From: Escherichia coli
Lineage (GTDB): Bacteria; Pseudomonadota; Gammaproteobacteria; Enterobacterales; Enterobacteriaceae
Strand: one strand, 5' to 3'
Length of the DNA stretch: 64,000 bases
Assembly: GCF_003018255.1 (NCBI RefSeq)
Contig: NZ_CP027440.1
Part shown: positions 1 through 64,000 of the stretch, in pieces
Layout of the letters: each line of letters starts with the position of its first letter
Position numbering within the stretch: the stretch's first letter is position 1
Notes under the pieces: generated by a model
The model's database searches: none
The model's input: only the letters and a program-made list of their open reading frames with translations
What the model was told of the DNA's origin: nothing
Program-made: the position numbers and the translations under genes

Positions 1-274
1 GCGCCGCGATCACCTGGAAAACTTCGTTAAGAGCCTGGAAGCCAATCCGAAACAGTTCCCGGATTTTGGCCCACGTCTGGCGGAAATCAAAGCGCAAACC
101 CTGATTGTCTGGGGGCGCAACGACCGCTTTGTGCCGATGGATGCGGGTCTGCGTCTGCTGTCCGGCATTGCCGGTTCTGAACTGCATATCTTCCGCGACT
201 GTGGTCACTGGGCGCAGTGGGAACATGCCGACGCTTTCAATCAACTGGTGCTGAATTTCCTCGCACGCCCTTAA
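1..274 (+). CDS. mhpC: 2-hydroxy-6-oxonona-2,4-dienedioate hydrolase, C-terminal fragment (5' end outside window)
   Basis: Open frame from window edge to TAA 272-274; C-terminus ...[12 protein letters not shown] recognised as MhpC; mhpD starts 9 bp downstream. Confidence 0.85.
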
Positions 275-2036
<1,762 letters not shown>

Positions 2037-2040
<4 letters not shown>

Positions 2041-3050
2041 ACGGTAAAAAACTTTATATCTCGGACGTCACGTTGCGTGACGGTATGCACGCCATTCGTC
2101 ATCAGTATTCATTGGAAAACGTTCGCCAGGTTGCCAAAGCACTGGACGATGCCCGCGTGGATTCGATTGAAGTGGCCCACGGCGACGGTTTGCAAGGTTC
2201 CAGCTTTAACTATGGTTTCGGCGCACATAGCGACCTTGAATGGATTGAAGCGGCGGCGGATGTGGTGAAGCACGCCAAAATCGCGACGTTGTTGCTGCCT
2301 GGAATCGGCACTATTCACGATCTGAAAAATGCCTGGCAGGCTGGCGCGCGGGTGGTTCGTGTGGCTACGCACTGTACCGAAGCTGATGTTTCCGCCCAGC
2401 ATATTCAGTATGCTCGCGAGCTCGGAATGGACACCGTTGGTTTTCTGATGATGAGCCATATGACCACGCCGGAGAATCTCGCAAAGCAGGCAAAGCTGAT
2501 GGAAGGCTACGGTGCGACCTGTATTTATGTGGTGGATTCTGGCGGTGCGATGAACATGAGCGATATCCGTGACCGTTTCCGCGCTCTGAAAGCAGTGCTG
2601 AAACCAGAAACGCAAACCGGCATACACGCTCACCATAACCTGAGTCTTGGCGTGGCGAACTCTATCGCGGCGGTGGAAGAGGGCTGCGACCGAATCGACG
2701 CCAGCCTCGCGGGAATGGGCGCGGGCGCAGGTAACGCGCCGCTGGAAGTTTTTATTGCCGCCGCGGATAAACTGGGTTGGCAGCATGGGACCGATCTCTA
2801 TGCGTTAATGGATGCCGCTGACGACCTGGTGCGTCCGTTGCAGGATCGACCGGTACGAGTCGATCGCGAAACGCTGGCGCTGGGATACGCTGGTGTTTAC
2901 TCGAGCTTCCTGCGTCACTGTGAAACGGCGGCGGCGCGTTATGGCTTAAGCGCGGTGGATATTCTCGTTGAGCTGGGCAAACGCCGGATGGTTGGCGGCC
3001 AGGAGGATATGATCGTCGACGTGGCGCTGGATCTGCGCAACAACAAATAA
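2037..3050 (+). CDS. mhpE: 4-hydroxy-2-oxovalerate aldolase
   Basis: 337 aa; recognised as MhpE; ATGA-coupled to mhpF. Confidence 0.95.
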
Positions 3051-3097
3051 TGATGACTGCCGAGAACGTGCATTTTGTATGCCCATCCCAGCACGAC

Positions 3098-3132
<35 letters not shown>

Positions 3133-3225
3133 ATTTCGCCCGTAGGCAGTCATTAAATGGTTCTGATTACGCGGCTGACAATGTATCAGCCGCGATTCAC
3201 CTGCACTCGCAACGAGGTTCATCTT

Positions 3226-4437
3226 ATGTCGACTCGTACCCCTTCATCATCTTCAACCCGCCTGATGCTGACCATCGGGCTTTGTTTTTTGGTCGCTCTG
3301 ATGGAAGGACTGGATCTTCAGGCGGCTGGCATTGCGGCGGGTGGCATCGCCCAGGCTTTCGCACTCGATAAAATGCAAATGGGCTGGATATTCAGCGCCG
3401 GAATACTCGGTTTGCTACCCGGCGCGTTGGTTGGCGGAATGCTGGCGGACCGTTATGGTCGCAAGCGCATTTTGATTGGCTCAGTTGCGCTGTTTGGTTT
3501 GTTCTCACTGGCAACGGCGATTGCCTGGGATTTCCCCTCACTGGTCTTTGCGCGGCTGATGACCGGTGTCGGGCTGGGGGCGGCGTTGCCGAATCTGATC
3601 GCCCTGACGTCTGAAGCCGCGGGTCCACGTTTTCGTGGGACGGCAGTGAGCCTGATGTATTGCGGTGTCCCCATTGGCGCGGCGCTGGCGGCGACACTGG
3701 GTTTCGCGGGGGCAAACTTAGCATGGCAAACGGTGTTTTGGGTAGGTGGTGTGGTGCCGTTGATTCTGGTGCCGCTATTAATGCGCTGGCTGCCGGAGTC
3801 GGCGGTGTTCGCTGGCGAAAAACAGGCTGCGCCACCACTGCGTGCGTTATTTGCGCCAGAAACGGCAACCGCGACGCTGCTGCTGTGGTTGTGTTATTTC
3901 TTCACTCTGCTGGTGGTCTACATGTTGATCAACTGGCTACCGCTGCTTTTGGTGGAGCAAGGATTCCAGCCATCGCAGGCGGCAGGGGTGATGTTTGCAC
4001 TGCAAATGGGGGCGGCAAGCGGGACGTTAATGTTGGGCGCATTGATGGATAAGCTGCGTCCAGTAACCATGTCGCTACTGATTTATAGCGGCATGTTAGC
4101 TTCGCTGCTGGCGCTGGGAACGGTGTCGTCATTTAACGGTATGTTGCTGGCGGGATTCGTCGCGGGGTTGTTTGCGACAGGTGGGCAAAGCGTTTTGTAT
4201 GCCCTGGCACCGTTGTTTTACAGTTCGCAGATCCGCGCAACAGGTGTGGGAACAGCCGTGGCGGTAGGGCGTCTGGGGGCTATGAGCGGTCCGTTACTGG
4301 CCGGGAAAATGCTGGCATTAGGCATTGGCACGGTTGGCGTAATGGCCGCTTCTGCGCCGGGTATTCTTGTTGCTGGCCTGGCAGTATTTATTTTGATGAG
4401 CCGGAGATCACGAATGCAGCCGTGCGCCGATGCCTGA
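3226..4437 (+). CDS. mhpT: 3-hydroxyphenylpropionate MFS transporter
   Basis: ATG 3226 preceded by gagg SD; 403 aa (track ORF from 3157 is an upstream extension); multiple hydrophobic TM segments; recognised as MhpT. Confidence 0.9.
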   Translation: MSTRTPSSSSTRLMLTIGLCFLVALMEGLDLQAAGIAAGGIAQAFALDKMQMGWIFSAGILGLLPGALVGGMLADRYGRKRILIGSVALFGLFSLATAIAWDFPSLVFARLMTGVGLGAALPNLIALTSEAAGPRFRGTAVSLMYCGVPIGAALAATLGFAGANLAWQTVFWVGGVVPLILVPLLMRWLPESAVFAGEKQAAPPLRALFAPETATATLLLWLCYFFTLLVVYMLINWLPLLLVEQGFQPSQAAGVMFALQMGAASGTLMLGALMDKLRPVTMSLLIYSGMLASLLALGTVSSFNGMLLAGFVAGLFATGGQSVLYALAPLFYSSQIRATGVGTAVAVGRLGAMSGPLLAGKMLALGIGTVGVMAASAPGILVAGLAVFILMSRRSRMQPCADA

Positions 4438-4538
4438 CGCGCCTTATTAAGCAGGGGCGAAAGGGACTTGCCCCCAATACACCTACGGCGTTTACAGGTA
4501 TACTCGCTAAAAATTATTCAGCGGGTTTGGAAACAAAG

Positions 4539-5078
4539 ATGGCAAAACTTACCTTACAAGAGCAGTTGCTCAAAGCAGGATTAGTCACCAGCAAAAAAGC
4601 GGCGAAGGTCGAGAGAACGGCGAAAAAATCGCGCGTTCAGGCGCGTGAAGCTCGGGCGGCGGTAGAAGAAAATAAAAAGGCACAGCTTGAGCGTGATAAA
4701 CAGCTTAGCGAACAGCAAAAACAAGCGGCGTTGGCGAAAGAATATAAAGCCCAGGTGAAGCAGCTCATTGAAATGAACCGAATCACCATTGCCAATGGCG
4801 ATATTGGTTTTAACTTCACTGACGGCAATCTGATTAAGAAGATTTTTGTCGATAAGCTCACACAGGCGCAGTTGATTAATGGTCGTCTGGCGATTGCCCG
4901 CTTGTTGGTCGATAACAATAGCGAAGGTGAATACGCCATTATTCCCGCCAGTGTTGCCGATAAAATTGCTCAGCGTGATGCCAGCAGTATTGTGTTGCAC
5001 AGCGCGCTCAGCGCCGAAGAGCAGGATGAAGACGATCCGTATGCCGACTTCAAAGTGCCTGATGATTTGATGTGGTAA
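4539..5078 (+). CDS. yaiL: DUF2058 family protein YaiL
   Basis: ATG 4539 (MAKLTLQEQ...), 179 aa, Lys/Glu-rich N-terminus; track ORF from 4422 overlaps the mhpT 3' end. Confidence 0.85.
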   Translation: MAKLTLQEQLLKAGLVTSKKAAKVERTAKKSRVQAREARAAVEENKKAQLERDKQLSEQQKQAALAKEYKAQVKQLIEMNRITIANGDIGFNFTDGNLIKKIFVDKLTQAQLINGRLAIARLLVDNNSEGEYAIIPASVADKIAQRDASSIVLHSALSAEEQDEDDPYADFKVPDDLMW

Positions 5079-5091
5079 ACATAGATAAGCC

Positions 5092-5300
<209 letters not shown>

Positions 5301-5304
5301 ATGC

Positions 5305-6138
5305 TCAACGCATATTCAGTTTATTGGCGTGGTACGCAATATGCTCGCCAATAAAACTGGAGACAAAATAATAGCTGTGATCATAACCCTCGTGATAACG
5401 GATTAACGTTTTGATATTCATCTCCTGGCAGATCTTTTCAAGATTTGGAGTCCGCAGCTGTTCTGCGTAAAAATCATCACTCAACCCCTGATCAACCATT
5501 ATTTCCGCAACGCGTTGACCTTGTGAAATAAGACTCACCGGATCGTAATCCAACCAGGCATCTTTATTTTCACCAAGATATGCGGTAAAGGCTTGCTGTC
5601 CCCACGGTACTTGCGATGGGGAGACAATGGGCGCAAACGCCGAGACGCTGACATATTCATCTGGGTTACGTAACGCCAGCACCAGCGCGCCCAGCCCGCC
5701 CATAGAATGACCTGAGATAGACTTTCTGGTCGTTGCCGGAAAATGTTGCATCACTAAATCCGGCAGCTCGTTGCGGATATAGTCATACATTTTGTAATGT
5801 TCATTCCACGGCGCTTGCGTTGCGTTCAGGTAAAACCCGGCACCTTGCCCGAGATCGTAACGGTCGGCATCTGCGACATGACTGCCTCGCGGACTGGTGT
5901 CTGGCGCAACAACAATAATGTTGTGCTCAGCCGCGTAACGCTGCATCCCCGATTTAGTAATGAAATTCTGCTCGTTGCAGGTCAGGCCTGAAAGCCAGTA
6001 CAACACCGGCAATTTTTCATTTGCGGCTTTTGGCGGGAGATAGACGCCGACATTCATTTCACATTTCAGTGATGGGGAATAATGCCGATACACATTTTGC
6101 CAGCCGCCAAAGCTGGCATGTTTTTCAATGAGTTCCAT
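5305..6138 (-). CDS. frmB: S-formylglutathione hydrolase
   Basis: 277 aa; GHSMGG serine-hydrolase motif; recognised as FrmB. Confidence 0.95.
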   Translation of the reverse strand: MELIEKHASFGGWQNVYRHYSPSLKCEMNVGVYLPPKAANEKLPVLYWLSGLTCNEQNFITKSGMQRYAAEHNIIVVAPDTSPRGSHVADADRYDLGQGAGFYLNATQAPWNEHYKMYDYIRNELPDLVMQHFPATTRKSISGHSMGGLGALVLALRNPDEYVSVSAFAPIVSPSQVPWGQQAFTAYLGENKDAWLDYDPVSLISQGQRVAEIMVDQGLSDDFYAEQLRTPNLEKICQEMNIKTLIRYHEGYDHSYYFVSSFIGEHIAYHANKLNMR

Positions 6139-6229
6139 CAGTCATTATCTCACGGTTAATCCCCCGGACGGCTGCCCGGGGAGAGTATTAAGAACCCCGT
6201 CTGAACTGGACGGGTAAACCTGCGGGAAA

Positions 6230-7369
<1,140 letters not shown>

Positions 7370-7373
7370 TCAG

Positions 7374-7649
7374 CTATTTAAGATAGGCACGAACCAGTTC
7401 AATAGTGTCGTCAACGGATTGGCTGACTTCGCGGCTGTAGCAGTCATTTCGGTCAAACGTTTCCCGGATATGGCTTTCAAGCACTTCTGCCATCAGTCCG
7501 TTAGCCGCGCCCCGAACGGCAGCGATCTGTTGGAGTATGGCACGGCATTCGGCATCACCCTCCAGCGACCGTTCCAGAGCATCAATCTGCCCCCGAATAC
7601 GACGAACTCGAGTAAGGACCTTTTTCTTCTCTTCCGGAGTACTGGGCAT
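7374..7649 (-). CDS. frmR: formaldehyde-responsive repressor FrmR (CsoR/RcnR family)
   Basis: ATG at 7647-7649 ([10 protein letters not shown]...), 91 aa; track ORF extends 7 codons further upstream. Confidence 0.9.
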
Positions 7650-7672
7650 TTCGCACCTCATCATCTGCACGC

Positions 7673-7726
7673 AATATACTATAGGGGGGTATGTTATATG
7701 TCAATGCATACCCCCCTATAGTATAT
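7673..7726. promoter_or_regulatory. frmRAB promoter/operator inverted repeat
   Basis: Near-perfect palindrome tatactataggggggtat ... atacccccctatagtata directly upstream of frmR, with G/C tracts typical of CsoR/RcnR-family operators. Confidence 0.7.
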
Positions 7727-7833
7727 AACACTGGAGAATAAAATTTATCCGGTGAATGTAGTCGGATAACAAAAAGTAAAGAGGGGCCTAATCGACAGGG
7801 AAGGCCGCCCCGGATAGCGGGCGGCAGAAGGAA

Positions 7834-8607
7834 TCAGAATTTCCAGGTCAGATGGGCTGCAAGTTGCAGACCGTTATAATCATCGGTTGGGGTGTCGTAC
7901 CACACTTTACCTGCCGTCAGCCCGAGATTAAGTTGCTCAGTCAGCGGTTGAATACGTTGCAAACTGACGCTCTTCATGCTGCCGTAGCGTGTTTCTGGCG
8001 TCCAGTCATAGGTGTAAGCACCTGTTCCGCGGCTTAGCCATAGTTGCGTATAACCAGTGCCGCGCGGGTCATTCAGACGCACGGAAATCATATTGCTGTA
8101 ACTACCACCTGCATCGCTGGAGTCATAATGGGTATAGCGATAGCTGGTGATCACCGGGCCTGTATAGAGGGATACGCCGCCTTGCCAGGCATCGACTTCG
8201 ACATCATCGTAATATTTAGTGTAGCGATAACCGGTCGTGAAAAGCGTTTTTGGCAACAGGGCCAGGTTAATATCCTGACGAAAATCCTGGCGGGCAAAGA
8301 CCGGCGTATTATCCGCAAAGGCAATACCCGTTCGGGTTGTCAGCCAGTTATTCCATTTATACCAGACCGCACCCTGACCGCGAGTGGCATTGAAATGTTC
8401 AGTTTCATAATCACGACGCCCCTGGGAAAGATTAAAAAGCAGCGTTGCGTTTTCAACTTTCGCCACCAGTTCAGCATACGCTAAATTACGGTTGCCATGA
8501 TCGCCAGAATAATCGGTAAAATCGTAGCCCGCGGTAATGGAAGTTAACCCGGCATAAGCGGGCAATGTGCTAAATATTGCCGCCGCTAATAACGTCCGTT
8601 TTATCAT
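7834..8607 (-). CDS. yaiO: outer-membrane beta-barrel protein YaiO
   Basis: 257 aa; signal peptide MIKRTLLAAAIFSTLPAYA; alternating aromatic/hydrophilic strands; C-terminal ...HLTWKF. Confidence 0.85.
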   Translation of the reverse strand: MIKRTLLAAAIFSTLPAYAGLTSITAGYDFTDYSGDHGNRNLAYAELVAKVENATLLFNLSQGRRDYETEHFNATRGQGAVWYKWNNWLTTRTGIAFADNTPVFARQDFRQDINLALLPKTLFTTGYRYTKYYDDVEVDAWQGGVSLYTGPVITSYRYTHYDSSDAGGSYSNMISVRLNDPRGTGYTQLWLSRGTGAYTYDWTPETRYGSMKSVSLQRIQPLTEQLNLGLTAGKVWYDTPTDDYNGLQLAAHLTWKF

Positions 8608-8608
8608 T

Positions 8609-9319
8609 TTAATCTCCTGTACGGATAAGTTCTTGTCGGAGTGAATAAGTTCCGGTAGGTAAATTACGTTCTACAACCACGCGCGGGCCAAGTTGCGTGT
8701 TCGGGGAAATAATTCGCCCAGGCAAAATAATAACTTGTACGCCAAGGCGTGAACGCTGCCCGATATAACAACCTAATTTATCGCATCCGGTAGCGATAAT
8801 TCCCTCTGGAGTTCGAACAGACACGGGCTGTTCATCCAGACGATGATTACTGGTTCGTACTTGTGCGCCCAAATATGCCTGGTTTGCAACTACCGAGTCG
8901 GCAATAAAGCATTGCGGACCAATCGTTGCTTCCGCTTCAATAACCGCATTTTTAATTTCGGTGGCAAAACCAATTTTTACGCCATTGCTGATTATTGTGC
9001 CAGGACGAATAAACGCATAATTACCTATCAGGCAGTTTGCGCCAATCACTACCGGACCCTGAATAACGGCACCGTGGCAAATACGGGTATTCGCGCCGAT
9101 AACAACCTCACCGGCACTTTCATCAATAATCACCTGGTCTGCAATCTGAATATTTTTCTCTTTAACATTAAGCTTCAGATAGTTTTTCAGTTCCTGTGAC
9201 AGAAGGGTGGGAATAAGCGGTTGACGCTTCCACCAGTGCGGAATAGCGGGTGGGTTTGTCGCGCTGAGGTTCGCGTCCAGTAAAAAAGGCAATAAGTCCA
9301 TAAATAATCCAGATGGCAT
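8609..9319 (-). CDS. yaiX: hexapeptide-repeat (left-handed beta-helix) acyltransferase-like protein; start codon uncertain
   Basis: Uninterrupted 236-codon frame; repeated [LIV]-G-x-x-x-x-I hexapeptide units (VVIGANTRICHGAVIQGPVVIGANCLIGNYAFI...); upstream end overlaps the yaiP 3' end in another frame; candidate ATGs at 9319 and 9301 lack an obvious SD. Confidence 0.7.
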   Translation of the reverse strand: MPSGLFMDLLPFLLDANLSATNPPAIPHWWKRQPLIPTLLSQELKNYLKLNVKEKNIQIADQVIIDESAGEVVIGANTRICHGAVIQGPVVIGANCLIGNYAFIRPGTIISNGVKIGFATEIKNAVIEAEATIGPQCFIADSVVANQAYLGAQVRTSNHRLDEQPVSVRTPEGIIATGCDKLGCYIGQRSRLGVQVIILPGRIISPNTQLGPRVVVERNLPTGTYSLRQELIRTGD

Positions 9320-10364
9320 AAGCTAATAATACATACACAACGGAAAGCGGTGCTAAAGGCACCAACAACCAGCAACGATGAAACCAGGCGCTAAATGCAC
9401 CAATAACACAAACTACGCCGACCCAGATAAGCGGGAACATTGCCAACACCACACCATGTGGCCCGGTGGTGATGAATTCATTAAACCAGGTAGTGAGATA
9501 AATCCCAACGCCATAAAGCACAACCAACAGCATAGGAAATATACTGAAGATACCGAAGCGGCTAAATAAAAGTCTTTTATGCAGGCGCATACAGACCGCG
9601 TAGCCCACAATCCAACGCCGCCAGCGACGCCATTCCTCACGCGGGCTGTTGCATTCCTGTGGGTATACGATGCAGCGATTCGCCTGCCGAATACGATAGC
9701 CGTTTGCCACCAATGTCCAGGTGAGATCAAGGTCTTCGACTTTAGTACGATCAGAGAAACCGAACTTACGCAATACATCAGTACGGAACATCCCGCAGGC
9801 ACCGCTGATAATAAACGGTGCGCCGCCCAGGAGCTGCTGTAGCGTGCGCTTCATAACAATCATCGGCAACTTTACGGTCGCGCGGATGTGCGGTAACAGA
9901 CCCGCGCCTTTCAACGCAGTAGAGGGAATGCCGCCTACGGCATCAGCACCGCGCTCTATTTCTGCCAGCATATAGCCCATTCCGTCTTGATCGGGCGGAA
10001 CATAGGTGTCGGCATCATTTAAAAAAACCTGATCGCAGGTGGCGTAATTGAGGCCATTCATTAGCGCACCACCTTTACCGGTATTTTTTTGCGTGACGGC
10101 AATAAAGCGGTCGCCCCATTTGCGTTTGACTTCCGCCATGACCGCTTCGGTATTGTCCGTGGAGCCGTCGTTAACGCAAATTACCCGGCAGAAATAAGGG
10201 TTACGCAGCAGATTATCCAGTGACTGCGCCAGACACGGGCCTTCGTTATAAGCAGGTATAATGGCGTCAATACAGCCTTTCTTTTGGCTGGGCTTACGCC
10301 TTAACGTACTCAGAAACCATAGCAATATTGCTACGGCCATACATATAAAGATCCAGGTTTTCAT
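9168..10364 (-). CDS. yaiP: family-2 glycosyltransferase with N- and C-terminal membrane segments
   Basis: 398 aa; DxD-like NDAD motif, REEWRRWRRW resembling the QxxRW motif of processive GT2 synthases; hydrophobic C-terminal third. Confidence 0.85.
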   Translation of the reverse strand: MKTWIFICMAVAILLWFLSTLRRKPSQKKGCIDAIIPAYNEGPCLAQSLDNLLRNPYFCRVICVNDGSTDNTEAVMAEVKRKWGDRFIAVTQKNTGKGGALMNGLNYATCDQVFLNDADTYVPPDQDGMGYMLAEIERGADAVGGIPSTALKGAGLLPHIRATVKLPMIVMKRTLQQLLGGAPFIISGACGMFRTDVLRKFGFSDRTKVEDLDLTWTLVANGYRIRQANRCIVYPQECNSPREEWRRWRRWIVGYAVCMRLHKRLLFSRFGIFSIFPMLLVVLYGVGIYLTTWFNEFITTGPHGVVLAMFPLIWVGVVCVIGAFSAWFHRCWLLVPLAPLSVVYVLLAYAIWIIYGLIAFFTGREPQRDKPTRYSALVEASTAYSHPSVTGTEKLSEA

Positions 10365-10373
10365 GCAATTTGC

Positions 10374-11060
10374 TCAAAGAATCATTTTATGAATAACAAA
10401 ACCTTCACCCAGATCGCTATTGACCTGTTGCCCGCGAAATTGAGCAACTGCACGCAGACGCTCCGGGCGCATATAATCTCGCTGGCTCTGACTTTTATGT
10501 TTTTTTAACGCAGTCAGTTTAAGAGAAAAATATTCTTCTTTCACGGATTCAAAAACCTGAGGCATAAATGAAAGCCAGGTACTTGGTGTTTCATAGCCGA
10601 GAATTTGCGGAATAGCGCGACAGGCAACCATTGAGGCTTGATAGACTGCAAGATGATCCTGATGGCGGTCAGCATCATGCATGGTATATACACGTATAAT
10701 TTCAATATCAGAGGGAATTTGATTTTTTATGATATTTTCCAGGGCAGAAATCATATCATTGAGCTGTAAATGAGCGCGGGTGTCAGCAAAATTAAGATGA
10801 ATAGTTTGGTGGCACCCTAATATCTTTAGAGCGTTGCGTGATTCTTCGTGGCGATCGATTATTCCATCTACGCCAGAATTACCGGTAGTCATCACCACGG
10901 TAGCAATATAAATTCCTTTTTGCGCAAGGCGAGCTAGCGATGCGCCACAGCCTAATTCTATATCGTCAGGATGCGCGCCAATGGCAAGGATACCCTTTCT
11001 TTTATTTGCCGAAGAAAGGATCGCTGAATCTAAAACCTTATCCACTTTATGACACTCCAT
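10374..11060 (-). CDS. yaiS: PIG-L/LmbE-family deacetylase
   Basis: 228 aa; GAHPDDIELGCG zinc-deacetylase signature near N-terminus. Confidence 0.85.
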   Translation of the reverse strand: MECHKVDKVLDSAILSSANKRKGILAIGAHPDDIELGCGASLARLAQKGIYIATVVMTTGNSGVDGIIDRHEESRNALKILGCHQTIHLNFADTRAHLQLNDMISALENIIKNQIPSDIEIIRVYTMHDADRHQDHLAVYQASMVACRAIPQILGYETPSTWLSFMPQVFESVKEEYFSLKLTALKKHKSQSQRDYMRPERLRAVAQFRGQQVNSDLGEGFVIHKMIL

Positions 11061-11651
11061 TTTATTTATTATACTACAAGCACAACGACGCCCGCAGAGA
11101 CGTAACCTCTGACGCAGACAGATGCTAATTTTTAAGTGTTAAAAATAGCTGATAGCTGAAAAACAAGGGGCTGCCAGGTACGGGGATAAGACTGTATAAT
11201 CTTTATGTAGTTCATATGTTAAGTGTTTGTGTGTTTGGTTTGTATGGTTATTTTGTTTTATATATTGTATTTAAATGTGATTTAGTTTGTCAATTAATTG
11301 CATATTAAAAATATGTTCTATGCACAAATATGGGTTATATACATTATGTGAATGTATTATGTGGTTGATTGAGAATGATACAGTTATATATGCAATGTGA
11401 ATATAATGGTTTCATTATATGTATTGCTGTTAATAAAATAAAAGACATTATAATCTGCTTGTTTATGCATTAATAAAATGAAGTGCAGTAACTTACTGAA
11501 TTGTCAGAGTGGGTGTAATTGCATATTTAATCTTTCCTTTGCCACTTTTTCGCTAAGAATAAAATCATCTGTGCGATAACAACTAATTCTTTTAATGAAT
11601 GTTTTTATTCCTGAATACTGCTCCCATAACAAGACAGGGGAGCAGACAATC

Positions 11652-12614
11652 ATGGCAATTTCATCGCGTAACACACTTCTTGCCGCACTGGCATTCATCG
11701 CTTTTCAGGCACAGGCGGTGAACGTCACTGTGGCGTATCAAACTTCAGCCGAACCGGCGAAAGTGGCTCAGGCCGACAACACCTTTGCTAAAGAGAGCGG
11801 GGCGAGCGTTGACTGGCGTAAGTTTGACAGCGGAGCCAGCATCGTGCGGGCGCTGGCTTCTGGCGACGTGCAAATCGGTAACCTCGGTTCCAGCCCATTA
11901 GCGGTGGCAGCCAGCCAACAGGTGCCGATTGAAGTCTTCTTACTGGCGTCAAAACTGGGTAACTCCGAAGCGCTGGTGGTGAAGAAAACTATCAGCAAAC
12001 CGGAAGATCTGATTGGCAAGCGCATCGCCGTACCGTTTATCTCCACCACCCACTACAGCCTGCTGGCGGCGCTGAAACACTGGGGTATTAAACCTGGGCA
12101 AGTGGAGATTGTGAACCTGCAGCCGCCCGCAATTATCGCCGCCTGGCAGCGGGGAGATATTGATGGTGCTTATGTCTGGGCACCGGCGGTTAACGCGCTG
12201 GAAAAAGACGGCAAGGTGCTGACCGATTCTGAACAGGTCGGGCAGTGGGGCGCGCCGACGCTGGACGTCTGGGTCGTGCGGAAAGATTTTGCCGAGAAAC
12301 ATCCTGAGGTCGTGAAAGCGTTCGCTAAAAGCGCCATCGATGCTCAGCAACCGTACATTGCTAACCCAGACGCGTGGCTGAAACAGCCGGAAAACATCAG
12401 CAAACTGGCGCGGTTAAGCGGCGTGCCTGAAGGTGACGTTCCGGGGCTGGTGAAGGGGAATACCTATCTGACGCCGCAGCAGCAAACGGCAGAACTGACC
12501 GGACCGGTGAACAAAGCGATCATCGACACCGCGCAGTTTTTGAAAGAGCAGGGCAAAGTCCCCGCCGTGGCGAATGATTACAGCCAGTACGTTACCTCGC
12601 GCTTCGTGCAATAA
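11652..12614 (+). CDS. tauA: taurine ABC transporter periplasmic binding protein
   Basis: ATG 11652 (MAISSRNTLLAALAFIAFQAQA signal peptide), 320 aa; track ORF from 11595 is an upstream extension. Confidence 0.93.
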   Translation: MAISSRNTLLAALAFIAFQAQAVNVTVAYQTSAEPAKVAQADNTFAKESGASVDWRKFDSGASIVRALASGDVQIGNLGSSPLAVAASQQVPIEVFLLASKLGNSEALVVKKTISKPEDLIGKRIAVPFISTTHYSLLAALKHWGIKPGQVEIVNLQPPAIIAAWQRGDIDGAYVWAPAVNALEKDGKVLTDSEQVGQWGAPTLDVWVVRKDFAEKHPEVVKAFAKSAIDAQQPYIANPDAWLKQPENISKLARLSGVPEGDVPGLVKGNTYLTPQQQTAELTGPVNKAIIDTAQFLKEQGKVPAVANDYSQYVTSRFVQ

Positions 12615-12626
12615 AAGGAGGCGCAG

Positions 12627-13394
12627 ATGCTGCAAATTTCTCATCTTTACGCCGATTATGGCGGCAAACCGGCACTGGAAGATATCAACCTGACGCTGGA
12701 AAGCGGCGAGCTTCTGGTAGTTCTGGGGCCGTCTGGCTGCGGCAAAACCACCTTGCTGAATCTGATTGCCGGTTTTGTGCCTTATCAGCATGGCAGCATT
12801 CAACTGGCGGGTAAGTGCATTGAGGGACCGGGAGCAGAGCGGGGCGTGGTTTTTCAGAATGAAGGGCTGTTGCCGTGGCGTAATGTGGTAGACAACGTGG
12901 CGTTCGGCCTGCAACTGGCAGGTGTAGAGAAAATGCAGCGACTGGAAATCGCACACCAGATGGTGAAAAAAGTGGGGCTGGAAGGCGCAGAAAAACGCTA
13001 CATCTGGCAGCTTTCCGGTGGTCAACGTCAGCGGGTGGGGATTGCCCGCGCGTTGGCGGCAAATCCCCAGCTGTTATTACTCGACGAACCGTTTGGTGCG
13101 CTGGACGCCTTCACCCGCGACCAGATGCAAACCCTGCTGCTGAAACTCTGGCAGGAGACGGGAAAGCAGGTGCTGTTGATTACCCACGATATAGAAGAAG
13201 CGGTGTTTATGGCGACTGAACTGGTTCTGCTTTCACCCGGCCCAGGCCGTGTGCTGGAGCGGCTGCCGCTCAACTTTGCTCGCCGCTTTGTTGCGGGAGA
13301 GTCGAGCCGCAGCATCAAGTCCGATCCACAATTCATCGCCATGCGCGAATATGTTTTAAGCCGCGTATTTGAGCAACGGGAGGCGTTCTCATGA
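12627..13394 (+). CDS. tauB: taurine ABC transporter ATP-binding protein
   Basis: 255 aa; Walker [13 protein letters not shown] signature LSGGQRQR, Walker B LLLLDEP. Confidence 0.95.
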
Positions 13395-14218
13395 GTGTGC
13401 TCATTAATGAAAAACTGCATTCGCATCGGCTGAAATGGCGCTGGCCGCTCTCGCGTCAGGTGACCTTCAGCATTGGTACGTTAGCGGTTTTGCTCACTGT
13501 ATGGTGGGCAGTCGCGGCGCTGCAACTGATTAGCCCGCTGTTTTTACCGCCACCGCAACAGGTACTGGCAAAACTGCTCACCATTGCCGGGCCGCAGGGA
13601 TTTATGGACGCCACGCTGTGGCAGCATCTGGCAGCCAGCCTGACGCGCATTTTGCTGGCGCTACTCGCGGCGGTGTTGATCGGTATTCCGGTCGGGATCG
13701 CCATGGGGCTAAGCCCGACGGTGCGCGGCATTCTGGATCCGATAATCGAGCTTTATCGTCCGGTGCCGCCGCTGGCTTATTTGCCGCTGATGGTGATCTG
13801 GTTTGGTATTGGCGAAACCTCGAAGATCTTACTGATCTATTTAGCGATTTTTGCGCCGGTGGCGATGTCGGCGCTGGCGGGGGTGAAAAGCGCGCAGCAG
13901 GTTCGCATTCGTGCCGCCCAGTCGCTGGGTGCCAGCCGTGCGCAGGTGCTGTGGTTTGTCATTTTGCCCGGCGCGCTGCCGGAAATCCTCACCGGATTAC
14001 GCATTGGTCTGGGTGTGGGCTGGTCTACGCTGGTGGCGGCGGAGCTGATTGCCGCAACGCGCGGTTTAGGATTTATGGTTCAGTCAGCGGGTGAATTTCT
14101 CGCGACTGACGTGGTGCTGGCGGGGATCGCGGTGATTGCGATTATCGCCTTTCTTTTAGAACTGGGTCTGCGCGCGTTACAGCGCCGCCTGACGCCCTGG
14201 CATGGAGAAGTACAATGA
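13391..14218 (+). CDS. tauC: taurine ABC transporter permease
   Basis: 275 aa, polytopic; ATGA overlap with tauB and tauD. Confidence 0.95.
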
Positions 14219-15066
14219 GTGAACGTCTGAGCATTACCCCGCTGGGGCCGTATATTGGCGCACAAATTACGGGGGCCGACTTAACGCGCCCGTTAAGCGA
14301 TAATCAGTTTGAACAGCTTTACCATGCGGTGCTGCGCCATCAGGTGGTGTTTCTGCGCGATCAAGCTATTACGCCGCAGCAGCAACGCGCGCTGGCCCAG
14401 CGTTTTGGCGAGCTGCATATTCACCCTGTTTACCCTCATGCTGAAGGGGTTGACGAGATCATCGTCCTGGATACCCATAACGATAATCCGCCGGATAACG
14501 ACAACTGGCACACCGATGTGACATTTATTCAAACGCCACCCGCAGGGGCGATTCTGGCGGCGAAAGAGTTACCCTCGACCGGCGGCGATACGCTCTGGGC
14601 CAGTGGTATTGCCGCATATGAGGCGCTCTCTGTTCCCTTCCGCCAGCTGTTGAGCGGGTTGCGTGCGGAGCATGATTTCCGTAAATCGTTCCCGGAATAC
14701 AAGTACCGCAAAACCGAGGCTGAGCATCAACGCTGGCGTGAGGCGGTCGCGAAAAATCCACCGTTGCTACATCCGGTGGTGCGAACGCATCCGGTGACCG
14801 GTAAACAGGCGCTGTTTGTGAATGAAGGCTTTACCACGCGAATTGTTGATGTCAGCGAGAAAGAGAGCGAAGCCTTGCTGGGCTTTTTATTTGCCCACAT
14901 CACCAAACCGGAGTTTCAGGTGCGCTGGTGCTGGCAACCAAATGATATTGCGATTTGGGATAACCGCGTAACCCAGCACTATGCCAATGCGGATTACCTG
15001 CCACAGCGGCGGATAATGCATCGGGCGACGATTCTTGGGGATAAACCGTTTTATCGGGCGGGGTAA
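14215..15066 (+). CDS. tauD: taurine dioxygenase (alpha-ketoglutarate-dependent)
   Basis: 283 aa; recognised as TauD, with His-x-Asp metal-binding region WHTDVTF. Confidence 0.95.
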
Positions 15067-15073
15067 GGGGGAA

Positions 15074-15097
15074 ATGCCGGGTTGGATAACCCGGCAT
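15074..15097. terminator. bidirectional hairpin between convergent tauD and hemB
   Basis: atgccgggtt-ggat-aacccggcat perfect 10-bp stem in the 39-bp convergent spacer. Confidence 0.6.
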
Positions 15098-15105
15098 AAT
15101 GATCA

Positions 15106-16080
15106 TTAACGCAGAATCTTCTTCTCAGCCAAATCCAGCGCAAAGTAGCTGAAAATCAGATCCGCACCCGCACGCTTAATCGAACCTAAGCTTTCGAGCA
15201 CGACTTTCTCTTCATCTATAGCACCCGCCAGCGCGGCGAACTTAATCATCGCGTACTCACCGCTCACCTGATACGCGCCAATCGGCAATTCAGTACGTTC
15301 ACGCAGCTCACGCACGATGTCGAGGTATGCTCCGGCAGGTTTAACCATCAGGCAGTCTGCGCCCTGGGCTTCATCCAGCAGTGACTCACGAATCGCCTCA
15401 CGACGGTTCATTGGGTTCATCTGATAGCTTTTGCGGTCGCCTTTTAATGCGCTTCCGGCAGCTTCACGGAACGGGCCATAAAAGGAGGAGGCGAACTTGG
15501 TCGAATACGACATAATCGCCGTATCTTTAAAGCCCGCAGCGTCCAGCGCCTGGCGAATCGCCTGTACCTGACCATCCATCGCAGCGGAAGGGGCGATGAA
15601 ATCTGCGCCTGCAGCAGCTGCAACCACGGCTTGCTTGCCTAAATTTTCCAGAGTCGCGTCGTTGTCGACGCCATGCTCGCACAGCACACCGCAGTGACCG
15701 TGAGAAGTGTATTCACAGAAACAAGTGTCTGACATGACGATCATTTCTGGCACAGTCTGCTTGCAGATGCGCGACATACGCGCCACCAGTCCATCTTCCC
15801 GCCAGGCGTCGCTGCCGGTTTCATCGGTATGGTGAGAGATGCCGAAAGTCATCACGGAACGAATACCGGCGTTGGCGATGCGTTCAATTTCGCGTGCCAG
15901 ATGTTTCTCTGGAATGCGCATCACGCCTGGCATGGCTTCAACGGCTTTGTAGTCGTCAATTTCTTCTTCAACAAAGATCGGCAACACCAGGTCGTTAAGG
16001 CTAAGTGTTGTCTCTTCAAACATAGCGCGCAGCGCAGGAGATTTGCGCAGGCGACGAGGGCGTTGGATTAAATCTGTCAT
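15106..16080 (-). CDS. hemB: porphobilinogen synthase (delta-aminolevulinate dehydratase)
   Basis: ATG at 16078-16080 ([13 protein letters not shown]...), 324 aa; track ORF extends 11 codons further. Confidence 0.95.
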
Positions 16081-16606
16081 GGTCTGCCTGATGTTTGTGG
16101 AATCGAGGAGCATAGTATACCTGAAGCAGGCTGGGTGTGTTTTACGAAAGTTGTCGCGATGTTGACAAAAAGAGAATGAAAAAGAGGTCAGGACATCTTT
16201 GTAATAGAAATAGCAATAATTTCATATTCACTGAAAATATTTTTTAATTTTTATTTATAGCCATAGATTATTGTTTTTGGGGATTTGGTGACGTTTTCAA
16301 AAAGTGAATAACTTAAAGTTCATTGCTTATTGATACATTATTTGTCTGTTTTGGTTGTTTTATATTTTCATGGTCTATGTTTTAAAATTAACGCTTTCGT
16401 TAACGTATTGAAATATTGTGTTTTTGTTATTTCTTTCTTTGTGTGTGTTCACGTGCTTTATATATGTCCGCAATCGGACTTAGGGGAAAGAATAATTGAA
16501 CCATTCCTCTATAACGCCGCATAATCGTAAACGCGAAACATAATATGTTTTCTATGCATTGATAATTGATGGATCAACTTATTACGTCCCTGAGGAGGGA
16601 TGACAA

Positions 16607-19576
<2,970 letters not shown>

Positions 19577-19577
19577 A

Positions 19578-19636
<59 letters not shown>

Positions 19637-19637
19637 A

Positions 19638-20264
<627 letters not shown>

Positions 20265-21422
20265 TCAGGATGCGGGGATAACCAACGGTTTATTCCCGCT
20301 TAGCTCGGTCACCAGGTCATTGATGCCATCGCTCATATTTTTGAAGCGCGTCAATGGCGAACGAGTGACCACCACAAATGCGCCAATGTTCTTCTGCGGG
20401 ATCATCGCCATATAGGTAATGAAACCGCCACCACCACCTGTCTTCTGAATAATCCCTGGACGACCCTCTTTCGGGGCCATATATACCCAGCCTAAACCAA
20501 GCGCATCCGCTTTGCCGGGGACATCCATGCCAATCACTTTTGTAAACTGCGCGCGCTGATAAATCAACGTCTGCATGCGATCAGCCTGGTTACTGCGCTG
20601 ATAAAAATCAGATGACAAATACTGCTGCATCCAGCGCATCATATCGCCTGGCGTGGAATAGACGCCGCCGCTGCCAATTGCCGCCAGCGTGTTATTGCAC
20701 GGACTGGCACCGCGCTCAGCAACCATTAAACGGCGGCACTGATCCGGTGAGGGGGTGTAGGTGGTGTCTTTCATCCCCAACGGACGGGTAATCTGCTCTT
20801 CAAACAGCTGGGTATAAGGCTTGCCGGACGCATTCGCCAGTGCATCTGCCAGCAGATCGAATGCGAGGTTGGAGTACGCCGCCTGACTGCCTGGCGCGGC
20901 TTTCAGCTTCGCCGTAGAAAGGTATTTCCAGCGTTGCTCGCGCGTTGGCCAGACAAATACCGGACGATGTGCCGCGCCACCGGGCTGTTCACGGGGCAGG
21001 GCGCTGGTATGGGTTGCCAGATTCACCAGCGTAATGGGCGTCCCATTGTAGGTCGGTACACGTGCGCCTGGTGGAGCATATTTACTTAGCGGATCGTTTA
21101 ACTTCACGGTCCCCTGGTCGAGCAATTTCACCAGCATCTCACTGGTCATTAACTTGGTGAGGGAAGCAATACGTATGACGGAATCCAGCTGCGGGCGAAC
21201 GTTATTACCAGGTCGCGTTTCGCCATAACTGCGAAAGACGCGCTGGTTACCGTCGATAACAACCAGCGCCATCCCCGTGGCACCGCTGCCGTAAAAAATA
21301 TGATCGGCATAACGATCGACAATATCAGAGGCAAACTCCGGTTCAGTGATCGGCTGCGCCGCATGGACGGAGGTCAATGACGCCGCACACAGCACGGCAG
21401 AAAAAAGCAGACTACGTTTCAA
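20265..21422 (-). CDS. ampH: penicillin-binding protein AmpH (class C beta-lactamase fold DD-peptidase)
   Basis: 385 aa; TTG start at 21420-21422 read from the DNA; signal peptide; S-x-x-K motif (ASLTK); recognised as AmpH. Confidence 0.93.
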   Translation of the reverse strand: MKRSLLFSAVLCAASLTSVHAAQPITEPEFASDIVDRYADHIFYGSGATGMALVVIDGNQRVFRSYGETRPGNNVRPQLDSVIRIASLTKLMTSEMLVKLLDQGTVKLNDPLSKYAPPGARVPTYNGTPITLVNLATHTSALPREQPGGAAHRPVFVWPTREQRWKYLSTAKLKAAPGSQAAYSNLAFDLLADALANASGKPYTQLFEEQITRPLGMKDTTYTPSPDQCRRLMVAERGASPCNNTLAAIGSGGVYSTPGDMMRWMQQYLSSDFYQRSNQADRMQTLIYQRAQFTKVIGMDVPGKADALGLGWVYMAPKEGRPGIIQKTGGGGGFITYMAMIPQKNIGAFVVVTRSPLTRFKNMSDGINDLVTELSGNKPLVIPAS

Positions 21423-21773
21423 CGGTGGTGTCCATAGATTGAATGAAGGTAACTGAGCGTATTTATACTACTCATTGATGGATTGCAAAGGGCGAATTAG
21501 TGCAATAATAGTGTTAAAAACGTAACGGCGCGTAAACACGATCTTTTTCCTGCTCACCAATGCCTGCATTTGTGATCCTGCGCGTGTTAATCCGCTTACG
21601 TAAACAATCTTTGGTTTGTGAAATCCGTCGAAACAATTCTTATGCTCAGGCTGGCGAACTAAGCGCCTTGCTATGGGTCACAATGGGCGGTTTCATTTGG
21701 CTGACGCTTTGTAGCGGTCATGCGGTTAATACACAGCAGTTGTTAAAACGATAAGAAGTTAGCAGGAGTGCAT

Positions 21774-22994
21774 ATGTTTAAGTCTTTTTTCCCAAAGCCG
21801 GGACCGTTTTTTCTCTCGGCCTTTGTTTGGGCATTGATTGCCGTTATCTTCTGGCAAGCCGGTGGGGGGGATTGGGTGGCGCGTATCACCGGCGCTTCCG
21901 GGCAGATCCCGATTAGCGCCGCGCGTTTCTGGTCGTTGGATTTCCTGATTTTTTACGCTTACTACATTGTTTGCGTAGGAATTTTTGCATTGTTCTGGTT
22001 TATCTATAGCCCGCACCGTTGGCAATACTGGTCAATACTCGGTACTGCGCTGATTATCTTCGTCACCTGGTTTTTGGTGGAAGTCGGGGTTGCCGTCAAC
22101 GCCTGGTATGCGCCGTTCTATGATCTGATTCAAACGGCGCTAAGTTCGCCGCATAAAGTCACCATCGAACAATTTTACCGCGAAGTGGGCGTCTTTCTGG
22201 GGATTGCGCTGATCGCGGTGGTGATCAGTGTGCTGAACAACTTCTTTGTCAGTCACTACGTGTTCCGCTGGCGTACGGCGATGAACGAATATTACATGGC
22301 GAACTGGCAACAACTGCGTCATATCGAAGGGGCCGCGCAGCGTGTGCAGGAAGACACCATGCGTTTTGCTTCAACGCTGGAGAATATGGGCGTCAGCTTT
22401 ATCAACGCTATCATGACGTTGATCGCCTTCCTGCCGGTGCTGGTAACGCTCTCCGCACATGTGCCGGAGCTGCCGATTGTCGGGCACATTCCGTATGGTC
22501 TGGTGATTGCCGCTATCGTCTGGTCGCTGATGGGGACCGGATTACTGGCAGTGGTAGGGATCAAACTGCCGGGGCTGGAGTTTAAAAACCAGCGTGTAGA
22601 GGCTGCCTACCGTAAAGAGCTGGTTTATGGTGAAGACGATGCCACGCGCGCGACGCCGCCTACGGTACGCGAGCTGTTTAGCGCCGTACGGAAAAACTAT
22701 TTCCGCCTCTATTTTCACTATATGTATTTCAACATCGCCCGCATTCTCTATTTGCAGGTCGATAACGTTTTCGGTTTGTTCTTGCTGTTTCCGTCAATTG
22801 TTGCCGGTACGATTACGCTCGGCCTGATGACGCAGATTACTAACGTTTTTGGTCAGGTTCGCGGTGCTTTCCAGTACCTGATTAACTCATGGACCACACT
22901 GGTTGAGTTGATGTCTATCTACAAACGTCTGCGCAGCTTTGAACATGAGCTGGATGGTGACAAAATTCAGGAAGTAACCCATACCTTGAGCTAA
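21774..22994 (+). CDS. sbmA: peptide antibiotic/antimicrobial peptide importer SbmA
   Basis: ATG 21774 ([13 protein letters not shown]...), 406 aa, polytopic membrane protein. Confidence 0.95.
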
Positions 22995-23006
22995 AAAGGA
23001 GAAGTA

Positions 23007-24101
23007 ATGTCGCGCGTCAATCATCTATCTTCGCTGTCATTGTTGGCGGTTCTGGTTTTAGCGGGATGTAGTAGTCAGGCTCCGCAACCGTTGAAAAAGG
23101 GCGAAAAAGCGATAGATGTGGCGAGCGTCGTGCGGCAGAAGATGCCTGCGAGCGTGAAAGACCGCGATGCCTGGGCGAAAGATCTCGCCACCACGTTTGA
23201 AAGTCAGGGGCTGGCACCGACGCTGGAAAACGTCTGCTCGGTGCTGGCGGTGGCGCAGCAGGAGTCAAATTATCAGGCAGATCCGGCTGTTCCGGGCTTA
23301 AGCAAGATCGCCTGGCAAGAGATTGACCGTCGTGCTGAACGGATGCACATTCCTGCTTTTCTGGTGCATACCGCGCTAAAAATCAAATCGCCAAACGGCA
23401 AAAGCTATAGCGAACGGTTAGATTCGGTGCGTACTGAAAAGCAATTGAGCGCGATTTTTGACGATCTGATCAGCATGGTGCCGATGGGGCAGACGTTGTT
23501 TGGTTCGCTTAATCCGGTGCGCACCGGTGGGCCGATGCAGGTCAGCATTGCCTTTGCCGAACAGCATACCAAAGGGTATCCGTGGAAAATGGACGGTACA
23601 GTCCGTCAGGAAGTCTTCAGTCGTCGCGGCGGGTTGTGGTTTGGTACTTACCATTTACTGAATTATCCCGCCAGCTATAGCGCGCCGATATACCGTTTTG
23701 CTGATTTTAACGCTGGCTGGTACGCCAGCCGTAATGCCGCGTTTCAGAACGCGGTCAGTAAGGTCAGCGGCGTGAAGCTGGCACTGGACGGTGATTTAAT
23801 TCGTTACGACAGTAAAGAGCCCGGGAAAACCGAACTGGCAACGCGCAAACTGGCGGGAAAACTGGGGATGAGCGACAGTGAAATTCGCCGCCAGTTAGAG
23901 AAAGGGGACAGCTTCTCTTTTGAGGAGACGGCGCTGTACAAGAAAGTTTATCAACTTGCCGAAGCGAAAACGGGTAAATCACTACCCCGCGAAATGTTGC
24001 CTGGCATTCAACTGGAAAGCCCGAAAATCACCCGCAACCTGACTACGGCCTGGTTTGCGAAGCGCGTAGACGAACGGCGGGCGCGTTGTATGAAACAGTG
24101 A
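23007..24101 (+). CDS. yaiW: surface-exposed outer-membrane lipoprotein YaiW
   Basis: 364 aa; lipobox LAGCSS; 12 bp downstream of sbmA, so probably co-transcribed. Confidence 0.9.
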   Translation: MSRVNHLSSLSLLAVLVLAGCSSQAPQPLKKGEKAIDVASVVRQKMPASVKDRDAWAKDLATTFESQGLAPTLENVCSVLAVAQQESNYQADPAVPGLSKIAWQEIDRRAERMHIPAFLVHTALKIKSPNGKSYSERLDSVRTEKQLSAIFDDLISMVPMGQTLFGSLNPVRTGGPMQVSIAFAEQHTKGYPWKMDGTVRQEVFSRRGGLWFGTYHLLNYPASYSAPIYRFADFNAGWYASRNAAFQNAVSKVSGVKLALDGDLIRYDSKEPGKTELATRKLAGKLGMSDSEIRRQLEKGDSFSFEETALYKKVYQLAEAKTGKSLPREMLPGIQLESPKITRNLTTAWFAKRVDERRARCMKQ

Positions 24102-24158
24102 TCAAACAGGAATGTCATGCCAGATAAAGCGTTTTAGGTCCTATCTGGCAAGTAAATC

Positions 24159-24467
24159 TTACTGGCGGTGATGTCGCCAGTGCAGCCATAGCGCCACTAC
24201 TGCAAAAATGAGGCAGCCAACTAAAAACGGGATCAGCCCGAAAATGGTGCCGACACCTAAACCAATTTCCACCCGTGGGCGACCTGTTTCCTGGACCTGC
24301 ATTAAGCGCTCATAGACGCCGGGCGCATGCACTAACAGGTTCAGCAATTGCGCCCCAGCCCAAAAGCAAAACAGCACAAACAACGCATAGGCAATGTTGC
24401 CAGGCGTTGAAGAGGCATTGCGATATTTTCCGCTAAACAGCGATTTTGACAGGGTGAAATCAGCCAT
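24159..24467 (-). CDS. yaiY: small inner-membrane protein YaiY (DUF2755)
   Basis: 102 aa with hydrophobic segments; recognised as YaiY. Confidence 0.85.
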
Positions 24468-24726
24468 AAAAACCTCCGGAAGTCATCTGCTTCTCTTCTG
24501 GTGTGATACCAGCGGCTTATGGCAAGTCTGACAGGTCATTAAGATTGTCAATATCAGAATCATGGTAAATTGATGTTGGGAATATTCCCGAAGCGTGAAT
24601 CTTCGTCGTGAGTCACAAAATGACAACCTTAAGTTAAATTTATTAACAATTACGGAAATGTTGTCTACGCCACAGACGGATGTTGCAGAATATGCAAGGA
24701 TGTTGTTTTTCGTTAACGGAGCTGCC

Positions 24727-24939
24727 ATGAACTTGCCTGTAAAAATCCGCCGTGACTGGCACTACTATGCGTTCGCCATTGGCCTTATATTCATTCTTAA
24801 TGGCGTGGTGGGTTTACTGGGATTTGAAGCAAAAGGTTGGCAGACCTATGCCGTCGGTCTGGTGACGTGGGTGATTAGTTTCTGGCTGGCGGGGCTGATT
24901 ATTCGTCGTCGCGATGAAGAAACTGAAAACGCCCAATAA
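24727..24939 (+). CDS. yaiZ: small membrane protein YaiZ (DUF2754)
   Basis: ATG 24727 (MNLPVKIRRDWHYYAFAIG...), 70 aa; track ORF from 24595 is an extension. Confidence 0.8.
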   Translation: MNLPVKIRRDWHYYAFAIGLIFILNGVVGLLGFEAKGWQTYAVGLVTWVISFWLAGLIIRRRDEETENAQ

Positions 24940-24984
24940 CAGAGGATTGGGCGTTCTGGGGGCTGACAAAGTGCTCGTTGTTTT

Positions 24985-25087
24985 TGCCGGATGCGGCGCG
25001 AACGCCTTACCCTGCCTACAAAATCATGCAAAATCAGTATATTGCAATTATCTGGTAGGCCTGATAAGCAAAGCGCATCAGGCAATC
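24985..25087. repeat. REP pair (BIME) between yaiZ and ddlA
   Basis: gccggatgcggcgcgaacgccttaccctgcctac and gtaggcctgataagcaaagcgcatcaggc in inverted orientation. Confidence 0.7.
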
Positions 25088-25141
25088 TTACGTTTGCCAT
25101 CAGTCTTAAATGCCCAATAAAAGTTATCAGGCATTTAAAAA

Positions 25142-26236
25142 TTACATTGTGGTTTTCAATGCGTTATCCGCAGCGTGACGCTCCAGCGCCAGCTCAATCA
25201 AACGCGTGATCAGGTCGGTGTAACCCAGACCGCTGGCTTGCCACAGCTTCGGATACATACTGATGTTGGTGAAGCCAGGCAGTGTGTTGATCTCGTTGAT
25301 CACCACTTCGTTCTCTGGGGTTAAAAACACGTCTACACGCGCCATGCCTGCGCATCCCAACGTCTGATAAGCCTGAACGGCAATCGCCCGGATCTTATCG
25401 TTGATTTCTGGCGCAATGGCTGCCGGAACTACCACTTTCGCGCCATCTTCGTCAATGTACTTGGTGTCGTAGGCATAGAAATCGCTGGTGAGTACGATCT
25501 CGCCACAGGTGCTGGCTTGCGGATTGTCGTTGCCCAGAACTGCGCATTCGATCTCACGACCTTTTATCCCTTGCTCAACGATCACTTTATGATCGAACTC
25601 GAACGCCAGATCGACGGCAATTGCGTACTGTTCTTCGCTGGTTACTTTGCTGACACCAACAGAAGAGCCCTGATTAGCCGGTTTTACAAACAGTGGTAAC
25701 CCCAGTTTAGACTCTACTTCGGCAAAACTGATGTTGTTACGATTAGCGCGCGTCAGGGTAATAAATGGCGCAATGTTCAGCCCGGCATCGCGCAGCAGAC
25801 GTTTGGTGACATCTTTGTCCATACAGGCTGCTGAAGCCAGAACATCTGAACCTACAAACGGTAAATTGGCGACCCGCAGCATTCCCTGCAAGGAACCATC
25901 TTCGCCCAGCGTACCGTGGACAATCGGGAAAATGACATCCACCGTCGGCAACGGCTGACCGTTTTGCGCGTCGATAAGCTGATGCTCATGTTTACCTGGC
26001 ACTTGCGCAAGGCTGGTCGCCGAAGGGCGCAACGCAATATGGGCAGGATCGTCTGCATTTAGCAGATAATTGCTGGCATCGCTGACGTGCCATTGCCCTT
26101 GTTTATCAATGCCCAGCAGCACAACGTCGAAGCGACTTTTATCAATGGCATCGACAATATTTTTTGCCGATTGCAGAGACACTTCATGTTCCGCTGATTT
26201 ACCACCAAAAACGATTCCTACCCGCAGTTTTTCCAT
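25142..26236 (-). CDS. ddlA: D-alanine--D-alanine ligase A
   Basis: 364 aa; ATP-grasp fold; recognised as DdlA. Confidence 0.95.
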
Positions 26237-26698
26237 CTTAAAAACCTATCCCGTCTAACACAAAGTGCATACATTACCACGACAAAACGGGGGATTCGCG
26301 GCCTTCTGACAGAATGTTGCAATCTTCTGCTGACAAAGCGTGCAACGTACTGGTGAAGAAAGTGCGTTATCTCAATGATGTGCGCAAGATCACAAAAATG
26401 ATGAACGGGAAGCTAATTTATTCCTGGCTTGTATGGCCATGCAGTGAGTTTTTTTCTCTTAATTATAAGTTAACGAAGAGAATATATTTCATAACTTTTA
26501 TTTATAATAAAGGTTGATAATTAAAAGCCTATATTTTGTGTGGGTAATTATTAAAATAAGAGAAACGTTTCGCTGGTAATCAAACAAAAAATATTTGCGC
26601 AAAGTATTTCCCTTGTCATAAAAATAATACTTCCAGACACTATGAAGTTGTGAAACATAATGTTAACTTCTCCATACTTTGGATAAGGAAATACAGAC

Positions 26699-26959
26699 AT
26701 GAAAAATCTCATTGCTGAGTTGTTATTTAAGCTTGCCCAAAAAGAAGAAGAGTCGAAAGAACTGTGCGCGCAGGTAGAAGCTTTGGAGATTATCGTCACT
26801 GCAATGCTTCGCAATATGGCGCAAAATGACCAACAGAGGTTGATTGATCAGGTAGAGGGGGCGCTGTACGAGGTAAAGCCCGATGCCAGCATTCCTGACG
26901 ACGATACGGAGCTGCTGCGCAATTATGTAAAGAAGTTATTGAAGCATCCTCGTCAGTAA
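26699..26959 (+). CDS. iraP: anti-adaptor protein IraP (RpoS stabiliser)
   Basis: 86 aa ([30 protein letters not shown]...), coiled-coil-like. Confidence 0.9.
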
Positions 26960-26979
26960 AAAGTTAATCTTTTCAACAG

Positions 26980-26997
26980 CTGTCATAAAGCTGTCAC
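26980..26997 (+). promoter_or_regulatory. Pho box (PhoB binding site) of the phoA promoter
   Basis: ctgtcataaagctgtcac matches the direct-repeat CTGTCAT consensus; -10 tatagt at 27008-27013. Confidence 0.85.
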
Positions 26998-27058
26998 GGC
27001 CGAGACTTATAGTCGCTTTGTTTTTATTTTTAATGTATTTGTACATGGAGAAAATAAA

Positions 27059-28474
27059 GTGAAACAAAGCACTATTGCACTGGCACTCTTACCGTTACTG
27101 TTTTCCCCTGTAACAAAAGCTCGGACACCAGAAATGCCTGTTCTGGAAAACCGGGCTGCTCAGGGCGATATTACTGCACCCGGCGGTGCTCGCCGTTTAA
27201 CGGGGGATCAGACCGCCGCTCTGCGTGATTCTCTTAGCGATAAACCCGCCAAAAATATTATTTTGCTGATTGGCGATGGGATGGGGGACTCGGAAATTAC
27301 TGCTGCACGCAATTATGCCGAAGGTGCGGGCGGCTTTTTTAAAGGTATCGATGCATTACCGCTTACCGGGCAATACACTCACTATGCGCTGAATAAAAAA
27401 ACCGGTAAACCGGACTACGTCACCGACTCGGCTGCATCAGCAACCGCCTGGTCAACTGGTGTCAAAACCTATAACGGCGCACTGGGCGTCGATATTCACG
27501 AAAAAGATCACACAACGATTCTGGAAATGGCAAAAGCCGCAGGTCTGGCGACCGGTAACGTTTCTACCGCAGAGTTGCAGGATGCCACGCCCGCTGCGCT
27601 GGTGGCGCATGTGACCTCGCGCAAATGCTACGGTCCAAGTGCGACCAGTGAAAAATGTCCGGGTAACGCTCTGGAAAAAGGCGGAAAAGGATCGATTACC
27701 GAACAGCTGCTTAACGCCCGTGCCGATGTTACGCTTGGCGGCGGTGCAAAAACCTTTGCTGAAACGGCAACCGCCGGTGAATGGCAGGGAAAAACGCTGC
27801 GTGAACAGGCACAGGCGCGTGGTTATCAGTTGGTGAGTGATGCTGCCTCACTGAATTCGGTGACGGAAGCGAATCAGCAAAAACCCCTGCTTGGCCTGTT
27901 TGCTGACGGCAATATGCCAGTGCGCTGGCTAGGACCGAAAGCAACGTACCACGGCAATATCGACAAGCCCGCAGTTACCTGTACGCCTAATCCGCAACGT
28001 AATGACAGTGTACCGACCCTGGCGCAGATGACCGACAAAGCCATTGAATTGTTGAGTAAAAATGAGAAAGGCTTTTTCCTGCAAGTTGAAGGTGCATCAA
28101 TCGATAAACAGGATCACGCTGCGAATCCTTGTGGGCAAATTGGCGAGACGGTCGATCTCGATGAAGCCGTACAACGTGCGCTGGAATTCGCTAAAAAGGA
28201 TGGCAACACGCTGGTCATAGTCACCGCTGATCACGCCCACGCCAGCCAGATTGTCGCGCCGGACACCAAAGCGCCGGGCCTCACCCAGGCGCTAAATACC
28301 AAAGATGGCGCAGTGATGGTGATGAGTTACGGGAACTCCGAAGAGGATTCACAAGAACATACCGGCAGTCAGTTGCGTATTGCAGCGTATGGCCCACATG
28401 CCGCCAATGTCGTTGGACTGACCGACCAGACCGATCTCTTCTACACCATGAAAGCCGCCCTGGGGCTGAAATAA
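27059..28474 (+). CDS. phoA: alkaline phosphatase
   Basis: GTG start 27059; 471 aa; signal peptide; active-site DSAASAT region; recognised as PhoA. Confidence 0.97.
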
Positions 28475-28480
28475 AACCGC

Positions 28481-28517
28481 GCCCGGCAGTGAATTTTCGC
28501 TGCCGGGTGGTTTTTTT
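28481..28517 (+). terminator. intrinsic terminator after phoA
   Basis: gcccggcag-tgaattttcg-ctgccgggtgg followed by ttttttt. Confidence 0.75.
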
Positions 28518-28592
28518 GCTGTTAGCAACCAGACTTAATGGCAGATCACGGGCGCACACGCTCATGGTTAAAACATGAAGAGGGATGGTGCT

Positions 28593-28913
28593 ATGAAAAT
28601 AACATTACTGGTTACCTTGCTTTTCGGACTGGTTTTTTTAACCACCGTCGGCGCTGCCGAGAGAACCTTAACCCCGCAACAACAGCGTATGACCTCCTGT
28701 AATCAGCAGGCGACGGCGCAGGCGTTGAAAGGGGATGCTCGTAAGACCTACATGAGTGATTGCCTGAAGAACAGCAAGTCTGCGCCTGGTGAAAAAAGTT
28801 TGACGCCACAGCAGCAAAAGATGCGCGAATGTAATAATCAAGCAACGCAACAATCTCTGAAAGGGGATGATCGTAATAAGTTTATGAGCGCCTGCCTCAA
28901 GAAAGCCGCCTGA
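28593..28913 (+). CDS. psiF: phosphate-starvation-inducible protein PsiF
   Basis: ATG 28593 (agggatgg SD), 106 aa, signal peptide, two internal repeats ...LTPQQQ(R/K)M..CN.QAT.Q.LKGD.R. Confidence 0.9.
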   Translation: MKITLLVTLLFGLVFLTTVGAAERTLTPQQQRMTSCNQQATAQALKGDARKTYMSDCLKNSKSAPGEKSLTPQQQKMRECNNQATQQSLKGDDRNKFMSACLKKAA

Positions 28914-29014
28914 TACCTGATAGTGCTAACGGGTGAGCTACGAAAATGGCTCACCCGAAATTTCATACTTCTGCCTTTAGCCCCGTCTCTATAATTTGGG
29001 AAAATTGTTTCTGA

Positions 29015-30130
29015 ATGTTCCCAAAAATAATGAATGATGAAAACTTTTTCAAAAAAGCGGCGGCGCATGGGGAGGAACCTCCTTTAACTCCTCAAAACGA
29101 ACATCAGCGATCCGGGCTGCGCTTCGCCCGTCGCGTCAGACTACCCCGCGCGGTTGGCCTGGCTGGCATGTTCTTACCGATTGCTTCAACGCTGGTTTCG
29201 CACCCGCCGCCGGGCTGGTGGTGGCTGGTGTTGGTCGGCTGGGCGTTCGTCTGGCCGCATTTAGCCTGGCAGATAGCGAGCAGGGCCGTCGATCCGCTTA
29301 GCCGGGAAATTTACAACTTAAAAACCGATGCAGTATTAGCGGGAATGTGGGTAGGCGTAATGGGCGTAAACGTGCTGCCTTCCACCGCGATGTTGATGAT
29401 TATGTGTCTGAATTTGATGGGGGCAGGCGGCCCCCGTCTGTTTGTCGCGGGTCTGGTGTTGATGGTGGTTTCCTGCCTTGTCACCCTCGAACTGACGGGC
29501 ATCACCGTGTCGTTCAATAGTGCGCCGCTGGAATGGTGGCTCTCCCTTCCCATTATCGTCATTTATCCTCTGCTGTTTGGCTGGGTCAGCTACCAGACGG
29601 CGACTAAACTGGCGGAACATAAACGCAGGTTGCAGGTCATGAGTACCCGCGACGGTATGACGGGCGTGTATAACCGACGTCATTGGGAAACTATGTTACG
29701 CAATGAATTTGATAACTGTCGGCGGCATAACCGCGATGCGACATTACTGATTATCGATATCGACCATTTCAAGAGCATCAACGATACCTGGGGCCATGAT
29801 GTGGGCGATGAAGCGATTGTGGCGCTTACCCGACAGTTACAAATAACCCTGCGCGGTAGCGATGTGATTGGTCGGTTTGGCGGCGATGAGTTTGCGGTAA
29901 TCATGTCCGGTACGCCAGCTGAGAGCGCCATTACCGCCATGTTACGAGTGCATGAAGGGCTAAATACATTACGTCTGCCGAATACGCCACAGGTAACTTT
30001 ACGGATTAGTGTGGGGGTTGCGCCGCTGAACCCACAAATGAGTCACTATCGTGAGTGGTTGAAATCGGCAGATTTGGCGCTTTACAAAGCAAAGAAAGCC
30101 GGACGTAACCGCACCGAAGTGGCGGCCTGA
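29015..30130 (+). CDS. dgcC: diguanylate cyclase DgcC (AdrA/YaiC)
   Basis: 371 aa; N-terminal MASE2-like membrane domain; C-terminal GGDEF domain with RFGGDEF motif. Confidence 0.95.
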   Translation: MFPKIMNDENFFKKAAAHGEEPPLTPQNEHQRSGLRFARRVRLPRAVGLAGMFLPIASTLVSHPPPGWWWLVLVGWAFVWPHLAWQIASRAVDPLSREIYNLKTDAVLAGMWVGVMGVNVLPSTAMLMIMCLNLMGAGGPRLFVAGLVLMVVSCLVTLELTGITVSFNSAPLEWWLSLPIIVIYPLLFGWVSYQTATKLAEHKRRLQVMSTRDGMTGVYNRRHWETMLRNEFDNCRRHNRDATLLIIDIDHFKSINDTWGHDVGDEAIVALTRQLQITLRGSDVIGRFGGDEFAVIMSGTPAESAITAMLRVHEGLNTLRLPNTPQVTLRISVGVAPLNPQMSHYREWLKSADLALYKAKKAGRNRTEVAA

Positions 30131-30146
30131 CGTCCGGCAAAAATCA

Positions 30147-30956
30147 TCAGGATTTGCTGAGTTTTTCTGATTTTTCCATACACTTCGTCATCGCTTCGAT
30201 CACTGCGGCACGGAAGCCTTTCTCTTCCAGTACGCGTACCGCCTCAATGGTGGTGCCTCCCGGTGAGCAGACCATATCTTTCAGTGCCCCCGGATGTTCT
30301 CCCGTTTCCAGCACCATTTTTGCGGAACCCATTACCGCCTGAGCGGCAAATTTATACGCCTGGGCGCGAGGCATCCCGCCCAGCACGGCGGCGTCGGCCA
30401 TCGCTTCGATAAACATAAAGACGTAGGCTGGGGAAGAACCGCTCACACCGACCACCGGGTGGATCATCGGCTCGGCAATTACTTCCGCTTCGCCAAAGCA
30501 GCGGAAAATATTCAGCACATCAGCGGTATCTTCTGGGGTTACCAGCGCGTTTGGCGTTACGGAGGTCATCCCGGCATTAACCAGCGCGGGAGTGTTCGGC
30601 ATGGCGCGGATAATTTTCCGGTCATGGCCCAGCGCGCGGGCAAGCTGGTCGAGCGTGACGCCTGCTGCAATAGAAACGACCAGAGAGTCTTTATTCAGGC
30701 TGGAGGTGATTTCGCTAAGCACTTTAATCATGATGCCTGGTTTAACGGCGGCAAAAATGATGTCGGCGATTTGCGCCACTTCTTGCGCCGATTCTGCGGC
30801 GTTGATGCCGAACTGGTCATGCAGGGCGGCGACTTTATCCGGGGAGGGGGTATATACCCAGATTTGCCCTGGAAGCACCTGACCGCTGGCAATCAGACCG
30901 CCGAGAATGGCTTTTCCCATATTGCCGCAGCCAATAAAACCGATTTTCTTTTCCAT
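30147..30956 (-). CDS. proC: pyrroline-5-carboxylate reductase
   Basis: ATG at 30954-30956 ([14 protein letters not shown] Rossmann motif), 269 aa; track ORF extends 36 codons. Confidence 0.95.
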
Positions 30957-31075
30957 TGCCTCACTCCTGCCGTGAAATTCATTGTTTTGATAATCGCTGG
31001 CAGAAGCATAAACAGAACTATGCCGGAAGGCAAAAGCGCGACACAATAGAGGATTACCCAACAAAGGATGACTTT

Positions 31076-31534
31076 ATGACAATTTGGGTGGATGCCGACG
31101 CGTGTCCCAATGTAATTAAAGAGATTTTGTATCGCGCGGCGGAACGTATGCAGATGCCGCTGGTACTGGTAGCAAACCAGAGTTTACGCGTGCCGCCATC
31201 GCGATTTATTCGTACGCTGCGCGTCGCGGCAGGTTTCGACGTTGCCGATAACGAAATTGTCCGGCAGTGTGAAGCGGGCGATTTGGTGATCACCGCAGAT
31301 ATACCTCTGGCTGCTGAAGCCATCGAGAAAGGCGCGGCGGCGCTTAATCCTCGCGGCGAACGTTACACGCCAGCGACCATTCGTGAGCGCCTGACGATGC
31401 GCGATTTTATGGATACCTTACGTGCCAGTGGGATCCAGACCGGCGGACCAGATAGTCTTTCACAACGTGACCGCCAGGCCTTTGCCGCGGAGCTGGAGAA
31501 GTGGTGGCTGGAAGTGCAACGTAGTCGTGGCTAA
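31076..31534 (+). CDS. yaiI: UPF0178/DUF188 family protein YaiI
   Basis: ATG 31076 ([13 protein letters not shown]...), 152 aa. Confidence 0.85.
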
Positions 31535-31552
31535 ATGTAATTTATTATTTAC
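31535..31552 (+). promoter_or_regulatory. TyrR box upstream of aroL
   Basis: tgtaat-ttatta-tttaca fits TGTAAA-N6-TTTACA; aroL is a known TyrR-regulon member. Confidence 0.6.
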
Positions 31553-31635
31553 ACTTCATTCTTGAATATTTATTGGTATAGTAAGGGATGTATTGATATT
31601 TTCACCTTAAGTGGAATTTTTTCTTTACAATCGAA

Positions 31636-31653
31636 ATTGTACTAGTTTGATGG
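31636..31653 (+). promoter_or_regulatory. TrpR operator-like element / aroL promoter
   Basis: gtactagtt half-site resembling the TrpR operator core, next to -10-like tatgat (31654-31659). Confidence 0.45.
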
Positions 31654-31716
31654 TATGATCGCTATTCTCATGATACCGGCTTTCGCCGCATTGCGACCTA
31701 TTGGGGAAAACCCACG

Positions 31717-32241
31717 ATGACACAACCTCTTTTTCTGATCGGGCCTCGGGGCTGTGGTAAAACAACGGTCGGAATGGCCCTTGCCGATTCGCTTAACCGT
31801 CGGTTTGTCGATACCGACCAGTGGTTGCAATCACAGCTCAATATGACGGTCGCGGAGATCGTCGAAAGGGAAGAGTGGGCGGGATTCCGCGCCAGAGAAA
31901 CGGCGGCGCTGGAAGCGGTAACTGCGCCATCCACCGTTATCGCTACAGGCGGCGGCATTATTCTGACGGAATTTAATCGTCACTTCATGCAAAATAACGG
32001 GATCGTGGTTTATTTGTGTGCGCCAGTATCAGTCCTGGTTAACCGGCTGCAAGCTGCTCCGGAAGAAGATTTACGGCCAACCTTAACGGGGAAACCGCTG
32101 AGCGAAGAAGTTCAGGAAGTGCTGGAAGAACGCGATGCGCTTTATCGCGAAGTTGCGCATATTATCATCGACGCAACAAACGAACCCAGCCAGGTGATTT
32201 CTGAAATTCGCAGTGCCCTGGCACAGACGATCAATTGTTGA
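31717..32241 (+). CDS. aroL: shikimate kinase II
   Basis: 174 aa; Walker [10 protein letters not shown]; recognised as AroL. Confidence 0.95.
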
Positions 32242-32281
32242 TTTTCGAGCGCCTATACTTAACGTTCATCCCGTGAAATAA

Positions 32282-32482
<201 letters not shown>

Positions 32483-32739
32483 CCGCATCAGACTGCTCGG
32501 AAGGGATTCTGAGTGCCACCACAAGGGATCTGCGTCACATTTTTCACAATTCATGTTTTTCAAATAATTAGAATATTAAACAATAACAATCCATTACTGG
32601 AATCATTTGGAATCTTTACATTATGCCGTGCAGGTCTGCTGCTACGCTTTTTGTCATTTGTAGCACAGGTAAGTGTCAGCAGTGGTGCTTAGCGCTTGCC
32701 CGGTAATTAACGACGAAATAAAAGTAAGGTGGAAGAACA

Positions 32740-33417
32740 ATGAGTGCGTCGTTGGCGATCCTGACCATCGGCATTGTACCTATGCAGGAAGTTTTGCCGC
32801 TCCTGACAGAATACATTGACGAAGATAATATTTCCCATCATAGCCTGCTGGGGAAGTTAAGCCGCGAAGAAGTGATGGCGGAGTACGCGCCAGAAGCAGG
32901 CGAAGACACAATTCTCACATTATTAAATGACAACCAGCTGGCCCATGTTTCGCGTCGTAAAGTGGAACGAGACCTGCAAGGTGTGGTTGAAGTGCTCGAT
33001 AATCAGGGTTACGACGTCATTATATTAATGAGTACAGCAAACATTAGTAGTATGACCGCGCGTAATACGATCTTTCTTGAGCCGTCGCGGATATTGCCAC
33101 CGCTGGTTTCCTCTATTGTTGAAGATCATCAGGTGGGGGTTATCGTTCCGGTTGAGGAGATGCTGCCCGTTCAGACGCAAAAATGGCAAATTTTGCAGAA
33201 ATCGCCGGTATTTTCATTGGGTAACCCCATTCATGATTCAGAACAAAAAATCATTGATGCCGGGAAGGAATTACTGGCAAAAGGGGCTGATGTCATCATG
33301 CTGGATTGTTTAGGATTTCACCAACGTCATCGCGATTTACTGCAAAAACAGCTCGATGTTCCTGTCTTGCTCTCTAACGTATTGATTGCACGGCTGGCTG
33401 CGGAATTACTGGTGTAA
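32740..33417 (+). CDS. aroM: AroM family protein (function unknown)
   Basis: 225 aa; recognised as AroM. Confidence 0.9.
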
Positions 33418-33488
33418 TTTTGCGTGACAGCCAGCGCCTCTGGCCCCTATAGTGAAGTAGATGTTCAACTACCAGACAGGGCCAGTTT

Positions 33489-33773
33489 ATGCTTCAAAGT
33501 AATGAGTACTTTTCAGGCAAAGTGAAATCGATCGGCTTTTCCAGCAGCAGCACTGGTCGCGCCAGCGTGGGTGTTATGGTTGAAGGTGAATACACCTTCA
33601 GCACCGCTGAGCCTGAAGAGATGACGGTAATCAGTGGCGCGCTGAATGTGTTACTGCCTGACGCGACCGACTGGCAAGTGTATGAAGCCGGTTCGGTGTT
33701 TAATGTTCCCGGTCACAGCGAGTTTCATCTGCAAGTTGCCGAACCCACCTCTTATCTGTGCCGCTATCTGTAA
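33489..33773 (+). CDS. ppnP: pyrimidine/purine nucleoside phosphorylase PpnP (YaiE)
   Basis: 94 aa cupin-like ([17 protein letters not shown]...). Confidence 0.9.
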
Positions 33774-33980
33774 TTCCTCGCCTTCCCCTTGAACGGGAGG
33801 GCATTTTTCTGAAATGTCCTCTCTTTAACCCATAATAATATTTCCTTTGCTGGGATTTTTTCGATTTCCGATATATTCATAATTCATCAAGGTTGATATA
33901 AATATCAGCGAAGATCTCCAGATATTGTTGCGGAACTGGCGACGATAAAAGATAAATCAGATGATGAATGGTGGCGTGCA

Positions 33981-34259
33981 TTGCTGCAAAGTCGCAATGA
34001 TCATTTGCGCCAAACGGCATTGCACAACGCACATACCCCGGTGTTGTTAACGACATTGACTGAGTCTCAGGATCGGTCGCTGGCTATTAATAATCCACAG
34101 CTGGCTGCCGATGTGAAAACGGTGTGGCTAAAAGAGGAGCCATCATTACTTTTATTTGTCGATCAACCCGCTCTTTCGCAGTTACGGGATTTAGTGAAAA
34201 CCGGGGCAACGCGGAAAATTCGCAGTGAAGCGCGTCACCGGCTTGAGGAAAAACAATGA
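33981..34259 (+). CDS. hypothetical protein (possibly the K-12 ykiA-type ORF)
   Basis: 92-codon ORF in the ppnP-rdgC spacer; no recognisable motif; weak coding evidence. Confidence 0.3.
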   Translation: MLQSRNDHLRQTALHNAHTPVLLTTLTESQDRSLAINNPQLAADVKTVWLKEEPSLLLFVDQPALSQLRDLVKTGATRKIRSEARHRLEEKQ

Positions 34260-34364
34260 CACAACGCCCCTGGAGCAAGTTACAGCGTAAAACGCATAAT
34301 ATTGCTGCGCTAAAAATTATTGCCCGCCGTAGCGAATAATTATATGCCTGGTGTAGCTTCGTAC

Positions 34365-34398
34365 GCCGGATAAGACGCGGCAGGCGTCGCATCCGGCA
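34365..34398. repeat. REP palindrome
   Basis: gccggataagacgcggcaggcgtcgcatccggca between the hypothetical ORF and the rdgC 3' end. Confidence 0.7.
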
Positions 34399-34416
34399 TT
34401 AAAGGTAAATCAGCAA

Positions 34417-35328
34417 TTAACGTTGTGCTTCGCCACCTAATCCTTCAATCAGGTTTTGAATTAACGCTGCCAGTTCACCAGTCATCAGGATGAAATCGGC
34501 ATCAAAACGCTGGGCGAAATCTTCACGGTCGATATCTTCGTTTTGATCGCGCAGCTCGTCGCAGAACTTCAGACGCTTGAGCGAACCATCGTCGCACATC
34601 ACAAACTGAATGCGCTGCTGCCAGTCGAGCGCCAGTTTAGTCACCACTTTTCCGGCTTCGATGTGATTGGTGATCTCTTCGCTGGTCAGATCTTGTTTCT
34701 TCGCGCGGATCACTCCACCATCTTCCAGCAGCGATTTCAGCTCGGCTTCATCAAGCAGCTGGAAGCCCTGTGCCGCGCTGCCGGAGCGAACCCATTCGGT
34801 CAGCGTCAGTTCAATCGGGTTTTCCATGCTCAATGGTACAACCGGTAACGACCCCAGGCTTTTACGCAGCAGTGCCAGCGTATCTTCCGCTTTTTTGGCA
34901 CTGGCGCAGTCCACCATAATCAAACCGTTAACCGTGTCGATCCACATCATTGTCTGGCTAAAACGGCTGAAAGCACGCGGTAGCAGAGAGTGCAGCACTT
35001 CGTCTTTCAGCGAATCTTTTTCGGTTTTCTTCAGCTTACGCGCCTGTTCCGCTTCCAGTTTGGCGATTTTCGCTTCCAGCGCCTGTTTAATCACCGGAGA
35101 CGGGAGGATTTTTTCTTCTTTGCGCGCGCAGATAACAATTTGACCATTGGCAACGTGCGTTAACGCATCGCTGTGCGATCCCATCGGAGGAACCCAGCCC
35201 ATCTTCGCCATGTCCTGGCTGCCGCATGGGGTAAATGCCATCGAGGCTAGCTGTTTTTCCATCTCTTCTGCACGCAACGAAATCTCGCGGCTAAGACGGT
35301 AAACCATTAAATTTTTGAACCACAGCAT
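34417..35328 (-). CDS. rdgC: recombination-associated protein RdgC
   Basis: ATG at 35326-35328 ([12 protein letters not shown]...), 303 aa. Confidence 0.95.
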
Positions 35329-35452
35329 GATAATTTCCACGGCCTTGTCGTTAAATTTAGCGGGCATGATAACGAATTGTCGGCGGCCTTGCATTGCCAA
35401 TCCGGTTGTCCGTCTCTACGCTATTGATATTGAAAAAAATAAGGAGAGTACC

Positions 35453-36361
35453 GTGCGTATAGGTATCGATTTAGGCGGCACCAAAACTGAAGTGATTGCA
35501 CTGGGCGATGCAGGGGAGCAGTTGTACCGCCATCGTCTGCCCACGCCGCGTGATGATTACCGGCAGACTATTGAAACGATCGCCACGTTGGTTGATATGG
35601 CGGAGCAGGCGACAGGGCAGCGCGGAACGGTAGGTATGGGCATTCCTGGCTCAATTTCGCCTTACACCGGCGTGGTGAAGAATGCCAATTCAACCTGGCT
35701 CAACGGTCAGCCATTCGATAAAGACTTAAGCGCGAGGTTGCAGCGGGAAGTGCGGCTGGCAAATGACGCCAACTGTCTGGCGGTTTCAGAAGCAGTAGAT
35801 GGCGCGGCAGCGGGAGCGCAGACGGTATTTGCCGTGATTATCGGCACGGGATGCGGCGCGGGCGTGGCATTCAATGGGCGGGCGCATATCGGCGGCAATG
35901 GCACGGCAGGTGAGTGGGGACACAATCCGCTACCGTGGATGGACGAAGACGAACTGCGTTATCGCGAGGAAGTCCCTTGTTATTGCGGTAAACAAGGTTG
36001 TATTGAAACCTTTATTTCGGGCACGGGATTCGCGACGGATTATCATCGTTTGAGCGGACATGCGCTGAAAGGCAGTGAAATTATCCGCCTGGTTGAAGAA
36101 AGCGATCCGGTAGCGGAACTGGCATTGCGTCGCTACGAGCTGCGGCTGGCAAAATCGCTGGCACATGTCGTGAATATTCTCGATCCGGATGTGATTGTCC
36201 TGGGGGGCGGGATGAGCAATGTAGACCGTTTATATCAAACGGTTCCGCAGTTGATTAAACAATTTGTCTTCGGCGGCGAATGTGAAACGCCGGTACGTAA
36301 GGCGAAGCACGGTGATTCCAGCGGCGTACGCGGCGCTGCGTGGTTATGGCCACAAGAGTAA
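35453..36361 (+). CDS. mak: manno(fructo)kinase, ROK family
   Basis: GTG 35453 with aggagag SD ([14 protein letters not shown]...), 302 aa; zinc motif CYCGKQGC. Confidence 0.9.
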
Positions 36362-36386
36362 AAAAACCAGGCAATTGGTGCATCAT

Positions 36387-36472
36387 GCCTGATGCGACGC
36401 TTGCCGCGTCTTATCAGGCCTACAAAATGAGCAACCCGTAGGCCGGATAAGGTGTTCACGCCGCATCCGGCA
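36387..36472. repeat. REP pair (BIME) between mak and araJ
   Basis: gcctgatgcgacgcttgccgcgtcttatcaggcctac ... gtaggccggataaggtgttcacgccgcatccggca. Confidence 0.8.
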
Positions 36473-36499
36473 ATAAGCAACGTGCACCGTGACAGTAAT

Positions 36500-37684
36500 C
36501 TACCCCAGTGGTTTCGCCAGCACCGGACTATCCGCCGCTTGCTGGCGCTTATAGCGACCATACAGCAGCAACGACGACATCGCAGCAAACGAAAGCAGGG
36601 CGGCAGGTAGCGCCACGTAATTATATGCCAGCCCCAGCGTCAGCATCATACCACCGCAATATGCGCCGACGGCGCTACCGAGGTTAAACGCTATTTGCCC
36701 ACCTGCGGCACCTAATAACTCTCCGCCTTTGGCATTTTGCAGTAACAATATTTGCAGTGGTGCTGAAAGGGCAAATAATCCCGCGCAACAAATAAATGCA
36801 AAAATAAGCGACGTTGTTTTCATGCCGCCGAAGAAAAAGAGCATCAGCAGTGCCAGCACAATAATAAAGTCAGTTACTGCCGCAATGCGCAGTGGTGAAT
36901 AACGTCCTGAAATCCGGCCACTTAGCACATTCCCCAGCACCATCCCTAGCCCCACTAACATCATAATAAAGGTCATTGCCGTTTCCGAAAAACCGGAAAT
37001 AAACATCATGTATGGCTTTACGTAGCTGAACCAGGCAAATACACCTGCGTTGCCAAACATGGTGGCGGCGAAAATTAACCACGGGGCCGGGCTGCGCAAA
37101 AAGTGAAATTGTTCGCGCAGCTTTCCTTTCGCTTCGTCGCGAATATCCGGCACCCAAAAATAGACCGATGCCATCACCGCAATATTAAAAACAGCGATCA
37201 ATAAAAAGGTGTAACGCCAGCTAAATTCCTGACTTAAATACGTTCCCAGCGGAATGCCCAGCAAATTGGCGACTGTCATCCCGGAAACCATCCCCGCCAC
37301 GGCGGCGGTGACTTTTCCGGGTTTGATAATTTTTGATAACACGATCGCGCCGACGCCAAAAAATGCGCCATGCGGAAAGCCGGATACCAGCCGACCAATG
37401 GCGAGCATCAGGTAAGACGAAGAGAGCGTGAACATGGCGTTGCCAATGACGCACAACGCCACCAGAAACAATAAGATATGTTTGAGTGAGTAGCGGCTGG
37501 AAAAGAGTGCGATGATTGGCGCACCGACCACCACCCCCAGCGCATAATACGAGATCATATGCCCGGCAGCAGGAATCGAAATTCCTACGTTATGCGCCAG
37601 CTCCGTAAGCACGCCCATAATGCCAAATTCGGCCATCCCCAAACCAAACGTGCCCAGAGCCAAAGATAAAATGACTTTTTTCAT
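36500..37684 (-). CDS. araJ: MFS transporter AraJ
   Basis: ATG at 37682-37684 (MKKVILSLALGTFGLGMAEF...), 394 aa, 12-TM-like hydropathy. Confidence 0.9.
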   Translation of the reverse strand: MKKVILSLALGTFGLGMAEFGIMGVLTELAHNVGISIPAAGHMISYYALGVVVGAPIIALFSSRYSLKHILLFLVALCVIGNAMFTLSSSYLMLAIGRLVSGFPHGAFFGVGAIVLSKIIKPGKVTAAVAGMVSGMTVANLLGIPLGTYLSQEFSWRYTFLLIAVFNIAVMASVYFWVPDIRDEAKGKLREQFHFLRSPAPWLIFAATMFGNAGVFAWFSYVKPYMMFISGFSETAMTFIMMLVGLGMVLGNVLSGRISGRYSPLRIAAVTDFIIVLALLMLFFFGGMKTTSLIFAFICCAGLFALSAPLQILLLQNAKGGELLGAAGGQIAFNLGSAVGAYCGGMMLTLGLAYNYVALPAALLSFAAMSSLLLYGRYKRQQAADSPVLAKPLG

Positions 37685-37809
37685 ACCACCATCACAACCA
37701 CCAGAACGGCTACCAATCACCGTAGCCAATAAAGTGATAGCTTGCAGGATAACGACCAGCAAGGCCAAGAGATAATTCGCCCCTCTGTATTCATTATCCT
37801 GCTGAATAG

Positions 37810-40800
37810 TTATTTCACTGCAAACATACTTTCCAGTTTGCTGTAGCCCAGGCCGTTGATCTTTTTCACTTTGATCTGCACCGGAATACGCTCTTTCATC
37901 GCTTCTACGTGGCTAATCACACCGATGGTTTTGCCGCTGGCGTTCAGGGCATCCAGCGCATCAAGGGCGGTATCCAGCGTTTCGCTATCCAGCGTGCCAA
38001 AACCTTCATCAAGGAACAGCGAGTCAATACGCGTTTTATGGCTGACCAGATCCGAAAGCGCCAGCGCCAGCGCCAGACTGACGAGGAAACTTTCGCCGCC
38101 GGAAAGGGTACGGGTATCGCGTACCGCATCTGCCTGCCAGGTATCAACAACCTCGACTTCCAGCGCCTCGCTGGCTTTGCGCTGTAACAGATAGCGCCCG
38201 TGCAGCCGGGTAAGTTGCTGATTAGCGAGATGGACTAAATTATCCAGCGTCAGCCCCTGGGCAAACTTGCGGAATTTATCGCCCTCTTTGGAACCTATTA
38301 GCGAATTCAGATATCCCCAGTCCTCAACCTGCTGCGTCATTTGGGCAATTTGCTGCATTAAGGTTTGTTGTTGCTGACGGTTATCTGCATCCTGCTTCAG
38401 CTGCTGGCGAATCTCGCCTTGACTCGTGGTGTTTTCACGCAACTTTTGGTGAGTTTGCGCTAGCTCTTGCTGAATCTGCTCCATCGTCACAGTGAGAGAC
38501 AACCCGCCAGGTCGGTGTTGCTGATGCTGTGTCAGCGTTTCTGCTGTCTGAGTGACCAGCGTTTGCGCCTGACGGCGCTGGTTTTCCAGATTCTGCTTGA
38601 GCTGTTCCAGCTGCGTTAGTGTTTGTTCATCCATTAGCGCCGCAAGGAACGCCTGCTGATCGTCAAAGACGCTCGCCTGTAGCGCGGTGTCAAACTGCGC
38701 CTGGGCTTTTTGCAGACTTTGCGCCGCCAGAACATCCTGTTGCTGTAACGTCTGCTGCTGGCTGTGTAATGCGAGACATTGTTCATGAACCTGCCGCCAG
38801 TTTTCCAGCGCCACAGTTTCTTCGCTGTGCGGGAGCTCATCACTTTGCGGCAACGTTTCCAGAATCGGCGTCAGCTGCTGAATACGGTTTTGCAGCGCGG
38901 TTAATTCGTTCTGGCGTTGCTGCCAGCTCTGCGCTTCTTGCTGACGTGTCGCCAACCAGCTCTCTTCTTCATCTTCCTGTGGCAATGTCAGTGCATAACC
39001 CGCCAATGCCGTTAAGAGTTGCTGCTGGCGTTGTTCAATTTGCTGTTGATACTGGATAATTTGCTGATTATGTGCGGCAATCTGCCCTTGTAATTCATGT
39101 CGTTGGCTGAGTAACCGCAGCTGGCGTTCGTGCTCATCTTGTGCATCCAGCCACGGTTGAATATCGTCCTGTGGCTGCAAGGTGATATTGAGGCTGGCCG
39201 TGACGGCTTGCCATTGTTGAGTAAGTGCTTGCTCATCTTGTCGGAGGCTTTGCGCTTCGTTTTCATCGCGCTGAAGCTGCTTCGTTAATGCATCCAGTTG
39301 CCCGCGCAGCGCCGCACCTTCTTCGCCGAGCTTTTTCACTTCTTTTTCCAGCGTTAATAGCCGGGCCTGATTAACACCCGGTTCCAGCGCCTGATACGCC
39401 TCGACCGCTGGATGGCTGGTGGAACCACAAAGTGGACAAGGCTGACCCGCCTGTAACTGCGCGCGCTGGGCTTCCAGCGTTTTGATGCGCGCTTCCTGCT
39501 CGCAAATGGTTTTCACATCGGCAAGTTGCTGCGTCTTTTCTTTATAACGCTGGCGCATTTCGTTAAGTGCGGCATTACGTTGCGTCTGTTCCAGAGTGAC
39601 ATTCTGGATAGTGACCATTAACTGCGCCAGACGTTTTTGTTGGGGAACAATCTGCCCATGCAGCGCGACCAGGCGCTGACGCAGTGGGCGTTGCTCGGCA
39701 TGTTGCGCCAGGGCGCTAGCAACTTCATCGGCGGTTAACGTCAACGTGATCGCCGCAAGCGTATTAAGTTTTTGCTCAGCATGGGTTAACTGTTGCTGCC
39801 ATTGCCGCAGATGCTCGCGATCGCTGGTTTGTTGGGAGAACTGCGCACGCCAACCCGCCAGTTCGTTGTTCCACTGACGGAAGCGGTCGTGTTCCTGTAA
39901 CCAGGTATTCAGGCTTTGTTGCTGCTGCTGTAATTCTGCTGACTGCTTCGCCGCGTGGTGGCGAATGCTCGCGCGAAGCGCCATTGTGCTCTGTAAGCGA
40001 GTATTTACTTCTTCAATCTGCTGGCGAGTATGCGCCAGCGCCGCGCTGTGTTCTGCGATGCGTTCCCAGTGCGGACGAAGATTTCGTGCCGGTTGTGCCA
40101 GACTGAGCGCCGCCAGTTGAGGTTGCGCTTTTTCTTCTTCGGCTAACGCCTGTTGCAAGGCCTGCTGACGGCGGCTGGCTTCTTGCTGCAATTCGTCCAG
40201 ACGCGTTAACCAGTTTAGTGATTGTTGTTCTTGCTGCTGCGCGGTAATTAACTGTTTTTCTTCGTCAGTAAGTACCTGCAAACTCGCTGTCAGCGATTGC
40301 ACTTGTTCCGGCGTGAGCAACGCGACGCCGCTGGCCTGCGCTTGCAGCTTCTCCAGCTCTGTGCGGGCCGATTTGTGCTGCTCAAACACCATCGACGAGA
40401 TTTGTCCGTAGATTTCAGTGCCGGTTAACTCCTCGAGCAATTCCGCGCGTTCTTTGGGTTTGGCATTCAGGAAGGCAGCAAATTGCCCCTGCGAAAGCAG
40501 CATCGAACGGGTGAAGCGCCCGTAATCCAGTCCGGTTAACGTCGCCGTCAGTTCCAGCTTATCTTTCACTTTGTCGGCGAGAATTTTGCCATCGGCGCAG
40601 CGCGCCAGCTCTACGCGTGGCACCTGCAAATTACCGTCGGGCTGGTTACGCGCCCGATTCTGGCTCCAGAACGCACGGTACGCTTCACCTTTGACTTCAA
40701 ACTCCACTTCCGCCAGACATTCGGCGGTATCGCGGGTCATGAGATCATTTTGCGATTGTGAAACGTTAGAAAGGCGCGGAGTTTCGTGATACAGCGCCAG

Positions 40801-40953
40801 ACAAATGGCATCCAGCAGGGTCGTTTTTCCCGCGCCGGTTGGACCGGTAATGGCAAACAGCCCGTTGCTGGCGAACGGCTCGCGGGTGAAATCAATCTTC
40901 CATTCGCCTTTTAATGAGTTCAGGTTTTTCAGGCGCAGGCTGAGAATTTTCAT
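37810..40953 (-). CDS. sbcC: SbcCD nuclease ATPase subunit SbcC (SMC-like)
   Basis: 1047 aa; N-terminal Walker [10 protein letters not shown], very long Q/L-rich coiled coil with CPLCGS zinc hook, C-terminal LSGGE signature and Walker B. Confidence 0.95.
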
Positions 40954-42152
40954 GCTTCGTGTTCTCCTGCGAGGGTATGCAACGTTGTGGCGAAAAGATG
41001 CTGCAGACGTTGCTGCTGCGATTCATCCAGTTCTTCCAGTGCCAGACGGCGATTGAACACCTCTTCGACGCTGAGTTCGCTGAGGGTTTCACGCTGTTGG
41101 CTGGCTAACACACGCTCGCGCTGTTCACGACTCCGGCGTACCAGCAATACTTCGACAGGCAATGATTCGGTTAATGCCTGGATTTTGCGCTGAATATCAT
41201 GCAGATACTCATCAGTAGTGATTTCGATATCCAGCCAGACAGGTGGCTCCTGTGATACATCGCGCCACTGTTCCAGCTGTTCGGTAATCGACGCCAGATC
41301 GCCTTTCAGCACCGCCATGGGTTGCGTTACCGGTACGTTCAGGTTTTCCACGCTCTCTAATTTGCCGTTTGAAAATGTCACCAGATGGACATATTTACTC
41401 TTACCGCATTCATCAAAACTCAGTGGAATGGGGGAACCGCAATATCGAACATGTTCCATGCCGCCAATAATCTGTGCACGGTGAATATGCCCGAGCGCGA
41501 TGTAGTCGGCTGGTGGAAAGTTTTGTGCCGGAAACGCGTCCAGCGTGCCAATATAGATGTCACGCACGGCATCACTTTTACTGGCACCCACAGTTGTTAA
41601 ATGTCCCGTGGCGATGATGGGCAGAGGCTGATCGCCGCGCAGTTTGCAGGCATCGGCATAGTGTTGTTGATAATAATCAGTAATAGCCGCCAGCAAATGC
41701 TGCTGTTTTTCAATACCGTTAAGCCCCGCCTGGCTGGTAATAATGTCACGTGGGCGTAAAAACGGAATGGGGCACAGTACTGCGCCTGGTGTCCCGTCGC
41801 GACGAGGCAAGATTTGCGGCGCATGTCCGGCGCTGGCGACCACGGTTGTATTGAGGAACGCCATGATATCGCGCGATTCATTCAGCGTGGCGACCGAGTC
41901 ATGGTTTCCTGCCAGTACCACCAGATGACAGCCAGTTTGCTGTAAATTGACAACAAAACGGTTGTATAACGTGCGGGCGTAACTGGGCGGCGAGCCGGTA
42001 TCGAAAACATCACCGGCAACAATAATCGCATCCACCTGATGGGCTTGTGCTGTCTCCAGCAGCCAGTCAAGAAAAGCCTGATGTTCGGTTTCGCGGCTTT
42101 TACTGTAGAAGTTCTGGCCGAGATGCCAGTCTGAGGTGTGAAGGATGCGCAT
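40950..42152 (-). CDS. sbcD: SbcCD nuclease subunit SbcD (Mre11-like phosphoesterase)
   Basis: ATG at 42150-42152 ([12 protein letters not shown]...), 400 aa; calcineurin-like phosphoesterase motifs; 4-bp overlap with sbcC. Confidence 0.95.
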
Positions 42153-42260
42153 AACGGTTCCCTGGCGAAAAAGCATGGGCGCGATTATACCCAAACAGAT
42201 GTGCCATTTGCTTTTTTCTGCGCCACGGAAATCAATAACCTGAAGATATGTGCGACGAGC

Positions 42261-42310
42261 TTTTCATAAATCTGTCATAAATCTGACGCATAATGACGTC
42301 GCATTAATGA
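42261..42310 (+). promoter_or_regulatory. Pho boxes of the phoBR promoter
   Basis: ttttcataaatctgtcataaatctgacgcataatgacgtcgcattaatga: tandem CTGTCAT-type repeats ~35-80 bp upstream of phoB. Confidence 0.85.
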
Positions 42311-42341
42311 TCGCAACCTATTTATTACAACAGGGCAAATC

Positions 42342-43031
42342 ATGGCGAGACGTATTCTGGTCGTAGAAGATGAAGCTCCAATTCGCGAAATGGTCTGCTT
42401 CGTGCTCGAACAAAATGGCTTTCAGCCGGTCGAAGCGGAAGATTATGACAGTGCTGTGAATCAACTGAATGAACCCTGGCCGGATTTAATTCTCCTTGAC
42501 TGGATGTTACCTGGCGGCTCCGGTATCCAGTTCATCAAACACCTCAAGCGCGAGTCGATGACCCGGGATATTCCAGTGGTGATGTTGACCGCCAGAGGGG
42601 AAGAAGAAGATCGCGTGCGCGGCCTTGAAACCGGTGCGGATGACTATATCACCAAGCCGTTTTCTCCGAAGGAGCTGGTGGCGCGAATCAAAGCGGTAAT
42701 GCGCCGTATTTCGCCAATGGCGGTGGAAGAGGTGATCGAGATGCAGGGGCTAAGCCTCGACCCGACATCTCACCGGGTGATGGCGGGCGAAGAGCCACTG
42801 GAGATGGGGCCGACAGAATTTAAACTGCTGCACTTTTTTATGACACATCCTGAGCGCGTGTACAGCCGCGAGCAGCTGTTAAACCACGTCTGGGGAACTA
42901 ACGTGTATGTGGAAGATCGTACGGTCGATGTCCACATTCGTCGCCTGCGTAAAGCACTGGAGCCCGGCGGGCATGACCGCATGGTGCAGACCGTGCGCGG
43001 TACAGGGTATCGTTTTTCAACCCGCTTTTAA
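42342..43031 (+). CDS. phoB: phosphate regulon response regulator PhoB
   Basis: 229 aa; receiver domain plus OmpR-type winged helix; recognised as PhoB. Confidence 0.97.
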
Positions 43032-43088
43032 GGCCTTGCTCATCGGACGTAGAGCAGGGCTTATGATTTCTTAACTGGAGTATCTTAC

Positions 43089-44384
43089 GTGCTGGAACGG
43101 CTGTCGTGGAAAAGGCTGGTGCTGGAGCTGCTACTTTGCTGCCTCCCGGCTTTCATCCTGGGTGCATTTTTTGGTTACCTGCCCTGGTTTTTGCTGGCAT
43201 CGGTAACAGGACTGCTTATCTGGCATTTCTGGAATTTATTGCGCCTTTCATGGTGGCTGTGGGTGGATCGTAGTATGACCCCGCCACCGGGGCGTGGTAG
43301 CTGGGAACCGCTACTATACGGCTTACACCAGATGCAGCTGCGAAATAAAAAACGCCGCCGTGAACTGGGCAATCTGATTAAACGCTTTCGTAGCGGCGCG
43401 GAGTCGCTGCCCGACGCGGTGGTGCTGACCACGGAAGAGGGCGGTATTTTCTGGTGTAACGGTCTGGCGCAACAAATTCTTGGTTTGCGCTGGCCGGAAG
43501 ATAACGGGCAGAACATCCTTAACCTGCTGCGTTACCCGGAGTTTACGCAATATCTGAAAACGCGTGATTTTTCTCGCCCGCTTAATCTGGTGCTCAACAC
43601 CGGGCGGCATCTGGAAATTCGCGTTATGCCTTATACCCACAAACAGTTGCTGATGGTGGCGCGTGATGTCACGCAAATGCATCAACTGGAAGGGGCGCGT
43701 CGCAACTTTTTTGCCAACGTGAGCCATGAGTTACGTACGCCATTGACCGTGTTACAGGGTTACCTGGAGATGATGGATGAGCAGCCGCTGGAAGGCGCGG
43801 TACGCGAAAAAGCGTTGCACACCATGCGCGAGCAGACCCAGCGGATGGAAGGGCTGGTGAAGCAATTGCTGACGCTGTCGAAAATAGAAGCCGCACCGAC
43901 GCAGTTGCTCAATGAAAAGGTTGATGTGCCGATGATGCTGCGCGTTGTTGAGCGCGAGGCTCAGACTCTGAGTCAGAAAAAACAGACATTTACCTTTGAG
44001 ATAGATAACGGCCTCAAGGTGTCTGGCAACGAAGATCAGCTACGCAGTGCGATTTCGAACCTGGTCTATAACGCCGTAAATCATACGCCGGAAGGCACGC
44101 ATATCACCGTACGCTGGCAGCGAGTGCCGCACGGTGCCGAATTTAGCGTTGAAGATAATGGACCGGGCATCGCACCGGAGCATATTCCGCGCCTGACCGA
44201 GCGTTTTTATCGCGTTGATAAAGCGCGTTCCCGGCAAACCGGCGGTAGCGGATTAGGGTTAGCGATCGTGAAACATGCGGTGAATCATCACGAAAGTCGC
44301 CTGCATATTGAGAGTACAGTAGGAAAAGGAACACGTTTCAGTTTTGTTATCCCGGAACGTTTAATTGCCAAAAACAGCGATTAA
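43089..44384 (+). CDS. phoR: phosphate regulon sensor histidine kinase PhoR
   Basis: GTG start 43089; 431 aa; H-box [10 protein letters not shown]; HATPase N/G boxes. Confidence 0.95.
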
Positions 44385-44410
44385 TCCGCCTTTGTCATCT
44401 TTTATTGCCA

Positions 44411-44438
44411 TAAGCCAGCCGATGCTGGCTTATTTTCT
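44411..44438 (+). terminator. intrinsic terminator after phoR
   Basis: taagccagc-cgat-gctggctta followed by ttttcttt. Confidence 0.75.
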
Positions 44439-44790
44439 TTGCAGTCAAAATACGGGCGTTAGATTTTACAACGGTTGGTGATTTTTTGTTCGCATGATTA
44501 GCCATGTCTTTTTCACGGAAATAGTGTTTTATACTGGTTGGTGATTTCTTATCGCTATATACCTCTGGTTTTTAGATCCCTCCTTGCTTTAAAACGTTAT
44601 AAGCGTTTAAATTGCGCTTCAGGTGCTGTCATACTGACTGCATTAACGCGGTAAATCGAAAAACTATTCTTCGCCGCGCCTGGTTGGGAGTATTTCCCGC
44701 TAAAATTGTTTAAATATACCGCTGTATCATCCCCAGGGATTGGCACAAAAATTTAACGTTACAACACCACATCCACAGGCAGTATGATTT

Positions 44791-46110
44791 ATGACCCATC
44801 AATTAAGATCGCGCGATATCATCGCTCTGGGCTTTATGACATTTGCGTTGTTCGTCGGCGCAGGTAACATTATTTTCCCTCCAATGGTCGGCTTGCAGGC
44901 AGGCGAACACGTCTGGACTGCGGCATTCGGCTTCCTCATTACTGCCGTTGGCCTGCCGGTATTAACGGTGGTGGCGCTGGCAAAAGTTGGCGGCGGTGTT
45001 GACAGCCTCAGCACGCCAATCGGTAAAGTTGCTGGCGTACTGCTGGCAACGGTGTGTTACCTGGCGGTGGGGCCGCTGTTCGCTACGCCGCGTACAGCTA
45101 CCGTTTCTTTTGAAGTGGGGATTGCGCCGCTGACGGGTGATTCCGCACTGCCGCTGTTTATCTACAGCCTGGTCTATTTCGCTATCGTTATTCTGGTTTC
45201 GCTCTATCCGGGCAAGCTGCTGGATACCGTGGGCAACTTCCTTGCGCCGCTGAAAATTATCGCGCTGGTCATCCTGTCTGTTGCCGCAATTGTCTGGCCG
45301 GCGGGTTCTATCAGCACGGCGACTGAGGCTTATCAAAACGCTGCGTTTTCTAACGGCTTCGTCAACGGCTATCTGACCATGGATACGCTGGGCGCGATGG
45401 TGTTTGGTATCGTTATTGTTAACGCGGCGCGTTCTCGTGGCGTTACTGAAGCGCGTCTGCTGACCCGTTATACCGTCTGGGCTGGCCTGATGGCGGGTGT
45501 TGGTCTGACTCTGCTGTACCTGGCGCTGTTCCGTCTGGGTTCAGACAGCGCGTCGCTGGTCGATCAGTCTGCAAACGGTGCGGCGATCCTGCATGCTTAC
45601 GTTCAGCATACCTTTGGCGGCGGCGGTAGCTTCCTGCTGGCGGCGTTAATCTTCATCGCCTGCCTGGTCACGGCGGTTGGCCTGACCTGTGCTTGTGCAG
45701 AATTCTTCGCCCAGTACGTACCGCTCTCTTATCGTACGCTGGTGTTTATCCTCGGCGGCTTCTCGATGGTGGTGTCTAACCTCGGCTTGAGTCAGCTGAT
45801 TCAGATCTCTGTACCGGTGCTGACCGCCATTTATCCGCCGTGTATCGCACTGGTTGTATTAAGTTTTACCCGCTCATGGTGGCATAATTCGTCCCGCGTG
45901 ATTGCTCCGCCGATGTTTATCAGCCTGCTTTTTGGTATTCTCGACGGGATCAAAGCATCTGCATTCAGCGATATCTTACCGTCCTGGGCGCAGCGTTTAC
46001 CGCTGGCCGAACAAGGTCTGGCGTGGTTAATGCCAACAGTGGTGATGGTGGTTCTGGCCATTATCTGGGATCGCGCGGCAGGTCGTCAGGTGACCTCCAG
46101 CGCTCACTAA
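44791..46110 (+). CDS. brnQ: branched-chain amino acid transporter BrnQ (LIVCS family)
   Basis: 439 aa polytopic; recognised as BrnQ. Confidence 0.95.
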
Positions 46111-46128
46111 ATCACTGAACATTTGTTT

Positions 46129-46161
46129 TAACCACGGGGCTGCGATGCCCCGTGGTTTTTT
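46129..46161 (+). terminator. intrinsic terminator between brnQ and proY
   Basis: aaccacggggc-tgcgat-gccccgtggtt followed by ttttt. Confidence 0.8.
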
Positions 46162-46185
46162 ATTGTGTTGATGGGTTAGGAATTG

Positions 46186-47559
46186 ATGGAAAGTAAGAAC
46201 AAGCTAAAGCGTGGGCTAAGTACCCGCCACATACGCTTTATGGCACTGGGTTCAGCAATTGGCACCGGGTTGTTTTACGGTTCGGCAGACGCCATCAAAA
46301 TGGCCGGTCCGAGCGTGTTGTTGGCCTATATTATCGGTGGTGTCGCGGCGTATATCATTATGCGCGCGCTGGGGGAAATGTCGGTACATAACCCGGCCGC
46401 CAGCTCTTTCTCGCGTTATGCGCAGGAAAACCTCGGCCCGCTGGCTGGTTACATTACCGGCTGGACCTACTGCTTTGAAATCCTTATTGTCGCCATCGCC
46501 GATGTGACCGCTTTTGGTATCTATATGGGTGTCTGGTTCCCGACGGTGCCGCACTGGATTTGGGTACTGAGCGTGGTGCTGATCATTTGCGCCGTAAACC
46601 TGATGAGCGTGAAGGTATTCGGTGAGCTGGAGTTCTGGTTCTCGTTCTTTAAAGTCGCCACCATCATCATCATGATTGTCGCCGGTTTCGGCATCATCAT
46701 CTGGGGGATTGGCAACGGCGGGCAACCGACCGGTATTCATAACCTGTGGAGCAACGGCGGCTTCTTCAGTAACGGCTGGCTTGGGATGGTGATGTCGTTG
46801 CAAATGGTGATGTTTGCTTACGGTGGGATCGAAATTATCGGGATTACCGCCGGTGAAGCGAAAGATCCTGAGAAATCGATTCCGCGTGCGATTAACTCCG
46901 TGCCGATGCGTATTCTGGTGTTCTACGTCGGTACGCTGTTCGTCATTATGTCTATCTACCCGTGGAATCAGGTTGGCACTGCCGGTAGCCCGTTCGTACT
47001 GACGTTCCAGCATATGGGCATTACCTTTGCCGCCAGCATTCTTAACTTTGTTGTGCTGACCGCTTCGCTGTCGGCAATTAACAGTGACGTATTTGGCGTA
47101 GGCCGTATGCTCCACGGTATGGCAGAGCAGGGCAGCGCACCAAAAATTTTCAGCAAAACCTCGCGTCGCGGTATTCCGTGGGTTACGGTGCTGGTGATGA
47201 CTACCGCGCTGCTGTTTGCTGTGTATCTGAACTACATCATGCCGGAAAACGTCTTCCTGGTGATCGCTTCGCTGGCAACCTTCGCCACGGTGTGGGTGTG
47301 GATTATGATCCTGCTGTCGCAAATCGCCTTCCGTCGCCGTTTACCGCCAGAAGAAGTTAAGTCGCTGAAATTTAAAGTACCGGGTGGGGTAGCAACCACC
47401 ATCGGCGGTTTGATTTTCCTGCTCTTTATTATCGGGTTGATTGGTTATCACCCGGATACTCGTATCTCGCTGTATGTCGGTTTCGCGTGGATTGTTGTGC
47501 TGTTGATTGGCTGGATGTTTAAGCGCCGCCACGATCGTCAGCTGGCTGAAAACCACTAA
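46186..47559 (+). CDS. proY: proline-specific permease ProY (APC family)
   Basis: ATG 46186 ([30 protein letters not shown]...), 457 aa; track start 46183 is an in-frame TTG. Confidence 0.93.
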
Positions 47560-47717
47560 TCCTTGCGTTCTGTAAGCCGGTTCAGGAGGAAATCCTGATC
47601 CGGCTATTCCGAAAGTTATCCGCCCCCGTCCTCCTCCCCCAAATATCCTTCAGATGATGAGTGATCCTGCATTAGGCTATGGCAAGGTGATCAGATTTTC
47701 ATCACAGGGGAATTATG

Positions 47718-49532
47718 ATGTTAAATGCATGGCACCTGCCGGTGCCCCCATTTGTTAAACAAAGCAAAGATCAACTGCTCATTACACTGTGGCTGACGGG
47801 CGAAGACCCACCGCAGCGCATTATGCTGCGTACAGAACACGACAACGAAGAAACGTCAGTACCGATGCATAAGCAGCGCAGTCAGCCGCAGCCTGGTGTT
47901 ACCGCATGGCGGGCGGCGATCGATCTCTCCGGCGGACTACCTCGGCGGCGTTATAGTTTCAAATTACTGTGGCACGATCGCCAGCGTTGGTTTACACCGC
48001 AGGGCTTCAGCCGAATGCCGCCGGCACGACTGGAGCAGTTTGCCGTCGATGTACCGGATATCGGCCCACAATGGGCTGCGGATCAGATTTTTTATCAGAT
48101 CTTCCCTGATCGTTTCGCCCGTAGTCTTCCTCGTGAAGCTGAACAGGATCATGTCTATTACCATCACGCAGCTGGACAAGAGATCATCTTGCGTGACTGG
48201 GATGAACCGGTCACGGCGCAGGCGGGCGGATCAACGTTCTATGGCGGCGATCTAGACGGGATAAGCGAAAAACTGCCGTATCTGAAAAAACTTGGCGTGA
48301 CGGCGCTGTATCTCAATCCGGTGTTTAAAGCTCCCAGCGTACATAAATACGATACCGAGGATTATCGCCATGTCGATCCGCAGTTTGGCGGTGATGGGGC
48401 GTTGTTGCGTTTGCGACACAATACGCAGCAGCTGGGAATGCGGCTGGTGCTGGACGGCGTGTTTAACCACAGTGGCGATTCCCATGCCTGGTTTGACAGA
48501 CACAATCGCGGGACGGGTGGTGCTTGTCACAACCCCGAATCGCCCTGGCGCGACTGGTACTCGTTTAGTGACGATGGCACGGCGCTCGACTGGCTGGGCT
48601 ATGCCAGCTTGCCGAAACTGGATTATCAGTCGGAAAGTCTGGTGAATGAAATTTATCGTGGGGAAGACAGTATCGTCCGCCACTGGCTGAAAGCGCCGTG
48701 GAATATGGACGGCTGGCGGCTGGATGTGGTGCATATGCTGGGGGAAGCGGGTGGGGCGCGCAATAATTTGCAGCACGTAGCCGGGATCACCGAAGCGGCG
48801 AAAGAAACCCAGCCGGAAGCGTATATCGTTGGAGAGCATTTTGGCGATGCACGGCAATGGTTACAGGCCGATGTGGAAGATGCCGCCATGAACTATCGCG
48901 GCTTCACATTCCCGTTGTGGGGATTTCTTGCCAATACCGACATCTCTTACGATCCGCAGCAAATTGACGCCCAAACCTGTATGGCCTGGATGGATAATTA
49001 CCGCGCCGGACTTTCTCATCAACAGCAACTGCGTATGTTTAATCAGCTCGATAGCCACGATACTGCGCGATTTAAAACGCTGCTCGGTCGGGATATTGCG
49101 CGCCTGCCGCTGGCGGTGGTCTGGTTGTTCACCTGGCCTGGTGTACCGTGCATTTATTACGGTGATGAAGTGGGACTGGATGGTAAAAACGATCCGTTTT
49201 GCCGTAAACCGTTCCCCTGGCAGGTGGAAAAGCAGGATACGGCGTTATTCGCGCTGTACCAGCGAATGATTGCGCTGCGTAAGAAAAGTCAGGCGCTGCG
49301 TCGTGGCGGCTGTCAGGTACTGTATGCGGAAGATAACGTGGTGGTATTTGTCCGCGTGCTGTATCAGCAGCGTGTACTGGTGGCAATCAACCGTGGCGAA
49401 GCCTGTGAAGTGGTGCTACCCGCGTCGCCGTTGCTTAATGTCGCGCAATGGCAACGCAAAGAAGGTCACGGGCAACTGACAGACGGGATTCTGGCTTTGC
49501 CTGCCATTTCGGCTACGGTGTGGATGAATTAA
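47718..49532 (+). CDS. malZ: maltodextrin glucosidase
   Basis: ATG 47718 (second of two adjacent ATGs), 604 aa; GH13 alpha-amylase family motifs. Confidence 0.93.
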
Positions 49533-49536
49533 CGTC

Positions 49537-50118
49537 TTATAACGCCTTGCGTGACGCCTGCTCCATCATCCGCGGATAAAACTGCCAGAAGCGGGTTTCG
49601 AGAGCATCGTAATGGGCGTCTAAATCGTACCAGGAGTTACGCAGGGCATCCAGACGTGGGCGACGGCTTGCCATGCCGTTTAACACGCTCTGGATGAAAT
49701 CCATATCGCGATAGCGCACCAACCACTGCTCTGACCATAAGTAGTTGTTCAGATTGATAAAGCGTGGCGGTGAGTCTGGAAGAATAGTCATCACTTGCTC
49801 CCGGGCATAACAGGTAAATTCCTGTAGCGGAAAATCGGGCGACAGCTGCGACCAGTGGCGGGACAGAAAGTGATCCCACATCACATCCAGCGTAATAGGC
49901 GCGACACGGCGCGTTTCATTACGAAACCACTCCCGCGCTTCGCGGACTTCTGGCAGATTGTCGGTTAATACGTCGATTCGCCGATGCATATGAATGCCAG
50001 CCACGACGTCGGGCGGAAAACTTTCTTCAGGATTTCCGCGTACGAAATCAGCCAGTAAATTGCCGGAAAGCGAGCTTTCCGCGAGATGGGCTAAATGCAG
50101 GTGAGCTAAAAAATTCAT
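49537..50118 (-). CDS. acpH: acyl carrier protein phosphodiesterase
   Basis: 193 aa ([25 protein letters not shown]...); convergent with malZ across a 4-bp gap. Confidence 0.9.
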
Positions 50119-50210
50119 CGATTATATTCTATCCAAAGGGGGGTAAAGGTTGCAGGGAGAGCGCCCCGGCACTAGACTACCCGCCTCTTATTTTAGTCTG
50201 AGTCAGTGTC

Positions 50211-51281
50211 ATGCGCGTTACCGATTTCTCTTTTGAATTGCCCGAATCCCTGATTGCCCACTATCCCATGCCTGAACGCAGTAGCTGTCGTTTACTGTCG
50301 CTGGACGGGCCGACGGGCGCGCTGACGCACGGTACTTTCACCGATTTACTCGATAAGCTCAACCCCGGCGATCTTCTGGTTTTTAATAATACCCGCGTGA
50401 TCCCGGCGCGTCTGTTTGGGCGTAAAGCCAGCGGCGGCAAGATTGAAGTGCTGGTTGAGCGGATGCTCGACGACAAACGCATTCTTGCGCATATTCGCGC
50501 CTCGAAAGCGCCAAAACCTGGCGCAGAACTGCTGCTGGGCGATGACGAACGTATTAACGCAACAATGACCGCGCGCCACGGCGCACTGTTTGAAGTCGAA
50601 TTTAATGATCAACGTTCGGTGCTGGATATTCTCAACAGCATCGGCCATATGCCGCTGCCGCCGTACATCGACCGTCCGGACGAAGATGCAGACCGCGAAC
50701 TTTATCAAACGGTTTATAGCGAAAAACCCGGCGCGGTAGCAGCACCGACCGCCGGACTGCACTTTGACGAACCTTTGCTGGAAAAATTACGCGCCAAAGG
50801 CGTGGAGATGGCGTTTGTGACGTTGCACGTTGGTGCGGGCACCTTCCAGCCGGTGCGCGTCGACACCATTGAAGATCACATCATGCACTCGGAATACGCT
50901 GAAGTGCCGCAGGATGTGGTAGACGCGGTACTGGCGGCGAAAGCGCGCGGTAACCGGGTGATTGCGGTTGGTACCACCTCAGTACGTTCGCTGGAAAGTG
51001 CGGCTCAGGCAGCGAAAAACGATCTCATTGAACCGTTCTTTGACGATACCCAAATCTTTATCTATCCGGGTTTCCAGTACAAAGTGGTCGATGCGCTGGT
51101 GACGAACTTCCACCTTCCGGAATCGACGCTGATTATGCTGGTTTCGGCATTTGCTGGTTATCAACACACCATGAATGCCTATAAAGCGGCGGTAGAAGAG
51201 AAATATCGCTTTTTTAGTTACGGTGATGCGATGTTTATCACGTACAATCCGCAGGCAATTAATGAGCGCGTTGGGGAGTAA
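50211..51281 (+). CDS. queA: S-adenosylmethionine:tRNA ribosyltransferase-isomerase
   Basis: 356 aa; recognised as QueA. Confidence 0.95.
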
Positions 51282-51320
51282 TTCCGCGGCGCTGGTTTAA
51301 ACGTTGGACTGTTTTTCTGA

Positions 51321-52463
<1,143 letters not shown>

Positions 52464-52485
52464 TATTAATAATGAGGGAAATTTA

Positions 52486-52818
52486 ATGAGCTTTTTTATT
52501 TCTGATGCGGTAGCGGCAACGGGTGCACCGGCGCAAGGTAGCCCGATGTCTTTGATTTTGATGCTGGTGGTATTCGGTCTGATTTTCTATTTCATGATCC
52601 TGCGTCCACAGCAGAAGCGCACCAAAGAACACAAAAAGCTGATGGACTCCATCGCTAAAGGTGATGAAGTGCTGACGAACGGTGGCCTGGTCGGTCGCGT
52701 AACCAAAGTAGCGGAAAACGGCTACATTGCTATCGCGCTGAATGACACCACTGAAGTAGTTATTAAACGTGACTTCGTAGCTGCCGTTCTGCCGAAAGGC
52801 ACCATGAAGGCGCTGTAA
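52486..52818 (+). CDS. yajC: Sec translocon accessory subunit YajC
   Basis: ATG 52486 (MSFFISDAVAATGAPAQ...), 110 aa, single TM. Confidence 0.93.
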   Translation: MSFFISDAVAATGAPAQGSPMSLILMLVVFGLIFYFMILRPQQKRTKEHKKLMDSIAKGDEVLTNGGLVGRVTKVAENGYIAIALNDTTEVVIKRDFVAAVLPKGTMKAL

Positions 52819-52845
52819 TTAAAATTTTTCCCTAAGGGAATTGCC

Positions 52846-54693
52846 GTGTTAAACCGTTATCCTTTGTGGAAGTACGTCATGCTGATCGTGGTGATTGTCA
52901 TCGGTCTGCTGTATGCGCTTCCCAACCTGTTTGGTGAGGATCCGGCTGTTCAGATCACTGGTGCGCGCGGAGTCGCCGCCAGTGAGCAAACGCTGATCCA
53001 GGTCCAGAAAACGTTACAAGAAGAAAAAATAACTGCTAAGTCTGTGGCACTGGAAGAGGGCGCTATTCTTGCGCGCTTCGACTCCACTGACACCCAGCTG
53101 CGCGCTCGTGAAGCATTAATGGGCGTTATGGGTGACAAATACGTCGTGGCGCTTAACCTTGCCCCGGCAACGCCGCGCTGGCTGGCAGCTATTCACGCTG
53201 AGCCGATGAAGCTCGGCCTTGACCTGCGTGGCGGCGTTCACTTCCTGATGGAAGTGGATATGGACACCGCGCTTGGCAAACTCCAGGAACAAAACATCGA
53301 TAGCCTGCGCAGCGACCTGCGCGAAAAGGGCATCCCGTATACCACCGTTCGTAAAGAAAACAACTACGGCCTGAGCATCACTTTCCGCGATGCTAAAGCT
53401 CGTGATGAAGCCATTGCGTATCTGAGCAAGCGCCATCCGGACCTGGTGATTAGCAGCCAGGGCAGCAACCAGCTGCGTGCGGTAATGAGCGATGCTCGCC
53501 TGAGTGAAGCGCGTGAATATGCGGTGCAGCAGAACATTAATATCCTGCGTAACCGTGTAAACCAACTTGGCGTGGCGGAGCCGGTGGTTCAGCGTCAGGG
53601 TGCTGACCGTATCGTTGTTGAACTGCCAGGTATTCAGGACACAGCGCGTGCGAAAGAGATTCTGGGTGCGACGGCAACGCTGGAATTCCGTCTGGTAAAC
53701 ACCAACGTTGATCAGGCCGCTGCGGCATCCGGTCGCGTACCGGGCGACTCTGAAGTGAAACAGACCCGCGAAGGTCAGCCGGTTGTGCTGTACAAACGCG
53801 TAATTCTGACCGGTGACCATATCACCGACTCCACTTCCAGCCAGGACGAATACAACCAGCCGCAGGTTAACATCTCGCTCGATAGCGCGGGTGGTAACAT
53901 CATGTCTAACTTCACCAAGGACAACATCGGCAAACCGATGGCAACTCTGTTTGTGGAGTACAAAGACAGCGGTAAGAAAGATGCAAACGGTCGTGCGGTT
54001 CTGGTGAAACAGGAAGAGGTGATTAACATCGCCAACATCCAGTCTCGTCTGGGTAACAGCTTCCGTATTACTGGCATCAATAACCCAAGCGAAGCGCGTC
54101 AGCTTTCACTGCTGCTGCGTGCCGGTGCGTTGATCGCGCCGATTCAGATTGTTGAAGAACGTACCATTGGCCCAACCCTGGGTATGCAGAACATTGAGCA
54201 GGGGCTGGAGGCTTGCCTTGCCGGTCTGCTGGTTTCTATTCTGTTCATGATCATCTTCTATAAGAAGTTTGGTCTGATTGCGACCAGTGCTCTGATTGCC
54301 AACTTGATCTTGATTGTCGGTATTATGTCGCTGTTGCCAGGCGCAACGCTGAGTATGCCAGGTATCGCGGGTATCGTCTTAACCCTTGCGGTAGCGGTCG
54401 ATGCGAACGTACTGATCAACGAACGTATTAAAGAAGAGTTGAGCAACGGACGTACTGTTCAACAGGCAATTGATGAAGGTTATCGTGGCGCATTCAGTTC
54501 CATCTTCGATGCGAACATCACCACGCTGATTAAAGTCATCATCCTGTATGCAGTGGGTACCGGGGCAATTAAAGGGTTCGCGATTACTACCGGTATCGGT
54601 GTGGCGACGTCGATGTTTACCGCGATTGTCGGTACGCGTGCCATCGTAAACCTGCTATATGGCGGCAAGCGCGTCAAGAAGCTGTCAATCTGA
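52846..54693 (+). CDS. secD: protein translocase subunit SecD
   Basis: GTG start 52846; 615 aa; large periplasmic domain plus C-terminal TM bundle. Confidence 0.95.
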
Positions 54694-54703
54694 GGAGTGC
54701 GAT

Positions 54704-55675
54704 GTGGCACAGGAATATACTGTTGAACAACTAAACCACGGCCGTAAAGTCTATGACTTTATGCGCTGGGACTACTGGGCTTTCGGCATCTCTGGTCTGC
54801 TGTTAATCGCCGCTATCGTTATTATGGGCGTGCGCGGCTTTAACTGGGGGCTGGATTTTACCGGTGGTACGGTTATTGAAATTACGCTCGAAAAACCGGC
54901 TGAAATTGACGTAATGCGTGATGCATTGCAAAAAGCCGGTTTTGAAGAGCCGATGCTGCAAAACTTTGGTAGCAGCCACGACATCATGGTCCGTATGCCG
55001 CCTGCTGAAGGCGAAACCGGCGGTCAGGTGCTGGGCAGCCAGGTCCTGAAGGTGATTAACGAATCCACCAATCAGAATGCGGCAGTGAAGCGTATTGAGT
55101 TCGTCGGTCCGAGCGTGGGGGCAGACCTTGCGCAAACCGGTGCGATGGCGTTGATGGCGGCGCTGCTGTCTATCCTCGTGTACGTAGGTTTCCGCTTTGA
55201 GTGGCGACTGGCGGCAGGGGTTGTTATTGCGCTGGCGCACGACGTTATCATTACGCTGGGTATTTTGTCGTTATTCCATATCGAGATTGACCTGACCATT
55301 GTGGCATCGTTGATGTCAGTTATCGGTTACTCGCTTAACGACAGTATCGTGGTATCGGACCGTATTCGTGAAAACTTCCGCAAGATCCGTCGCGGTACGC
55401 CTTACGAAATCTTTAACGTGTCCTTGACCCAGACGCTGCACCGTACCTTGATCACATCCGGTACTACCTTGATGGTTATCCTGATGCTGTACCTCTTCGG
55501 TGGTCCGGTACTGGAAGGCTTCTCGCTGACCATGCTTATCGGTGTTTCCATCGGTACTGCATCTTCCATCTATGTGGCATCTGCGCTGGCTCTGAAACTG
55601 GGTATGAAGCGCGAACACATGTTGCAGCAGAAAGTGGAAAAAGAAGGGGCGGATCAGCCGTCAATTCTGCCTTAA
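54704..55675 (+). CDS. secF: protein translocase subunit SecF
   Basis: GTG 54704 ([15 protein letters not shown]...), 323 aa; track ORF from 54659 overlaps the secD 3' end. Confidence 0.93.
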
Positions 55676-55695
55676 TCAAGTTTCAGCTGATGTTG

Positions 55696-55728
55696 AAAAT
55701 CCCGGTCAGAAGATCGGGATTTTTTTTG
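55696..55728 (+). terminator. intrinsic terminator after secF
   Basis: aaaatcccg-gtcagaagat-cgggatttt followed by tttt. Confidence 0.8.
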
Positions 55729-55804
55729 ATGTAAGGTGATTGCGAAAATCCCCGCATCTTGGGAAACTGCGCGTAACCCTACATTTCATCCAGGTAACTT
55801 TTTC

Positions 55805-56152
55805 ATGGCTATCATCCCAAAAAACTATGCGCGGTTAGAAAGCGGCTATCGCGAAAAAGCATTAAAAATCTATCCGTGGGTCTGCGGTCGCTGTTCCCGC
55901 GAGTTTGTTTATTCCAACCTGCGTGAACTTACCGTTCACCACATTGATCACGACCATACTAATAACCCGGAAGATGGCAGTAACTGGGAATTACTTTGTC
56001 TCTATTGCCACGATCATGAGCATTCGAAATACACCGAAGCGGATCAGTATGGTACGACCGTTATCGCAGGGGAAGATGCGCAGAAAGATGTCGGTGAAGC
56101 GAAGTACAACCCATTCGCTGATTTGAAAGCGATGATGAACAAGAAGAAGTGA
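55805..56152 (+). CDS. yajD: small HNH-motif nuclease-like protein YajD
   Basis: ATG 55805 (MAIIPKNYARLE...), 115 aa; Cys pair CGRC, HHIDHDH, CLYCHDHEH consistent with HNH zinc finger. Confidence 0.88.
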   Translation: MAIIPKNYARLESGYREKALKIYPWVCGRCSREFVYSNLRELTVHHIDHDHTNNPEDGSNWELLCLYCHDHEHSKYTEADQYGTTVIAGEDAQKDVGEAKYNPFADLKAMMNKKK

Positions 56153-56157
56153 TAAAA

Positions 56158-56185
56158 AATGCCGGATATGAAATCCGGCATTCTC
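56158..56185 (-). terminator. intrinsic terminator of tsx (hairpin shared with convergent yajD)
   Basis: tgccggat-atgaa-atccggca; on the minus strand it is followed by atttttta. Confidence 0.75.
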
Positions 56186-56189
56186 ACAA

Positions 56190-57074
56190 TTAGAAGTTGT
56201 AACCTACTACCAGATAACCACCCCAGCCGGTAGAGCGAACGTTGAAGTTGCCGTTGCCGAAGTTCAGTTCTGCATCGTCATTCCACTGACCACCGTTATG
56301 CCAGTAACGGGCAACGACAGAGTAGTGCCAGTGATCGTAATTCAGCGCCAGAATATGGCTGGACGCAATAGAGTTATTGGTACGTGTTTTAATACCGTTG
56401 TTCGCATAACCGCTGTCATCGCCCAGGTCGGAACCCCAGTCGAAGTTGGTGAAGCCGATGTAGCTCAGCTGGCCGCCCCACAGATCGGTAATCGGCACAA
56501 AGTACTTCACTTTGAAACGGTAACCGTCCCACTCGTTTTCGTTCGCTGCGCCGTAGTTCTGCCACTGGTATTTCGCATAGACGTTCATGGACAGGCTCAT
56601 CGGCAGACCAGTATCGATGTCGGTACCCAGACCCATGTACCAGGTGCTCTGGCGGCCATCTTTATTACGACCCATGTCGTAAATGTAGTTGTTCGCGAAG
56701 TACCACTCTTTGAACGGACCAAAGCTAAGGTCAGTATTGGTCAGCTTGTCGATGGAGAAACGCGGTTCGATTTCCATAAACAGCGGAGAACCGTGGTTCC
56801 AGATACCTTTTGCATCGGAGTTACCGCCGAAGAATACCGGCGCATCCGCATAACCATAGAAGTCGAACCAGTCTTTTTTAGCGAATGCTTCGTACTCAAG
56901 GTAGGTATCGTTGCGGAGCTGCGGTCCGAAACGGGTGTGATAGCTTCCGACAACGTTAACGCTCTGGTGCCACCAGTCGGAAAGATACTGCGGTTTGTCG
57001 TTTTCAGCTGCGTTGACAGTAAAAGACGAAGAGAGCGCCAGTACCGCACCGGCTGCCAGTAATGTTTTTTTCAT
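56190..57074 (-). CDS. tsx: nucleoside-specific outer-membrane channel Tsx
   Basis: ATG at 57072-57074 ([22 protein letters not shown] signal), 294 aa, C-terminal ...VVGYNF. Confidence 0.95.
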
Positions 57075-57372
57075 ATGTATGCCACTGTTTGAAAATCCCT
57101 TGCGGGAGTGAAAAAGGCGCAAATTGCGTTTCTAAATATTTCGTATACAGAGGAGCCTATTATAAAAATCATTGCTCACAAAAATATGTTTCGTTTCACA
57201 GTTCTATCATTTACGTAATCGATTGCGTTCACGTTTACACACATTCGGGCGGGGATTGTACTGACTTTCACCCTTGTTGCAAACTTTTACTATCAATCCA
57301 GGTGATGTAAGCGGAGTAACAAAATGACGGAGAAAGATGTTGCGGGACGCACAATATCGCCCCGCAATACGT

Positions 57373-57912
57373 TTACTGCATAACAGGTTGAATGTCGTGG
57401 ATACGTACAAAGCCTAACTGATCCACAGACATACCCTTTAACTGTAACGGAATATCAACATCGCTGGGGGCGAGGACGCTGGCAGGTGCGTTAATCAATT
57501 GATTCTGCACATTGATTTCCTGAAAGTTGTCTATTGTTCCCTGAATTTGCCCATATTCAACGGTTCCGCTGAATGCGGGTAAAGGGTCATTGGATTCGCC
57601 CTGAATACGTAGCGTCAGGGTAGTGCCATCTGTGTCAGGCGTAATATTCACCAGCGACATACGTAAAGTACCGATCTGGCTTTCCAGTCTTGCTGGTGTT
57701 TTTGCTCCAGGCAGAAGGTAAACCCCACTGCTGGATTTTGCATTCAGCTTGTTTTGCTGAGTGATTTTGACCGTTTCTTTATTGAGTTGCGTCATCTCCT
57801 GGTTCAGCGTGCTGACGCTGTGTTTCATCTGTCGCACTTCACTTTGCTGCACACAGGCGCTAAGGCTGAACAGGCTTCCCAGCAGGAGCAGTCGAAAAAC
57901 GTTAGTATTCAT
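57373..57912 (-). CDS. yajI: lipoprotein YajI
   Basis: ATG at 57910-57912 (MNTNVFRLLLLGSLFSLSAC lipobox), 179 aa. Confidence 0.85.
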   Translation of the reverse strand: MNTNVFRLLLLGSLFSLSACVQQSEVRQMKHSVSTLNQEMTQLNKETVKITQQNKLNAKSSSGVYLLPGAKTPARLESQIGTLRMSLVNITPDTDGTTLTLRIQGESNDPLPAFSGTVEYGQIQGTIDNFQEINVQNQLINAPASVLAPSDVDIPLQLKGMSVDQLGFVRIHDIQPVMQ

Positions 57913-58026
57913 AGGTCGTCCCTTTCTCGTCGCAATTAGCCTAATGGTAGAGGGTAAAAGCAGTGAAAGCATCGATCCTTTATCTCAAAAGCGTTGCGCC
58001 TTTGTTGTATCGTCAGTTCAGGGTAA

Positions 58027-58512
<486 letters not shown>

Positions 58513-58515
58513 GCC

Positions 58516-59619
58516 GTGCAGGACGAGTATTACATGGCGCGGGCGCTAAAGCTGGCGCAACGAGGACGTTTTACCACGCATCCCAACCCGAATGTCGGGT
58601 GCGTCATTGTCAAAGATGGCGAAATTGTCGGTGAAGGTTACCATCAACGCGCGGGTGAACCGCATGCCGAGGTACACGCGTTGCGCATGGCCGGCGAAAA
58701 AGCCAAAGGCGCAACGGCGTATGTCACACTCGAACCCTGTAGCCATCATGGTCGTACGCCACCGTGTTGTGATGCATTAATTGCTGCGGGCGTGGCGCGC
58801 GTGGTTGCTGCAATGCAAGACCCCAATCCGCAGGTCGCTGGACGTGGACTTTACCGTCTGCAACAGGCTGGCATTGACGTCAGCCACGGGCTGATGATGA
58901 GTGAAGCTGAGCAATTGAATAAAGGCTTTCTCAAACGGATGCGCACCGGCTTTCCTTATATTCAGTTAAAACTTGGCGCATCGCTTGATGGTCGCACGGC
59001 GATGGCGAGTGGCGAAAGCCAGTGGATCACTTCACCTCAGGCGAGGCGCGACGTACAACGACTGCGCGCGCAAAGTCATGCCATTTTAACCAGCAGCGCC
59101 ACGGTGCTGGCGGATGATCCAGCCTTAACAGTGCGTTGGTCTGAACTGGATGAACAAACTCAGGGACTCTACCCGCAACAAAATCTCCGCCAGCCGGTAC
59201 GTATTGTGATTGATAGCCAAAATCGCGTGACGCCGGAACATCGCATTGTGCAGCAGCCCGGCGAAACCTGGTTCGCGCGTACGCAGGAAGATTCTCGTGA
59301 GTGGCCGGAAACGGTGCGTACCTTGCTGATTCCAGAGCATAAAGGTCACCTGGATCTGGTTGTACTAATGATGCAACTGGGTAAACAGCAGATTAACAGC
59401 ATCTGGGTGGAAGCGGGGCCAACGCTCGCTGGCGCATTGCTACAGGCGGGTTTAGTCGATGAGCTGATTGTCTATATCGCACCTAAACTATTAGGCAACG
59501 ACGCCCGTGGATTATGCACGCTGCCAGGGCTTGAGAAATTAGCCGACGCTCCCCAATTTAAATTCAAAGAGATACGTCATGTAGGCCCGGATGTTTGCCT
59601 GCATTTAGTGGGTGCATGA
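58516..59619 (+). CDS. ribD: bifunctional riboflavin biosynthesis deaminase/reductase
   Basis: GTG start 58516; 367 aa; CMP/dCMP deaminase zinc motif HAE...PCxxC. Confidence 0.95.
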
Positions 59620-59707
59620 TCTCCCGGCTCGAAAGGGAAGCAGCGCACGAAATATTATGCTAAAATCCGCCCCCCTGCGGGGCCATACTCGAACCCGAAG
59701 GAAGAAA

Positions 59708-60178
59708 ATGAACATTATTGAAGCTAACGTTGCTACCCCGGACGCTCGCGTCGCCATCACCATCGCGCGTTTCAACAACTTTATCAATGACAGCCTGCTG
59801 GAAGGTGCAATTGACGCACTGAAACGTATCGGTCAGGTAAAAGATGAAAACATTACCGTTGTTTGGGTGCCAGGTGCCTATGAGCTGCCGCTGGCGGCGG
59901 GTGCACTGGCTAAAACCGGTAAATACGACGCGGTGATTGCGCTGGGTACGGTTATTCGTGGTGGCACTGCCCACTTTGAATATGTCGCTGGTGGTGCAAG
60001 CAACGGCCTGGCGCATGTTGCCCAGGACAGCGAAATTCCGGTTGCTTTTGGGGTTCTGACCACTGAAAGCATTGAACAAGCGATCGAACGTGCTGGCACC
60101 AAAGCTGGCAACAAAGGTGCAGAAGCTGCACTGACCGCGCTTGAAATGATTAATGTATTGAAAGCCATCAAGGCCTGA
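59708..60178 (+). CDS. ribE: 6,7-dimethyl-8-ribityllumazine synthase
   Basis: ATG 59708 ([23 protein letters not shown]...), 156 aa (also called ribH); track ORF from 59612 is an extension. Confidence 0.95.
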
Positions 60179-60197
60179 AATTAGTAAGGGGAAATCC

Positions 60198-60617
60198 GTG
60201 AAACCTGCTGCTCGTCGCCGCGCTCGTGAGTGTGCCGTCCAGGCGCTCTACTCCTGGCAGTTGTCCCAGAACGACATCGCTGATGTTGAATACCAGTTCC
60301 TGGCTGAACAGGATGTAAAAGACGTTGACGTCCTGTACTTCCGTGAGCTGCTGGCCGGGGTGGCGACTAACACCGCATACCTCGACGGACTGATGAAGCC
60401 GTACCTGTCCCGTCTGCTGGAAGAACTGGGCCAGGTAGAAAAAGCAGTACTGCGCATTGCGCTGTACGAGCTGTCTAAACGTAGCGATGTGCCATACAAA
60501 GTGGCCATTAACGAAGCGATCGAACTGGCGAAATCGTTCGGCGCAGAAGACAGCCATAAGTTCGTCAACGGCGTACTCGATAAAGCAGCACCTGTGATTC
60601 GCCCTAACAAAAAGTAA
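60198..60617 (+). CDS. nusB: transcription antitermination factor NusB
   Basis: GTG start 60198; 139 aa; recognised as NusB. Confidence 0.95.
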
Positions 60618-60622
60618 TATCC

Positions 60623-60676
60623 AGGCCGGTAGATTCACGGAAGACCGTTCCATGATCGCCGGCCTTTTCTTTTTTA
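60623..60676 (+). terminator. hairpin plus U-tract between nusB and thiL
   Basis: ggccggtag...atgatcgccggcc imperfect stem followed by ttttcttttttt at 60665-60676. Confidence 0.6.
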
Positions 60677-60694
60677 CCTGCTGAGGCATAACGT

Positions 60695-61672
60695 ATGGCA
60701 TGTGGCGAGTTCTCCCTGATTGCCCGTTATTTTGACCGTGTAAGAAGTTCTCGTCTTGATGTCGAACTGGGCATCGGCGACGATTGCGCTCTTCTCAATA
60801 TCCCCGAGAAACAGACCCTGGCGATCAGCACTGATACGCTGGTGGCGGGCAACCACTTCCTCCCTGATATCGATCCTGCTGATCTGGCTTATAAAGCACT
60901 GGCGGTGAACCTAAGCGATCTGGCAGCGATGGGGGCCGATCCGGCCTGGCTGACGCTGGCATTAACCTTACCGGACGTAGACGAAGCGTGGCTTGAGTCC
61001 TTCAGCGACAGCTTGTTTGATCTTCTCAATTATTACGATATGCAACTCATTGGCGGCGATACCACGCGTGGGCCATTATCAATGACGTTGGGTATCCACG
61101 GCTTTGTTCCGATGGGACGAGCCTTAACGCGCTCTGGGGCGAAACCGGGTGACTGGATCTATGTGACCGGTACACCGGGCGATAGCGCTGCCGGGCTGGC
61201 GATTTTGCAAAACCGTTTGCAGGTTGCCGATGCTAAAGATGCGGACTACTTGATCAAACGTCATCTCCGTCCGTCGCCGCGTATTTTACAGGGGCAGGCA
61301 CTGCGCGATCTGGCAAATTCAGCTATCGATCTCTCTGACGGTCTGATTTCCGATCTCGGGCATATCGTGAAAGCCAGCGACTGCGGCGCACGTATTGACC
61401 TGGCATTGCTGCCGTTTTCTGATGCGCTTTCTCGCCATGTTGAACCGGAACAGGCGCTGCGTTGGGCGCTCTCTGGTGGTGAAGATTACGAGTTGTGTTT
61501 CACGGTGCCGGAACTGAACCGTGGCGCGCTGGATGTGGCTCTCGGACACCTGGGCGTACCGTTTACCTGTATCGGGCAAATGACCGCCGATATCGAAGGG
61601 CTTTGTTTTATTCGTGACGGCGAACCTGTCACGTTAGACTGGAAAGGATATGACCATTTTGCCACGCCATAA
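60695..61672 (+). CDS. thiL: thiamine-monophosphate kinase
   Basis: 325 aa; AIR-synthase-related fold; recognised as ThiL. Confidence 0.93.
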
Positions 61673-62168
61673 AGATGTCGCGAAAAGTCGCCTGAAAATG
61701 AGTAATCCGTGGCATCTGCTTGCTGTCGGATTCGGAAGTGGATTAAGCCCGATCGTTCCTGGCACGATGGGGTCGCTGGCGGCGATTCCCTTCTGGTATC
61801 TGATGACTTTTTTGCCCTGGCAGCTCTATTCGCTGGTGGTAATGCTGGGGATCTGTATCGGCGTCTATCTTTGTCATCAAACGGCGAAAGACATGGGCGT
61901 GCACGATCACGGCAGTATTGTCTGGGACGAATTTATTGGTATGTGGATTACGCTCATGGCGCTGCCGACCAATGACTGGCAGTGGGTTACCGCCGGATTT
62001 GTGATTTTCCGTATTCTGGATATGTGGAAGCCGTGGCCGATCCGCTGGTTTGATCACAATGTACATGGCGGCATGGGGATCATGATTGACGATATTGTCG
62101 CCGGGGTGATCTCCGCTGGCATCCTGTATTTTATCGGTCATCACTGGCCGCTGGGTATTCTGTCGTAG
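61650..62168 (+). CDS. pgpA: phosphatidylglycerophosphatase A
   Basis: 172 aa membrane protein; start overlaps the thiL 3' end by 23 bp. Confidence 0.93.
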
Positions 62169-62177
62169 TTGTGCACC

Positions 62178-62216
62178 GATGCCTGATGTGACGCTTGTCA
62201 CGTCTCATCAGGCCTG
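62178..62216. repeat. REP palindrome between convergent pgpA and yajO
   Basis: gatgcctgatgtgacgcttgtcacgtctcatcaggcctgc. Confidence 0.75.
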
Positions 62217-62221
62217 CATAC

Positions 62222-63196
62222 CTATTTAAATCCTACGACCGGATGCGGTTTATACGGCGTTTCCAGCTCGGCGATCTGTTCCGGCTTCAAGGTGATATCC
62301 ACCGCGTTTAGCAGTTCATCAAGCTGTTCCTCCCGAGAAGTTCCGATAATCGGTGCGGCAATGCCCGGTTTACTCAACAACCAGGCCAGCGCAACTTGTG
62401 CTCGCGTTGCACCAAGTTCTTCACTGACGCCCGTTAAGCGTTCTGCAATTTGTGCGTCATTTTCATTGCTTTCTTGGTAGAGATTTTTCCCCACTTCATC
62501 CGACACCAGCCGTGCGGTGGTTTCTCCCCAAGGACGCGTCAGACGGCCCCGCGCCAGCGGACTCCATGGAATCACCGCCACGCCTTCCTGATAACACAGC
62601 GGCAGCATCTCGCGCTCTTCTTCACGATAAATCAGATTGTAGTGATCCTGCATACTGACAAACTGCGCCCAGCCGTGCTGTTTTTGTAGTTCCAGTGCCT
62701 GAGCAAACTGCGAAGCGTGCATGGATGACGCGCCGATATAACGTGCTTTCCCGGCTTTTACCACGTCGTTCAGGGCTTCCAGCGTCTCTTCGATCGGCGT
62801 GTTGTAATCCCAGCGATGAATTTGCAGGATATCGACATAATCCATGCCGAGACGGAGCAGGCTGTCGTCGATAGAGCGCAAAATTTGTGCACGGGATAAT
62901 CCTTCCGGTAAATCACCAACGCGATGGAACACTTTGGTCGCAACGACCACGTCTTCACGACGGGCGAAATCCCGCAGTGCGCGACCGACGATCTCTTCGC
63001 TGCTGCCATCGGAATAGCTATTGGCGGTATCAAAGAAATTTATGCCGCCTTCCAGTGCGCGTTTAATGATGGGACGGCTGCTCTCTTCCGGCAGTGTCCA
63101 TGCGTGATTACCGCGATCTGGCTCGCCAAAGGTCATACAGCCGAGGCAAAGTCGGGAAACACGAAGGTCGGTTTTTCCTAAGGGGTTGTATTGCAT
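62222..63196 (-). CDS. yajO: aldo-keto reductase YajO
   Basis: 324 aa; AKR family (MQYNPLGKTDLRVSRLCLGCMTFG...). Confidence 0.93.
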   Translation of the reverse strand: MQYNPLGKTDLRVSRLCLGCMTFGEPDRGNHAWTLPEESSRPIIKRALEGGINFFDTANSYSDGSSEEIVGRALRDFARREDVVVATKVFHRVGDLPEGLSRAQILRSIDDSLLRLGMDYVDILQIHRWDYNTPIEETLEALNDVVKAGKARYIGASSMHASQFAQALELQKQHGWAQFVSMQDHYNLIYREEEREMLPLCYQEGVAVIPWSPLARGRLTRPWGETTARLVSDEVGKNLYQESNENDAQIAERLTGVSEELGATRAQVALAWLLSKPGIAAPIIGTSREEQLDELLNAVDITLKPEQIAELETPYKPHPVVGFK

Positions 63197-63250
63197 GCTG
63201 CCACTCCTGCCATGAATAATTTCTTAAGCATAGCAGGAGTAGAGTAGGGA

Positions 63251-64000
63251 TTATGCCAGCCAGGCTTTGATTTTGGCTTCCATACCGGTGGCATCGAGGC
63301 CGAGTTCGGCGCGCATTTCTTCCTGAGTTCCTTGTGGAATAAAGAAGTCCGGCAGACCAATGTTCAGCACGGGTACTGGTTTACGATGGGCCATCAGCAC
63401 TTCGTTCACGCCGCTGCCTGCACCACCCATAATGGCGTTTTCTTCTACGGTAACCAGCGCTTCATGGCTGGCGGCCATTTCCAGAATTAACGCTTCATCA
63501 AGCGGTTTCACGAAACGCATATCGACCAGCGTAGCGTTCAGCGATTCAGCGACTTTCGCCGCTTCTGGCATCAGCGTACCAAAGTTAAGGATCGCCAGTT
63601 TCTCACCACGACGCTTCACAATGCCTTTGCCAATTGGCAGTTTTTCCAGTGGCGTCAGTTCCACGCCAACTGCGTTGCCGCGCGGGTAGCGCACCGCGGA
63701 CGGGCCATCGTTATAGTGATAGCCGGTATAGAGCATCTGGCGACATTCGTTTTCATCGCTCGGGGTCATAATGACCATTTCCGGTATGCAGCGCAGGTAA
63801 GAGAGATCAAAAGCGCCCTGGTGGGTTTGACCGTCAGCACCAACAATGCCCGCACGGTCGATGGCGAACAGGACCGGAAGCTTTTGAATCGCCACGTCAT
63901 GCAGCACCTGATCATAGGCGCGTTGCAGGAAGGTGGAGTAGATCGCAACAATGGGTTTGTAGCCTCCAATCGCCAGACCCGCAGCAAAGGTCACTGCGTG
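63251..64000 (-). CDS. dxs: 1-deoxy-D-xylulose-5-phosphate synthase, C-terminal ~250 codons (5' part outside window)
   Basis: Frame open to window edge; C-terminus ...[16 protein letters not shown]; transketolase-like C-terminal domain. Confidence 0.93.

Follow-up and report, generated by a model that had tools for sequence, protein, structure and literature searches.

The open reading frame between ppnP and rdgC of Escherichia coli is very probably the ykiA pseudogene, a remnant of a two-gene module

The window analysed here is a stretch of 64,000 nucleotides of the Escherichia coli chromosome, in which aroM and ppnP are followed by a 643-bp interval, rdgC and mak (Table 1). An earlier note, made from the letters alone, had placed in this interval an open reading frame (ORF) of 92 codons followed by a REP palindrome. 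Our ORF listing reproduces this ORF exactly, with the same position, strand, TTG start and 92-aa product, and its composition, said to be average, is fairly described in this way (48.7% GC versus 51.4% for the window). The TTG is merely the first start-like codon past an in-frame upstream stop, and no canonical ATG or GTG start was found upstream of it. Another ORF, of 101 aa and with an ATG start, lies on the minus strand at 34087-34392, antisense to ykiA and ykiD, and enters the REP element; it is annotated in none of the genomes examined and is most likely spurious. Since this ORF occupies the opposite strand, ORF length is by itself little evidence of a gene. The upstream transcription unit ends at the terminator-like hairpin behind ppnP, and promoter-like hexamers are found at 33809-33836.

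Table 1. Features of the ppnP-rdgC interval and its surroundings (window coordinates; O157rc, reverse complement of the O157:H7 locus)
Feature	Position	Strand	Description
aroM	32740-33417		left-hand neighbour
ppnP	33489-33773	+	identity via the RefSeq annotation of a 99.8%-identical genome
Terminator-like hairpin and T-run	33780-33802	+	just past the ppnP stop; 8 pairs, 6 of them GC; tail ATTTTTCTGA
Upstream region of the ancestral 759-codon gene	33803-33915	+	113 bp, 37% GC; co-linear with O157:H7 upstream of the ATG
Composite deletion junction	33916-33932	+	17 nt identical to mid-gene O157rc 3489-3505 ('SPDIVA' codons)
ykiA pseudogene	33921-34259	+	last ~112 codons and stop of a 759-codon DUF2773-family gene
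92-codon ORF	33981-34259	+	TTG start, 92 aa; subset of the ykiA pseudogene frame
ykiD	34256-34339	+	27 codons; by co-linearity, in-frame internal-deletion derivative of a 151-codon SF0329-family gene
Second deletion junction	34278-34287	+	lone surviving copy of the 10-nt direct repeat AGTTACAGCG / AGTTACGGCG
Single REP element	34365-34397	-	sequence GCCGGATAAGACGCGGCAGGCGTCGCATCCGGC; between convergent ykiD and rdgC
rdgC	34417-35328	-	right-hand flank; ORF list and RefSeq annotation of a 99.8%-identical genome

The ORF had been described as carrying no recognisable motif, and this has to be corrected. The translation of the ykiA frame matches Pfam DUF2773 (PF10971) with E=7.5e-38 and 129 bits (cut-off 25), over profile positions 1-81 of 81; in O157:H7, this 81-residue model matches a 759-aa protein at residues 679-759. 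In RefSeq, both the nearest genome (strain 2014C-3338, the nearest relative of the window allele with 99.8% identity) and a K-12-like genome are annotated over 33921-34259 with a pseudogene, 'DUF2773 domain-containing protein; incomplete; missing N-terminus', and over 34256-34339 with 'protein YkiD' of 27 aa; feature coordinates were converted to window coordinates by an offset of +32273 from the nearest genome. The y-gene of K-12 mentioned in the earlier note is indeed present here: it is ykiA, with ykiD directly downstream. We conclude that the ORF is very probably the ykiA pseudogene, that is, the C-terminal ~15% (the last seventh) of an ancestral 759-codon gene, a status already known in databases, which makes the finding an ordinary one. 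Neither of the two natures first envisaged for it, a genuine small gene or non-coding DNA, is appropriate: the ORF belongs to the fragment left of a 759-codon gene, still intact in O157:H7, and evolves as a pseudogene. Full-length DUF2773 proteins have ~750-800 aa; here the last ~112 codons only are left and ~1.9 kb is missing relative to O157:H7. The remnant has no start codon at the homology boundary and lacks the signal peptide and the beta-helix, and in the structure model of the intact protein it corresponds to the final helical hairpins of the alpha-solenoid.

The anatomy of the loss can be read from the alignment with O157:H7, whose module consists of the gene of the 759-aa protein and, with an ATGA overlap, an SF0329-family gene of ~150 aa (151 aa). 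In blastn, window and O157:H7 locus share three co-linear blocks of 97-98% identity, separated by gaps of ~1.9 kb and 372 bp. The first block (window 33400-33915, O157rc 1903-2418, 97.3%) extends to the base that immediately precedes the ATG of the long gene. The second (window 33921-34287, O157rc 4358-4727, 97.3%) holds the last 342 bp of the long gene and the first 32 bp of the SF0329 gene, and the third (window 34278-34500) comprises the final ~56 bp of the SF0329 gene together with the REP and the end of rdgC. A 17-nt piece that derives from the interior of the long gene separates the first block from the second; it is joined on its left to the base before the start codon and on its right to the 'DSDIFAEL' codons, this right join passing through the imperfect 12-nt repeat GATATTGTTGCG / GATATTTTTGCG. 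The presence of this piece implies that at least two joins made the 5' deletion. At the second junction, two copies of a 10-nt repeat flank, in intact alleles, the 372 bp missing from the window, and the deletion is in frame. The junctions are identical in 11 of 11 sampled remnant alleles, the window's own included, and the deletions are therefore old single events; the left junction of the 5' deletion is also found in the GF50-type and 88-3493 alleles described below.

As a result of the second deletion, YkiD consists of residues 1-11 joined to residues 136-151 of the 151-aa SF0329 protein. Its ATG overlaps the TGA of ykiA (ATGA), and the GAGGA located 6 nt upstream is kept from the parent gene. 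The SF0329 allele of LHM10-1 ends with ...RRKTHNIAALKIIARRSE, the same as YkiD. By comparison, the O157:H7 SF0329 gene carries one extra A in an A-run (reverse-complement 5110-5145), which changes ...KIIARRSE into ...KNYCPP, so that the 'intact' O157 copy is itself slightly altered. The 27-aa YkiD has no Pfam or NCBIfam match and falls outside the SF0329 family models (PF25753 / NF049912). The family has 17 invariant columns in 58 sequences, its conserved core comprising Q24, H26, C27, R44-Y45-W46, D56-Y57-P58, D110, W112, D122, R124 and G126, and YkiD retains just 3 of the 17 invariant residues. It is the co-linearity of the DNA, and not family membership, that shows the descent of YkiD from this family.

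How these states are distributed was determined by a census over 5,426 complete E. coli genomes, an allele being counted if its best place covers at least 80% of the query. The ppnP-rdgC interval was found by megablast in 5,424 of them. The intact 2.7-kb module is carried by 444 genomes (~8%), O157:H7 included, the double remnant of the window type by 4,543 (~84%), and a GF50-type allele, in which the ykiA remnant is gone and a full-length SF0329 gene is kept, by 474 (~8%). The latter shows the same left junction (GAAGAT|CTCCAG...) followed directly by the SF0329 ATG, which implies an earlier intermediate with remnant and intact SF0329 gene. We assembled this intermediate in silico (window 33489-34287 plus O157rc 4728-5145), a query designed so as to be covered to less than 80% by each of the other three types, and found it with 100% coverage, in a single piece, in 54 genomes. 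Strain 88-3493, annotated with a ykiA pseudogene and an intact 151-aa SF0329 gene, is such an intermediate. Because nearby pieces were joined in counting, these 54 genomes are probably also included in the 4,543 and the 474; corrected estimates are ~4,490 for the window type, ~420 for the GF50 type, 444 intact and 54 intermediate. The four types can be arranged as a decay series within E. coli. The remnant is not present throughout the species: as many as 474 genomes have lost it, another 444 have the long gene in its place, and ~16% of genomes are without ykiD in its window form. In both GF50-type alleles examined (L004:1667-2123, L015:1801-2257), the SF0329 gene is frameshifted by one additional C in the C-run of codons 5-6; some GF50-type genomes list it as 'SF0329 family protein' without a displayed pseudogene flag.

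The module is also found outside E. coli. Escherichia whittamii and Escherichia sp. E1V33 have the long gene intact at the ppnP-rdgC site, with 71-73% identity, and a metagenomic enterobacterial contig, whose PpnP shows 87% amino-acid identity to that of E. coli, carries ppnP, a DUF2773-family gene (31%), an SF0329 gene (79%) and rdgC. On these comparisons the intact arrangement is the ancestral one. In E. whittamii and E1V33 (L022:4771-4924, L023), SF0329 is deleted with a junction ATG|AGGTCACGGCG unlike that of ykiD; its left end is different, which points to an independent loss. SF0329 has thus been inactivated in Escherichia by no fewer than three distinct routes: a deletion of the ykiD type, another of the E. 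whittamii type, and the frameshift. A pattern-limited search for related loci with 5 sequences retrieved no more than two further Escherichia species and a single partial match in Saprospiraceae. Moreover, a Logan contig (SRR28530750_114, L026:3501-5741) carries at another enterobacterial locus, between sprT-endA and MFS sugar transporter/metK, a paralogue or orthologue with 49% identity to the 759-aa protein, which shows that the 759-aa family has moved between chromosomal sites.

The earlier note had proposed dN/dS of the frame across Escherichia and Shigella genomes as a check, and frame-disrupting indels without selective constraint as the outcome that would speak against a gene. The Nei-Gojobori ratio, pooled over 9 non-redundant remnant alleles, is 0.59 for the remnant frame (pN 0.035, pS 0.058) and 0.62 for the 92-codon ORF, compared to 0.79 and 1.05 in the two off-frames of the remnant, and is relaxed against the flanks, where it amounts to 0.10 for aroM and 0.02 for both ppnP and rdgC. 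The intact long gene gives 0.33 between O157 and LHM10-1, and full-length SF0329 alleles have a pN/pS ratio of 0.17. Of the 36 changes counted in the remnant, 23 are nonsynonymous and 13 synonymous, where neutrality predicts 71.7% nonsynonymous (p=0.35); although dN/dS is below 1, these 36 changes are indistinguishable from neutrality, and purifying selection on the ykiA frame was not detected with them. Segregating sites are uniform over the codon positions of the remnant (11/10/16, p=0.43) and strongly biased in the flanks (14/3/57, p=5e-15; remnant versus flanks, Fisher p=6e-4). Synonymous divergence equals that of the neighbouring genes, so the remnant evolves at the neutral rate. No frameshift or stop was found inside 33927-34256 in the 11 remnant alleles despite their ~4-5% divergence, but with 330 bp and 11 alleles this is weak evidence; the indels seen are an in-frame one of 3 nt near 34042 and, at the junction, the insertion of 1 nt near 33924, which two alleles share. 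The proposed refutation is therefore reached in part: constraint is relaxed and the remnant is deleted in ~8% of genomes, whereas the frame itself is unbroken in the alleles sampled. Some of the remnant polymorphism may predate the deletions or stem from recombination with intact alleles.

Concerning expression, BglJ-RcsB is an H-NS antagonist. The intact 759-codon gene (O157rc 2420-4699) has 42.4% GC versus 51.4% for the window. Such a low GC content fits horizontally acquired, H-NS-silenced DNA, and fits also activation of its promoter by BglJ-RcsB. The 113 bp kept upstream of the remnant correspond to the 'ykiA promoter' of K-12, which has been mapped by 5'-RACE and lacZ fusions and is activated by BglJ-RcsB (PMC3950696), and SPA-tagged chromosomal YkiD has been detected in rich medium (PMC6001520, Table 1); the literature found thus documents transcription for ykiA (PMC3950696) and translation for ykiD (PMC6001520). 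This promoter activity and this tagged product show expression, not function, and both are explained by the inheritance of promoter and ribosome-binding site.

These data allow other readings of the ORF to be weighed. That it would be a chance open frame in DNA that never coded could be argued from the equally long 101-aa ORF on the opposite strand and from the absence of a canonical start upstream of the TTG. This reading is refuted by the DUF2773 match (E=7.5e-38) and by the alignment with the intact 2,280-bp gene of O157:H7, to whose 3' end the DNA shows 97% identity; full-length homologues of 25-49% identity also cover the ORF segment, and we retain practically no belief in it. Conversely, the short form might be ancestral and the long gene gained by insertion in O157:H7 and similar strains, since low GC (42.4% vs 51.4%) and narrow distribution of the intact gene are typical of horizontally acquired DNA. 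This direction is very unlikely, if slightly less so than a chance frame: the mid-gene piece of 17 nt at the short-form junction is explicable only by deletion, in ykiD the two extremities of the SF0329 gene meet at a direct repeat, the intact arrangement occupies the same site in E. whittamii, in E. sp. E1V33 and in a more distant enterobacterium, and intermediate alleles exist.

A reading to which we give somewhat more weight, while still considering it improbable, is that of a remnant operon with a function of its own under BglJ-RcsB, exerted by ykiA as a helical-repeat peptide of ~92-113 aa or, more plausibly, by the 27-aa YkiD. The promoter is active and regulated in K-12, SPA-tagged YkiD has been detected, ykiD keeps its GAGGA ribosome-binding site and the ATGA overlap, the frame is open in 11 of 11 sampled remnant alleles and ~84% of genomes carry the allele of the window type. 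Yet the substitutions in the ykiA frame fit neutrality, and YkiD varies at 5 of its 27 positions among 9 alleles, including a premature stop that shortens it to 26 aa in B2-type alleles. Moreover, the ykiA remnant has been deleted from ~8% of genomes and ~16% do without the window form of ykiD, YkiD matches no family model and keeps only 3 of the 17 residues that are invariant in its parent family, promoter and ribosome-binding site are inherited and not new, and a tagged product indicates translation, not function. We favour decay of a former module, and the ykiA and ykiD remnants are probably without function.

According to the proposed decay, the interval between ppnP and rdgC would originally have contained a 759-codon gene followed by a 151-codon SF0329-family gene. 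In the ancestry of most E. coli, codons 1 to ~646 of the large gene would then have been lost by deletion; at least two joins can be seen, and one of these links short imperfect repeats that lie within the gene. These first deletions would have spared the promoter, the final ~112 codons and the SF0329 gene behind them, giving the intermediate that some strains still carry. Later, a 372-bp in-frame deletion between the 10-nt direct repeats would have converted the SF0329 gene into the 27-codon ykiD of the window and K-12, and a separate lineage would have deleted the ykiA remnant itself. This order of events is the one we find most consistent with the junctions. The remaining ykiA frame would be open by inheritance and chance while accumulating substitutions at the neutral rate; the old promoter is still active, under BglJ-RcsB activation in K-12, and translation of the 27-aa stub is still driven by the old SF0329 ribosome-binding site, which accounts for the published detection of YkiD.

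What the module does where it is intact can be approached from its two products. The 759-aa protein has few close relatives; a profile-free exhaustive search gave 174 representatives, many of 750-800 aa, with 25-35% identity, and weak matches to LRV, LRV_2 and HEAT. An AlphaFold2 model built on a 40-sequence alignment (mean pLDDT 90.9) displays a hydrophobic N-terminal helix, a beta-helix at ~65-176 and an alpha-solenoid at 240-759. The N-terminal helix is apparently signal-peptide-like and common to the homologues, and the intact protein would probably be exported. The SF0329 family, made of cytoplasmic proteins of ~150 aa, gave 542 matches with ~55-65% identity across phyla (Proteobacteria, Bacteroidota, Firmicutes and others), and its predicted fold, of high confidence, has no match in the PDB. 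Sequence searches of the PDB with both intact proteins returned nothing below E=0.1, neither protein is matched by the PADLOC anti-phage defence models, and the NCBIfam scan recognised the SF0329 family alone.

In three unrelated contigs, SF0329 genes belong to same-strand arrays of small genes together with Imm10, SUKH-3, Macro and DUF2314-ankyrin, two of these arrays adjoining an integrase. Two metagenome contigs (L018:1726-12483, L019:635-8756) present a tyrosine integrase followed by ~20 small same-strand genes including Imm10, Macro, DUF7716 and SF0329, which looks like an integrase-linked polyimmunity-type array. Polyimmunity loci have been described (PMC3482391), and the SF0329 arrays resemble this description. 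The family is, on the other hand, unusually conserved for an immunity protein, and its upstream partner in E. coli is without toxin domain. A DUF2773/SF0329 toxin-immunity pair was considered and rejected in view of the absence of any toxin-like domain, the solitary homologues elsewhere and the independent losses; as distant homologues of the 759-aa protein stand without an SF0329 neighbour, the two genes are not an obligate pair. By analogy with the arrays, the SF0329 family, parent of YkiD, may tentatively be seen as an orphan immunity or toxin-reversing protein lost at least three times here, a proposal we regard as rather doubtful. In a still weaker variant, the YkiD stub or the ykiA transcript driven by BglJ-RcsB might have been co-opted for a new role.

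The REP palindrome that the earlier note had placed at 34365-34398 is genuine and ends here at 34397. It conforms to the REP type, an imperfect palindrome of ~35 nt with a consensus head that is extragenic and repeated. The sequence GCCGGATAAGACGCGGCAGGCGTCGCATCCGGC is the only one with its pattern (0 expected in shuffles); the palindrome stem folds better than all 200 shuffles (z = -3.5), and the head GCCGGATGCGACG, on the minus strand, is a motif present 11 times in the window versus 0.67 expected. naRNA4 is a REP-derived RNA family, and in an Rfam scan, where nothing reached the gathering score, the REP site gave only a sub-threshold naRNA4 match. The element is also present in the O157 intact-module allele, in E. 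whittamii and in E. sp. E1V33. Since it adjoins intact module alleles and occurs in other Escherichia, it is independent of the deletions, and the idea that it would be a part of the remnant was rejected. Further REP heads are found in the window at 3099-3111, 5102-5288, 24986-24998, 36387-36471 and 62181-62213; several are inverted pairs in BIME-like clusters, one of them directly downstream of mak.

The ykiA pseudogene, the small ORF ykiD and the standard REP element were all previously known, and the consequence for biology at large is little; the added value resides in the anatomy of the deletions and in a four-state series with a confirmed intermediate. K-12 ykiA is to be read as a gene fragment, and should not be taken for a protein of 92 or 113 aa whose function is unknown, and both the 'ykiA promoter' as target of BglJ-RcsB and the detected YkiD are best seen as surviving signals of a dead two-gene module. 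The locus offers a clean natural series, with every stage populated, of stepwise decay through short-repeat-mediated deletion, from the intact module to the 5'-deleted form and then to a stub or to complete loss, and it draws attention to two uncharacterised families whose members in O157:H7 remain intact.

The systems known from the literature and databases situate these elements. For the alpha-solenoid of the 759-aa protein, the closest known structures are LRV/HEAT-like solenoids, such as the Azotobacter LRV protein (1LRV), E. coli YibA (1OYZ) and the alphaRep designs. With the REP/BIME elements of E. coli, the REP of the window shares a 33-nt imperfect palindrome, the canonical head GCCGGATGCGACG, an extragenic position and its being one of many copies in the window; it differs in being a single REP and not a paired BIME, and it is unrelated to the gene decay. 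The intact module of O157:H7 (WP_120795310.1, 759 aa, and the SF0329-family WP_001303823.1) occupies the orthologous locus between ppnP and rdgC. Of this module, the window still has the upstream region, ~112 codons at the end of the first gene, and 11 initial plus 16 final codons of the second; it is devoid of codons 1 to ~646, with the signal peptide, the beta-helix and most of the solenoid, as well as of 124 SF0329 codons. K-12 ykiA (b0392) and ykiD share with the window the locus, the junctions and both features, with 95.8% identity to the K-12-like genome over the 643 bp, and the window YkiD is identical to the published K-12 protein MTQRPWSKLQRKTHNIAALKIIARRSE, whereas the ykiA allele of the window is distinguished from that of K-12 by an in-frame deletion of 3 nt (PVLL versus PALLL) and by ~4% substitutions.

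Follow-up and report, generated by a model that had tools for sequence, protein, structure and literature searches.

The 64,000-nucleotide stretch of Escherichia coli DNA analyzed here (the window) carries two operons that diverge from a 189-bp intergenic region at 42153–42341. On the minus strand lie sbcD (40950–42152) and sbcC (37810–40953), the downstream gene of the sbcDC operon; on the plus strand lie the response regulator gene phoB (42342–43031, with its ATG at 42342) and the co-transcribed sensor kinase gene phoR (43089–44384). These assignments follow the RefSeq annotation of an identical match, mapped onto the window and, for sbcD, combined with the sequence itself: the start codon of sbcD is the ATG at 42152, and the TTG at 42194 that appears in a mechanically produced list of open reading frames was rejected. 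The intergenic region shows no differences from K-12 MG1655 over its whole length, and its Pho box, −10 hexamer, and repression site (all described below) are those of the K-12 phoBR promoter (Makino 1986, 1988, as cited in Gao & Stock 2018, PMC6194859). At 115 of 115 nucleotides the window matches the phoB promoter fragment of K-12 employed in EMSA, and the nearest differences from MG1655 fall inside the sbcD and phoB coding sequences (42044, 42087, 42089, and 42497) and are of synonymous scale. Of 5426 complete E. coli genomes, 5424 have a match to a 301-bp query that includes the whole intergenic region (42100–42400), and in 5267 of them the identity is at least 99%.

Upstream of phoB, the consensus scan, repeat detection, published ChIP motifs, and a core shared across genera all identify a Pho box on the plus strand, the activation site TTTTCATAAATCTGTCAT at 42261–42278. 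Its half-sites, TTTTCAT (42261–42267) and CTGTCAT (42272–42278), belong to two 11-bp direct-repeat units that span 42261–42282; Tandem Repeats Finder reports an exact two-copy 11-bp repeat, TCATAAATCTG, at 42264–42285. Scanning the 64-kb window with the classical consensus CTGTCATAWAWCTGTCAY at up to three mismatches returned three matches where 0.23 were expected, a number reached by none of the 100 shuffles used as a control. These matches are the box itself (two mismatches), an overlapping register of it at 42272–42289, and the phoA box (one mismatch, described below); within 42153–42341, the same scan at up to three mismatches found no further Pho-box-like sequence. The 18-mer at 42261–42278 is also the PhoB ChIP motif given by Fitzgerald 2023 (PMC10294691) and Yang 2012 (PMC3465305). 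The repeats could be taken for functionless AT-rich intergenic sequence, a reading that the general AT-richness of intergenic DNA would accommodate. However, the three matches all fall at known Pho promoters, the box is invariant across genera, and direct binding and expression data have been published for it, so that a chance resemblance is the least credible of the readings considered here.

The box occupies positions 64–81 bp ahead of the phoB start codon; counted from the first base of the box, the sbcD start codon is 109 bp away, in keeping with the distance of about 110 bp given in a preliminary description of this DNA. Measured from its center, the box stands at −72.5 from phoB and −117.5 from sbcD; identical center distances are printed in Yang 2012 (PMC3465305). 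The box is on the phoB strand, and 10 bp separate its end at 42278 from the start of the −10 hexamer CATAAT (42289–42294, plus strand), which is assigned from the sequence, from its conservation across genera, and from the primers designed for mutagenesis by Gao & Stock 2018 (PMC6194859), from which CATAAT can be deduced as the −10 element (NATNAT in primer RG293-r, while rp2 spares TTATG). Transcription of phoB probably starts near 42301. The preliminary description had extended the tandem CTGTCAT-type repeats as far as 42310. That account stands for 42261–42282, where the repeats form the Pho box; the remainder, 42283–42310, is composed of a degenerate third unit (CTGACGC), the −10 hexamer, and a repression site on the opposite strand. 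A scan of 42050–42450 with the sigma-70 consensus found no promoter, a result that is uninformative rather than negative because the phoB and sbcD promoters both lack a good −35 element.

Two further repeat-like features were observed in the intergenic region. An inverted half-site-like sequence, TTGTAATAAAT, lies on the minus strand at 42320–42330 in the phoB 5′ UTR and pairs with the half-sites of the Pho box as an inverted repeat; it was rejected as a functional half-site, being kept in none of Citrobacter, Enterobacter, and Photorhabdus, and looks like a chance occurrence. The same appears to hold for a 27-nt direct repeat of 70% identity (42189–42215 and 42238–42264).

The arrangement at phoB recurs at phoA, where the preliminary description had correctly noted a box at 26980–26997. 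This box, CTGTCATAAAGCTGTCAC, lies on the plus strand and is followed 10 bp downstream by the −10 hexamer TATAGT (27008–27013, plus strand). Both promoters thus have an 18-bp box made of two CTGTCAT-type half-sites that lies on the strand of the regulated gene and ends 10 bp short of the −10 hexamer; this shared spacing is diagnostic of a box that substitutes for the −35 element. Unlike phoB, phoA lacks an antisense repression site, and PhoB-dependent repression of phoA was not found by Gao & Stock 2018 (PMC6194859). The phoA promoter also differs slightly from that of K-12. At 26991 the window has C (GCTGTCAC) where K-12 has T (GTTGTCAC), turning the second half-site into a perfect CTGTCAC; among the 5426 complete E. 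coli genomes, about 616 have the C allele and about 4771 the T allele, and the window therefore carries the minority allele. Farther downstream, beyond the phoA −10 hexamer, the T-run at about 27027–27032 has one T fewer than in K-12.

Binding of PhoB and PhoB-dependent transcription of phoBR are taken here from papers on K-12, where the sequence is identical. A PhoB ChIP-seq peak labeled sbcD/phoB was reported with a score of 11, and RNA-seq in the same study gave 32,731 for phoB RNA in the wild type versus 34 in ΔphoB, a significant and approximately 1000-fold dependence on PhoB (Fitzgerald 2023, PMC10294691). Microarray values in Yang 2012 (PMC3465305) place phoB at +8.5 log2, accompanied by ChIP-chip binding. 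Taken with the geometry shared with phoA, the in vivo binding and expression data bear out the textbook PhoB autoregulation proposed in the preliminary description. The phoBR operon has the features expected of a Pho regulon member, namely the repeat structure, a box whose position and strand let it replace the −35 element, and conservation in relatives.

In the PhoB/OmpR family, dimers of phosphorylated PhoB (PhoB~P) bind head to tail on two half-sites and recruit the sigma-70 holoenzyme, through contacts for which the box must adjoin the −10 hexamer. At this locus, phosphate limitation leads PhoR to phosphorylate PhoB, and a head-to-tail PhoB~P dimer occupies the Pho box at 42261–42278, replacing the −35 element 10 bp before CATAAT. 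The bound PhoB~P recruits sigma-70 RNA polymerase and raises transcription of phoBR, a positive feedback. Once PhoB~P is abundant, the weak site on the opposite strand, over the −10 hexamer (42277–42305), is also filled and the promoter damped, a delayed negative feedback.

This low-affinity auto-repression site (42277–42305, minus strand) was located by an exact match to the phoB-rp EMSA oligo of Gao & Stock 2018, AATGCGA-CGTCA-TTATG-CGTCA-GATTTAT. It comprises two antisense CGTCA tracts, seen on the plus strand as TGACG at 42284–42288 and 42294–42298, which are 5 bp apart and overlap the −10 hexamer. PhoB~P binds the site weakly (KD 4.9 uM by EMSA); mutation of both tracts abolished late repression and doubled PhoB levels, while strengthening of one tract increased repression (Gao & Stock 2018, PMC6194859). 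The coupled negative feedback was thus already described in 2018, and the Pho box and phoBR autoregulation are textbook knowledge. Among 73 distinct relatives, the promoter-proximal tract (42294–42298) reads TGACG in only 21, and 46 carry G for A at 42296, mostly as TGGCG; judged from these sequences, PhoB negative feedback may be stronger in some genera than in others. A second, intragenic PhoB-bound site, ATTCACAGCACTGTCATA, lies within phoB at 42444–42461 on the minus strand and is an exact match to a ChIP-seq motif of Fitzgerald 2023 (MG1655 417245). Its TTCAC...CTGTCA core is retained in most of 105 enterobacterial loci; codon and site constraint are inseparable here because the core overlaps the conserved peptide DYDSAVNQ.

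Two sets of related loci were compared. The first, retrieved by means of the PhoB protein, consists mostly of distant proteobacteria and Firmicutes, and the matches listed include three informative enterobacterial loci. Among these listed matches, a divergent sbcD upstream of phoB is found in Enterobacter, Citrobacter, and Photorhabdus, and is absent from the Vibrio, Shewanella, Pseudoalteromonas, and Arsenophonus loci. Alignment of the E. coli, Citrobacter, Enterobacter, and Photorhabdus intergenic regions recovers only two conserved islands. One is GATTATA at 42183–42189, which reads TATAAT on the sbcD strand; the other is TTCATAAATCTGTCATAAAwCTGACGCATAATG at 42263–42295, which takes in the Pho box, the spacer, and the phoB −10 hexamer and varies among Citrobacter, Enterobacter, and Photorhabdus only at 42272 (C/T), 42278 (T/C), and 42282 (T/A). 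The sequence between the islands is unalignable and variable in length, with an insertion of about 70 bp in Photorhabdus. An extra CTGTCAT-like half-site precedes the Pho box, within the nonconserved spacer, both in Citrobacter (GGCTGTCATAATT) and in Enterobacter (TTGTCATACAGG); the four-genus alignment shows none there in E. coli.

The second set was obtained by scanning metagenome contigs with the conserved 33-nt block, which yielded 122 usable loci and 89 distinct sbcD-side sequences. Having been selected by that block, these loci are uninformative about its conservation, and the evidence that the Pho box is conserved comes instead from the four genera chosen by protein, together with Fig. 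9 of Fitzgerald 2023 (PMC10294691). The metagenomic loci do bear on the sbcD side: every locus with enough flanking sequence has a divergent sbcD, and in 76 of the 89 distinct sequences TATAAT lies 36–40 nt before the sbcD ATG; eight have no TATAAT, mostly with TATACT in its place. The Pho box, by comparison, lies anywhere from 105 to 302 bp away from the sbcD ATG in the same 89 sequences, with no preferred phase. With the −10 hexamer fixed relative to sbcD and the distance to the box drifting, the sbcD promoter therefore appears to be independent of the Pho box: sbcD would have its own promoter, tied to the gene and free to drift relative to the box. The divergent order of sbcD and phoB is kept across the sampled Enterobacterales, which could in principle reflect coupling.

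In the window, the predicted −10 hexamer of sbcDC is TATAAT at 42184–42189 on the minus strand, supported by the conserved island in the four-genus alignment and by the position of TATAAT in the 89 sequences. A weak −35 element, AGCAAA, is predicted at 42207–42212 on the same strand, and its poor quality in E. coli fits the low sbcD read count given below. Transcription of sbcD would start near 42176, a placement that follows from the predicted hexamer; the Pho box would then be reversed and centered at about −93. A box activating sbcD would have to occupy the 18 nt ending 10 bp before its TATAAT (42217–42200, minus strand), and these match the Pho box consensus at only about 5 of 18 positions, so that no box takes the place of the sbcD −35 element. 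A PhoB site does lie upstream of sbcD, namely the shared site 109 bp from its ATG, and the spacing between this box and the sbcD promoter is not conserved. The preliminary description had held the boxes to be arranged for divergent control of sbcDC and phoBR; that claim is not supported, given the fixed sbcD −10 hexamer, the drifting distance to the box, the lack of any box positioned for activation of sbcD, and the published expression data described below.

Some additional features were seen around this promoter. A terminator-like hairpin with a T-run, TGGGTATAATCGCGCCCA TGCTTTTTCG, lies at 42176–42193 (minus strand), overlapping the −10 hexamer of sbcD; as a terminator it was rejected as a probable chance occurrence, the stem not being conserved among relatives. 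Between the −10 hexamer and the ATG, the sbcD leader (42153–42183, minus strand) contains a block resembling GCTTTTTyGCCAyGGrA that is visible by eye in most of the 89 sequences and may be only the ribosome-binding region or may be a leader element. Transcription of sbcDC is reportedly dependent on starvation and RpoS, according to work by Darmon et al. of 2007 entitled 'SbcCD regulation and localization'.

The proximity of the box to sbcD had raised the question whether phosphate status affects SbcCD expression, and the comparison of wild type and phoB mutant proposed in the preliminary description has already been published. By RNA-seq under one growth condition, sbcD RNA was 274 in the wild type versus 271 in ΔphoB, which is not significant (Fitzgerald 2023, PMC10294691); sbcD is not mentioned in the supplements of that study. 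Yang 2012 (PMC3465305) includes sbcD, with this shared motif, among the PhoB targets, and its microarray comparison of wild type and ΔphoB under phosphate limitation gives −0.643 log2 for sbcD (p = 0.0486) and −0.677 log2 for sbcC (p = 0.0443), that is, expression about 1.5-fold lower with PhoB for both genes at borderline significance. In the same study, a plasmid-borne sbcD::luciferase fusion of 499 bp differed significantly between the two strains. Primer mapping places the reporter fragment at 42153–42651 of the window, so that it contains the active phoB promoter and the intragenic PhoB site. Any effect of PhoB on sbcDC is accordingly small, repressing, and not reproduced. The possibility that sbcDC shares the PhoB site has thus already been raised and tested in the genome-wide studies of 2012 and 2023, and a literature search for a link between sbcDC and phoB, or between SbcCD and phosphate starvation, returned nothing relevant.

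Activation by the Pho box in both directions, driving sbcDC as well as phoBR, would bring SbcCD into the phosphate-starvation response. The 109-bp proximity and the conserved divergent gene order are what would suggest such an arrangement. However, sbcD holds steady at about 270 normalized reads while phoB rises about 1000-fold (Fitzgerald 2023, PMC10294691), and the sole change reported for sbcD, in Yang 2012 (PMC3465305), is downward. Activation by PhoB needs a box 10 bp from the −10 hexamer, whereas this box would lie near −93 from the sbcD start and reversed; the variation of its distance from sbcD among relatives (105–302 bp) points the same way. Bidirectional activation is accordingly very improbable and already contradicted by the RNA-seq data.

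A weak, PhoB-dependent repression of sbcDC is the main rival reading, although it too appears unlikely. Heavy loading of PhoB~P and polymerase at the phoB promoter could disturb the sbcD promoter some 125 bp away through occlusion of upstream DNA, through competition for polymerase, or through PhoB bound at both 42261–42305 and 42444–42461, and sbcDC would then fall about 1.5-fold in phosphate starvation. Consistent with this, both genes of the operon shift together in the 2012 microarray data (−0.64 and −0.68 log2), and the reporter difference in that study was obtained with a fragment in which the active phoB promoter is accompanied by the two PhoB sites (Yang 2012, PMC3465305); the core promoters are also close, with roughly 48 bp between the sbcD −35 element and the Pho box. 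Against it, the p values (0.044–0.049) are borderline among the 287 genes called, and the reporter was plasmid-borne, with the direction of its effect not given in the available text (Yang 2012, PMC3465305). The RNA-seq comparison shows sbcD unchanged, and the ChIP-chip data set behind the earlier study was judged lower in resolution and sensitivity by Fitzgerald 2023 (PMC10294691). The spacing between the Pho box and sbcD, moreover, is not conserved. Neither the RNA-seq comparison, which is the better data set, nor the drifting spacing among relatives supports coupling of sbcDC to the box. That the 2012 drop in sbcD and sbcC is real and arises from interference with the weak sbcD promoter, whether by the induced phoB promoter or by PhoB at two or three nearby sites, seems a slimmer prospect still.

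A comparable case is found at cusR/cusC, where, as at sbcD/phoB, a single PhoB-bound site lies between divergent genes, in this case with regulation on both sides (Yang 2012; Fitzgerald 2023). There, the two start codons are 77.5 and 79.5 bp away from the center of the box, as against the asymmetric 72.5 and 117.5 bp at sbcD/phoB, and expression of cusC is PhoB-dependent in both studies (PMC3465305 and PMC10294691), whereas sbcD is unchanged by RNA-seq.

These data lead us to conclude, with a probability of roughly 80%, that the element at 42261–42310 belongs to the autoregulatory promoter of E. coli phoBR and that sbcDC is transcribed from a promoter of its own, the adjacency of the two not amounting to shared control. 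Independence of sbcDC from the Pho box, considered as a separate claim, is likely. Transcription of sbcDC would proceed from the back-to-back promoter at TATAAT 42184–42189 (minus strand), whose weak −35 element would keep expression low; the Pho box, centered about 93 bp upstream of the probable sbcD start, would have the wrong orientation and position for contact between PhoB and sigma-70 there. Occupancy by PhoB would therefore have no effect on sbcDC, or a marginal one only. The adjacency of sbcD and phoB is a matter of conserved gene order rather than of shared control. Should the interference suggested by the 2012 data be true after all, it would trim hairpin-nuclease levels during phosphate starvation. 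The comparative spacing is a modest addition to what was already established for this promoter; it supports the view that closeness to a transcription factor site located between divergent genes does not imply control of both genes.

Follow-up and report, generated by a model that had tools for sequence, protein, structure and literature searches.

The stretch of DNA analysed here (the window) comprises 64,000 nucleotides of the Escherichia coli contig NZ_CP027440.1. On its forward strand the yajD coding sequence occupies positions 55805–56152, running from an ATG to a TGA and encoding 115 amino acids plus the stop. The translation contains the motifs C27-G-R-C30, H45-H-I-D-H-D-H51 and C65-L-Y-C68-H-D-H-E-H73, in exact agreement with the original prediction of a 115-residue protein bearing these Cys and His motifs. 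The accompanying claim of an HNH nuclease core is borne out by two profile matches well above their cut-offs. Pfam HNH (PF01844) is matched over model positions 1–47 of 47 (E = 1.1e-12, 48.4 bits, cut-off 21.4), and the NCBIfam model NF008448, 'YajD family HNH nuclease', is matched over its full length, YajD residues 2–113 aligning with model positions 2–113 of 113 (E = 5.3e-63, 210.3 bits, cut-off 87). With both models above cut-off, yajD is not a chance open reading frame. An alternative start, a GTG at 55736, would give a reading frame of 138 residues; the annotated ATG is favoured because the N terminus MA(I/L)IPKNY is kept across Enterobacterales and similarity decays within ~50 nt upstream of it. 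Antisense reading frames of 101–168 residues, which overlap yajD in some genomes, are not conserved in E. coli and were discarded as artefacts.

Of 5426 complete E. coli genomes, 5424 carry the 801-bp region around yajD (median copy number, one), and the annotation in those genomes reads secF, yajD ('HNH nuclease YajD') and tsx. This order identifies the window as the tgt-yajC-secD-secF-yajD-tsx-yajI-nrdR-ribD region of E. coli. The sequence is 100% identical to that annotated as yajD in many E. coli genomes, and no difference separates it from NF008448 or PRK11295 (E. coli K-12 yajD), which are the same gene. yajD is therefore an already annotated, uncharacterised gene rather than a new one, and as a member of a named family it is, as a discovery, ordinary.

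Upstream of yajD, secF ends at 55675 and the yajC-secDF operon closes with an intrinsic terminator on the forward strand (55695–55732), made up of a 13-bp stem with a 4-nt loop (55695–55724) and a T-run. The 65-nt stretch at this site folds with −23.7 kcal/mol (z = −4.85), and none of 200 shuffled sequences folds as well. The strong terminator that had been proposed between secF and yajD is thus in place, and it isolates yajD from upstream transcription. Downstream, a second hairpin with a 10-bp G+C-rich stem (56158–56182, both strands) sits between the yajD stop codon (56150–56152) and that of tsx (56190–56192). It folds with −17.2 kcal/mol on the forward strand and −19.8 kcal/mol on the reverse strand (z = −4.75 and −6.13), and has a U-run on the tsx side only. 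As foreseen, this hairpin is common to yajD and the convergent tsx; it is stable on both strands and is a shared bidirectional terminator. A terminator downstream of yajD has been shown to work by in vitro transcription (PMC12207403). A pause within yajD, suppressed by NusG and partly hairpin-dependent, has also been reported (PMC10268239).

The sole flanking DNA conserved alongside the gene is its 5′ leader (55755–55804, forward strand). Across 25 Enterobacterales loci in different contexts, column conservation rises from ~0.2–0.4 to 0.5–0.65 only in the last ~50 nt before the gene, and at the other end it stops at the stop codon. The leader carries a Shine-Dalgarno-like CAGGTAA at 55791–55797, ~10 nt before the ATG; ACAGGTAAYAYCAGCAATGGC recurs in the yajD leaders of other genera, as does an upstream −10-like box (TATATT, TAGTAT or TATAGT). 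A strict scan found no sigma-70 promoter for yajD in E. coli, where the −10-like box is not evident. Within 55400–56500 no Rfam family came near its gathering score, the best match being SorX on the terminator hairpin with 23 bits of the 46.6 needed, and the leader folds no better than shuffled sequence (z = −0.35); a hidden RNA element in the flanks was rejected on these two results. In E. coli, yajD is a stand-alone, monocistronic gene with its own short leader and a terminator on either side.

The HNH (ββα-Me) core extends over residues 27–73 (55883–56023, forward strand), with the Pfam HNH match covering residues 27–75. Two CxxC pairs, C27/C30 and C65/C68, provide the putative zinc ligands and would place YajD in the zinc-ribbon subclass. 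Among 364 homologues covering the core, these cysteines are kept in 360, 359, 362 and 361 sequences, respectively. H45, in the active-site region, is kept in 359 of the 364, H46, the candidate general base, in 358, the HNH asparagine N60 in 360, H69, the candidate metal ligand, in 357 and H73 in 356. Conservation in the core extends to D48 (Asp or Asn), H51, N54, the segment D57-G-S-N-W-E62, E72 and H73, with D57-G-S-N-W-E-L-L-C65 forming a near-invariant block, and Y15 and R16 are conserved in the N-terminal helix. The catalytic set expected of an HNH enzyme, a His that ends strand 1, an Asn and a probable metal-binding His in the helix, can be assigned from the alignment. We favour H46 as the general base because it is the last residue of strand 1 in the structural model, and because H49, which aligns with H41 of T4 endonuclease VII, is yet replaced in ~13% of members. 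H69 would be the metal ligand since it directly follows the second CxxC, giving the canonical H-N-H arrangement. Judged by residue conservation, the HNH active site is complete and under strong selection. As the zinc cysteines and H46, N60 and H69 are kept in 98–99% of homologues, YajD is likely to be an active nuclease.

An AlphaFold2 model of the YajD monomer, built from a 21-sequence alignment, has a mean pLDDT of 78.9, with residues 21–70 at 92–96. Two strands (42–46 and 61–65) and a helix (66–81) give the model the ββα-Me topology, and a C-terminal helix is predicted at residues 107–113 (pLDDT ~77). PDB sequence searches found no solved structure of the YajD family. Structural comparison of the model gave scores of 7.3 for the HNH domain of human ZRANB3, 6.7 for the HNH protein of phage GVE2, 6.4 for both EcoKMcrA and Legionella DotN, about 5–6 for Cas9 HNH domains, 4.8 for Gme HNH and 4.0 for T4 endonuclease VII. 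Foldseek returned the same set of structural relatives with weak E-values.

Beyond the core lies a variable linker (residues 76–98; 56030–56098, forward strand) that has no sequence conservation and a pLDDT of 52–56; across homologues, 26 to 44 residues separate the second CxxC from the C-terminal motif. The linker leads to a conserved C-terminal peptide, residues 99–115, AKYNPFADLKAMMNKKK (56099–56149, forward strand), which in E. coli can be written A99-KYNPFADLKAMMNKKK-115. Across the family the peptide reads [SA]-T-[HYF]-x-P-F-A-x-L-[KR]-x-[LM]-[LM]-K-[KR]-K as a consensus, which shortens to P-F-A-x-L-x-x-L-L followed by a basic tail. In the alignment of 21 sequences, conservation of F104 and L107 exceeds 90%. 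The strict pattern PF[AG]xL occurs in 221 of 308 distinct tails, and the proline stands 13 residues from the C terminus in essentially every case (interquartile range 13–13). Most exceptions to PF[AG]xL are frameshifted metagenome calls, several of which correspond to the E. coli sequence translated in frame +1. No description of this peptide was found in the literature searched.

The hydrophobic moment of the peptide is low (0.11–0.25), compared with 0.27 for the tail of MinD and 0.57 for that of FtsA. This argues against a simple membrane-anchoring helix, and a role as a membrane-targeting amphipathic helix is unsupported. The bacterial clamp-binding consensus is QL[SD]LF; the YajD tail matches neither this consensus nor the APIM motif. 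Alternatively, the peptide could pack against the core or serve in dimerization.

A homologue search of 5.8 billion proteins showed how far the family reaches. Among the matches listed, identity to E. coli YajD is 83–98% across Enterobacterales, 70–80% in Vibrio, Photobacterium, Ferrimonas and Moritella, and ~65% in Colwellia, Shewanella and Pseudomonas. With HMMER, 1.84 billion cluster representatives yielded 640 matches at E ≤ 1e-3, 291 of them at E ≤ 1e-10, and with only 640 representatives the family is compact. Outside Enterobacterales, every member with a name belongs to Gammaproteobacteria (Metallibacterium, Woeseiaceae and others), and the more distant members are metagenomic proteins. 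Between E. coli and E. albertii, the dN/dS of yajD is 0.018, compared with 0.03–0.045 for secF and 0–0.017 for nrdR. Across Gammaproteobacteria, amino-acid identity is 65–98%; third codon positions are ~50% identical, i.e. saturated, and GC3 tracks the host, spanning 0.30 to 0.84. An explanation of the high identity by recent horizontal transfer was rejected on account of these saturated third positions and host-matched GC3. On this comparison of sequences, yajD is an ancient gene under strong purifying selection. Its behaviour is that of a housekeeping gene and does not resemble that of genes from defence or mobile systems.

The chromosomal position of the gene is less constant than its sequence. 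The original prediction placed yajD immediately downstream of secDF; this is correct for E. coli and does not hold as a conserved property of the family, as the position differs between genera. Among the matches listed, the order secF-yajD-tsx occurs only in Escherichia, E. albertii, Kluyvera, Pseudocitrobacter and Citrobacter koseri, with an extra 466-residue gene inserted between secF and yajD in Pseudocitrobacter. Citrobacter youngae, C. werkmanii and Citrobacter sp. FP75 carry yajD after a GH18 chitinase-like gene; in these members of the C. freundii group it lies between ydjL and yeaC-msrB-gapA, a site that is empty in E. coli. In Kosakonia yajD is flanked by genes for an esterase and a cold-shock-domain protein, Pantoea carries it on plasmids of ~160 kb, and in most other genera it occupies a separate context of its own. 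Between E. coli and C. youngae, yajD is 78% identical at the nucleotide level (48% at third positions) and the flanking DNA 82.7% identical. This scatter, seen among the matches listed, may stem from ancient moves of the gene, from its replacement by a relative's copy, or from the presence of second copies. We found no description of the changing position of yajD in the literature searched.

We surveyed 80 loci on contigs representing one genome per species among the matches listed, calling and clustering their open reading frames. The immediate neighbours of yajD fall into 117 distinct, unrelated families, and none recurs. A Pfam scan of these 117 families found no Pfam family in more than two of them, none of the families listed is a defence partner, and comparison with PHROGs gave one transposase, one ParA-like and one tail-lysin-like protein. 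No tRNA gene lies within ±6 kb of yajD in 45 loci, no integrase was seen near it in the surveyed loci, and nine further contexts from metagenomes and genomes show equally unrelated neighbours. The expectation that no partner gene adjoins yajD is borne out by the 80 loci and these nine contexts, and the absence holds for the whole family, beyond E. coli; a conserved partner gene is rejected, as nothing recurs among the 117 families by either Pfam or PHROGs.

Individual loci have suggestive neighbours. In Metallibacterium a divergent recQ stands beside yajD with ligA nearby, an arrangement confined to a single lineage, and in one metagenomic lineage yajD ends in a 4-nt overlap with the beginning of an arfB-like (RF-1-domain) gene, and an NYN-domain gene comes next. 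The two contexts point in different directions, to DNA and to the ribosome. When recQ, ligA, arfB, NYN, cls and usp were sought in all loci, there was no recurrence, the one exception to the recurrence search being a distant DEAD-box-like helicase at a Vibrio locus.

Links to phages and defence systems were absent. A tblastn search of 50,697 phage records found no yajD orthologue, the best matches reaching 47–51% identity over the ~60-residue core only, and the PHROG matches are to generic HNH families; a phage origin of yajD was rejected on these results. No phage, prophage, intron or intein context was seen for yajD. PADLOC matched only ZorE (E = 4e-7 and 4e-6), YajD residues 8–76 aligning with model positions ~200–269 of 282, a generic HNH segment, and membership of a defence system was rejected because nothing more than this segment was matched. 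No full-length match to the defence HNH effectors ZorE, PtuB, retron-associated HNH or CBASS Cap5 was obtained, and none of the 80 loci has zorABCD, ptuA, a reverse transcriptase with its ncRNA, or a cyclase adjoining yajD. The original prediction had stated that small orphan HNH proteins are often partners of unrecognized systems; that generalization does not fit the YajD family, which behaves like a housekeeping gene.

In the searchable literature we found no characterization of yajD, no target for it and no report of a biochemical activity for any YajD-family member, in line with the earlier remark on its target. No mention of yajD was found in supplements of a 2025 phenotype screen of y-genes. 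In Salmonella, a single deletion of yajD has no growth, stress or mouse-virulence phenotype, and cbpA/yajD and ychN/yajD double mutants survive less well in 15 mM H2O2 (PMC3878590). The silence of the single deletion sits oddly with the strong conservation of the protein.

We propose that YajD is a housekeeping DNA-nicking or structure-specific nuclease that is recruited or regulated through its C-terminal peptide, a reading to which we give about as much credence as doubt. The nuclease part taken alone is more likely than the whole, and the docking-peptide part taken alone is less so. YajD would be a single-domain HNH (ββα-Me) nuclease held together by one zinc on four cysteines. Activation of the water would fall to H46, and a single divalent metal would be bound by H69 together with N60 and the neighbouring D48, H51, E72 and H73. 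The enzyme would then make its cut in a single strand of nucleic acid, most probably DNA. Because YajD has no sequence-reading domain, it should nick non-specifically or recognize the structure of, or damage in, DNA, as expected by analogy with other small stand-alone or appended HNH domains. The peptide on its flexible linker may dock the nuclease onto a conserved protein encoded elsewhere, or regulate it, and would thereby supply the missing specificity. On this overall reading, the function would lie in DNA repair or replication, neither in defence nor in a mobile element.

The scattered positions could be read differently, with YajD as the leftover or solo part of a mobile or defence system, either a homing-type HNH gene that stands alone or an effector deprived of its partners, persisting selfishly or like a toxin. 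Its site does vary among close genera (secF-tsx, ydjL-yeaC, esterase-csp, Pantoea plasmids), the conservation of only the gene and its ~50-nt leader would suit a mobile unit of minimal size, the synonymous divergence separating the E. coli and C. youngae genes is greater than the divergence of the DNA around them, and Zorya ZorE and phage HNH families are weakly matched. Defence and homing genes are, however, normally fast-evolving and patchy, whereas yajD is found at one locus in 5424 of 5426 E. coli genomes, has a dN/dS of 0.018, keeps 65% protein identity between E. coli and Pseudomonas, and is fully ameliorated in composition in each host. Set beside the lack of a phage orthologue, of integrases and tRNA genes nearby and of recurring partner genes, the single transposase among 117 neighbour families and a PADLOC match that covers the generic HNH segment only, these observations make such an origin improbable.

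Two further accounts retain the fold and change what it does. YajD might be a non-catalytic zinc-binding adaptor with an HNH fold that binds without cutting, in the manner of Legionella DotN/IcmJ; a purely structural role would require the four cysteines alone, whereas H46, N60 and H69 are each kept in 98–99% of the 364 homologues, along with D48/N, H51, E72 and H73, and we regard an adaptor as very unlikely. Some HNH-fold enzymes show substrate plasticity, as in colicin E9-type DNases and related RNases, and this could be counted in favour of an action on RNA or the ribosome, for example the cutting of mRNA or rRNA under translational stress. The 4-nt overlap with the arfB-like gene and the following NYN-domain gene in one metagenomic lineage, the DEAD-box-like helicase adjoining yajD at one Vibrio locus and the cold-shock-domain gene adjoining it in Kosakonia point the same way. 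None of the arfB-like, DEAD-box-like or cold-shock neighbours recurs, however, and the closest structural relatives of YajD are all DNA enzymes, leaving little probability for an RNA target.

Among the E. coli genes still without an experimental function, yajD is unusual in combining 65% identity between E. coli and Pseudomonas, a dN/dS as low as that of its essential neighbours and a deletion that has so far been silent. The present analysis adds the fixed C-terminal peptide and the shifting position of a gene that otherwise resembles a housekeeping gene. If the peptide does anchor YajD at a hub of replication or repair, a widespread nuclease would be added to gammaproteobacterial DNA metabolism. 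Should nothing follow from these leads, yajD stays an annotated HNH protein and the window calls for no re-annotation.

With respect to known systems, the sole non-spurious PDB sequence match of YajD is to T4 endonuclease VII (1E7D/1EN7; Pfam Endonuclease_7), and it is weak (E = 0.008). The motifs H-x-D-H-D-H and C-x-x-C-(H/N)-x-x-E align residue by residue with the active-site region of the phage enzyme (YajD residues 15–73, endonuclease VII residues 8–66), and YajD has no significant match to the T4 endonuclease VII family or structure. Other PDB matches, to the C2H2 zinc fingers of SALL4, ZBTB17 and PRDM9, were taken as spurious and stem from a P-x-C-x-x-C-G-x-x-F...H...H pattern. EcoKMcrA differs from YajD in having an extra domain that reads DNA modification. 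For the phage terminase-associated HNH proteins (GVE2, PDB 5H0O; HK97 gp74 type), the terminase, cos or prophage neighbours of that type are not seen at yajD.

Gme HNH (Gmet_0936, PDB 4H9D, from Geobacter metallireducens) is likewise a small stand-alone Cys4 HNH protein, and forms a dimer (PMC3765158). It has a weak Mn-dependent nicking activity that prefers DNA with AP sites and shows no preference for cruciform DNA, and its authors suggested that partners may be needed (PMC3765158). Gme HNH has no significant similarity in sequence to YajD and does not appear among the PDB sequence matches of YajD at E ≤ 1. After the second CxxC it has N77, making an H-N-N site, where YajD has the canonical H69, and it lacks both the linker of YajD and the C-terminal P-F-A-x-L peptide.

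The HNH domain of human ZRANB3 is a structure-specific nuclease that cuts branched DNA. An APIM peptide lies C-terminal to it and binds PCNA, an interaction that recruits the nuclease; stimulation of cleavage requires this peptide (PMC5481773). YajD could conceivably be the bacterial housekeeping counterpart of this HNH-plus-docking-peptide module, a suggestion drawn by analogy that we consider rather unlikely. Damaged or branched DNA would then be cut only with the peptide docked on a hub protein for repair or replication, for instance SSB, RecA or the sliding clamp. Such an arrangement would explain why YajD is so extremely conserved, why no partner gene lies nearby, why the single mutant is silent and why the double mutants are sensitive to peroxide. 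A ZRANB3-like tethering of YajD to the clamp is a lead as to how the protein might work, and is put forward only as such. The two share 19% sequence identity (ZRANB3 HNH, PDB 5MKW), and the HNH domain of ZRANB3 forms the end of a 1079-residue ATP-dependent translocase, whereas YajD is a single-domain protein.

In Enterobacterales, the comparison of loci reveals that the chromosomal site at which a 92–96% identical YajD is encoded varies by genus. This comparison of position draws on loci L020, L021, L024, L082, L094–L096 and L007. The gene is found between secF and tsx, between ydjL/chitinase and yeaC in the Citrobacter freundii group (6001–6342 in each of L020, L021 and L024; the counterpart in Escherichia coli is the ydjL-yeaC spacer, L082 4848–5216), between esterase and csp genes and, in Pantoea, on plasmids of ~160 kb. 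No mobility genes or tRNA genes lie near yajD at these differing sites. In Pseudocitrobacter, a gene for a 466-aa peptidase-like protein is inserted between secF and yajD (position listed as L007 4561–5961).

The sequence ahead of the gene also differs. In Enterobacterales other than E. coli, a −10-like box (TATATT/TATAGT) is clearly recognizable ~45–50 nt before the yajD ATG; in E. coli, where yajD directly follows the secF terminator, window 55725–55804 contains no obvious equivalent, and a consensus promoter scan found none. An in-frame GTG at 55736 would add window 55736–55804 to the reading frame and lengthen it to 138 aa, and some database entries use an upstream start (139 aa). Because the MA(I/L)IPKNY N-terminus is conserved and the sequence upstream of it has diverged, we favor the ATG at 55805 as the probable start.

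At the other end of the protein, residues 99–115 (window 56099–56149) follow the variable linker and form a conserved peptide in which P-F-A-x-L-x-x-[LM]-[LM] leads into a basic tail. The distance from the start of this peptide to the C-terminus is 13 residues in every case, and the peptide resembles a docking motif. Several database "homologues" end differently (...GKMRRKMSVKRSTTHSL) as a result of frameshifts into a 73-aa ORF that overlaps yajD in the +1 frame (55905–56126), and were rejected as true variants, the shifts being assembly or calling errors.

Two gene contexts were each seen in a single lineage. In one metagenomic lineage only (L086/L087 6001–6842), the end of yajD and the beginning of an RF-1-domain (arfB-like) gene of 148 aa share 4 nt, with a cardiolipin-synthase-like gene preceding and an NYN-domain gene following, in what looks like an operon. 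In Metallibacterium, and not elsewhere, yajD and recQ are divergent and separated by 90 bp, with ligA 2 kb downstream (L083/L084 4049–10793), which is a DNA-repair-flavored context.

With regard to known proteins, residues 24–51 (window 55874–55957; P-W-V-C-G-R-C-x-R-E-F...L...H-H-x-x-H) mimic the eukaryotic C2H2 zinc-finger consensus and draw fingers of SALL4, ZBTB17 and PRDM9 from the PDB (E 2e-4 to 1e-2). Kinship with C2H2 fingers was judged spurious, as these matches arise from the consensus-mimicking segment.

What the first reader, a model, noticed from the sequence alone, without database searches (positions are those of the whole stretch)
60618..60694. Structured spacer with U-tract between nusB and thiL inside the nrdR-ribD-ribE-nusB-thiL-pgpA cluster
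Every other junction in this cluster is tight or overlapping (nrdR/ribD 3 bp, thiL/pgpA 23-bp overlap), but nusB-thiL has a 77-bp spacer with an imperfect GC-rich hairpin followed by ttttcttttttt. This looks like a partial terminator or attenuator that could uncouple thiL-pgpA from the upstream genes.
Basis: seen in the sequence. Interest (0 to 1): 0.2.

Follow-up and report, generated by a model that had tools for sequence, protein, structure and literature searches.

The report
Leaky terminator between nusB and thiL
The 77-base gap between the E. coli genes nusB and thiL holds an ordinary hairpin-plus-U-run transcription stop signal that lets only part of the transcripts continue into thiL-pgpA; its RNA end is already in a published E. 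coli data set, so it is real but not new.

Summary
The window is E. coli chromosome. The spacer is identical to K-12 MG1655 apart from the nusB stop codon.

**What is there.** The 77-bp nusB-thiL spacer (60618-60694) holds a 43-nt, 17-bp hairpin (60623-60665; -23 kcal/mol, z -4.7, 0 of 200 shuffles). A TTTTCTTTTTT run follows at 60665-75. It is the strongest hairpin-plus-T-tract in the 64-kb window.

- The T run has 11 bases, not 12.
- "Every other junction is tight" is wrong: ribD-ribE is 88 bp.

**Experimental support.** Published Term-seq (Adams et al. 2021) places an RNA 3' end at MG1655 435608, which is window 60669, inside the U-tract. Coverage falls 4-fold across the junction, and part of that fall is bicyclomycin-sensitive.

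**Conservation.** In 75 of 79 distinct Enterobacterales spacers a G-C-closed hairpin with a T-rich tail sits in the same place. The base of the stem is conserved (CCGG on both arms in 68 of 80) with G-C to A-U compensatory changes beside it. The top is unalignable but always pairs.

**What it is not.** I found no riboswitch, BoxA, antiterminator or dispersed repeat.

**Best reading.** It is a leaky intrinsic terminator that steps thiL-pgpA expression down relative to ribE-nusB. The ribosome stopping at nusB, 5 nt upstream, probably weakens it, and Rho probably adds termination inside thiL.

The kind is known and this instance is already recorded, so interest is low.

The parts
60198..60617 (+). 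nusB coding sequence (GTG start, TAA stop at 60615-60617)
   Evidence: ORF list. RefSeq annotation of the identical K-12 and RM14723 loci.
60618..60694 (+). nusB-thiL spacer, 77 bp
   Evidence: Identical to K-12 MG1655. Single copy per E. coli genome.
60623..60665 (+). Terminator hairpin, 43 nt, 17 pairs (A60623-U60665 outermost; G-C closed 60624-60664)
   Evidence: -23.0 kcal/mol, z -4.74, 0 of 200 shuffles. It persists in the MFE and centroid of a 231-nt context. It is the top-ranked site in the window.
60623..60630 (+). 5' arm of the conserved basal stem (AGGCCGGU); it starts 5 nt after the nusB stop codon
   Evidence: CCGG is present on both arms in 68 of 80 spacers. The two pairs outside it are 97% paired, with G-C replaced by A-U in 8 and 16 sequences.
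60631..60657 (+). Variable upper part of the hairpin (sequence free, pairing kept)
   Evidence: Unalignable between genera. Nearly all spacer substitutions within Escherichia fall here. Five Escherichia variants all fold at -23 to -27.5 kcal/mol, z -4.3 to -6.5.
60658..60665 (+). 3' arm of the basal stem (GCCGGCCU)
60665..60675 (+). U-tract TTTTCTTTTTT (10 T of 11)
   Evidence: Read directly from the sequence. Orthologues have a median of 8 T in the 11 nt after the stem.
60669..60669 (+). Mapped RNA 3' end (MG1655 435608)
   Evidence: Adams et al. 2021 Term-seq, supplementary file 1: 4139.75 reads in LB OD 0.4 and 2616.98 in M63 OD 0.4. Coordinate conversion checked.
60676..60694 (+). thiL leader with Shine-Dalgarno GAGG (60683-60686), 8 nt before the ATG
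   Evidence: CTGCTGAGGCATAACGTATG is nearly invariant in 42 Enterobacteriaceae spacers. The distance from hairpin end to ATG is 29-30 nt in 45 of 75.
60695..61672 (+). thiL coding sequence (downstream gene reached by read-through)
   Evidence: Treated as an essential gene in PMC4898720.
60859..60859 (+). Peak position of a bicyclomycin-sensitive (Rho) region inside thiL (MG1655 435798); resolution is 800-nt windows
   Evidence: Adams et al. 2021 supplementary file 2: -BCM 244 upstream / 61 downstream, +BCM 185 / 106, Rho score 2.29, p 1.1e-5.
61650..62168 (+). pgpA coding sequence, overlapping thiL by 23 bp

Best explanation
This is a leaky intrinsic (Rho-independent) terminator inside the nrdR-ribD-ribE-nusB-thiL-pgpA gene string of E. 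coli.

RNA polymerase coming from upstream transcribes the nusB stop codon. Five nt later it transcribes a 43-nt hairpin, then U4CU6. A fraction of polymerases release there, giving nusB-terminated mRNAs whose 3' hairpin also protects them from exonucleases. The rest read through and provide the mRNA for thiL and pgpA, so these two genes are expressed at a lower level than ribE-nusB.

Two further layers are inferred.
1. The hairpin's 5' arm starts only 5 nt after the nusB stop codon, so a ribosome terminating there should occlude the base of the stem. That would lower termination efficiency and make read-through depend on nusB translation.
2. Some read-through transcripts are ended by Rho inside thiL.

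Shown: the structure, the U-tract, the in vivo 3' end, the drop in coverage and the conservation.

Inferred: that the 3' end arises by termination rather than trimming, that thiL depends on read-through, and the ribosome effect.
For: **Anatomy**
- The hairpin gives -23 kcal/mol, z -4.74, 0 of 200 shuffles, followed by 10 T in 11.
- It is the top-ranked hairpin-plus-T-tract of the 64-kb window on either strand.

**In vivo**
- A Term-seq 3' end at MG1655 435608 (window 60669) lies 5 nt past the last G-C pair. It appears in LB OD 0.4 and M63 OD 0.4 (PMC7815308).
- DirectRNA-seq coverage downstream/upstream is 61/244 = 0.25 untreated and 106/185 = 0.57 with bicyclomycin.

**Conservation**
- All 80 fetched Enterobacterales loci keep a 44-137-bp spacer.
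- 75 of 79 distinct spacers have a G-C-closed hairpin plus T-rich tail. Of these, 71 have z < -2.
- The basal pairs covary between G-C and A-U.
- The upper stem differs in sequence but stays paired, even within Escherichia.

**Read-through needed**
- No sigma-70-like site was found on the + strand between 59659 and 63404, a stretch that covers nusB and the spacer.
- Only 29 nt separate the hairpin from the thiL ATG.
- thiL is treated as essential in PMC4898720.
- The RegulonDB-style operon name ribE-nusB-thiL-pgpA is quoted in PMC8743547.
- nusB-thiL co-transcription was shown by RT-PCR in V. cholerae.

**Ribosome effect**
- Terminator tR2 placed 8-9 bp after a stop codon is almost fully repressed, and it reaches about 0.9 efficiency beyond 30 bp (PMC4824070).
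- The gap from the stop codon to the first G-C pair is 6-8 nt in 64 of 75 spacers.
Against: - No experiment here separates true termination from exonuclease trimming back to the hairpin.
- The coverage drop is measured in 800-nt windows and is partly bicyclomycin-sensitive. The share due to the intrinsic terminator is therefore unknown.
- The Term-seq end is not listed for stationary phase (LB OD 2.0).
- The 3' end lies 5 nt after the stem rather than the usual 7-9, which would need slight trimming.
- I could not obtain transcription-start data, so a weak promoter inside nusB is not excluded.
- The short stop-to-hairpin distance may simply reflect compact genomes rather than selection for ribosome gating.
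Confidence: 0.78

Rival explanations
1. The hairpin is a protective 3' stem-loop, not a terminator. Polymerase reads through, Rho terminates diffusely inside thiL, and PNPase/RNase II trim the RNA back to the hairpin. This creates the precise 3' end at 60669.
For: - A bicyclomycin-sensitive region is centred at window 60859, inside thiL, with Rho score 2.29.
- Dar and Sorek 2018 show that Rho-dependent transcripts end at stable stem-loops after trimming (PMC6061677).
- The mapped end is only 5 nt past the stem, which fits trimming.
Against: - In Dar and Sorek's data, stem-loops at Rho-dependent ends are not followed by U-rich sequence. Here the stem is followed by 10 T in 11, and the T-rich tail is conserved, with a median of 8 of 11 in 75 spacers.
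- With bicyclomycin the downstream/upstream ratio is still 0.57, not about 1.
- The two mechanisms can coexist, so this is more a partial contributor than an alternative.
Confidence: 0.15
2. It is a regulated attenuator or riboswitch-like leader of thiL. An alternative structure or a bound ligand or protein (thiamine pyrophosphate, or NusB/NusE through a BoxA) would switch the terminator on and off.
For: - The position immediately upstream of a thiamine-pathway gene and downstream of an antitermination-factor gene is suggestive.
- The Term-seq end is condition-dependent: it is absent from the LB OD 2.0 list.
Against: - No Rfam family matches, even at E-value up to 1 in the window or at gathering thresholds in five other genera.
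- No competing structure appears, and the hairpin is kept in the MFE and centroid of the 231-nt context, whose overall z is -0.19.
- The only part large enough to be an aptamer is hypervariable.
- No BoxA-like match lies in or near nusB-thiL, and the window-wide count is at chance level.
- The 10-codon mini-ORF at 60652-60684 loses its ATG in the common E. coli haplotype.
Confidence: 0.04
3. It is a chance palindrome or a copy of a dispersed repeat (REP-like) with no role in transcription.
For: The GGCCGG...CCGGCC base superficially resembles REP ends. A real REP-like palindrome lies nearby, between pgpA and yajO.
Against: - There is one copy per genome in 5424 E. coli genomes.
- 0 of 200 shuffles fold as well.
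- It is conserved in place across Enterobacterales, with covariation.
- An RNA 3' end maps to it.
Confidence: 0.02

Closest known systems
Canonical intrinsic (Rho-independent) terminators, e.g. lambda tR2
   Same: Both have a GC-rich stem closed next to a U-tract and lie on the same strand just after a stop codon. The RNA 3' end falls in the U-tract and the hairpin stabilises the upstream mRNA.
   Different: The hairpin is long (43 nt, 17 pairs with internal mismatches) and in two parts: a conserved base and a free-evolving top. In Pantoea and Erwinia it is the compact 16-19-nt form. It sits between genes listed as one operon (ribE-nusB-thiL-pgpA), so it must be leaky.
[quoted passage not shown]
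   Same: A terminator between an abundant upstream product and low-abundance downstream enzymes. Downstream RNA is a fixed fraction of upstream RNA, here 0.25.
   Different: No dedicated antitermination signal or downstream internal promoter was found here. The termination efficiency has not been measured directly.
Terminators repressed by a ribosome at a nearby stop codon (tR2 position series of Li et al. 2016, PMC4824070; the pyrBI attenuator cited there)
   Same: The stop codon lies 5 nt before the hairpin, within the range where tR2 was almost fully repressed. The spacing is conserved at 6-8 nt to the first G-C pair in 64 of 75 spacers.
   Different: The effect is untested for this site. 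Unlike pyrBI, there is no leader peptide or nucleotide-sensing pause.
Stem-loops that mark trimmed ends of Rho-dependent transcripts (Dar and Sorek 2018, PMC6061677)
   Same: A stable stem-loop lies at a precise steady-state 3' end, with a bicyclomycin-sensitive region a few hundred nt downstream.
   Different: Those stem-loops lack a U-rich tail. This one has a strong, conserved one.

Membership tests
Intrinsic (Rho-independent) terminator | Stable GC-rich stem-loop in the nascent RNA | tested here: met
   -23.0 kcal/mol, 17 pairs, z -4.74, 0 of 200 shuffles. It persists in the longer context.
Intrinsic (Rho-independent) terminator | U-rich tract of about 7-9 nt directly 3' of the stem | tested here: met
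   TTTTCTTTTTT at 60665-60675. Conserved in orthologues, with a median of 8 T in 11.
Intrinsic (Rho-independent) terminator | RNA 3' ends in vivo map within the U-tract | tested here: met
   Published Term-seq end at MG1655 435608 = window 60669 in two conditions. This is literature data, not generated here.
Intrinsic (Rho-independent) terminator | Termination independent of Rho | tested here: inconclusive
   The downstream/upstream ratio is 0.25 without and 0.57 with bicyclomycin, in 800-nt windows. A residual drop remains, but it cannot be assigned to this site.
Intrinsic (Rho-independent) terminator | Release of RNA by purified RNA polymerase in vitro | not testable with these tools
   Needs a single-round transcription assay.
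Regulated attenuator / riboswitch leader | Mutually exclusive antiterminator structure or conserved ligand-binding domain | tested here: not met
   No Rfam match. No alternative fold. The upper hairpin is hypervariable.
Regulated attenuator / riboswitch leader | Conserved leader peptide coupling translation to termination | tested here: not met
   The only mini-ORF (60652-60684) loses its ATG in the common E. coli haplotype.
Nus-factor (BoxA) controlled site | BoxA sequence near the site | tested here: not met
   No match to TGCTCTTTAACAA with up to 3 mismatches in 59400-62000 on the + strand. 24 matches window-wide against 17.8 expected.
REP / dispersed palindromic repeat | Many similar copies per genome | tested here: not met
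   Exactly one place per genome in 5424 E. coli genomes.

The most novel reading that the evidence does not exclude
The terminator may be a translation-gated valve. Its 5' arm begins 5 nt after the nusB stop codon, and that spacing is conserved across Enterobacterales. The ribosome finishing NusB would therefore decide whether the stem can close. Read-through into the essential thiL (and pgpA) would then report how tightly nusB translation follows transcription, and Rho inside thiL would remove uncoupled read-through transcripts as a second tier. The free-evolving upper stem would only add folding energy.
Probability: 0.3. Interest if true: 0.35.

Novelty: already known. Interest (0 to 1): 0.12.

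Why it matters
The site explains how two low-abundance enzyme genes (thiL, pgpA) can sit in one gene string behind more strongly expressed genes (ribE, nusB) without a promoter of their own. It is a clean, conserved example of a terminator whose base and U-tract are fixed while its top evolves freely.

It does not open a new question. The kind of element is textbook, and the RNA end is already in a public E. coli data set, where it is filed as 'orphan' only because it lies 52 nt rather than 50 or fewer nt past the stop codon. Its practical value is a corrected annotation of the ribE-nusB-thiL-pgpA unit, and a natural test case for ribosome-terminator interference.

Tried and rejected
**Analyses that gave nothing**
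- The built-in terminator scan did not list the site, because its loop limit is 3-8 nt. I replaced it with my own window-wide scan.
- MAFFT plus RNAalifold on 42 spacers returned no consensus structure, because the upper stems cannot be aligned by sequence. I replaced it with per-sequence folding against shuffles and a CCGG-anchored pair count with slid-partner controls.
- Rfam gave only a sub-threshold naRNA4 hit in the pgpA-yajO spacer and nothing in five other genera.
- The BoxA search found nothing near the site.
- The dispersed-repeat idea was rejected: the element is single copy.
- A mutational hotspot in the upper stem was rejected. The most divergent E. coli variant differs at 11 of 27 positions, but that strain is 9.6% divergent across the whole cluster and other 27-nt windows reach 14. 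This is fast but not exceptional.
- The mini-ORF MIAGLFFFTC (60652-60684) is not conserved.

**Literature dead ends**
- No supplementary text was held for PMC9023263, PMC6061677, PMC8848933 or PMC5145812.
- The SMRT-Cappable-seq supplements contain no nusB or thiL entry.
- Four papers were not held under the PMC ids I tried. I therefore obtained no transcription-start, protein-synthesis-rate or Hfq-binding data.
- I could not retrieve the 1984 nusB sequencing papers, which I recall from memory may already mention this hairpin.

Full report
**Identity of the locus.** The window is E. coli chromosome. A 501-bp query around the site matches 5424 of 5426 complete E. coli genomes and is 100% identical to strain RM14723. 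In K-12 MG1655 the same genes are annotated as nrdR, ribD, ribE, nusB, thiL and pgpA, followed by the convergent yajO and dxs. The spacer is identical to K-12 except that the nusB stop codon is TAA instead of TGA. The coordinate conversion is MG1655 = window + 374939.

**Check of the observation.** nusB ends at 60617 and thiL starts at 60695, so the stated interval 60618-60694 is exactly the 77-bp spacer.
- Bases 60623-60665 fold into a 17-pair hairpin. Eight pairs form the base (AGGCCGGU/GCCGGCCU) and three shorter helices sit above it.
- Folded alone it gives -23.0 kcal/mol against -11.35 +/- 2.46 for dinucleotide-preserving shuffles (z -4.74, 0 of 200 as stable).
- It is followed by TTTTCTTTTTT (60665-60675).
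- The tool's consensus terminator scan does not list it, only because that scan allows loops of 3-8 nt.
- My own scan of both strands for T-rich 11-mers preceded by a hairpin ranks this site first in the whole 64-kb window.
nrdR/ribD (3 bp) and thiL/pgpA (23-bp overlap) are as stated. ribD/ribE has an 88-bp spacer and ribE/nusB has 19 bp.

**Experimental evidence already published.** Adams et al. 2021 (eLife, PMC7815308) list a Term-seq 3' end at MG1655 435608 on the + strand.
- The flanking sequence they give is this hairpin and U-tract. Average read counts are 4139.75 in LB at OD 0.4 and 2616.98 in M63 glucose at OD 0.4. The end is not in the LB OD 2.0 sheet.
- I checked that 435608 is the C in CCUUUUC|UUUUUU, which is window 60669, 5 nt after the last G-C pair.
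- The authors class it as 'orphan'. Their 'primary' class requires an end within 50 bp of a stop codon, and this one is 52 nt away.
- The same paper's DirectRNA-seq table reports a bicyclomycin-sensitive region centred at 435798 (window 60859, inside thiL). Counts are 244 upstream and 61 downstream without the drug, and 185 and 106 with it (Rho score 2.29, p 1.1e-5).
- Steady-state RNA in the 800 nt downstream is therefore 25% of that in the 800 nt upstream, rising to 57% when Rho is inhibited.
Coverage is not uniform and a 3' end is present.

**Comparative evidence.** A scan of one genome per species with NusB returned 80 Enterobacterales loci. All have thiL directly downstream, with a spacer of 44-137 bp.
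- Every spacer printed shows a GGCCGG...CCGGCC-type hairpin.
- With a stricter finder (G-C closing pair, at least 5 T in the next 8), 75 of 79 distinct spacers qualify. Median values are -20.5 kcal/mol, z -3.75 and 8 T in the next 11. Of the 75, 71 have z < -2 and 33 have 0 of 200 shuffles as stable.
- The four that fail keep the hairpin but have a degraded T-run.
- The geometry is also conserved. The first G-C pair lies 6-8 nt after the nusB stop in 64 of 75, and the hairpin ends 29-30 nt before the thiL ATG in 45 of 75.
- Anchoring on the CCGG motif rather than on folding, the two pairs outside it are 97% paired and switch between G-C (56 and 48 sequences) and A-U (8 and 16). Sliding the partner by one base destroys the pairing at alternate positions.
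- Enterobacteriaceae proper carry a long, 33-45-nt version whose upper part cannot be aligned between genera. Erwinia, Pantoea and several others carry a compact 16-19-nt hairpin.
- Within Escherichia, nearly all substitutions in the spacer fall in the upper stem, 60631-60657. The base, the U-tract and the thiL leader are invariant.
- The five Escherichia variants all fold alike, at -23 to -27.5 kcal/mol with z -4.3 to -6.5.
- Taken together, the base pairs and the U-run are selected, and the top needs only to pair.

**What it is not.**
- Rfam finds nothing here or in the orthologous loci of five other genera. There is no thiamine pyrophosphate or other riboswitch.
- In a 231-nt context the hairpin is retained in both the MFE and the centroid structure. 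The context as a whole is no more structured than shuffles (z -0.19), so I see no antiterminator.
- There is no BoxA-like sequence near the site. The Nus-factor autoregulation known in enterobacteria acts at suhB (PMC5725501).
- The element is single copy in every E. coli genome, so it is not a REP or another dispersed repeat.
- A 10-codon ORF inside the 3' arm (60652-60684) loses its start codon in the common E. coli haplotype.

**Mechanism.** The best-supported reading is a leaky intrinsic terminator.
- Shown: the hairpin, the U-tract, the in vivo 3' end within the U-tract, the 4-fold fall in RNA across the junction, and conservation with covariation.
- Inferred: that thiL-pgpA depend on read-through. 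No sigma-70-like site was found on the + strand in nusB or the spacer. Only 29 nt separate the hairpin from the thiL ATG. thiL is treated as essential (PMC4898720). The operon is listed as ribE-nusB-thiL-pgpA (PMC8743547). In V. cholerae the nusB-thiL junction is co-transcribed (PMC5312566).
- First inferred layer, leakiness. Li et al. (PMC4824070) found terminator tR2 almost fully repressed when placed 8-9 bp after a stop codon, and fully active (about 0.9) beyond 30 bp, because the terminating ribosome blocks the stem. Here the stem begins 5 nt after the stop codon, and that spacing is conserved.
- Second inferred layer, Rho. It ends some read-through transcripts inside thiL, as the bicyclomycin data suggest.

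**Main rival.** The 3' end could be made by exonuclease trimming of Rho-terminated transcripts back to a protective stem-loop (Dar and Sorek 2018, PMC6061677). In that study such stem-loops are characteristically not followed by U-rich sequence. Here the U-tract is strong and conserved. I therefore treat trimming as a possible contributor, not the explanation.

**Comparison with known systems and novelty.** The site meets the sequence and 3'-end criteria of an intrinsic terminator. Rho-independence is unresolved, and in vitro release cannot be tested here. It works like the internal partial terminators that set expression ratios within operons, and like terminators damped by a nearby stop codon. 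It fails the tests for attenuator or riboswitch, BoxA site and REP. The kind is textbook, and the RNA end of this very site is in a published table. From memory, unverified, the 1984 nusB sequencing papers may also have noted the hairpin. I rate it as already known, with low interest (0.12).

**Most novel reading not excluded.** The conserved 5-nt spacing could make the terminator a translation-gated valve for the essential thiL gene, with Rho as a second tier. I give this about 0.3 probability and modest interest if true.

Noticed in passing
window 59620-59707 (3' end at 59683): The ribD-ribE spacer (88 bp) is larger than the one flagged. Published Term-seq lists a 3' end at MG1655 434622 (window 59683), right after CCGCCCCCCUGCGGGGC and with no U-tract. 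A sigma-70-like TCGAAA-18-TATTAT lies at 59629-59658. This may be a processed or paused end next to the ribE promoter.
   Followed up: partly
window 60859 (inside thiL) and 61783 (inside pgpA): A bicyclomycin-sensitive (Rho) region peaks inside thiL, with Rho score 2.29. A separate Term-seq 3' end lies inside pgpA (MG1655 436722, LB OD 0.4). Both suggest further step-downs along thiL-pgpA.
   Followed up: partly
window 60676-60697: The thiL leader CTGCTGAGGCATAACGTATG is nearly invariant across 42 Enterobacteriaceae spacers, although the adjacent upper hairpin is unalignable. That is more conservation than a Shine-Dalgarno alone would need. Erwinia and Pantoea have different leaders.
   Followed up: no
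window 60631-60657: The upper stem of the terminator is among the fastest-changing 27-nt windows of the cluster, and it changes by multi-base replacements that keep pairing. It differs at 11 of 27 positions from E. coli isolate L3_CS7_E2980, which is 9.6% divergent locus-wide; the 99th percentile of 27-nt windows is 12.
   Followed up: yes
window 62181-62214: A REP-like palindrome, GCCTGATG...CATCAGGC, lies between the convergent pgpA and yajO genes. It gives a weak sub-threshold naRNA4 match (24.1 bits, E 0.49).
   Followed up: no
window 60652-60684: A ten-codon ORF (MIAGLFFFTC) sits inside the 3' arm and U-tract, and its stop overlaps the thiL Shine-Dalgarno. The ATG is replaced by GCG in the common E. 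coli haplotype, so it is probably meaningless.
   Followed up: yes
L080 (Hafnia) 2921-3057 and L081 (Edwardsiella) 2921-3029: In these two genera the spacer is 137 and 109 bp. The compact GGCCGGTTTTCCGGCC terminator is nested inside a larger predicted structure of -46 to -48 kcal/mol, whose nature I did not examine.
   Followed up: no
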